Below are positions 1 to 64,000 of a stretch of 64,000 bases of DNA, piece by piece. This stretch comes from Diadema antillarum (Eukaryota). Position 1 is the stretch's first letter; the number at the start of each line of letters is the position of its first letter. A program made the translations under genes and the position numbers. The notes under the pieces were generated by a model. The model ran no database searches and had not been told where the DNA came from. It saw nothing but the letters and a program-made list of their open reading frames with translations. Location of the stretch: NCBI RefSeq assembly GCF_040938485.1, contig NW_027270913.1, positions 3,038,001 through 3,102,000 on the forward strand. Reading direction: 5' to 3'.

Positions 1-1500
1 GCTCAGTAAAAAGTCGTGTGCATTAGACCCAATGCCTACAAAGGTTCTCTTACAATGTGATAGCTCACTGATTTCTGTTTTAACATCCTTAATCAGGCTC
101 TCTTTGGCAACTGGTCAATTCCCCTCACAGTGGAAACATGCTTTAGTTAAACCCTTTTTGAAGAAGGCTGGTCTAGATATGGAGTTTTGTAATCTGCGGC
201 CTGTGAGTAACCTGAAGTATGTATCAAAGTTGGTTGAAGGTGCTGCCCATCAGCAAATTGTTGATCACCTTAATGTTAATTCACTTCTGCCTTTTAACCA
301 GTCGGCTTACAGACAATTCCACAGTACTGAAACAACACTGTTAAGAATCAAGAGTGACATATTGATGGCTATGGACAATCAGAAAGTAACCATATTGCTT
401 TTATTAGATCTGAGCAGTGCTTTTGACACCATAGATCATTCTCGCTTAGTGGAATCATTGAACACTTGCTTTGGCATTGATGGTGTTGTTCTGAAATGGA
501 CTAAGTCATACTTAGCAGATAGATATCAACAGATCGATATAGATGGTACTGGTTCAGATTTTTTCCCAGTGCCCACTGGAGTCCCACAGGGGTCTCGGCT
601 GGGCCCTCTGTTCTTTACTCTATACACAAGTAATCTGATCAAAAATGTGTATGAAAAGTTTCCTGGTGTATACTGTCACTGCTACGCAGATGACACACAG
701 ATGTATTTGTCGTTCACACCTGACGCACTTGCTCAGCAGCAAAGAATCACTCACATGGAAATATGTGTCAATGATATATGTACGTGAATGGATGCTGCAA
801 AACAAACTCATGCTGAATGACAATAAGACTGAACTGTTATTGATTGGCACATCCAAGCAAATATCTAAACTTTCTTTTTAATGGGATATCAGTTGGAAGT
901 ACCGTCATAAAGTCATCTTCCACTGTTAGGAATCTTGGAGAGTGTTTTGACACATCTGAACATGGACGCACACATCACAAATGTGTGTAAATCATCATAC
1001 CATATGATATAATAGACGTATCAGGAAATATTTTGATGAGAACCGTATGAAAATGATCGTCCAAGCGTGCATTGTCAGTAAATTGGATTATTGTAACGGG
1101 TTATTATGAGATTGTGGACTCCCTGATTCTCAAGTTGGGCGCCTGCAGCGAGTCCAAAAGTCCTGCGCAAGGCGTATCTGTATAACAAACCCAGGTTTTC
1201 AAGGATTACTCCTCTTCTGAAAGACTTACACTGGCTTCCGATTCGTAAACGAATATTGTTTAAGATTTTGTTGATTGTATATAAGTCACTCATCGGTCAA
1301 GCCCCAAGGTACATATCCGAATTATTAGTATTTAAATCTCATAGACACACTCACAATTTGCGCAGTTCTAAGGACACTCTTCTTTTGCAAATTCCAACAT
1401 GTAAAACAAAAGTAACACTGGGAGACAGAGCATTTACCTGTGCAACTCCCAAACTCTGGAATGATCTACCATTACAAGTCCGGAAATCCCCAACCGTAGC
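1..1500 (+). mobile_element. Decayed L2/CR1-clade LINE, reverse transcriptase and C-terminal part of ORF2; 5' end runs off the window
   Basis: ORF 32-787 has non-LTR RT motifs (RPVSNL, QSAYR..HSTET, LLDLSSAFDTIDH, GVPQGS.LGP.LF, YADDTQ). Continuation LMLNDNKTE and FKILLIVYKSL...GDRAF lies in other frames (frameshifts and stops). Antisense to, and probably intronic in, MGST copy D. Confidence 0.92.
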
Positions 1501-1511
1501 AGTTTTTTTTT

Positions 1512-1513
1512 TA

Positions 1514-1572
<59 letters not shown>
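1512..1572. repeat. (TA)n microsatellite; others at ~9265-9325, 13817-13860 and 18440-18468
   Basis: Directly visible. Confidence 0.95.
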
Positions 1573-1577
<5 letters not shown>

Positions 1578-2620
1578 TTTATGCAACATGAGAATGCGAG
1601 TAGTGTATGTGTGAGAACCAAAGAACAGAAACTCTGGAACTGCTAGACTTTAGAGAGAACTGTTGTTGCCTCTTGATTGGGTTGAAATCTTGTGTTACCG
1701 AGTAAAATAGTATACGATTAGGGACGACGAAATTATTTCATCGAAATGGCGACCATATTGATAATTTTAGGCTGCAATGCTCCCATTAATCTTTTCGAGA
1801 TTGCTGCTAGAGGCAACATTTTACATTTTATTTCACTTGTAGCTTGTATTGTATCGTTATTACTGATCTTTATTACTTGTCGAATTTAGATCGTCGTATT
1901 GCAGTATCAGGTAGTGGTATTTGTCAGAGCGTTTTATTCCTGCTACATTCTGAAACAAGCAAATGTAATCATAGAAATGTAGGTATAGGAGTTTAGGACA
2001 ATATATCATGACCTTGACATACGCGGGGAAACGACTATTTCAATATGTTTATTTCATGATCAGCTACTTTAAGTTAGAATGGCAAAGCCATTGAAGAATG
2101 GTGCGTAACTGAATACAGGAAAAAGAGAGATTCAACATTTAAAGATGGTGGGGGGGGGGGGGTTCACAAAGCATAATACTGTATATTGTGAATGAAGGAA
2201 TATCTAATAGTCTATATAATATCTTGTTTAAAGAAGATCTGTTCAGACAATCTGTTTAGACGTTTATGGTCAATTTCACCGGTTTCTTTGCATATGGAAA
2301 CAAATTGTACTGTCAGAATAAAAAAGCGACATCAAAAACATATGAGAATATTCTCGCGTTTTGGGAGGTATATTTTAAATAAAAGTGCACATTCCCTTGA
2401 CTTGTTGCAGAAATAATTGTATTGTAAGGTAAATAGTATTCACCATGCCTCCCTGAGGAGTTTTGTCAAGCCCTCTGTCGATATCCTAAAAAAATGAAAT
2501 GTTGATTGTTAGATTTTCATTGATTTTCTTTCTGCATTGAGTTATTATTATGATTGAGAAGCCATCCCTTTAATTGAGGCTTTCTGACTAAATCAAGGGA
2601 TAAATGCGATATGTACCTAC

Positions 2621-4902
2621 CTCCGAACTCTCTCGACAACGGGGTCATTTAGAGTGACCTTTTTATCCGGGCCTTTCATGTGTGCAGCTGCATCCTCGGC
2701 ATTGGCAAAGACCTGTTAAGAAGACGAGGGGTATTGTATCATACTCATATATCCATACGGATCTGTGCGTCGGTGTGTTCCTCCAAAGATCAGTCATGTA
2801 CACAATCGCTCTCATGTCGTTTCAATGCCTTTAGACTGTACAGGACTCCGTTTTACAACGTAGACCTTACTATACAAGGAACTTCATTTTTTTTTTTGGC
2901 ATCTCCCTATGTAGTATCATTCACTGAGTTAGTGAGTATTGGCAGGTATATTATAGTTAGCGACCCCCATACTCACCACATTTTTTTTTTATGGACTCAC
3001 TTTTTTATGATTCTTTATTTGAACTTCGTTCAATTTGATATCACAGAAACAGAAATAATCACAGAAACAAAAACAAAACATTATACAAAGACAAATTGCA
3101 TTATACCCACACATTGTACAAAATAACGTCAATCTTACACTATATTAAGACGAAATGCAGCAACACAAACATTGTGCAAACTAATGTCAAACTTACATTG
3201 TAACTCTTTTAACCCAGAAACGAAATCCGCTTTTTGTTTTTTTAAACACATATTCTAGCTAAAAGCCCGCAAACGGGGACATAATAGATAATTTGCTGAA
3301 AACAAACGGGGCATATTCCATTACTTCTCTAAAGAAAAAAAAAAGAAAGAAATTGAGGCCATTTGTGAGAAAACACACACACATATGCACACACACACAC
3401 CAACACAAACGCCAACATGTGGAAATGATGTGGAAATGGTAGAAGCAATAGAGAGGAAAAAATGACAACAATGTGACAATAACTCGCAGATACGGCAAAA
3501 TCAAGACATAAAAAGAAAATCACATATCATCCTCGGTATACATCATAATATTCCCACTTTAACAAATTCATTCCAACTGTTCCTCTTTTAATCGCTATCT
3601 TATTTTTTCTCCTTTACACATCTTGAAATACTTCATAACATCATTAAACTTTGGTTATACCTCTCCTTCTGATCTCGCTAAATATAAAATACATTTAATC
3701 ATCAATATAAGTGTATTCCACCCTTTGACTTTAAACAAGTTTCCAGATATACCTGTATACACAACTTCCCAATTCATATTTCCCAGTTCTTCTAAATTCA
3801 ATTTCTGAATGATAATTTGCCACAATTCCTTTACTTTAATACGCTCCCAAAATAAATGTGAATATGTTTCAGTGCTCTTTTTGCAGAAAGAACAGAGATC
3901 ATCCGAAACAAACCCAAATCTCAACATATTAACTCTTGTATAAAATACACCATGAAGAAGCTTAAACTGAAATTCCCTAAGCTTGGGATAAGAGTTGTGA
4001 ATCTGGGTCGGAGAAAAATATCTTGCGTTACTTTTGGTGAGAAGGCGAAATTACTCTGTCGATCTCGTACTTCCAATGTATATAACTGCTGTATATCAGT
4101 TAAAAAATACTTGTAAATCTTTCTCGAAGGTATGTCACCAATCCTAATTTCTTTTCCATATAATTTTAATCAAATATCATAAACCTGAAAAGGTTTAGTA
4201 CTGACCCACGACAAACTAAACCGTCTACTTTTCAAAATTACATCACAAATCCTCAAAACATATTCAATTTCCTCACTACATAACCCTGCTTTTTGAAAAT
4301 AAGTAATCGGCCGTATACCTTTTCCATCGAAATAATGACATAATCTATAAATATTTTTTCTCAAAAGATTTTCATTATGTATAATTTCACCTTTAAATAA
4401 AAAAAATATATATTATCAAATACTATTTGATTCATAAGCCCCTCTTCTGAATTTCTCAAATTTCCCAAACCTTGCTACGCTTGTAAAATGTCTTTATAAA
4501 ATTTCGGAACTTTCAAAAAAAAGTTTATTTGTTTCAAAATTACACTGAAAAATTAAAACACCACCAACTGACCTAAAACATATTGAAAATACTTTTTCCA
4601 GGTCATACTCTTTTCTCCACAAAAAAAAGTCTTTTCACCCACATTACTCTTTGAACTTTAACAAACAACTCTTTCACACACACGGCACATGCACACACAC
4701 ACTCACGCACGCACACACACATACTTATGTATGTATGTAGGCACCAGAGTCCTTAATATAGATAATAAAAACGAAAGAACAATACGTTTCGAGTCATTCG
4801 GTTGTATCCAGTGATGGGCGACATCACAACCATCTTCAGCAGAACAATGGCAGCATACGTGACGAAGTATGCCAGCTCTTTAGTCTCCATGAACTCACAC
4901 AT
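2621..4902 (-). CDS. MGST1: MGST1-like copy D, partial: coding exon 1 (4786-4902) and exon 2 (2621-2712); exon 3 not in window
   Basis: Exon 1 MCEFMETKELAYFVTYAAIVLLKMVVMSPITGYNRMTRN|GT. Exon 2 AG|VFANAEDAAAHMKGPDKKVTLNDPVVERVR(R)|GT. Same exon sizes and phases as copies A-C. Confidence 0.85.
3560..4620 (-). mobile_element. L1/Tx1-like LINE 3' fragment (ORF2 C-terminal Cys/His region), in intron 1 of MGST copy D
   Basis: Minus-strand translation KLREFQFKLLH...MLRFGFVSDDLCSFCKKSTETYSHLFW is the typical L1/Tx1 C-terminal zinc-knuckle region. Interrupted by stops; boundaries approximate. Confidence 0.8.
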
Positions 4903-6605
4903 TTTGCGAGGATAACGTGCCTCTTGTGAGCCTCAAAAGAAATCCACTTTGAGAAGTATAGAGTTACGTGAGGCTGAGCAATATAGGGTTATAATACCTC
5001 TTCACTGAGCTAGTCCTATGACCTGTAGATATTCATATGGAAGCAGCAATATGGCAGCACAGGTTACCAGGTACGTGTTCGCGTTATGCACACTATACAG
5101 TGACACCTGCGAAGAACATCAAGGAAACCTTTCGAATAAGTCTAGGCCGGTTTACCCTCACCCGACGATGTTGCTAGAGAAATAAAAAGTACGGACTACC
5201 TTTGACCCCTGTACACTTGAATAGACTACACATAAAAAAAGAAAGTCATTGTTTGATTTCAGAGACAAGAGTACTGGAGTTAAGTTTGGATTTGCCTCGC
5301 TTTGTTCGCTCGAATGTCCTTTTGTGCTGTTTGTAGAACAAAGTCCATATTTTGCCTACGCGAGGATCAGTCTATAACTGTGTTGCTTTTCATCGTGCAA
5401 AGTTCACTTCCGTCGATCTGCTCAAATCATATAATTATCCTTTGACATCGAGTATATATATTAAACAGCAAACTTAGATTACGACTTCCATCTGAAGATA
5501 CTAATAGTCACTCAAGATAGAAAGCTTCCTGAACCCTCCCTCCTTTAAATGACATTGGAAATGCAATTTAAGTTCAGAGGAAGAATTCAGAATGTATGAT
5601 AATAATATAATTGCATGATGTCATATCGAGTTCGCATGAATCGATTTCCATGTTACCCTGTAAATAATGTCATGTGGGCCTACTGGCAGACAAATTCAAT
5701 TTAAAATCGGCAACTAGGAAAGATCACATCGAATGTAAACCGACCCAGAGGAACTGCTCAAAGAAATTAATGATGAAGTTCTTGGTAACATTTGCATTGT
5801 ATTTTATGTGCGATTACTTTCCTTTTATAGATCTGAGCGTGAATAAGTACGGGAGCCTCAGCCTCCTCTCTTTCCACCATTGTCTCTGGCATTGGGAAAA
5901 AACCCCCGCACAAACCTATGAATTTCCGAATATTCTACCACGTCATTGTTCCCATCGAAGGGGGGAGGGGAGACCCTGACCAAATCATGAGTTCTATCCT
6001 TGCCCCCACCCCAACCCCCCCCCCCCACACACAAACAAACAAACAAACAAATACACTAAAATGAGTAATATACCCAGTACGAAAATATTAGGCAAACAAG
6101 ACGCATTGCATTCACGGTACACGATTAACCTTTATTTTGAGGAAGGTAGCATGACTAGTGGGAGAGATGTGCAAGCGACCTTAACATCTTCAGGGCCCTC
6201 TTGGGAATCTTATGACATGTTTTTGAATTCATAATCGTATACAGCTGTGGGTCTACAGAATTATTGTAACTTTAAAACCTGTTAAATGCAACGAAGATTC
6301 ATTTGCAGACGGAGAATACTTAGTTTGACAAACTTGCTTTACATAGGGAGGGGACAGCCCTTCCCCTCTCCACTCACACATAGTCTGCATGACGTCTACG
6401 TAATAATGCTTGCGTTCCAGATAAAATTCTTCTTGCTTTTCTGGTGTATTAAATTAATCTTTGCCTTAAATTAAGAAACTTTTTTTCTCAGTTGTTATGA
6501 TGGTTGATCACATGAAATGTTTACGTGTTCATGTAAACGAAAAAAAAAAAATCCCAGCAAAAGCTGAGCTTACTGCAGAACGCAGAACGTACGTAAGCTG
6601 AAAAG

Positions 6606-7445
6606 AACTAGCAACAAGGAAAAGTAGAAATTACGCGGTGCGTAATATATGTCCCCGCCGGAAGTAGCATTTTGCAACAAAATGTACAATACAGGTCAAA
6701 AAATCAAGGTCAAAGGTCAAAGAAGTCAAAGGTCAAAATTCTGTGTAGAAGTGTTGAAGCCCTCACCTAGTGCCATCACATAAAGCAAACGGAATCGAAA
6801 TCGGGTTAGAAATGGCGAAGGAGTAGCATTTTGTAGCAAAATGTACAATACAGTTCAAAAAATCAAGGTCAAAGGTCAAAGAAGTCAAAGGTCAAAATTC
6901 TGTGTAGAAGTGTTGAAGCCCTCACCTAGTGCCATCACATAAAGCAAACGGAATCGAAATCGGGTTAGAAATGGCGAAGGAGTAGCATTTTGTAGCAAAA
7001 TGTACAATATAGGTCAAAAAATCAAGGTCAAAGGTCAAAGAAGTCAAAGGTCAAAATTCTGTGTGGAAGTTTTGAAGCCCTCACCTAGTGCCATCACATA
7101 CAGCAAACGGAATCGAAATCGGGTTAGAAATGGCGAAGGAGTAGCATTTTGTAGCAAAATGTACAATATAGGTCAAAGGTCAAGGTCAAAGGTCACGACT
7201 GAAATTCTGTGTAGAAGTTTCAAAGCTCCCATGTAGTGCTATCATATAAAGCAAACAGAATCAAAATTGGCTCATAAATGACAGAGAAGTAGCAAATTGA
7301 AGATTTTGATCTCACACGGACGCACACACGGACGCACACACGGACGGACGGACGGACGGACGGACGGACGGACACACGGACACACACACGTACGGAGCCC
7401 GTTTCATAGTCCCCTGCTCGAACTCGTTCGGCGGGGACAAAAATA
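6606..7445 (+). mobile_element. Helentron-type non-autonomous element (HINE/DINE-1/pearl-like) with a 159-bp tandem core
   Basis: 5' mini-palindrome ATTACGC-GGT-GCGTAAT; subterminal IR TGTCCCCGCCG (~6650) / CGGCGGGGACA (~7430); units starting at 6663, 6822, 6981 and 7140; (ACGG/ACAC)n tract ~7316-7395; 3' GTCCCC...GGGGAC stem-loop. Confidence 0.75.
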
Positions 7446-8175
7446 ATGGAATTCTGACAAGTAAAAGCGTAACGTCACATATGTTACTGGAAAACGTGGT
7501 CAGGAATCAATCATAATCCAAAAAAAAAATATTTTTGTTAATTGTCGATATAATTGTGATATATTCCTCTTTATACAAGTTTGTAAAACATGAAAATTGA
7601 GTTTTGTCATTTTCTAGTACATGTATTTTCAGCAACCATATACTTAAAGAAAATCGTGTATGAACTATATTGATAAAACTTTCTTAAGTTAATCTATAAG
7701 GTCTTAGTCATCAGATGGGTTAGTCAAATTTTGTAATGTTCTACCATGGGAAAACATTTTCACGTAACAACTGACAGAAGGCCTATGACCACGCGCGCAG
7801 TGAATTTGGCTCTGCGCGATCGCGAGCGGGCGATCGAGTACGTTAATGTGCTGGTGGTTGATGTTGACGTATTTGACGTATTTGACTAACCCATAAAGGC
7901 CTAATATAGAAGATGGTGACTTTTATTGTCGGGAACATGTACCAAACGTTCCACCCTCAGGGTTTGAAATGCTATTGGAACATTCGGTATGTCCCTCCCC
8001 CGCCAGTCATCATCTATATAATGTTGTGTCATTTTCTACTGAATGATGTCGACGGCAAAATACACGGTTTGGTAAGCTATGAACAATTTGTGTGATTTTC
8101 CCTCCACATAGCATCCCCACAAAAAGAAAAGCAACAGCTACCCTGCATATCATTCCAAAGAGATTGCTTATCATC

Positions 8176-9262
8176 TTAGAGATTAAAGTTGTTCATCAAA
8201 ATCTGAACGCCCATGGAAACATTAACACCGAATCCCGCCAAGAAACAAAGAAACCTCGCTGGCTGGGGAACTGCATAGAGATAGACGACGGTGTGTAGCA
8301 GACGAGACACGGTGAAGATTCTGTAGTGCCACAACAGGGTGCTGGTGGAGGCGCCTGAAAAGAGCGCGTAGAGGAGTCCCAGCCCGAAGAAGGGCACGAT
8401 GTTCTCAAGGTCGTTCAGATGACACCTGTTAAGAAGGGCGGAGGAAGTTCAAATGAGACCTTTGAATGTTATCGGAGCGTGCGTTGAAAAAGAAATAAAT
8501 AAATAAAACAAAGAAGAAGAAACATAAAAACAGAAACCTATTCCAGCAGTCTTAGAGTATGTTATTTCCAAAAGGTCCATTCGGTACCATGAATATATTT
8601 ATATAGGACTGATACAACTCTGCGTCTCTTGATAGTAATAATGAAAAAAAAAAACCCTGATAGTGACAAATGAGGAGGTTTATCGAATTTTTCCATTGAG
8701 TGATCACGTACGTGGCTGTCATAATCCGTAATGAAGAATCAATTTTATTCTCAAGAAATGGCAACGAACGGTCCATTAATGCAGCTCAAACTCGTCAAGA
8801 TGGTTTGCTTGGGACAAAAGGTTATAATCGCTTTATCTCTTGTTATCATTATTTTTTATCATAATTACCACGACTATATACCGCATCTGCTACAGCAGCT
8901 GTTCCTGCTACTACTACTGCTGCTGCTGATGCTCCTGCGTAAGCTGCTGTTGCTATGCTGCCTATACTTCTTCCTCTTCATCATCATCTTCTTCATCTTC
9001 TTCTTCTTCTCCTCCTCCTCCTTTTCCTCCTCTTTTTCTTTCTTCTTCTTTTTCTTATATACCTGCCAGTACTTTTTCTTCCTGTTAAGTGAACTAAACG
9101 CCTTCGTGAACTTGGAGAAATAACCTGTGTTTTTTTTCTCCATCTCGTCACCCCCCCCAAAAAAAAAAAAATATATATATATATAATTATGAAGAGCTTG
9201 CTTCCAAAAGGCGCTATATCCATCCTTTTTAAATGGATTTAGCGCCTTCTGGTAGCTAGCTC

Positions 9263-9312
<50 letters not shown>

Positions 9313-10564
9313 TATATATATATATGTATGTATAAATAATCACGTAGGCAGGTTCAAAATTAAAAGCTTCCTTCTCCAACATCATTGCGTCGACACCTCT
9401 CCATCTTGAACAAGGCACCCAAACGAATTTCACCAAATCGCTAATAAGCCTTTTACGGTCATACACTTATTAATGTAAGACAGCAAACTATTGAAGCAAG
9501 TGTGTGTTATTATATCAGAGATGAATATATCGCATCTCACCTTCTTACACGTTCGACCACGGAGTCGTTGGTGACGACTTTGTTGTCTTTCACGGTCGCC
9601 AGTGGCAAGTCTTCAGGATTGCTGAACACCTGCAGGATCGAGAGACATCATACACAATCTGAAATACATCCCGAGGAGACGTATAATCACGCCTAGGCTT
9701 ATCATAGAGGCAAAGGCGCACACAAAAGATAAGAATTATTTTTAGTTTTATGCATCATTTTTTTATTGATACCACGAACATACACATTCTATTTCATGAA
9801 GTTGGTATCTAGTTGTCGGGTTGATATAACACATGTGACACCCTATTCTCAATAAACGTAACTCTGATAGAAACTCATCACCAGACTATTATAGGTGTGG
9901 GCAAATTTTGTTTACCTTTCCCCATACAAATGTACTTACTAAATGCGTTTTCTCACTGGTTGAACTTTTACAAGACTGCAAGTTTCCGATGTATTCACAA
10001 TCGGTCTCAAGACACATGACACATGTAACGGCATTCGTGAAATTTTAAACTCGCATCGAATCATGTCTAGGTATAATTTCATAGTGAATGATTTAATGCA
10101 CAGTACTACAACGAAAATGAATTGCCCAGGTGTGTTGTCACTTTTTTTTCTTTGTTTCACAGAGACCGAATGCTACTAAGGCGTATAACAGTGCAGTCTA
10201 GAATCTTGCGTGAGAAAACATAATCATTTACTGTCTGCAGTAAAATGTACCGTATTTGTAGGACGGACTCCAAGTGTACGAATTTTGTAATAGTCATTTT
10301 ATAGTCATATTACACGGATCAGTATGCACTTTACCAAAAACGTCATTGTCGTGAGGTGTCAATTCAAGTAAGGACAAGTCATATTGTTGATATATATATA
10401 TTATGTATTACCATGCAGCTAGAAACTTATTCTTCATTTCACCTTACCCCTCTCCTGAGTCGAAAGAATGACGTAATTGGTGACATATCAACCATCTTCA
10501 GCAGGACGATACTTGAATACGTCACGAAATACGACATCTCTTTACTTGCAAGGACGTCCGACAT
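8176..10564 (-). CDS. MGST1: MGST1-like copy C, complete, 151 aa: exons 10448-10564, 9541-9629, 8176-8425
   Basis: Spliced ORF MSDVLASKEMSYFVTYSSIVLLKMVDMSPITSFFRLRRG / VFSNPEDLPLATVKDNKVVTNDSVVERVRR / CHLNDLENIVPFFGLGLLY...RLLHTVVYL..PQPAR...NL*. All introns GT-AG. MAPEG MGST1 signature ERVRRxHLNDLENI. Confidence 0.95.
8900..9060. repeat. Compound triplet repeat (CTG/CTA/CAT/CTT/CCT) in intron 2 of MGST copy C
   Basis: Directly visible. It produces the spurious poly-L/F and poly-K/E/S ORFs at 8731-9223. Confidence 0.85.
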
Positions 10565-11600
10565 TATGCTGGATTTAATCCGTTTTCCTCACTGTTCAAC
10601 GTTCCTTGTCCAAGGTGTGAGAATGGGTATCATGCAGATCTCTATAACGTGTAACAGTGTCAGTTGTGTACGAGATGGTTGTACTCGCGTGCAGGAAGAG
10701 TTTTAAAAAGCTCCCTATATGTGCACGCATGCGATCCCCTCGGTGCAAATAGTCCTTCACAAACTGAATAATGAATTCAAATATTGCTGTGCACACCCAA
10801 CCACCCTACAATAGGTCCATCGGAATTTTCGTTTCGTGCTCGACATTTCATAGTGGGAGCAAAGTTCAAACAAATATGAGATTTCGCCTGGAGTTTGAAT
10901 ATATGCAAGTACCTAGATATAGTTAGGGACCATAGGCCTTTATAGTACTGACCTTAAACTGCTGTGACATTGTGATTATCTGACAAATCAGTGTTTCAAC
11001 AACGGAAGGATAAAATTGTGCTCTATGCTGCTAAAATGAACACAGATTATTGACACATGGGTGTCCAGCGTAAAAGCGAGACAATGTGAGCACATGCACT
11101 GCAGGCCTACGTCTGTAGCTGTGAGTTTATTTGCACTTTATTGAGAAAGGATTTTCAATAATGCTGTGTCATCGTCAGTTCTATTAGAAAGAATCACAGT
11201 GAACACACCTCACATCACACCATCATGCACATTGCACGCACAGATTAATTGGAAAGCCTAATTGTAGTATAATAAGAGCAATGTATTGAACTACTATAAG
11301 TACCTCGTGTGCAACCTTGAATGAGGTCGTTGTCACGGTTATAACAATATCGCTGTATAAAGGTCATTCTCTGTGCTGTAACACAAATGCCTGTGTCAGG
11401 TTGTGTTGTGACATTTTATATGAAATTTACTATCATACGATCAATCTCCTTTACAAATGAAGTGAATGGGAGGGTAACGTTATCAATGGTTTCTGTTGAT
11501 TGTGTTATACCAAAAACACGTGCGGTATGATAATATAAAACTAAGGATGTGGAACATCCCCCCCCCCCCCCAAAAAAAAAAAAAAAAAAAAATGCTGGTT

Positions 11601-11995
11601 TTAAAGGGATGGTATAGTTTTGGTTGAGATGGGTCTTCAGGTTTTCAACACTATTTAACGGTATTTTTCTCTTTTTTGAGATATCGAGAAATTTTCATGA
11701 AAAATGAGAGAGGATATATTTTCAGGGGGAATTCAAAGTTTATTTTATGAAAATCGGTTTGAAATGGCTGAGATATCAAAAACAAAGCGATCCTTATAAG
11801 TGGTTGGACCCACCTTGGGATCGCTTTGATTTTAGTCGTGATTCTTTTTTTTTTTTTTTTTTTTTGGTCAAATAAACTTTGAATTCCTCTTAGAATTGTA
11901 TGCTCTTTCACATTTCATAAAGTGAAGTATCTCGTTAAAAAAAAAAGGTTAAAACCTGAATCCTCACCTCAACCAATACTATACCATCCCTTTAA
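11601..11995. mobile_element. T2/Kolobok-like MITE with TTAA target duplication
   Basis: TTAA|AGGGATGGTATAGTTTTGGTTGAG ... CTCAACCAATACTATACCATCCCT|TTAA. Related copies at 31748-32140, ~38720-38770 (fragment) and 55625-55830 (partial). Confidence 0.8.
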
Positions 11996-12009
11996 TTTTG
12001 AGAAAGAAA

Positions 12010-12125
12010 TGTTTCAATAATAATGATAATAATAATAATAACAATAATGATATGAATTTATATTGCGCGAAATCTACTCTATAGAGTGCTCAAAGCGCAT
12101 ACATACTATTATTAACCCGGTGTCT
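12010..12125 (-). mobile_element. 3' tail of an L2-type LINE/SINE
   Basis: Minus strand GCGCTTTGAGC...GCGCAATATAAAT followed by (ATT)n tail. Confidence 0.55.
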
Positions 12126-12939
12126 GGATACCTTTATTTCTTGCCAGCTCTGACACTACAATACAAGCACCCTGTTGGAGAAAGAGTAACATGACAGAAA
12201 GAGTTCGAGATACATAGACCGAGACAGACAGACAGACAGACAGATAGACAGACAGACAGACAAGCAGGCAGACAGACAGACAGACATAGCGATGAGACAG
12301 AGGGAGAGAGAGAATGAAAGAAAGGAAATGACAGATTCACTGGCACCAAATAATAAATTAAAAGATGACCGATCCTATTACAGCCCAAATTTATCAAAAG
12401 AAGTTGACATACCAGTTCACCTCACGTATCGCATAACCTAATGGCCAACGTAAGATGCATTGTTTTAAGCATAATAAGAGTTTGAATTCATGATGAGGCC
12501 TCTCATTTTGCCGTCAGATAGAAAAAAAAATGATTAGTTTTCTTCTGTTTGAACGCCAGATCCAATATACGCATTGAAAACTCATATAATTCAGGGAACC
12601 AGGATTGACAAAAATGAGATTTTCACAGTTCGTTGAAAAGACTGCCGCGGTATTTCGAGAAGCTTATTCTTGGACCAAAATTCACACTCTTGTACTAACA
12701 GACACTTTGACAGCTAACCAAGCATATTATCATACTGATTGGAAGAATATATACAGATGTTTATACTTATGTTTACGATGTGTATACGTATATACATATA
12801 TATATACGAAGAAGAAAAAGAAAAAAAGAAGGGAAAAAAAAAGAAGAAGAAGAAGAAAAAAAAACTCGCCTGGACCGGGAAGGAGGGAGAACGGGGGTGG
12901 GGGGGGGGGGGGGGGGGAGAAAACCAAATCAAACAAGAT

Positions 12940-13800
12940 GAAAACAAAAAATGACAATGTTTATTGTGTTCACACAGGAATTCCATGTTTTGTAAGCTGA
13001 AATTTTGGCTCGCTCGTTGCGCTCGCTCGTCAAAATTCATATAAAGAGAAAAAAGAAGATAAGAACAAAACGTGATGATGACGCGGACAAAATGACAATG
13101 TATATTGTGTTCACACATGCCATCGTTAGAAGGCAAAATGTTACACGGAGCAGCGGCTGCAATTTTATTTCTTTCGTTCTTAAGCGATCGCCTATTGGAT
13201 CAAACGAGGGCGCCAAAGGTGTCGAACATAAGGGGGGGGGGGCGCAAAAAACCAAATCAAACAAGATAAGAACAAAACGCGGAAATATACAAATTTCGGC
13301 TCACTCGCGCGTACTAATTTAGAGTATTTTTTTTTCAAGTCCTCAGTTTGTTGGTATAAATCGTTATCTATAAGGCCGTCACCATTAATTTTCTTGATTA
13401 GAATTGTAAGATTTAACAAGCAAAAAAATGACAAGAATTCCATGTTTTGTAAGCTGAAATACAAAAATTTTCGGCTCGCTCGCTGCGCTCGCTCGTCAAA
13501 ATTTATCACAAAAAAAAACTAAGAACAAAACGTGATGATGACGCGGAAATATACAAAAATTTTCGGCTCGCTCGCTGCGCTCGCTTCGCCAAAATCTATC
13601 TACATTTATTACATTCAAATCACCCTCATCTATAAGGCCGTCACTATATCTTTATTAGAATTGTAAGATTTAATAAGCAAAAAATGACAACAATTCCATG
13701 TTTTGTAAGCTGATATACAGAAATTTTCGGCTCGCTCGCTAAAATTTCTCCAATAAAAAAAAGAGATAAGAACAAAACGTGATGATGGCGCGGAAATATA
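12940..13800. repeat. Imperfect direct repeats carrying a TTTTCGGCTCGCTCGCTGCGCTCGC motif (probable DNA-transposon internal repeats)
   Basis: Block AATTCCATGTTTTGTAAGCTGA..CGGCTCGCTCG at ~12980, ~13437 and ~13692; block ATAAGAACAAAACGTGATGATG(A/G)CGCGGA repeated four to five times. Confidence 0.7.
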
Positions 13801-13813
13801 CAAATAGATACGC

Positions 13814-13864
<51 letters not shown>

Positions 13865-14291
13865 TATACAGTTAAACTCGCATAAGTCAATCTTCTAGGG
13901 ACTGAGCAAAACATCGACTTAGGCGAGTTTCGACTTGTGCGTAAGTCGAAAAAAAAAGTTACAGTTACACCACGCGTACATATGTATAATGTACATGTAT
14001 GTTGTGTACTCTGGAGCCGAGAGCTGGAGCGGTGTGCCCGATATTTGCCCTTCAGCAAGACACTTTATCCACATTGATGCAGGCCAGGGCTCCACACCAA
14101 ATTTTATTTTGGCGGCCCGATCGGGCCACCAAAATGATTGATTTTTATTTTTTGGTGGCCCGAAAAAAAAAAACAAGCAAAACTAAATAGGTCCTACTAA
14201 ACATAGAAAAATGAATATGAAGTATTACTGAAGTGATACAGGACGGTATCCATGTCTAAAATAAATAAATAGAAAATTTAATCATCTTATA

Positions 14292-16374
14292 CAGTGAAAC
14301 CCCGTTATAACGAGGTCCGTGGGACCGGCGATATTACCTCGTTATAACTGGTACCTCGTTATATCCGTACGCATCAAAAACAAAGAAAAACATAAGCACG
14401 ACATCATATACCCATTAATGAAACTTAAGAACATTCTTTGCGTTATTATTACACAATTATGGATCATTATGATTCAGAGAATGAAGGGAAATTATTTGTG
14501 AAATAGACGTAAAAGTAAGGGCTGAAATGAGTTAAATCTTTATTGTAATAATTCTTGTTTGTGAAGTTTTTCTAAACACCAGCGCAAATAGAGTAACATA
14601 CAGGCCTTGTTTACCATAGCTTGCGAGGTATTTTTACGCTGTTGGTGCCCAGCGTGAATGCGATGATTTCATGAATCATTTCGGCTGTAACAAAGTTGTA
14701 CAATGTATGATCGTTGCGCCCGAAGGGATTAAAAATGCGTTCTTTATTTTCTTACGAAACTCTCTTCGCGTTTCGTACATCCGTTCTAGAAGAATATGCG
14801 ACAGGATTGAATGTGGAAGGCCGAGATCCTTTTTACGCAAAAATGTACCTGGTAGACCATTCTGAAAGAAAGAAAAATCTTCATTGTGAAATGCAGTGTT
14901 AAAATTGTTATAATGAACATACCCAGATCTATTCAAACTAAGAAGATGCATTGGTTTCTTTTTCTGATTTAGGTTAACATGCGTCATTCAACTTTTTTAC
15001 GCTACTGTCACATGGCGACATCGCGATGATTTCAGAGTAACATGCATGCGTTGTTTACTGTTAACTTCGAGGTATTTTTACGCTGTTGGTGCCCAGCGGG
15101 AATTAGATAATTTCATGAATCATTTCGGCTGTAATTTTATACAATGTATGATCGTTGCGCCCGAAGGGATTAAAATGCGTTCTTTATTTTCTTCCGAAAA
15201 TCTCTTCGCGTTTTGTACATCGATTCCGCTCTTGAACTGTTAAATGCGTTTGTTTCTATTTCCGAACACCGATTAAGTAGGTTAATATGCGTTATTCAAC
15301 TATCTTTTACGCTACGGTCACCCGGCGAGATCGCAATGATTTCACTAATTATTATTTCGGCTTCAATCATACACACTCATTTAAATTATCATTTTGTTAA
15401 ACGATAATGAACAAATCCGGATCTATTCAAACTAATAAATGCGTTTGTTTCTTTTTCTAAACACCGATTTAGGCTAACATGCGTTATTAAACTATTTTTA
15501 CGCTACCGTCACCCGGCGGGATCGCGATGATTTCACTGATTATTTCGGCTTAAATCATACACACTCTATATGAGTCAAATTATCATTTGTTAAATGATAA
15601 TGAACAAATCCAGATCTATTCAAAGTAAATAAATACGAATGTTTCTTTTTCTGAACACCGATTAAGTAGGTAACATGCGTTATTCAACAATTTTTACACT
15701 ACTGTCAACCGGCGGGATCGCGATGATTTCATTAATTCTTCGGCTTTAATCATCCACACTCATATTTGCTATTATAACCAGCAAAAGAACTGAAAGTCGG
15801 AACTAAAAATGGAAATGATATAATGATGAGTTGCACACGCATTCCAATTGTCTATTTTTGGCCACAAGTGTCGCTACATGAAAAGTTTTTTAATGCGTTA
15901 TCCTTTTTTTTTTCCTCGTTGCGCTGTGGTCTGACCTAATATCACGCACACCTATCTTGTGAAAAAGAAAATTAAATGATTATGTCTAATAATTCAGAAG
16001 GAACATCGGAAGGCATTCCTGTGTCTTATCGCGTGGTTTAGAAGAAAATATGGACGGAACGGTTCTCTGCAAAACGGGAAAAAGACGCGGATAGCGTGAA
16101 TTCGGTTTTCAATGTTTCGTTTGTCGCCTGTTTGAGAGTGACAATTTAGCAAGAAATGGAACCTCGTTATATCCGATCAAATTGCTTATGTTTTTCTTTA
16201 TCATGATGCACCGAAATTGTCCTCGTTATAACCGGAATCTCGTTATAACCGAACTCGTTATAACCGATTCGTTCTGCCATAGGTTTACACGCAACGGAAA
16301 ACGGGACCGACGCGATCACCTCGTTATAAGCGGTTCCTCGTTATAACCGAACTCGTTATAACGGGGTTTCACTG
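14292..16374. mobile_element. Inner pogo/Tigger-like non-autonomous element with ~195-bp internal tandem repeats
   Basis: TA|CAGTGAAACCCCGTTATAACGAG ... CTCGTTATAACGGGGTTTCACTG|TA (perfect 23-bp TIR); many subterminal CTCGTTATA motifs; internal units at ~15262, ~15460 and ~15651. Confidence 0.88.
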
Positions 16375-16519
16375 TACCGTTATTCTGAGTTCTAAGATTT
16401 AGCAAACAGGCTTATGGATTATGATAAAAGTTGATGCCTATTTAGGTGGTCAAAATTTACGTTTGAAATGAGAAAGTGGGAGCATTTGCAGACATTTTGT
16501 AAACATCCGACATTTGTTT

Positions 16520-17790
16520 TAGCATCGTAAAGAGCCGAATGTTGCCGTTAATTATTTTCAAATGTAAAAACAAGCAACCGACATTCATTCTAGGATCTTA
16601 CGGAGCTGAATATCATTCTTATTCATTTCCGAACGTGAAAGCAAACATCCGCTTTTTATTTTATCATCTGAGCCGATTGATACCGTTAATCATTTCCAAA
16701 TGTAAAAGAAACAATCTGTTAGCATCGTACGGAGCAGAATATTATCGTTATTCGATCTCCAAATTCAAAAGCAAACACCCGACATTTATTTTATGATCGT
16801 AAGGAGCTGAATGTTACTGCTGTCCACTTCCGAAAGTGAAATGAATCATCTGACAATTATTTCAGTATCGTAAGGAGCCGAATGTTATACTGTTTTTCAT
16901 ATTCGAACGTCAAGGCAGACTTCCGACATTTACTTTACCATCAAACGCAGCTGAATGTTATTGTTATTCATTTCGAAATGTTAAATAGCAAATGTCTGAT
17001 ATTTATTTTAGCATCTTAATTATGGAGCAGAATGTTACTGCTATTCACTTCCGAACGTAAAAGCAATCATCTGACATTTATTTTGGCATCTTTCGCAGCC
17101 GATTACATAATATGTCTAACATGCTATATTTACTTTCGAATGTAAAAAAAAGCCAACATTCGGCATTTATTTCATCATCGTACGGAGTTGAATGTTATTG
17201 TTATTCATTTCAGAACGTCAAAGGGATAATTCGACATATATTTTAGCATCTTCCGGAGCTGAATGTTATTGTTATTTACTTACGAACGTAAAAGTAAACA
17301 TCCGGCATTTATTTTATCATCGTACGAAGTTGATCATTATTGTTATTCATTTCCGAACGTCAAAGGGATAATTCGACATTTACTTTAGCATCTTCCGGAG
17401 ATTAATGTTATTGTTATTTACTTTCGAACGTAAAAGTAAACATGCGGCATTTATTTTATCATCGTATGGAGTTGAATATCATTATTATTCATATCCGAAC
17501 GTCAAAGCAAACATTCGACATTTATTTCAGCATCTTCCGGAGCCGTATTTTATCCTTATTCATTTCCGAACGCAAAATCAAATATCTGACATTAATTTCA
17601 GCACCGTACGGAACTGAATCTTACCATTATTCATTTCCAAAAGTGTAAGCAAACATCCGACATTTATTTTAGTATTATACGGAGTCGAATATTACCGCTA
17701 TTCATTTCCAAGAGCAAACATCTGACATTTATTCTAGCATCTTATGGAGCCGATTGTTACCGCTGTTCATTTCCAAAACTGAAGGCAAAC
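16520..17790. repeat. Diverged ~71-bp minisatellite, about 18 copies
   Basis: Approximate consensus CATCGTACGGAGCTGAATGTTATTGTTATTCATTTCCGAACGTAAAAGCAAACATCCGACATTTATTTTAG, head-to-tail with no unique spacers. Confidence 0.88.
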
Positions 17791-18436
17791 ATCCGGCTTT
17801 TTTGGTGGCCCGGCGTGCGTTTTTGGTGACCCCGGTCGCAAATTAACCATTCGCGAAATCGTGATTGATTCGCGAAAAGACTCCGCTAAATATAAGGCAT
17901 AGATCGCTACACTCGGCAGGGGCTACGTCGTCCTTTCACCAGGTCTCGGTAACGGAAACCAAAATCTCGCGTGAGTTCTTATTGCGTTACCTATATATCG
18001 TTAATGTCAACTAAACATGGTTAATTTGCGCTTGGGATCGTTACTCATCGTTACTACAAACATTCATTTTCCCGATCGTTAGTTTGCGTTACTAACGATT
18101 CAGGTGAAACCGCTTGCGTTAATGAAACGTTAATGTTTATCAACGCAAAGTTTCTTTCGGTATATATACTGTATGTAAACAAAAACTGGCGTCTCGTGAT
18201 TTTGACAGTGATTTATTACACAATAAAATCTTATTCGACTTAGTCACAGTGAATTCAATGTTTTTTCCGTGAAAGTGCTCATGGAATTTCATCGACTTAG
18301 GCGAGTATTCGACTTAAAAAATTCGACTTGTGAGTGAATTAATACACGTAAGTCATTGGGGAAAAATCGGGACTTTTTAAAATCATCGACTTGTGCGATT
18401 ACTCGACATATGCGACGTCGACTTAGGCGAGTTTAA

Positions 18437-18467
<31 letters not shown>

Positions 18468-20076
18468 ATGATAAATGTATATATATACAATGTTGTTTAT
18501 AAATGTGTGTGTATGTAGTGAAAGTGAATATTCACTACTTTAGTAGTCCTCGGAGTCTACGATTTCTATATCATCTACTTATAATAGATAATGATGTCGA
18601 TATTGCTCAATACTCAGTACTACACGGTACTGAGCGTTCACCAGGTAACTATTACACTTTTTGAGAATACTGATCACTGTACATAAAAGGGACGGAAAAT
18701 GTAATTATTTATCACTAACAACTTTTATTCTGTTTCGAGGTGCATATTTCTTGAACTTTCCTCAACGGTGTAAAAATGAGGCTTCCTTCCTTGTTTATAA
18801 AGTCCTTTCAAAAAGAAATTTGCTACGGATATCATAATCACGTCATCACCACATTAGATGAAACTGATTAAATTCATTAAATCTGCACAAAATCAGAAAG
18901 GAATGTAAAAAAACATTGCCAAGTTGAGAGAGAAACAGGAACTTGGAGGTCATTCTATTGTGTTGCCAATTGACGAATCGGTTATCATTTTAGCAATCAT
19001 TACAAGTTTTTAGCTTCTGCAACAGAAAATAAAGTTCATAGAATGTAACTATAATATTGTTCGAAATTTTAATGGATATGATATTTTTTCTTTATCTAAT
19101 GAAGTATACTAGCAACGAATAGCAAAACACAATAATGAAAAGATACAACACCAAACCAAAGAAATTTCGTTTTTGAGCGCTAGTCTGCAATGACCTCTGG
19201 AATCACAGGCTGTACAAAACATGGCACAATCTTTTTAGAGGAACAAATGAAAACATCTCAACAGAGGATAGTAATCTGCATGTAAGTGCTGTATGAAAGT
19301 TTTTCATTATATTATCAATTTGATTGAAAAGAATGCAAAATATTGACCTGTATATTTCAATGAAGATATGCACCTTGGTCATACATGGATATTTTATAAT
19401 ATCATAGTTTTCATGAAGACCTATCCAGTTACGAAATCAGCTTAAACTTCAGTCTGAAGAGAAGGTTTACAATAACATTTACCTGTACATGCTCAGATGG
19501 TAACTGTAAAAATGGTTTGTTAATGGTGGAGAAGGGCAACATTTCAAGTTCGGTTCCTAACTTTGCGCCTTTGGCAGAGAATCTTATCATAATGATGATA
19601 AACAGGGCAAACAGAAAAAAAAAAGAGGAAACAGTAAATCTATGATCAATACCTGTATTTCAGAAGAACTCCGCATTCGCGTATAAACATCTCAAATGAA
19701 ATAAACGAAATAAACAAGATAAACAAGTAACCAAACTCATTGGTTTCTATTTGAAACCAATGTAAAACGATAAAAAGAAACTACCACAGCAATTTTATTG
19801 TGGTAGTTTTGTTTTGTTTTGCTTTGTTTTGTTTTGTTTTATTTTGTTTTGTTTTGTTTTGTTAGCGAAAGCATTTGATATGCGATATGAAAACAAACAT
19901 CACGCTATCATACACACCCTAATAGTTACGTGTAAAGACACTAAAATCAACGACTAGAAATAATACCAAGGAATGACAGTTTATAATAACATCGATAATC
20001 ACATGTAACCGTCACTGCAGTCGTCAAATGATGCAAACATGATTTATCTGCTGTTTCACTCTAAAGTGGTAACACA

Positions 20077-20558
20077 TTATAGATTAAAATTGTTCATCAA
20101 TATCTGAACACCCATTGAAATATTGACTGCTAATCCTGCAGCGAAGCACAGCGCCCTCGACGGTTGGGGAATGGCGTTGAGGTAGACGACGGTGTGTAGC
20201 AGACGAGAAACGGTGAAGATCCTGTAGTGCCACAACAGGGTGCTGATGGAGGCGCCTGAAAAGAGTGCGTAGAGGAGTCCCAGCCCGAAGAAAGGCACGA
20301 TGTTCTCAAGGTCGTTCAGATGACACCTGTATGATAAAGGCATTCCACAAAAGAAAGTGTACAGTCATCCTGATAAAACATGTGACAGTCTTGTATGTTG
20401 CGAAGATTTCTTGATAGCAACAGATTGCCTCCAAAAGCTGTTGTATCCCAGAAGGCCCTACCTGATGCAGTTTGCGATTCAAGAAGCACTGAGTTCACGA
20501 GTGAGAAAGTTTAGTTTGTTTGTGTGTGTGTGTGCGTTTGTGTGTGTGTGTGTGTGTT

Positions 20559-20611
<53 letters not shown>

Positions 20612-22269
20612 AGATGAGGTTTACAGTATGGATACCTTTACTACTGTATCATAATATCGCTTGATTTCTTTTGGACACCATTTCAAAATAGCGATTTTGT
20701 ACTGGACCAGATGGACCACAATAAATCGGCTGCTTATACTGAATATAGAAATGCTGTAATTATATACATGTACTACTTGTTGTAAATTCATGCACTTTTT
20801 TATTGTTTCATTCGTCACGATACTCATAGTCGAATTCAAATGAATTTATTAGGAATTTTCTGCATCGAATAGGCTCCTACATATTACAAAAATGAAATAC
20901 AGTCATTTCTTTTTGTTTACAAGACAAAGGAACCACAATGTGTGCATCCTAATATAAAACTGAAATATACGTGTACAGATTAAAGAAAAGAGTAAGAGAA
21001 CACGTCGATTGGGAACCACTCGGGATAAAGAAAATCAAATGATCTGACTGAATAATGGCACATTTAGTGTATTGGGAGTGTAAATGCAGAAAACTGTCGT
21101 CAAATAAGCGTAATTATAGCTTGAAGACACGACAGCCTTGAAAGACAAGGAAGAGAAAAAAATGGAAAAAACATGCATCTTGTGTATACTTATCGAAAAG
21201 AAAAGAAAAAGCGTCATCAATCCCTTCTGTTTGACTTTCTATCACAGAAGTCATAAAAGAATTATTCTTTAAATTATTGTTTTGTATATCTTTTGTTTTT
21301 CTCTCAGAAAGCAGTAAGAAATACAATGCACACATTGAAAAACAAAGACTATCAACAGCCAACAGCACTGTCAAAGGAACTTTTTTTTTTGTTTTAATAT
21401 GGAAGGCGCCATCCATGCAGGGTCACTATACTGATTATTGTCTACCTCCGAACTCTCTCCACTACAGGATCGTTCATAATGGTCTTGTTGTCTTTGACAC
21501 CTTGTCCCACCGTATCTTCTTGGTTGGCATAGACCTGCATGAGACAGACGAAGAAAATTATTGCTCAGATGAAAAGCGTTTCACGCGTGCAGGTGCAGGT
21601 GCAGTAGAGTGTTTTACACAGTGATTTCAGTAGTGCTTCCGTTTGCATGGTTTGGTAAGATTTACGGTAAGGTTTTAAGTAAGGCTTTATAGGCTTACGG
21701 AAAGGTTTTAGGTAAACACTTGAAGTAAACCAGTTTCCAAAGGTATTGCAGAGATTAGGCCCACTAGAAAGTCAAAATGAAGATGATAACATAATTATTG
21801 TTTATGTGGCCAATAAATCATCAATAAATGAGACAGGGGGAGAAGGGTTTTAGCATAAATGATTATGACCTCATCAAAATACTCAAGAATTATAGTTTAA
21901 GTGAGGATGGAATACAATAGACAAAGAAGTATGAAATGTCCAATCACGTTCAAAGCATAATGTAAGACAATGAGCATGGAATAATTTTGAAATCATAGTA
22001 AAAACATTTTATATTATCTTTCTTCTTCCATTTGGGGCATTTTTTTAAAACTGTATATTGCAGCGGAGGTATAAGTACATAATTCATGCGAGTGTGGGTG
22101 TGTACGCTGACTAGACTATAGATATCCTATACGAAATAAGCCCACGTCGTACCTTTCGTGTAACTCTGAAGAATCCAGTGACAGGCGACATGAAGACCAT
22201 CTTCAGCAGCACGATCGTGACGTAAGTCACAAAATAGGAAAATCCTTCACTCCCAAGACCGTCGGACAT
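20077..22269 (-). CDS. MGST1: MGST1-like copy B, complete, 151 aa: exons 22153-22269, 21446-21534, 20077-20326
   Basis: MSDGLGSEGFSYFVTYVTIVLLKMVFMSPVTGFFRVTRK / VYANQEDTVGQGVKDNKTIMNDPVVERVRR / CHLNDLENIVPFFGLGLLY...PQPSRAL...NL*. GT-AG introns, open frame. Confidence 0.95.
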
Positions 22270-22861
22270 TTTTCCTCTCCTATTAGGTCGTCAGTGGAAG
22301 TAAAATGAAACTTTAGCAATTGTCAATCGACAATCTGTGTATGATTACAACCACACTCCTGTATGGATAAGCTAAGACGGCAACGGTGGAAATGTAAGGT
22401 GGGTGGCCAAATCCAAACTACTCATCTTTTTATTTATACATAAATGGTGCTTCTTCGATAGAGCACGCGACTGCTACCTATCATTGAAGACAAAGTCCAC
22501 ACAGATAGGACCCTATTCTTGTAGCTTGAATTATATTGACATTTATTATTGTGGTGGATAATTTACAACTATACACTATCCTGTCTGTGAACCCTCCTCA
22601 AGAGGAAAGGCTCGAATTGAGAATATTATTTGCTCAGCCCAGGGTCTATCCTGTGTACATAGGTGAAGTGCAGGGTTATAGCACTGCAACTGAGGAGGTG
22701 AAAAACATCATAAAGCATGAATCTAGCAGCGATTGTCAGTTAAAATGAATGTTTCGAGATCTCATAATTCGTCTCAATGTTCATAGTATGAGTGGTTTTT
22801 AAACACATCACAAGACTAGGCACGTGAGCAAAAAAAAATATCAGAATGGGACAATTTAAGA

Positions 22862-22895
22862 TGTGTGTGTGTGTGTGTGTGTGTGCGTGTGTGTA

Positions 22896-22935
<40 letters not shown>

Positions 22936-22985
22936 TGTATGCACTGTTTGTGTGCTCGGGTGTGTGTGTGTGCGTGTGTGTGTTT
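22862..22985. repeat. (GT)n microsatellite; others at ~20520-20589 and 24489-24530; (GACA)n ~12220-12285; (GTTTT)n ~19805-19862
   Basis: Directly visible. Confidence 0.95.
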
Positions 22986-24486
22986 CTTGGGGTGGTGTCA
23001 GGTCCGATATTTGTTAAACGTTCACAATCATTTTGTATCTATGTCTGAGATGTACTTTTTTTTCTTTTAAAGCCAAATTGAATATGATGCAGAATCGCCA
23101 TTTTGATATCTTCCAACGCAGAGATAGCCTACAGTGGTATTGTGACAGCGGAGATTCTGCACTTAAGCATACACTCAAAATCATTTTTCATAATTCATAT
23201 CTTTCTTCTATATTGCTGGGTTTTCTATGTGCATACTTTGCATTCCCTGCATGCAAGTATCTGATTCGCGTCTCAACCTGGTGATCACGCGACTCTCAGC
23301 AAACTCTGATTTCAGTAATCCCTGTTTCGTCTAGCGGACATTATTTTGTTCTCTCTCTCTCTCTCTCTCCCTCTCTTTTTCTCATACCCTTTACTGTTTG
23401 TATTTTCCATTTTCATGATTTGTCATTCTTTTCAGCTGTAACTTTCAAGTGAGAATTCACCTAATAAATCAGTTCTGAGAAAATAATCTACGTCCTGCAA
23501 GCAATGCTTCCACCGTAGATTCATCATAGTTCACATGTCTTTATTATAAATTTTTTTTATTCAACAATTTTTGATTACTCATTCAGGATTTTTTTTTATA
23601 TTTATGGTTTATTTGTTAAAACATGGAATATGGAGCAAAAAGAAATAAAACGAACAAACAAACAAACAACAAACATTGAAACAACCATTCTTTACAAAAA
23701 AAAAATGCATAAAACATTGGGTTCAAGAAAAGATCACGAGGTTATCATCAATAAGGGAGTTCATGGTTAGGGCATGTCTCATTTGACCCCTACACCACAG
23801 ACTTTGAAATAACATGGACATGGCATGTGTTGTGATCAAGAATTCCTTTTTGAAGCATGTCATCTTGTATTAAATCAATGTTGAGAAAGTGCATGGAGAG
23901 ATTTTGCTGAACAGTGTTGATGAATGACTTACACCTGTACGTTCTAATTTAGTCTGAAACACATTCATTGTACTGACATAATTCAGATTCTCATAGTTGC
24001 TCGAGACTTCTTTACGTTTTAAAGTCAGTGGCAAATACACAGACATTCTCATTTGACCTTTGTTCTGCACATGCGCAAATCACAACCGTGAACTCCCTTA
24101 TATTAATTTTGATGGTTTCTTCATCAACGAATCTTGCCACCAAGACTGCTACTGACAAGTGATTAATCATGAAGAAACACAGTATTTAATTTCACTTTCT
24201 GATTCTACTATGGTGCTCGTGTCATAATATCTTTATGAATGGATAAATGTCATCGACCTTTGACAGGTTAAAACAGTTGTACAATGACATTGAATACATT
24301 TCGAAGAAATGATTGAGATCGCTTTCATGTCAATTTTTCTTTCTTTCGATCGAGCTGCACTCAATGCAATGATGATTTAACATAGTCACAATTACTAAAT
24401 TAAGTGAGTTAAAATTCTCATTCTCAAAGATCTCTGTCAATTTCCTTAAACATGACATGATTGCTTGCATTGCATTCTGCATTTTC

Positions 24487-24531
<45 letters not shown>

Positions 24532-24536
24532 AAATC

Positions 24537-26540
24537 TTAAAGGTTAATGTTGTTCATCAGTAACTGCACGCCCATGGATACATTAACACCGAATCCTGCT
24601 AAGAAACAGAGCGCCCTCGATGGTTGGGGAATGGCGTAGAGGTAGACGATGGTGTGTAGCAGACGAGATACGGTGAAGATTCTGTAGTGCCACAACAGGG
24701 TGCTGATGGAGGCGCCTGAAAAGAGCGCGTAGAGGAGTCCCAGCCCGAAGAAGGGCACGATGTTCTCAAGGTCGTTCAGATGACACCTGTTTGATACATC
24801 ATGACATAAAATTGTTTTTATGTTGATTCATCTATGATTTTATATCAGGCTTCCTATTCACTGAGAAAGAGAAAAATATCAAAATTGTATTATTACGAAA
24901 GGTAAGAAAATATGGTGGCGCAACAACATGTCACACATTTCCGACAACAAACGCCATCGTGTCCCAGTCTTGATCCAACAGGGACGAACAGGCCTCACCG
25001 ATAAATTTATAATGCATGACATAATCGTTACACAAGATTTAAACTTACAGTGACCATTTTACTTTCTGTAAAATAATAAGGAATTAGTGGAACGTCCCTT
25101 ATTCTAAATCTGTCACTAGTTGCTGAATTTTTGGCATTTTCTTTCCTCTCTAGATGATAGAGATTGACTGCAGTAGAGCAAAACAGGCATTTACGTCTTT
25201 TTCGCTTATATACTCATTCAAAAAGTAGTAAAAAAAAGAAAACAGGTCATTCTCAGATGGAGTCATAAGATCAGTCGCGTTTTTATAATCTTCGTGTTCC
25301 TCAGAATGCAAGAAGTTTATGGGCAAGTAGTTAAAGGAAAAGACCATGGACACTGTAAAATCTGTAAGGAAGAACATATCCTTGACAGAACTGAGGAGTT
25401 TTTTATTTTAGCTTACCTCCTCATTCTCTCAATAACCGGATCGTTGAATGTGAGTTTCTTCTCTTTGTAGTCTTTCCGAACTGCCATATCCTCTTCATTA
25501 GCAAAAGCCTGGAATGTAATACATGCAGAGACCAGAAAATTATGTGAATATGACGTGACTGAATTACTCTTTTTTACAACAAGTTGCTGTCGCAACTGAG
25601 GCTGGATGAAAGGTTCATAAGCTGGGCTTCCTGATTTTACTCTTTTCACTTCTCCTCATTTAATATGATTTCTTTTCATTTCTTACCATTAAATTATTTC
25701 AGGTCGTTTGATCAAGTTTGATTTTCTCACATCATATCATACTTCGTTTTTCGCTTCATATTGTATCATTCTGTTAAAATACTCATTAACAGCATCATAA
25801 ACAGCGTTGATTCTGTCCACTTTTCGTACATGATCAGTTATACATGGGGCTGGTATCTTTAAAATGAGGCTTGTGTGCCGTTAGGTCCATCAAGCATTTG
25901 GGATTATAGCAAGGAGGTACTAGGCGAGCTCTTACCTCCTTGGTTATAGATTGTGAATTGCCTTATAATTTCAGTCATTTTTTCCCTCAAAATACCTTTA
26001 CATACATCCATCACATCACACCATCATGACCATGAGCTTCTGTATAACAGATACAGGCTGTACACACACCGTGCACACAACAATTGCAAACAGCTGAAAC
26101 AAAACGTGTGCCATATCTAAGATACACTTTGTAAGTCCTTCTATAAACATCGGTCCCTAGTGGTTCGAGACTCGATCAGTGATACCAGTTGAACCAAAGG
26201 CAATACATGTATTCCCTAATAATATCACTCCTTCTTAATGTCAGTCCCTATAGTTTAGCAATATACTAACACAAAGTGCAGGCTCAGACTGTTGAAGAAG
26301 GAAAGAAAAGGACAGCTGAAGGATGAAGGAAACGGAAAGGAGGAGGAGAGGAGAAAGAAAGAGAAGCAGCAGCAGAAGAAGATTAATGCTGATAGTGACG
26401 ATCTAGACAGCATGCTACGTTACCTTCCTCTTCACTCTCGTCAGCCCTGTCACGGGGGACAATAAAGCCATCTTCAGTAGTATGACGGTTCCATAGGTCG
26501 CGAAGTACGAAAGTTCCTTTTTCATAAGATAGTCAGACAT
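24537..26540 (-). CDS. MGST1: MGST1-like copy A, complete, 152 aa: exons 26424-26540, 25417-25508, 24537-24786
   Basis: MSDYLMKKELSYFATYGTVILLKMALLSPVTGLTRVKRK / AFANEEDMAVRKDYKEKKLTFNDPVIERMRR / CHLNDLENIVPFFGLGLLY...PQPSRAL...NL*. GT-AG introns, open frame. Confidence 0.95.
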
Positions 26541-26989
26541 TTCTGAAGTTTCTCTCTCGCTGTCTCTCTCGAAAAAAAAAAGAGAAGAAAGAATAAGCTA
26601 AGAAAAAAAAAGTTGTCGATGAATTTGCCCAAGGACACAGACTACAAAGTTTTAGGAAACGGGAGTTTCGTTATTCACCTGTTAAACAGTAAACATGATG
26701 AATCCAACAATGTGAGTGCAGACGTGAAACTGACATGGAGTCCTTCCAGAGACGAGATAAAATACGGCTAAACTATTCCTTCGTGCATTACATGAATGGC
26801 CTGGGTGGGAATCATGCATGTCTTGTCTGAAATTTCAGTGAGACTCTGTGGGTTACACAACGATTCACACACAGCATATCACGTTGCAGCTAGTTTGTCA
26901 ATTTGTTGATAATAGGCCAAGTGACTGCCTGGATTGGACGCTCAAAGTCCAGAGTGATGCTTTTGTGGTTTTTAAAAGTCAAATCAAAT

Positions 26990-27425
26990 TGCGCCTGCGC
27001 AAGGACTACACTCTATAGGACATTTGGCTGGCCTTCTCTGAGATGTAAATCTTTGTCAATTCTCTCCAAAAACCAACAAGGACAACAATGAATTACTCCA
27101 AATATGTCATCTAGATAGCACAAATTATTTGAAGTCATCATGACATACAGATATAAGATAGGGCCTTATCCACGTCAAGATCTGCTTATATTAAATGACG
27201 GTCCCCTGTATTTGTTTCTCCTTTGTTCATAAATACAGTATGCCTTAATATGTTGTTTTGATTCATATGTTATTACAGACTGATGTTGTTATGAAATTGA
27301 CATTTCTTATATATTAATCTGTATGTTGTACCCTCCTCTTTTTTGGCATACTCTGTATCACTTTGTTTTCATTTGTTATTGATTTGGAGAAAGAAAATGC
27401 AGATATAAACCAAACCAAACCAAAC
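26990..27425 (+). mobile_element. Possible highly decayed CR1-like LINE 3' end with (CAAAC)n tail
   Basis: Residual LYRTFGWPSL resembling the CR1 C-terminal LGWxSL motif, then an AT-rich stretch ending AAACCAAACCAAACCAAACC. Confidence 0.4.
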
Positions 27426-27918
27426 CAGTCAGAGTATAATCAAAGGAATATTCGGGCATTTCGCTGAATAAAAGAGTGCTCATAATCAGATTTTTCCCCT
27501 ATCATTATAATAGAGGCAAAAGTGAAGTGGAAGTCAAATAAAAGAGATGGCCTAGCTTATTTGATACCATATTAAAATATGTCATGAATATAAAACGTGT
27601 TAATGTAGGCCTAAATGTTGATGAGTCAAGTGTGGTGGATTCATGATTAATAGTTGCTGAGCAGGTCCCTCAATATCGAATAACGGGTGATATCTGGTAT
27701 GTTTTTATTTTGTTTTGATTATTTTTTTAAAGACGTATTGATTATCAACGACAGTCGCGACAACAATTATCGCTACTATCGTTGACGCTATCACAATAAC
27801 CATATTTCCTTGTAATTGATGTTGTTATTTTATCACCTTATTTATAATATTTTTTTCAATGGATTTAACAATAACATTTCAGTATTTTTTACCGGTGTTA
27901 CACTCCTTAGGTGCCCTT

Positions 27919-28158
27919 CAGGGCCGGCGCAGCCGTGGGGGCCGTGGGGGCTCGGGCCCCCACACTTTTTGTGCACCATACAAAGGAATACATAAGGTGT
28001 CATCACTTTGGGCCCCCACACTTTTTTCAACCCGGAAGTACGTAAGTGGCACTAAAAAAGAAATAGATCGAGATCTAAGTATGGCGGCGGTAAGGTTATG
28101 TATTTTGTCTAAATTTTTATAACAACAGGAAATGGGAGGTGAGAGAATGAGCTGAGGA

Positions 28159-28200
<42 letters not shown>

Positions 28201-28331
28201 TGTCAGTTGAAGTTGGACGGGGAGAGATGAGCTGAGGACCTTTTTTTTTTTTTTTTTTTTTTTTTTTGCTTTTTAGCTCATGAAACCCGAAAGTGGGCCC
28301 CCACACTTTTGAAAACACTGCGCCGGCCCTG
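27919..28331. mobile_element. hAT-like MITE with CAGGGCCGGCGCAG TIR, copy 1, between MGST-A and GPR107
   Basis: CAGGGCCGGCGCAG...CTGCGCCGGCCCTG; internally the inverted homolog of 53748-54169; no clear target duplication at this copy. Confidence 0.8.
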
Positions 28332-28800
28332 CTGTACCCTCCCCGAATTCTATCCTCACTTCGATATACATAGGCCTACATAGAAAGTTTAGTCTTTTGT
28401 TAATTTCATTTATTGGTATAATTTTGTTTATTTCATAATAGACCTGATAATACCTGTCAATTTCTATTGGTATGTTTACATGTTTACATTGTTTAGCAAT
28501 GGTAATATCAAACTTATTGCGCCTCAACTGAATTTTAAAAGAAAAGATATGTAATTTATGAATGATAAAATTCCCGTTATCGTAACAGTATTTTCAGCAT
28601 TTTCCGTTTCGTCACGTGTATCCTTTGCTGGGTTAGTGTTTTTGTGTTTGGGGGGGGGGGGGGGGGGAGGGGTATCGTTGGGTTGCTTACACTCGACGCC
28701 ATACCCAGAGATCAGAATGCAATGAATTTGACTCGACACTAACGGAAGAAGAAGATATGGGGGGGGGGGGGGGGCGCACCGCCCCCTTTAATTTAGTAAA

Positions 28801-28831
<31 letters not shown>

Positions 28832-29019
28832 CCCCTTTACGGAATTCCTGGCGATCGGCCCCTGATCATCTATGGTCATTGCTTTACAGTTCTTTTTGTT
28901 GTTTTTGTTTCTTTTAATTAGGAATCGGGTGGTGGTGTGTCATGGCGTTGGATGCAAACTCGTTCGCGTGGAGCTTGCAGTTTATCACATCATGAGACCT
29001 TCCCCCTTTCCACTTCACC

Positions 29020-29029
29020 ATGACGTCAT
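29020..29029. promoter_or_regulatory. Palindromic CRE/ATF site ATGACGTCAT about 55 bp upstream of the GPR107 ATG
   Basis: Exact TGACGTCA core at 29021-29028, close to the start codon. Function is inferred only. Confidence 0.4.
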
Positions 29030-29083
29030 CACTCACGGAGGAAAAAGAAAAAGAAAAGGACCACTCCAGCTGCGCGACAAACA

Positions 29084-44187
<15,104 letters not shown>

Positions 44188-44888
44188 ACCGGACAGTGCC
44201 TGGTATCCCCTGATCCACATCCACTACCTGGTACCATCATCCCTTGTCTGCAAAGCATCCTGACGTGTTGTCACGGCAACTCGGGATTCACACCGTGGGT
44301 CACAGGATTTCCAAAGGACATGTGAATTAGTGTGATGAAGCGTGAAGTGGAGCAGCACTATTAAAAGCAAGTTGTTGTTCATGCAGATGCAGCAGAAATG
44401 GCAAAGGGTATTGTTGGTACCACATTGGCTCTATTACTTTGGAGGAGAGTGGTAGGCAGGTGTTGTAATTGATTGTCTTCTTTACAGATGTTCTAGCATA
44501 CAAGCCAGAGGCACTTCAAATTATCAAGTGACTTTTGAATCAAATTCATGTAACTACTCATGTCTTTTCCAAATCCTCCACAGGGTCCTGTGTGCTCTCG
44601 GCGGTTTGTGATTTTATGTGGATATGAAGTCATTATAAAAAGCAGTTTGTGTTGATGTTGCATGGTGCTGTCTAATTTGTTTCCTTTGCTGATACAGTAT
44701 GTTTGCAGTGTGTGTAAAAGGAAGGAAGAATTCATCTCAGCTTTCATAATAAGCTATTGAAGTGTGTTGCGCCTAAAATTTAAAAAGGCAGGTTTGGTTA
44801 TGAAGGGAAAGATTGTTCATCAACTCCAAACAGCTTGCATTACATGTACATTATACCCTATCTTTCATTTGATTGTAGTTTGTGTGTG

Positions 44889-45099
44889 TACTGTAAAACG
44901 AGGAATGTTCGCGTGCATTTTAATTTCGCGAATTTCGTGAGAGCCAAGATTCGCGAAAATAAAATGCACATGAAAGTTCTTGTCTACACTATACACATTG
45001 AATGTTAGAGGCAACTCACAAAAATTTCATGCCGCGAAAAAGGCCGTCTGCTCCAATTCGCAAAAATTTCATGCTGCGAAAATATCGTGTTTTACAGTA
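44889..45099. mobile_element. TA-flanked MITE downstream of the GPR107 stop codon
   Basis: TA|CTGTAAAACGAGGAAT ... ATCGTGTTTTACAG|TA. Confidence 0.7.
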
Positions 45100-46002
45100 A
45101 ATCCTTGTGTGTTCACCCCCATTATGTTCATCTGCTTAGAAACTTTGGTAATAAGTGCTGTATAAATGATGTTTTTTTTTCCATCAATAAAAAAAGAAGT
45201 GAAAATAAGACAATAGTGCTTAACCTATCTCCAAACAATTTTCTGTGCAATCTCAATGGAGATGTCTAAGGTGTATATTTTTGTTTTTAATCACTAATGC
45301 ATGAATCTGCTTTGCAGTAATTGAATTTTAGTTTTGAATGTTGTGTGGTTTTGTTTGGTGAGTTGGCTTGTCTTGATACAGTATTGATTCATGTATTGAC
45401 AGACTCTTGCCTTTTTTCATCACAGGGCCTGCTATTGATGATTGTTAGCTAAACAAGTACAACAAAATGACGTTATCACATGTACTTTATGTAAATATTG
45501 CTGCTTCTTGTCACACGTTTTCACCAAGACGTCTTCATGTCATGTTTGGATGTGTGCAAAAGTACATATGCACACCATACGATAGATGCATACAGGTCGC
45601 ATCTAAGAAGAATATTTTATGGTCATTTGCAATCATGGTCTCCATCATGTTAGAACAGAAAGATGTGCCAAGCGAAATGTTAGCCCTTTGATTTTGTTTT
45701 TATGTTAGTATCATGCAGTTTTTCTTCACCATGTCATATATTAGGTTTATTTACATGTAATAGCTTGTTAACTCATTCATGATGGGTTTATTGGAAGAAC
45801 TCGTCTCTGCTTTGAAGTTAATATGTGCATTTGAATAAGAACAGCAGGTTTGTGTTGTGTTGACTGTATAACAGACAGCAGAAATATTATTAAAAGAGAC
45901 AGATGTGTTTTATTTGCAGATGCTATCATTGCTTTACAGATTCACTTTCAGTCTTTTTCAGAACTTGCCATACAATACAATGTAGGTAGGATGAGCAGTT
46001 GG

Positions 46003-46623
46003 AAAAGAGGAAATCCAGTCCAAATATAAGTTAGTCTGATAACAAAGAGTAAAATATTACAAGTTTAACGGTAAAATTTTTATTTTTGTGAAAAATAAGG
46101 AAGTTATGACATTCTGAAGTTCCGCGAATTTTTCAGGAAACAGTTCTTGAATGGTCAATATAAATATGCAAATGGCAAAGTGAGCATGTCATCCCCTCAT
46201 AATTTGCCATATACTGTAGTTTGTACATAAAATTTTGAAATATCCAGTTTTTCATTCAAATGCAATTATGCCCAAGCCTCAAATCCTAGTACATGTATAT
46301 CTAACCGATCACTATTCTGAAGTTAATCAACCAGGAATATCATCATGTTTTAGACTTCAATGACAGAAACAATTAATTTTTGTTATTTTTTTCCTTTTTT
46401 TTTGTACACGATCAATAAAAAATTGTGAGGTTATGACATGGTTAGTTCACTCATATTCATATCCACTGTACAAGAACTGTTTTGCAGAAATTAGCAAAAG
46501 TTCAAAATGTCATAGCTTTCTTATTTTTCATCGGATTTCAGTCAAATTTTTTACTGTTGAACTAGTAAGATTTTACTCTTTTTTATCAAACTAACTTATA
46601 TTTGGACTGGATTTTCCCTTTAA
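46003..46623. mobile_element. T2/Kolobok-like MITE, second family
   Basis: AAGAGGAAATCCAGTCCAAATATAAGTTAG ... CTAACTTATATTTGGACTGGATTTTCCCT|TTAA; left TTAA decayed. Confidence 0.72.
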
Positions 46624-48390
46624 GACCCAGTAGCATGGGGAGAAGTGGGTGGCCTGAATGAAGTGATCCCCAGAAGGGTATATTCGAAAACTGCTAGTGC
46701 TTGTCGGAGAATATATGCACTGATGTGTACTCTCCTCAGTAACGGTCGACTCTAGTCAAGATTCTTTAGCTTTGTGTGTACATGTACTTGCATTGGAGTT
46801 CAGTGATACAGCTGTACACAGTTTGTTAGGGGGATTTTCAAATAAATATCTGAGCCTGTCAGCCTTTGCACTACATGGTATCCCCACCTTACTGTGTCTC
46901 AAGATATGTAATTACTATGTTTGACAGTATTACACAATTAGTGACACTGCTTATTTTCAAGTTCATTTTTCTTTCTTCCATTTTTCTTCTTTGATCTACA
47001 TGTATAGCATGGCAGGTTAAAGATTACTAGGAGATATGAAAGCAGCAAGAATAATGCAGAATTCCTCTTGCAGTTTTAGAAATATATTGCTTTGCCTATT
47101 TATGGTCTAATTATAAATACATATATAGTATTTACTTAAGAGCTTTTAGTGGCACCCGAGCGAATAGTGTAGTTATTTATTGTTTTGTGAAATATGAAAC
47201 TGTCAAGATATCAAGACCCTCCTGGTAGATTTTTGCAGAAATAATGACCCTATATTATTTAACCGGGGAGATGTTTCCCTTTTATGAAACTTGAGCCAAA
47301 AATGCATGTGAAAGTGCTGCCTGTGTAATAGTGGTCTAAGCTTTCTGGACAGAAACAAGATTTTACATATCATGGCTCACTTTGTAATATTATGTTGCAA
47401 TGACTATATTCTTAATCGTCGTTTTCTCCAGTCTGGATTTTTATTGTCCTCCTTTTGGTGGCCAGAATGATGTTGCATGCTGCAAGAATGTAAAAAAAAA
47501 AAAAATATGCAGAAAATTTCAGGGTTGCCCTCTCCTGTTGCCAAATATAGAACCAGCTAGATCTCAGGTTGCTACATGCAGAATGCCTCATAAAGGTGTA
47601 CGACTTGCCATAGTGACATATCAAAAAGGGTAAAGAAACAAAAAGAAAAGAGAAGTGAATTATCCCGATTGTTGGAGGTAAATGTGAAAACAGTTAGAGA
47701 ATTTTTGGCCAGCGTTTCTCTCCTGCCAGGTAATGTGTAACCATAATCCTGTGAATGCTACTTATGCATATTTGCAGTCTGGCAAAATGTTACAATCAGG
47801 GGAGCATTTCATGAAGCATTTTGTTTGACCAATTTGTTGGGCAGATTTGCTCTCAGCCAATCAGATGCAAGGATTTCAGTAGCTTTTAACAGTTTGTCTG
47901 AAAAAATATCTCATAATCATACATCATAGTCCTATGTGCTGCATTTCCAGAGATTTAACTTTGTGCAGAATTCTTTAAAGTATTGACAAAATGCATGTCA
48001 AACAGAAACGCCTTGTTTTTCTGAAGGCACACTGTTATGTTTGATGGGCAAGCTCCATGTGATCACTCCTGCTAGTTCTCTGTTCAGTCTTAGAGAAGCA
48101 CCTTGTGTACTGTACACATTGTATAATGAGATTGTTATGCAATTTACTGGTAAGCAAGCAGTTTCTCCTCACAGTTTGGAACATTGAAACAAAAAAGAAA
48201 AATAGTATCTTGTGTTTCTATCTTTGAATGTGTAGGCAAATATCTGTGTAGCAGCATGTAATGTGTAGTTTCTAGTGTGCACTATGACTCTCGTAGGGAT
48301 GTTCTTCAGCACGTGAAATTATATCTATGACAATGTATATTGCACTGCAAGACAGACGATTTCTGTAAATACATTTCTGGGTAAGAGAAA

Positions 48391-48425
48391 AATAAAATGT
48401 CTATTGACAATGAATTGTTTTTTGT
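48391..48425 (+). terminator. Candidate distal GPR107 polyadenylation signal (AATAAA plus downstream T/GT-rich element)
   Basis: AATAAAATGTCTATTGACAATGAATTGTTTTTTGTTTGTGGTG. Other AATAAA sites near 45186 and 46414 are alternatives. Confidence 0.35.
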
Positions 48426-51400
48426 TTGTGGTGAAACAACTTAATTTCTTTTGGTGTGAAGGATAGTTCATCTTTCAAGTTCATTCTGTAATAAAGGAAG
48501 AACAAAAAAGGACATTTGAAAAAAATTGTGTGTTATTAGCATGTGAGGCAATTTGCATATTTGAAGATTGCGACATGTTATTTTTAGCTTGATAATAGAC
48601 AACAATCGATCGATCATTTTGCAGCGGTAGCATGTGTAAAGTGCTAAAATGCTATACTTAATAGGCCTCCACAGACCGCTTCTTAAATTATATTCACAGC
48701 ACTACCATGATTGCCTGTATGAGCTGCAGCATGTAGACAACCAAAATGGCAGCCTCCCAACTTCATATTTGTTTCATAAGATTTGTTGGAGGGATATAAA
48801 GCAATAAAACAAATAACGAACTGTTTTCAGACCCACATGAAATTATGGATGTCTCAGTGACAGAAAAAGCACTATTCCTGTCACCTCAGAACCCATTTAG
48901 TCCACTTTAGCCTGCCATTGTATGTTACATTTTTTGTTCAGTATTTTGTTTCCAAAATTACAATATCAACAGCACCCCCACCTCGTTTTACAGAAGCAGT
49001 GTTAGGACACACTGTTCCAACTCTAAATGATTGGTACCATCAGGCTAGACCTGTTAGACCTTTAAAAATAGTCACTTTTATGGGGGAGCTGTTTGGGTGT
49101 AAACAGGTTTATGCCTTTCAAAGACATTGTTTCAAGTTGTAGTGACTCAGTGTAGGATCTTGTCAAACTTTGCTCACTGAGCTCTCTTGACATTCAAGTG
49201 TATGGGGGGAAAAAAAGCATCCTCAGCATCAAAACGTTTTGGAAATCATGCTGTCACTACCAAGACATCTATGAACTCTACTGACACTGTAAAGGGAAGT
49301 ACAATAGTTTTATCACAGGAAGTATCAAGTACATGTAGTCACTTTACAGATTTTCACTTTTTTGACGTACAAGTATTTGGCATTTATTTTTGACTGTCAT
49401 TTCTGCATAGGTTCATACACAATATCAAAGACTTTGGTAGCTTGTAGGATAATGGAGCTCAGGTGCTTCACATTGGAATCATAAAAGAGTGCCTTCAACA
49501 TTTGCTCAGATGGACGAGAACATGCTGGTTTGGAAAAAAATGTAACACAACAGTACAAATTACATAAACTTTGGAATTACAATGCCTTGTTCATGTTTTC
49601 ATTGGAAACTAAAAGTAAACAGAAACACAAAACAGAAAATATAACAGTATCTGTGATTAAAGGAAATACAGACTACAAAAATGCAACGCCTTCAGCAGAA
49701 AAATACATACTGCTCGCTTGAACAGAGAAAGGAATAACCTTGCACATAATTAGTACTCTGAAATTACCCCAGGTGATGCGAAAATGTACACATACATTTT
49801 ATTTATTGATCTATCCATTCATACCAATTATAAACATACAGCTGTATGTGTACAGGAGGTCATATCTAAGGACTGTAGGGGAATGTAAGCTATGTGGTGA
49901 CTGGGATAGGAACACAGGAGTTTGTAGGAAGCGGTGGGAAGGGTGGGAAGGATCAAGTGGAAAAATCAAAGTTTATGCAGAGGATACATTGTGGTTTTAA
50001 TAGGTCAGTGGATAGGGATTGTAGTAAGTTCAGGTATAGGCACATACAGTAAGTGATGGGACAGTACAGTATTTGGAGGGGGGGGGGGGAGTAGAGAAAC
50101 ATTGTGGAGTATCACACAGTAGAGAAATTAGACTGTGCAGAGCATGTATGTAAGCAAATATTCAGTTCTAGATGAATATGTGACCTTACACCACATATTA
50201 ACAAAAAGTCGTCAGACATGGATTTCTAAACTCCTCAAAAAGAGTCCTGCAAGTCCAATTTGACGTATCATATTCCTCTCAAATCTATATCATTTCATTC
50301 AAATGTGACATCATAAGAAAGTCTGATTACTTATATTTCAAATGACACCTTACTTGCTGTGATTAGGCATTCTTGGAATGTACAAGACAGCTGAGTATGG
50401 GGACAGATCAGAAGTGAAAAGTCGCAACAATTCTGCTATTGATAATGTACAGTTTTGATGAAAAAGGCCACTGGAACAAGCAATGCTGAAATGACAGTAC
50501 TTTCAAAAACTCCCAATCCTTAGACATTAGATGACTGTTTGGTCAACCTTTATGTTTAATTTTAATCTGCAGATACTACTGCAGTTTTTAATTCATGGAT
50601 GAAGCCTGGAATCTAATGATAATCTCACAATGCATTCTTTTCAAGCACATTCCTTCCCCGAAACGACAAAACAAATGAGAATTACACTGTTTGACATAAC
50701 AGGTTTGCTCTATTTTGTAACATTTCACATTTGGTCTTTCCTCATACTCAGTCATACTGCGCATTCCAGGAATACCCAATCATAGCAAGTGAGATGTCAT
50801 TTTAAAGATAAGTAATCAGGCTTTATTATGATGTCACATTTGAATGAAATGACATAGTTTTGAGAAAAATATGTTACGTCAAATTGGACTTGCAGAACTT
50901 TTTTTGAGGAGTTTAGTTTAGGACTGAATCTGAAAGAGCTGACTTTAAGCTTTAAAGTGATGTATAGCTCAAAACAAATTGACTTTTCTAACCTATCAAA
51001 ATATTGAACAGAAAACACTTACTCTGGAAATGTGTAAATCAACTGGCAAAAGAGGCTCTAAACTATAGGGTCTATTCATGCGCTTAATCTTACCAAGCCT
51101 TGCTAGCTGTGCAATAAATGGGGGGGGGGGGGGGGGGACATGAAACTCTGTGCCATAAATAATGAAGGGATCATCAGATTCAGCTGAAATTGATCATGCT
51201 GCATCAACACATTCTATCCATGACTAACACCAACTGTCACAGCACAGTAGCATTTTCCTTTAAAAAGTTATCAGAGTTGAAAGTAAAGAGTGTGTAAAGG
51301 GTTTTTCACCCGTTTACGGACGAGTCCCGAGTATACTCGAGGTGTCAATGGGAAATGCGTGTTGTAGCAAAATCAGTCTGTCCTCAACTGGTTAAGAAAT

Positions 51401-53161
51401 AAAAAGGGGACTCAATGAGACACCTAATCACACTATTCTACCAAAAAAAGAGAGAAAAAGATAATTAGGGAGATATAAGATTGGGAGGACCACAGGGAAA
51501 GGGAAGATGGCTACGGACAGGGTTCAAAAAGGGTAAATGAGGCAGGTTCGTCAGTTATATAATGTATAAGAGTAGGCTCTGAGGGCATTCTGAGAATTCA
51601 CTCAATCAATTACTTACCTGTGCAAAGTTCAGATTTTGTTCTCTAGATATGAATACACTTGTAAATATACTACAACTAAGTTCTTCCTGTTACATAGACT
51701 CATTACAGACACAGTCCCTATGAATAGAATTTCTCATTTTTGACTTCCAGTAGTACATATTTTCTCATTCTATTTACAATTAAGTCCAATTTCAGTTTTC
51801 TTACTATTTGTTTTCATTTGACCTAATTTCAAGTTAGATTATAGTCTGTGCAGTAGCACCAGCTTTTACACTACCATGTCCAGCATTCACATTCAGTAGG
51901 TGACCAGTGGTCAAATGGACTCTACACTGTCGCTGGCGACCCAGCCTCAGTAGATTAGAATAGTTCTATAGATCAGTATACTTGTTTGCTCATATGTACT
52001 TTAGTTGTGTAGTATAATGTAGTTTTATGAATTTCAATGATTTACATAATTTAGAATATTTATCTGTATATATTGCAAATGTAGAAAACCAGTTTCAAAG
52101 ATGTCTTTACTCCAGCTCCAGGCTTCCATCACTTGCAGTGAAATGTTTTGTGAGTGGCTGAGAGTATTTTCGTGATAAACCTAATTAACACCAACAAAAG
52201 TCGTTGCTATGTGACATGTAATCGATGTAAAGCAAATAGGATGAAAATAGTATAATTTTCAGATATTAACAGTCAAATAAGTTGACTTCTGTGTGCCGCT
52301 GGTCATTGGAATATGACGATAATGATGGGGAGATTGCATGTATTGTACCTGAATTCTGACGTCTTTTTATTTCCATCGTTACCTTAAAATCTTGTTATTC
52401 AATTATTTTGGTTACACATTCAAATCATAGACCTACAATTCTTGTCAGATTGACTTGACAGTTGGAATGAATCATGTTGAAATGTTGCTGAATGGGGTAT
52501 CTGAATGTTTTCCTTGTCATTTGATAGAAGATTTAATAATCAAATGAATACATAATTGGCTGATCTTGTGTGTGATTGGCCAACGTAAATAATTATTCAA
52601 AATAAAATGAATGTTATGTAACAAAATGATAAATCATAAACAATGGACTGATTTGAAATCCAAGTTTAACTCAAGCTTTCAAATAATATTACATGTATAT
52701 ATTTCTACCTTATTTTCTTTGTATAAAAATCAGGTCGTGTAGTGTCAGATTATGTAATTACACATTCAAAACCTATATGACAATATGCCTTGTTTGTCAA
52801 CATTTAAAAATGTAACACTCACCTCCTACAACATATTTGTCACAATACTGTAGTGAGCACCTAATTTTAAAAAAATGCATGCAGTATAAGAGACAAAAGT
52901 CATGTGATCAAAACTGCCACCTGATTTGCCCGCGAGATAGTCTGCATACCCATAAGTAGTTAGATTTCACATCAGTTATCTGATTTCTTTCACAGATTTC
53001 CTCTTTCTTTCCTGCTCAGTTGCTGTGATGTCCTTGCACTTCCAAACATCCATCTGGTCCCTTTCTCCTTAGGTGATGACGTCCTTTCCAATCCGTGTCA
53101 CACCAGGTTCATTGCACTGATGGGTTTTTGTCACTCCAAGGTGGTTTCACCACAGGAACTA

Positions 53162-56100
53162 TTATCTCGAAGTCACTGTGTCTCCCATCAATTCATCCAG
53201 ATGCTGTCTTGCGTCAGACAAATCTGCCCTCACCCAATCTGGGCAGTCTGTGGAGGCATCCTTCCTCAGTTCGCTCAGTCTCCTCAAAGCCTCCCTCAAG
53301 TTAGCACACGCCTCCGTGTAGGCTTCTGCTGCATCACCGCGACGACGCTTGGATTGCGGGGTGGTCTGGAGAAAGCAAATGACAGCAGGTTGGTCAACTG
53401 ACAAGGTACAAGAATTTAGTGACATCTGGTTGTTTGCACAAGTACTTTGCCTTAACCAACATCATTGACAGAATGAGGAGATGATTTTCTCATGGCAATT
53501 GCATCACAGACGTCTAGTGAAATCACTCATACTACCCAATCAGTGTAACGGCTTGATTTCATTCACATGTAAAAGAGCAATCATCAGTGTTGGGATATCG
53601 TGCATTACGTTGACAAACATTGGCTGAGTGTCTTAGGAGTGCTACATTCTGAACAAAACTTTGATGAGCAGTCTTAAATTGAATATCTTTGTAGTACATA
53701 GCCTTTAAGATATCTTGAAGTAAAGATTATTTGGGAGCAATCTAATGCAGGGCCGGCGCAGTGTTTTCAAAAGTGTGGGGGCCCACTTCCTGGTTTCCTG
53801 AGCTAACAAGCAAAGAAAGAAAGAAAAAAAAAAAAGGTCCTCAGCTCATCTCTCCCCGTCCCCGTCCCACTTCTGGGTTTCTTCAGCTGACAGGCAAAAA
53901 AAAAAAAAAAAAAAAAAAAAAAAGGTCCTCAGCCTCTTCCCTCCCATTTCCGAGTGTTATAAAAAAAGGTCTTCAGAGAAAACACTTAACCTTACTGCCG
54001 CCATACTTCAGGATCTCTATCTATTTCTATTTTTGTCCCACTTACGTACTTCCAGGTTGAAAAAAGTGTGGGGGCCCAAAGTGATGACACCTTATGTATT
54101 CCTTTGTATGGTACACAAAAAGTGTGGGGGCCCCGAGCCCCCACGGCCCCCACGGCTGCGCCGCCCCTGTAATGTGTACCTCATCAACGTCCACAGCATT
54201 CTCTCCCGGTGCACATGTCTGCTCTGTTCTGCTTGTAGCTTGGTCCTCAGTTAATGTCTGCCCTGTGAGCCTCTCGCAGACCTCTCCGAGGTGTTTCCCC
54301 TGAGCTGACAGCAAGTTGACCTCTGACATCTCCAACAGGAGGTCAGCGTGTGCCGGAATCTTAGTAAACCAAAGGAAAAAGGTTTTACTGATGATAATGA
54401 TTGGGAAACTTTTTGACAGAGATCTGAAGTTTAATATTTTTTTCCTGAAACATTGCTAGGGTACAGAGCTATGTTTACTTGAAAGAGCATTTGTCCCTTG
54501 AACTTAGTTTCTCTTTGCATTACTTGGTAAATACCTGGTATCAGACAATTGTGTCTATACACCCACATATACCCAGCCAAGACAGAAAAAATAAATAAAT
54601 AAAAGGAAGACAACAAACTTAGGGTCCCTTGTAGTGGATTTAGCACTTGCTGTCAAGAGTCATAAGTCACAAAGAACACATCAATGCATCACTTTTGTAC
54701 ACAGAAAACATGCAAATGCAACTGAAAGATTCAAGCCTGTGCATTACTACAGAATAAAGTCCATCATGAATTTCGACATTGATACACACCTAAAACATCC
54801 TCCACAATTACGTTAACTTCTGAAGCTATCAGTACATTTAAGATGACTGAAGTGATTACCAAATCTATGACAATTTCTCCTCTAGAATATTTGACACTGT
54901 TCCCACAGCTATCATTTCTAGAGAGAGAAAGACTCTGTCCTCACCTGATTGAGGTAATCCACCACTTTGGTCTGCACCTCTTCCTCTCTGATGCATTCTG
55001 GGACAACAGCCTCATGGCAGGTTTCCTTTCAAAGATTAAAAGCAGCAACACAACAAAAGAAAGAACAGCCATCAATTACACATACACATGAGTCACTGAT
55101 TAATATACACAATTCACATCATGCTAAACCTGCTGTTATCCAAAGAATATCACTATTTCATTGCTCATAAAGTCATCACAGATTGATAAACTGGAAAGAA
55201 TGATATCATCCAACATATCATCCTTCTTTTATTCATTTATTCTATTATTTTGTGTGTGTGTATGTGTGGCTACAGCCACTTCTTTTATCTTTTGCAGCTA
55301 CAGCATCATAACCCTCCAGTATCTGTTCTGTTCTGGTTCCACAGTTGTATATTTTATTTCACAAATGTTGGGACTGCACACAAGACAGAAGGTCCTGCCA
55401 CAGGAGATTTCAGCTGAACCATTTTCTTCTGCTGTCATATAGCACAATTTGGAACAGTGTAATTAAGCATTGCAGACGGATGATGGCAGGAAAGTTAAAA
55501 AAGTAATCAATTTAAGCCATTACATAATAGACATGTACAGCTGTACACTGTGGAGATGGGGTAGCCTGTAAGCCTGAATTCTGATTGAAAGTATGATTTT
55601 CATTCCCTGCTAATGCCTTTAACATTTTAAGGGATGGTTTTATTTTGGATGAGATGGGAGATTCAGATTTTAACTTTTTTTGAGATAATTAGAAACCACT
55701 AATGAAATATTAAAGAGCACACACATCCAAGAGGAAGTCAAAGTTTATTTGATCGAAATCGGTTGTGAAATGGCTGAGATATCAAAAACAAGGTAAAACA
55801 AAGAGGTCCTAATAAAAGGTGGGTCCCTTTTGCTACAACACGCATTTCCCATCGACACCTGCCAGAGCATACTTGGGACTCATCCTCAACGGGTTAAGGA
55901 AATTCTTGTCAGACAACAATCTAAACAGTGCATTATTATGAATATCAGTACTATTATTGTTAAAATTGCTATGAAGTTGTATTAGTACTAAGTAACAGCA
56001 GTAGTATCATTAATACTACTTCTGCTGCTGCTACTTCTACAATGACTACTACTGTGATTGTAGGCATTTGCCAGATCACAAGTGCCCAGGAGTGTCTGGA

Positions 56101-59100
56101 ACCCACACTAGGATGCATTGTCACTCCACTCTTCTCACCTCAGCAAAGAGACTGAAGGCTTCCAGTGCTTGCTGGTGGATAACGAAGCAGGGATCGGAGA
56201 GGGCCTTTGCAAACAGGACTGGAATATTAGCCAGGATCGCTGCTTGCTGCAAGGAAGAGGAAGAGAGAAAAGAAATCAAATGTGAAAAGAAACATTTCTG
56301 GGAATTGATGGGTGCAGAATGGGTGTCAGAAAGTGGAATCAAATCAAGTGCTACTGGAAATTCTGTTGAGTGAAAAGCCGACTGCCATCACTTGGAGGAA
56401 ACAAATTGCCATTTCCATGACTTTTACATTACAACCATGATTAAATCACATAGGTGTATGCAAAGATTAGAATGTCAATAAATCAAAAAGCATTAAAAAA
56501 AAAGCATATCGATCAGCTTTTACTCTTGACACACCTGAACTATCAGACAGGCACTTGCATTAAATCTGACCATGAGCAACTTGGCTTCTGTCTCATAAAC
56601 ACCACTTAAATTTTACAGTATAACACACATTAAAGCAAGAAATGACACAAAATACATATCTATGATTATACATGAAACAACTACCTATGAGATGTACAAA
56701 ACATAGACATCTATGCCATATTAGATGAAATAAGAATCTATACAAAATTTTAAACGGAAACTATTCATGAGACAAATTTGCGCAACCTCTGGACATGCTG
56801 AAGGTGTTCCTTTCCCAAGTTTACGAAGGAAGTTGATGCATGCCAATCGCAGGGTCAAAGGTGAATCTTTTCCCATGGCAGCACAAGCTGTGTGTAGGAG
56901 CTGGCAATCAAAAGTTAAAGCAAAACATGACTTTAAATACACAATCTCCTTTTAAAAAAAAGCTTGCTCTTAGCAAATGCAATGTAAATTTCTAACTGTG
57001 AGAATGATTTTGATGCTATCAAGAATCATACTGACGTCAAACATTTGCAAAAAAAGAAGTGAAGGTTGCACCAAAGATTCCAGATACATGTAGCTATTTG
57101 GATAACTTTGCTACGATGTAGCTGTATGAGACATGAAATAGGCCTCATTGCATTTGGCAGGGATCATTGAATCTTTCAGTGAAAGTTCAGCCAGCCTCTT
57201 AAGACAGGGTAACTTAGGATTAGCATTTATAACGGGGGCATATTTTTTATGTTGAATCAATTGGTCATAATTACACTATTAAAAGAAAAAGCACTGGCCT
57301 ACCTCTGCAATGTGGCCTGGTTTAAGGTGCTGTAAGAGGTGTGCTGAGACCTCCAGGAGACTACCAAGGACGTCTTGGGACAGCTTGTCCAATGACAGGA
57401 CAGAATAGAGCCTCGAGAGGGCTTCAGCTAACCGCTGTGAAAGACCCGCTGCAATTGGATGATTTGTAGCAAAGAATGTGCGCAAACACCAAATGCTTTC
57501 AATCTACGAGAATGAGGGGGAAAGAAAGATGTCAAAATTACAATCATTACTTGTTGTAGGTGTAAACGGCATTACAGAGAGAGTGAGTCTTATATCAATA
57601 AAGTGAGTGCTTTTATTGCCCCTTTGAATAACTTGTTTTGAGCATCAAATTAATACAGAATCGAGAACCAGCAAGTAATCAAAAAGACAATGTCTTCAGT
57701 AAATACATGTATATTTAGGAACTCATCACAGGGTGGCAGAAGGATTAGTGCTGCTCATAGTTCTGCAAATAAATCAGTTTTCAAGACAAGCAAATCTGGG
57801 CTACAAATAAAGCAGAAAAGGGCAAGAAACACCTGCTCATTGAAATATATTGGTCATACAAGTCCTCTAAAAATATGGGAGGAGATGTGCACATACCAAA
57901 TGTTCAGCAAAAGCAGCTTCCTTTCTCTTGCTAGAATCTTCCCAGTCACTTAGAGCCTTAACGCAGGTTGTGATGACTTTGTCACACAACAGATCCCTTG
58001 ATGAGTCTGGTAAAGAGGCTGGTGGAAGGCTCGCCCACAAAGCCAGGTGCTTCTCGATAGCAAAGGCTGAAATCAGCTCCAACTTGAAAGATGGAATGAG
58101 AAAAAAGTCAAACTTCAATGATAATTATTGCACTAGGTTTATTTCATTCACAGAAGGAGAATTTGTTTGATCACTTGGCTGAACAAGGACCACAGACAGC
58201 AAAGTCAGGTGAGCTTTGAAAATGCAATGGAACCAACTGTTTGCATGCAAGTGGATCACTAGATTTATCAGTAGACTAGATAATTCACAAAGGCCTGTGG
58301 ATCTGTCAGTTTTGGTGTGAAAGGATGTAGTACAGAAATGATCCACTTATGATGTGCTTTCTGTATGAGCTGGGTTTAACAAATTGAACTTGTCAACGAG
58401 GTTTTGGACTTAATGCTCAATATACATGACAAATAATCGTCAGTACACGGCTGCACACTTATCATTATTTTCCACTTTAACTATCATGACACTTCCACTA
58501 GAACCAAGTCATCCACAGTGCCACTTATACATGCTTTGTCTCAATACCTGCTGATCAAAATCTCTCGACAGTAACGACAAACAAGTGAGGTATTATCCTG
58601 AACACAAGACGTTGACGTCATAAAGCTATATATGAACCGCTTTACAGATTGCTGGCAATTTAAGAGTACCACAACACAGCTCTTGGCAGTACCTGGTGCT
58701 CACTGGCCATGAGTGGAATCAATCTACGAAGCAGCAAACTGACATGAAGGTACGCTGGACTTTGATTGCTTGGTATGGAGGTCAGAAGGTCGAAAAGAAA
58801 TCTCACATGCTGGTAACAGAGCTCTGCTGAACTATACCTGCAGCACAAAGAGAGCAGAGTTTGCAGTAAGAAAAGATGGACAATTGCTGAAAATAGTCGA
58901 TTTTCATTTTCCCTCTGGCTAAACATGTCTTTAAAACAGCTCCTTTTCTCATCCTAGAGTTTACAGCTGCATGGGACAACATTAAGAAAATATTAATCCC
59001 AACAATTGCTATAAGTGCAAAATCCTCTATGTCGTTAGTTTGCTTACCCTGTTCTACATTAGCTCTTTATGTGGTGCCCAGGTACTTAGCTTAAATTGCC

Positions 59101-62100
59101 AAGATTTTTTTTATCAGCATCCAGTAATCCCTCCAAATTTTACTACATAGATTTAGCATGCCCACTGCAATAGGGACAGCACTGTGCCTTAGTCCAACAT
59201 GAAGGCCACAATTTTGGGTCTACTATGGGTCATAGGGGGATTAAGTAATTTCCATTCATTAACAATTAGATTCCATACATCTGTGCCAATCAGCAAAGAA
59301 AGTACTCTAGTATGAGTGCCAATCAGTGAGCGAAGCACAGTAGGGGTTTTAAAAATCTATACATCCTCATCACAAGAAATCTATTGTATGTTTTGTTCGA
59401 AGTTAAAATACAGTCACTACACCCATTCAAACAGTATGCCAAACACTAGCCTTTAATACAGTTTCATAATCCAGTTGCTTTGTTGCCTCTTCCAGGGGAG
59501 GAGATTATGCTTTTATTGGCATTTGTTTCATTGTTTGTTTGTTTGTCTGTGCGCGCAAAACAGCTCAAAAAGTTGTAAATGGATTTCGATGAAACTTACA
59601 AAAAGGGTTGAAAATAACACACGGAACAGACAATTAAATTTTGGTAGTGATCCAGGAATTTTTATGGATTGTATAAAGGATTTTCAATATTTTGACAGGT
59701 AGGGTCAATGAACTTGGGAGTTCAAGCTGCACATTTCTTGAGGTTTGCATACGTGCACTAAAGAACTCTAGTGTCTGCTATGGCAAGGCGCCCCACACAG
59801 CTGTAAGTTGAAGACATAAGAAAAGCCTTCTATATTGGAATATCGGGCGATTTTCAACATGCACACATACTTGTTGAAATCGGTGATCTCTATGAAAGAA
59901 AAAGATCAGTGGTGGAAATGAGTTGCTTAGCGGAAGTCTGCACTCTCAGAGTGCTTCTCTAGTTAATACTGCTTTCATTCATGTGACTCAAACAAAATTA
60001 GATCTGAGACTTATTTAAGAATGATGCATTGGAATCAAATCTTGGGTGTTTGCTGAATCCCACAAACCTTGCTAGGAAGCACCAGACATCTGTAGCAATC
60101 ATCACACAGGACCAGCAGCTACCCAGGGTGTTCTTCAAGAGGCACTCCTCAAAGGCGTGGAAATATTTGGCTGGTAGGGCAGCCAGGAAGCCACAGAGGT
60201 GTGTGACAACGTGCTCGTGGAGACTGACATCGACCAATGGCTTGCCTTGACACATGACCCCTGGCAGGGTCACAGGGAGGTGGAGTTCTACATAGCCTGG
60301 GGAGAAACACAATGAGTTTTATACAGTTTGAAATACATGCAGCATGTACTAAACTTAACTGAGCAAAATGTCAGGATCTCTCCAGTGCCATCCAAGAGCT
60401 CAGGTTTCAGGGACAAAACATTAATGACAAGAGTCCATTACATCGGGGAATACACACATCATTTGATAGTGAAGAATCTTACAAAAATAACCAGGGTCAG
60501 GATGAAATTACATATTACCATGAAGTCTTCTTGACTGCTACTTAATCCATAATATGCAAACTTTCTGTGAAGTTTTGTCAATATCTGGTGAAAACTTTAG
60601 GTCATGCTTACTGACAAACCAATCAACAGTACTCTGGCAAATTCCATCTCTGTATAGCAACCAAAAGTCAACAAACAAGTTTCTTTATACTGCAGTGCAC
60701 ATATTCAGCTGCCAATTGAATTCATTAGCTGTCTCTGACCAATAAGGTCTAATACTTCACTTTTTGTCTGAAGAAGTGTGCTGCAAAGGGAATCCCAAGG
60801 AAATAAACTTATTTAACTTTTCTAGTTGCAAAAGGTCTACTATCAAATCTTTACAGTGCACTCCTGTTAAAACAAACACGGTTATAGCGAAATTCCAGTT
60901 AAAACAAAGTAAAAATTAGGGCCGCAAAATTATCCGCTCTTTGTTCTTTACCTCTTGTTTGTAAGGTTATAAAAAAATTTGATGTAACAAAAGAAAATTG
61001 CCGGTCCAGAGGACTTCATTATAACAGGTGTCTACCGTATAGTGTCTGCAAAATCTTTAATAAAAGCTCAATCGGGAGAGAAGTAATACAAAGGAAACAC
61101 AAGTACAGAGTCATTTCACACTACAAGCAAAACATGCATTAAAAAAAAAACCCCAAAAAACATAAAGTCATCTTGATCTGCATTTACGCACATTTTGTGA
61201 CAGCAGAGAATACACCCGATATTACATCCTCGTGTGGCTCATCCTCCGGAAACAAAACCGGATCCAGCCATGCTGCCTGGGCATCTTCGGTTGCCAATGG
61301 CAACAGCTTCAAGATGAGGAGGACGGTGAGTAGTCTAGGTAGGTTCTGGTGTGATGGGTGTTCTTAATGAAATGAACAAATCAAAATACAAACAGTTCTA
61401 GCGACTGGATGAAATACAACAACTTGTTCAATTCAAGAGGAATATACATGTATGCATGCAAAGAATGGTTCTGTGATTCTTGGGGGAAGTATCAAGTCTG
61501 CAAAGACATAAATACATAGCCAGGCAATAGACATAGTTTCAAAACAATACTAAGGACAACTCTATACTTTAACTCAATTTATTTTTTTCCTAATAGTAAC
61601 GAATTGACAAAAAAGATATATTTAGAATTAATTACATACCACCAGTATCCTCTCTCAGTTTGAGAAAAAATAGAATTCAATTTGCAGCTGTACCAAATGG
61701 CATTCATAAGTTCTGTTTTTTTTTTTTTTTCTGATGATGTCACTGCATAATGACCTTCACAGATTCTGTATGCTTCATAACCCAGTTCAGTGGGATGTTG
61801 AAGTGAAAATTGTAAAAAATGATCTAAAGGCACTGTGCCTGCCTATACAAATACCTTTATTGGTTGCCAGCAAAGATGCACACAAGTCCCTGCTGGGAAG
61901 GAAAAGTTGCAAAAGTGGCTCAATCCCAACCAACACAGATCTCTGGACATCTGAGAGGGCTCCCTCGTTGATGGGTTGTGCCCCAGGGTTTGGCGGAATG
62001 AGGCTGAGGAGGGGCAAAAAAAAAACAGGTTTGAAACTCAATGAGATAATGTCACACTCTGCACTTACAATGATAGACAGCAGGGGAATTTCAAAGCATG

Positions 62101-63191
62101 TAAATACATTATGTCCGATCTAGATTGTATTCAGAGTGAGTTTCCTTTGTTTTCAGTCCGGCATAACTTTTACTGACGAAGAGACCTAAGACTTTCTTGT
62201 TTTTTAACCAGCTATGAGGTCTTCTCTTCAGCAACATCTTTACTTCAATTATGATTATGATCGTCTTCACCATCATGATAATCATAGCCACAATCACTCT
62301 TATCATCATCATTACAATCTTGTAATTGATATAAAAAATGGAATGTAAACACCAACCCATTATTCATTGAACTATTACAATCATATCATTTCTACCTCCG
62401 CCAAAGGAGGAGGTTATGTTTTCATTACTGTTGGTTTATTTTCTGTGTGCAAAATAACTCAAAAAGTCATGAACAGATTTGGATGAAACTTGCAGGAAAG
62501 GTTGAAAATGACACAAGGAACAGATGATTAAATTTTGGTAGTGATCCAGGAATTTCTATGGATTCTATGAAGGATTTTCAATATTTTGGCAGGTAGGGTC
62601 AACAAACTTCATGAACTTGGGAGTTCAAGCTGCGCATTTTTTAGGTTTTCATATGTGCACTTTAAGTGTTTCTGCAGGGCGAGGTGCGCGTTGCCCAGGT
62701 GGAAATTGATGACATAACAAAGGGCTTCTATAGTGGGAAATCGGGTGATTTCCAGCATGCATAATCTGGGTGGAAATCACTGATCTCTATGGAAGAACAA
62801 GATCATTGGTGGAAATTAGCTGCTTAGTGGAGGTTTAGGCTCTCAGAGTGCTCCTCTAGTTTACACATTGATTTTATCATAAGAAATACACACAACATGT
62901 CCTCAAGCAGTCACATGTTGCCTAGTACCTCTGGAGAAGGAGGAGAAGCTCCAAGACCTTGGGGGCGCTTTGCTCCAAGCACTCGTCAACAAACTCCTTC
63001 AGGACATGATTCAGCATCTTGAAGCACAGACTGCACACCTTCAGGGTGCGGGCAAAGGCCTTCTCATCCCCGCCTTGGGATCCACCGCCCTGGGATCCAC
63101 CACCCTCTGGGGGAGGGCGGGGCGCCAGCTGGAGGGCATGTCTGTAGTGTGATTCCACTTCCGAACACAGCGAGGTAACCAGTGGGGCAGC
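53162..63191 (-). CDS. FIRRM: FIRRM / C1orf112 (FIGNL1-interacting regulator), 3' part, ~676 aa. Exons 62929-63191, 61855-62003, 61192-61362, 60068-60296, 58693-58837, 57897-58082, 57303-57503, 56787-56900, 56139-56246, 54945-55025, 54180-54359, 53162-53365; 5' exons lie beyond the window
   Basis: Phase-consistent GT-AG chain. Motifs recognised as C1orf112-like: LPVTLPGVMCQG..SLHEHVVTHLCGF; DVWCFLARYSSAELCYQHV; LLLRRLIPLMASEHQ; HQQALEAFSLFAEETCHEAVVPECI. Confidence 0.9.
53748..54169. mobile_element. hAT-like MITE, copy 2, with a 5-bp TAATG target duplication, in the last FIRRM intron
   Basis: TAATG|CAGGGCCGGCGCAG ... CTGCGCCGCCCCTG|TAATG; inverted homolog of 27919-28331. Confidence 0.85.
59480..59965 (-). 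mobile_element. Helentron-type non-autonomous element in a FIRRM intron; sister copy at 62390-62862
   Basis: Shared interior AAATTTTGGTAGTGATCCAGGAATTT.TATGGATT and terminal GCACTCTCAGAGTGC hairpin + TCTAGTT. Confidence 0.65.
60852..61039. mobile_element. Short decayed pogo-like MITE
   Basis: TA|CAGTGCACTCCTGTTA ... TAACAGGTGTCTACCG|TA, imperfect TIR. Confidence 0.5.
62390..62862 (-). mobile_element. Helentron-type non-autonomous element, sister of 59480-59965
   Basis: TACCTCCGCCAAAGGAGGAGGTTATGTTTT hairpin end; GCTCTCAGAGTGCTCCTCTAGTT at the other end. Confidence 0.65.
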
Positions 63192-64000
63192 CTACAAGGG
63201 TATAGAATGATTTTATTCCTCCATAGAAACACTTTTCTCTATCATGCACTATTGGTACGTTACAATTTTAGTTTACAAGTGTCGTCATGTGACGTAATAG
63301 CGTCACGTCATTATTGGTTTATTTACTTTCCATTTGACTTCTCAATTATTTCCTCTTGAAATGAAATCTTACTAGTCATGGTCAATCAATCTGTCCAGAA
63401 TAATGCTGCATGTGGAAATTTGGCTCTGGTGCAATTTGAACACACCTTTACAAATGAATTGCCTCATAGTCCTTCTCAGGATTCTCACACGGTCTTCAAC
63501 AAACCATCTACATCTAGTAAAACTGCTTTCTTGAAGAGGAGTTACATGCTATAAACCTGTCAGATCAAATAAGCACTGTAGGTGAAGGGAAAACAGACCC
63601 AAGATTCTTCAAGAGGGTGCTTTTGCATAGACCATGCTTTCGCATCTACCATGTTCCTAATGTCTGAATAAAACCCATTTCTATGGTAAGCAAATGAAAA
63701 ATGGTTGAAATAATATACATCTCTGTTCGTCTCGTGATTTAGCTGTTGTTCTTGACTGGTTCTGCCTTGACATACAGATCCTTCAAAGGCCAAGTTTGCT
63801 TGCTAGCTAGCCACGGAAACTTATGTGTATTAACTATGTGTGGTACATCATAGTCGACAGATTACTATGTATGTGTTATTGACTAGATTTGGATGTACAC
63901 AAGATTGACATGATCGAACCAGCCCAACTTGCACATTGTTGTACCATTAGGGTATGTACAGCCAATCTGAAAGACAATTGAATCTGTGCAAAAGAGAGCA

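What the first reader, a model, noticed from the sequence alone, without database searches (positions are those of the whole stretch)
8176..24789. Exon-restricted homogenisation of MGST exon 3 across anciently diverged paralogs
Seen: the ~145-nt 5' part of exon 3 (8282-8428, 20183-20329, 24643-24789) differs at only about 3 sites between copies A and C (one synonymous) and about 5 between A and B. Identity stops abruptly at the splice acceptor (CTG|TTAAG vs CTG|TATGA vs CTG|TTTGA on the plus strand). Exon 1 of A and C is only 20/39 aa identical, and many conserved residues use different codons. The distal part of exon 3 is a mosaic: A is B-like at IPQPSRAL, C-like at FLAGFGVNVS, and B equals C at VQILMNNFNL. 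Known: this segment encodes the HLNDLEN/TM2-TM3 glutathione-binding core of the MAPEG trimer. Inference: recurrent ectopic gene conversion keeps the GSH core constant while TM1, the cytosolic loop and TM4 (second-substrate side) diversify, giving a constant-core, variable-pocket detoxification array.
Basis: partly seen in the sequence, partly recalled or inferred. Interest (0 to 1): 0.75.

Follow-up and report, generated by a model that had tools for sequence, protein, structure and literature searches.

The report
Gene conversion in sea-urchin MGST genes
In a tandem array of five old microsomal glutathione transferase genes of the sea urchin Diadema, the first ~140-220 bases of the last exon are kept nearly identical by repeated copying between the genes (gene conversion); this is a clean example of a well-known process.

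Summary
The window is Diadema antillarum. It carries four of five tandem MGST1-like (MAPEG) genes on the minus strand, here called C, B, A, D and E in transcription order; E lies off the window.

- **Paralog divergence.** In the first 143 nt of the last coding exon the paralogs differ at 3-7 sites (mean synonymous p-distance 0.11). Exons 1-2 are saturated (0.64-1.0) and distal exon 3 is 0.3-0.8. Introns and 3' flanks do not align.
- **Species comparison.** The D. setosum array settles the cause. Orthologs differ at synonymous sites as much in the homogenised tract (0.077) as elsewhere (0.10-0.11), so the tract is not frozen by selection on the nucleotides.
- **Site pattern.** Only 1 of 14 variable sites in the tract is fixed between paralogs, against 79 of 121 elsewhere (p = 3e-5).
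- **Tract ends.** Variants are shared across paralogs in incompatible patterns. The 3' ends of the tracts differ by pair (nt 135-218).
- **Pseudogene.** The D. setosum copy of gene D has a broken exon 1 yet keeps the tract.
- **Not an artefact.** Two assemblies of two species and contigs from two other studies agree.

The cause is recurrent interlocus gene conversion bounded by intron non-homology. The adaptive "constant core, variable pocket" reading is untested, and the catalytic Arg130 equivalent lies outside the tract. This is a new member of a known kind.

The parts
24537..24786 (-). Gene C (first in transcription order), exon 3 including the stop codon. Homogenised tract about 24643-24786.
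   Evidence: (MAPEG 3e-17). RNA-like contig joint 24786/25417. Protein identical to P0001.
25417..25508 (-). Gene C exon 2
   Evidence: Splice joint seen in run X3.
26424..26540 (-). Gene C exon 1 (coding part, ATG to GT donor)
20077..20326 (-). Gene B exon 3 including the stop codon. Homogenised tract about 20184-20326.
   Evidence: Contigs of two studies bridge unique flanks into both ends. Protein identical to P0003.
21446..21534 (-). Gene B exon 2
   Evidence: Exon 1-2 splice joint 21534/22153 in X3.
22153..22269 (-). Gene B exon 1
8176..8425 (-). Gene A exon 3 including the stop codon. Homogenised tract about 8283-8425.
   Evidence: (MAPEG 2.7e-18). Protein identical to P0002. A loose end shows the exon 2-3 splice.
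9541..9629 (-). Gene A exon 2
10448..10564 (-). Gene A exon 1
4786..4902 (-). Gene D exon 1. Its exon 3 lies beyond the window start (L001:17779-18027).
2621..2712 (-). Gene D exon 2

Best explanation
Five tandem, same-strand MGST1-like genes (C-B-A-D-E, 4-12 kb apart) are old duplicates. Non-reciprocal copying between them (interlocus gene conversion during repair or recombination) has repeatedly overwritten the 5' part of the last exon.

The tract starts at the splice acceptor because the introns share no homology, so a heteroduplex cannot extend into them. It ends 135-218 nt downstream, at different points for different gene pairs.

The likely seed is the part of the protein that never changes in echinoderms (RCHLNDLENIVPFFGLGLLYA, the GSH-binding and TM2 segment). 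It keeps enough DNA identity for pairing, and each conversion restores identity, so the process sustains itself. The less constrained TM4 part and exons 1-2 have escaped.

Shown here: mosaic ages within one exon, a normal synonymous rate between species inside the tract, variants shared across paralogs, pair-specific ends, and persistence in a pseudogene. Inferred: the homology-seeding mechanism. Conversion has continued since the two Diadema species split and is still segregating (gene D alleles).
For: - **Gradient within the gene.** Paralog pS is 0.03-0.17 in nt 1-144, against 0.29-0.80 in nt 145-246 and 0.64-1.0 in exons 1-2.
- **Not frozen between species.** Orthologs in D. antillarum and D. 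setosum differ at synonymous sites by 14/181 in the tract, against 11.5/117.5 (distal) and 12/110 (exon 1); p = 0.39.
- **Site classes.** Sites fixed between paralogs versus sites variable within a paralog: 1:13 in the tract, 79:42 elsewhere, p = 3e-5.
- **Incompatible sites.** 17 of 36 informative site pairs in the tract fail the four-gamete test, against 60/465 distally. Variants at nt 33, 42, 60, 80, 105, 117 and 136 are shared between different paralogs while orthologs or alleles differ.
- **Pair-specific ends.** Change-points lie at 135-143 (A vs others), 157 (B-D, D-E; C-D in D. setosum), 176-179 (B-C, C-E) and 218 (B-E). The older distal mosaic is the same in both species.
- **Trees.** Exon 1 and distal exon 3 cluster by paralog with inter-paralog branches of 0.1-0.4. 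The tract gives a star of depth <= 0.04.
- **Pseudogene.** D. setosum gene D has a broken exon 1 (about 790-nt insertion, 14-nt deletion, lost donor). Its tract nevertheless equals the A-type sequence except at one site.
- **No RNA signal.** No Rfam hit and no unusual RNA fold (z = +0.68).
- **GC3.** 0.75-0.79 in the tract against 0.50-0.64 elsewhere, in the direction expected from GC-biased conversion.
- **Independent data.** Contigs from two further studies bridge unique flanks into both ends of the repeat.
Against: - The proximal tree is unresolved. AU tests cannot reject paralog clades there (p 0.2-0.6), so strict clustering by species is not shown.
- Two of the seven shared variable sites are CpG sites, where parallel mutation is plausible.
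- The 'shared variant' count alone does not separate the tract from other regions (p = 0.53).
- High GC3 could also reflect codon preference.
- No population sample and no long reads of single molecules were examined.
- The homology-seeding step is inferred, not tested.
Confidence: 0.88

Rival explanations
1. Conversion happens, but natural selection shapes the pattern. Conversion of the TM2-TM3/GSH-site core is favoured or tolerated. Conversion that reaches TM1, the cytosolic loop or TM4 is removed, because those parts carry paralog-specific substrate preferences. It extends the best explanation rather than replacing it.
For: The tract encodes the MGST1 GSH-contact motif, TM2 and TM3. Inter-subunit contacts run between H76 and E81 of adjacent TM2 helices. 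The second substrate enters between TM1 and TM4 of different subunits (PMC5554250; alignment to rat MGST1). Paralog-specific differences in TM4 and exon 1 are conserved between the two species, so they are maintained. A, B and C are all expressed and spliced.
Against: There is no sign of diversifying selection: ortholog dN/dS is about 0.3 in exon 1 and 0.13 in distal exon 3. The catalytic Arg (rat R130) and gate Tyr138 lie in the non-homogenised part. A neutral model limited by homology predicts the same picture. Tract ends differ by pair rather than sitting at one functional border. No substrate data exist for these enzymes.
Confidence: 0.3
2. There is no conversion. The tract is held constant by purifying selection on the nucleotide sequence itself, such as a splicing enhancer, an mRNA structure or an overlapping element, with only a few free or hypermutable sites toggling.
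For: Very low paralog divergence at synonymous sites. The tract begins exactly at the acceptor, where exonic splicing signals are expected. Only 14 sites vary among 14 copies.
Against: Orthologs diverge at synonymous sites in the tract at about the same rate as elsewhere (0.077 vs 0.10-0.11). The ratio of paralog-fixed to within-paralog differences collapses only in the tract (p = 3e-5), which constraint cannot produce. The 3' limit is pair-specific. A pseudogene keeps the tract. There is no Rfam family and no stable fold. Only 2 of 7 shared sites are CpG.
Confidence: 0.04
3. Assembly or polishing artefact. Reads of one copy were used to correct the others, or haplotypes and individuals were mixed in an assembly known to be 2.5-fold duplicated.
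For: GCA_040938485.1 is 1.75 Gb for a genome of about 0.7-1.0 Gb. It has 84% duplicated BUSCOs and gap-patching with reads of other individuals. The array occurs twice on the same contig, 1.7 Mb apart and inverted, at 99.3-99.7% identity.
Against: The same tract with the same limits is present in all five genes of the independent D. setosum chromosome assembly. Copy-specific variants inside the tract are reproduced across assemblies (nt 9 in all D copies). Contigs from two other studies join each unique flank to the repeat with no mismatches, and break only inside the shared ~120 nt, as expected for a true repeat.
Confidence: 0.03

Closest known systems
Partial interlocus gene conversion in tandem paralogs, e.g. 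mammalian TLR1/TLR6 (PMC2077338)
   Same: Tandem paralogs in which one part of the coding sequence is kept alike by conversion while another part stays divergent. The evidence is of the same kind: region-specific loss of paralog divergence and tree conflict between regions.
   Different: Here there are five genes rather than two. The tract is a sub-exon piece of 135-218 nt bounded by a splice acceptor. It occurs in an echinoderm MAPEG family, for which I found no report.
Theory of concerted evolution with islands of divergence (review PMC3924837; GOT1 paralogs of Tigriopus, PMC3728101)
   Same: Low divergence between duplicates maintained for a long time, raised allelic variation carrying paralog variants, and persistence of divergent regions next to converted ones.
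   Different: No population data here. The raised allelic variation rests on one gene: D alleles show 3 differences in the tract and 0 in distal exon 3.
Vertebrate MGST1 (rat structures 2H8A, 5I9K; PMC5554250)
   Same: MAPEG fold signature and the R-R-x-H-L-N-D-L-E-N motif. About 55-60% identity over exon 3. The same three-coding-exon layout as I recall for human MGST1 (from memory).
   Different: Vertebrates mostly have one or two MGST1 genes. Diadema has a five-gene tandem array with concerted evolution of the TM2-TM3 segment.
Variable-first-exon clusters (UGT1A, protocadherin; PMC1885805)
   Same: The functional outcome is variable N-terminal parts combined with a constant C-proximal part. 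In one D. antillarum haplotype the RefSeq model joins exons 1-2 of gene C to exon 3 of gene B.
   Different: Each MGST gene keeps its own last exon. Constancy is achieved at the DNA level by conversion, not by splicing to a shared exon.

Membership tests
MAPEG / MGST1 subfamily | Pfam MAPEG domain (PF01124) above the curated cut-off | tested here: met
   Exon 3 peptides alone score 62-67 bits against a cut-off of 23.4. Full proteins P0001-P0006 carry PF01124.
MAPEG / MGST1 subfamily | MGST1-diagnostic GSH-contact pattern R73 R74 - H76 - N78 - (I/L)80 E81 (PMC5554250) | tested here: met
   All copies read ...RVRR|CHLNDLEN across the exon 2/3 junction. Aligned to rat MGST1 residues 73-151 at E = 2e-23.
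MAPEG / MGST1 subfamily | Catalytic arginine at the start of TM4 (rat R130) | tested here: met
   PQP(S/A/T)R is aligned with rat PQPNR and present in all copies. It lies in the non-homogenised distal part.
MAPEG / MGST1 subfamily | Glutathione transferase or peroxidase activity of a membrane trimer | not testable with these tools
   No biochemical data. Expression and correct splicing of A, B and C are indicated by RNA-like contigs.
Interlocus (ectopic) gene conversion / concerted evolution | Paralog divergence much lower in a delimited tract than in flanking homologous sequence, at synonymous sites | tested here: met
   Mean pS 0.11 against 0.60 (distal) and 0.73 (exon 1). Change-point permutation p <= 0.001.
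Interlocus (ectopic) gene conversion / concerted evolution | The tract is not simply slow-evolving: orthologs diverge at the normal rate while paralog-specific fixed differences are missing | tested here: met
   Ortholog pS 0.077 against 0.10-0.11 (p = 0.39). Fixed versus within-paralog sites 1:13 against 79:42, p = 3e-5.
Interlocus (ectopic) gene conversion / concerted evolution | Paralogs of one species cluster together, to the exclusion of orthologs, in the tract | tested here: inconclusive
   The DNA tree of the tract is an unresolved star and AU tests are not significant. At protein level all Diadema copies form one clade (98/98) in the tract only. Species-restricted shared variants exist, e.g. 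nt 42 in D. setosum B and C.
Interlocus (ectopic) gene conversion / concerted evolution | Mosaic or incompatible site patterns indicating exchange | tested here: met
   Four-gamete failures 17/36 in the tract. Distal mosaic runs test p = 0.01-0.03 in both species.
Interlocus (ectopic) gene conversion / concerted evolution | Direct observation of conversion events (pedigree, sperm typing, population haplotypes) | not testable with these tools
   Only two haplotype-like copies and one sister species were available.

The most novel reading that the evidence does not exclude
The homogenised tract encodes TM2 and TM3, including the H76-E81 contacts between adjacent TM2 helices of the trimer. Conversion, with selection, may keep the trimer interface identical in all five paralogs so that they can co-assemble into mixed trimers. 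Active sites and substrate entries lie between TM1 and TM4 of different subunits, so mixed trimers would give combinatorial substrate pockets from only five genes. A protein-level hint that exon 3 also evolves in concert in Strongylocentrotus would make this a long-lived feature of echinoid MGST arrays.
Probability: 0.1. Interest if true: 0.7.

Novelty: new member of a known kind. Interest (0 to 1): 0.4.

Why it matters
This is a compact, well-controlled example of sub-exon concerted evolution. It has five paralogs, two species, two haplotypes and one pseudogene, with one sharp limit at a splice site and a graded limit on the other side.

It is useful as a teaching or benchmark case for conversion detection. 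It is also a warning for phylogenies and dN/dS scans of detoxification gene families in echinoderms, because trees built from exon 3 would mis-date the duplications.

It also gives a testable link between conversion tracts and the architecture of a membrane trimer. It does not reveal a new mechanism.

Tried and rejected
- **S. purpuratus DNA.** A second protein search found no other urchin with a contig, so that lineage was compared at protein level only.
- **Shared-variant count.** A count of variants shared across paralogs did not discriminate regions, because diverged sites match by chance (p = 0.53). I replaced it with the fixed-versus-within-paralog test.
- **AU tests.** AU tests on the tract have too few sites to be informative.
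- **Intron alignments.** Global alignment of B and C intron 2 between species failed because of large indels (66% identity). Only intron 2 of gene A (95.9%) was used as the neutral yardstick.
- **RNA explanations.** Rfam and folding gave nothing.
- **Literature.** A search for MGST plus gene conversion plus tandem returned no paper.
- **cDNA-mediated conversion.** Rejected, because the end of exon 2, across the splice junction, is not homogenised (pS 0.6-1.1).
- **Recent duplication plus fast divergence.** Rejected, because synonymous sites of exons 1-2 are saturated and the introns do not align.
- **Joined coding sequence.** The joined-model step was left out.
Full report
**What is in the window.** Scanning the window with the exon peptides gave complete three-exon models for three genes:
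- 26424-26540 / 25417-25508 / 24537-24786
- 22153-22269 / 21446-21534 / 20077-20326
- 10448-10564 / 9541-9629 / 8176-8425

It also gave exons 1 and 2 of a fourth gene (4786-4902, 2621-2712). All have GT donors and AG acceptors. Exon 2 ends in phase 2, so the codon for the second Arg of RR|CHLNDLEN is split.

A word search identified the proteins as 'microsomal glutathione S-transferase 1-like' of Diadema antillarum, identical to my models (P0001, P0002, P0003). I call the genes C, B, A, D and E in transcription order.

**Checking the observation.** In the first 143 coding nt of exon 3, A and C differ at 3 sites, while A-B and B-C each differ at 5. In the remaining 103 nt they differ at 20-27. 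Nei-Gojobori synonymous p-distances:

| Region | Synonymous p-distance between paralogs |
|---|---|
| Exon 3, nt 1-144 | 0.06-0.17 |
| Exon 3, distal part | 0.29-0.80 |
| Exon 1 | 0.64-0.79 |
| Exon 2 | >= 0.65 |

Identity stops at the acceptor, and the intron and 3' flanks of the paralogs do not align (45-52%). A likelihood change-point with permutation of site order is significant for every pair: p <= 0.001 for all except B-E, which gives 0.009-0.02.

**Bringing in relatives.** Cluster look-up and contig look-ups gave three things: the rest of the array (D exon 3 and gene E; L001), a second copy of the whole array on the same 3.43-Mb contig (L005, L006), and the single orthologous array of D. 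setosum (L002-L004).

The D. antillarum assembly GCA_040938485.1 is 1.75 Gb for a haploid genome estimated at 0.70 Gb from k-mers and 0.89-1.03 Gb in phased or collapsed reassemblies. It has 84% duplicated BUSCOs (10.64898/2026.05.24.727502; PMC13511894). The two arrays are 99.3-99.7% identical in introns. I therefore treat them as two haplotypes, not as a real duplication.

**The decisive comparison.** The 14 exon-3 sequences show that all five paralogs in both species share the tract.

If synonymous sites in the tract were frozen by selection, orthologs should be nearly identical there. They are not. Summed over five ortholog pairs, synonymous differences are 14 per 181 sites in the tract, 11.5 per 117.5 distally and 12 per 110 in exon 1 (p = 0.39). 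Intron 2 of gene A differs by 4.1% between the species.

So the tract changes at the ordinary rate, yet paralogs that are saturated elsewhere are no more different in it than orthologs are. Classifying variable sites makes this a test:
- In the tract, 1 site is fixed between paralogs and 13 vary within a paralog (between species or haplotypes).
- In distal exon 3 the counts are 30 and 19, and in exon 1 they are 49 and 23.
- Fisher p = 5e-4 against distal alone and 3e-5 against both.

Constraint would lower both classes together. Only exchange between paralogs removes the fixed class.

**Signs of exchange.** Seven tract sites (nt 33, 42, 60, 80, 105, 117, 136) carry variants present in different paralogs while orthologs or haplotypes of the same paralog differ. 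Examples are nt 42 A only in D. setosum B and C (neighbours), and nt 60 A in D. antillarum B and in one haplotype of D. The Thr/Ile site at nt 80 differs between orthologs of B and C and between haplotypes of D.

17 of 36 informative site pairs in the tract fail the four-gamete test, against 60 of 465 distally. The 3' limits are pair-specific:

| Gene pairs | Change-point (nt) |
|---|---|
| A vs the rest | 135-143 |
| B-D, D-E (C-D in D. setosum) | 157 |
| B-C, C-E | 176-179 |
| B-E | 218 |

The distal part is itself a mosaic that is the same in both species:
- nt 144-175: B = C = E
- nt 176-215: A ~ C and B ~ E
- nt 216-246: A ~ B

These are older, longer tracts that predate the species split. 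Trees agree. Exon 1 and distal exon 3 group by paralog, with inter-paralog branches of 0.1-0.4. The tract gives a star no deeper than 0.04.

**A pseudogene control.** In D. setosum, gene D has three defects: an insertion of about 790 nt just after the ATG, a 14-nt deletion in exon 1 and a lost donor. No protein model exists for it. Its exon 3 is still open, and its tract equals the A-type sequence except for the D-specific nt 9. It differs from D. antillarum D at 5 tract sites. This fits overwriting from a neighbour and does not fit selection on the D transcript.

**Alternatives.**
- *RNA element:* no Rfam hit in the window, and no stable fold (z = +0.68).
- *cDNA-mediated conversion:* the end of exon 2 is not homogenised.
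- *Artefact:* the pattern is reproduced in an independent chromosome-level assembly of another species. Contigs of two further studies (X1, X2) run with no mismatches from the unique flanks into both ends of the repeat (19920-20179, 20301-20506, 24762-25387 or beyond), and break only inside the shared ~120 nt.

Run X3 behaves as RNA. It shows the B exon 1-2 joint (21534/22153) and the C exon 2-3 joint (24786/25417). It also has a loose end at 24788 that is the end of A exon 2. So A, B and C are expressed and spliced as modelled. These were contigs, not raw reads, so per-copy variants inside the tract could not be checked.

**Mechanism.**
- *Shown:* recurrent non-reciprocal exchange limited to 135-218 nt at the 5' end of exon 3, continuing after the species split.
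- *Inferred:* the acceptor is the limit because intron homology is gone. The seed is the invariant peptide RCHLNDLENIVPFFGLGLLYA, which is identical from the crinoid Antedon to urchins up to residue 13 and nearly so beyond. It preserves two-thirds of the nucleotides, and each event restores full identity.
- *Consistent but not proof:* GC3 is 0.75-0.79 in the tract against 0.50-0.64 elsewhere, the direction expected from GC-biased conversion.

**The functional reading.** By alignment to rat MGST1 the tract covers residues 74 to about 120:
- the GSH-contact motif R73 R74 H76 N78 E81;
- the H76-E81 contacts between adjacent TM2 helices;
- TM2 (65-95) and TM3 (104-120).

The catalytic R130, the gate Y138 and TM4 lie in the distal part, and the second substrate enters between TM1 and TM4 of different subunits (PMC5554250).

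Ortholog dN/dS in the variable parts is 0.13-0.3, with no sign of diversifying selection. The adaptive 'constant core, variable pocket' idea remains a hypothesis. A neutral homology-limited model suffices.

**Age and generality.** The paralogs are at least several-fold older than the split of the two Diadema species: saturated pS against an ortholog pS of about 0.1. Protein trees do not resolve whether they predate the split from camarodont urchins. Only in the tract do all Diadema copies form a supported clade (98/98).

In S. purpuratus, protein P0008 is closer in exon 3 to its paralog P0013 (44/48 and 28/34 identical residues in the proximal 48-residue and distal 34-residue parts) than to P0007 of L. 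pictus (40/48 and 23/34). P0007 is its partner in the N-terminal tree. This hints at the same process there.

**Novelty.** Sub-genic conversion with divergent islands is well described (TLR1/TLR6, PMC2077338; review PMC3924837; GOT1, PMC3728101). I found no report for MGST/MAPEG. If those are real, this is common in Diadema. Verdict: a real, well-supported, ordinary-in-kind case, of moderate interest.

Noticed in passing
L006:11600-11860, equivalent to window 24643-24821: In the other copy of the array (probably the other haplotype), gene C lacks 179 nt. The missing piece is the last 35 nt of intron 2 with the acceptor, plus exon-3 nt 1 to about 141, which is almost exactly the homogenised tract, with a 1-2 bp microhomology at the junction. 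The RefSeq model P0122 joins exons 1-2 of C to exon 3 of B there. It is not verified by reads.
   Followed up: partly
L002:14800-15910 (D. setosum): Gene D of D. setosum is a pseudogene in exon 1 (insertion of about 790 nt after the ATG, a 14-nt deletion and a lost GT donor), but it keeps an open exon 3.
   Followed up: yes
Contig JBFRCO010000025.1, 1.266-1.322 Mb and about 3.02-3.07 Mb (L005/L006 versus window/L001): The whole five-gene array and its upstream neighbour occur twice on one contig, inverted and 1.7 Mb apart, at 99.3-99.7% identity. D. setosum has one array. Given the published 2.5-fold duplication of this assembly, this is most likely an unpurged haplotype joined into the contig, not a real duplication.
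   Followed up: partly
window 24492-24528: A (GT)n microsatellite of about 37 nt starts about 8 nt downstream of the stop codon of gene C. It is also present in the other haplotype. No link to the tract limits was seen.
   Followed up: no
window 20664-21236 and 23529-24101: Two intronic or intergenic stretches attract hundreds to thousands-fold contig depth in all four runs. They are high-copy dispersed repeats.
   Followed up: no
Proteins P0008, P0013, P0007 (S. purpuratus, L. pictus): At protein level, exon 3 of S. purpuratus paralogs is more alike than exon 3 of N-terminal orthologs between species. This hints that the concerted evolution of exon 3 is not limited to Diadema.
   Followed up: partly
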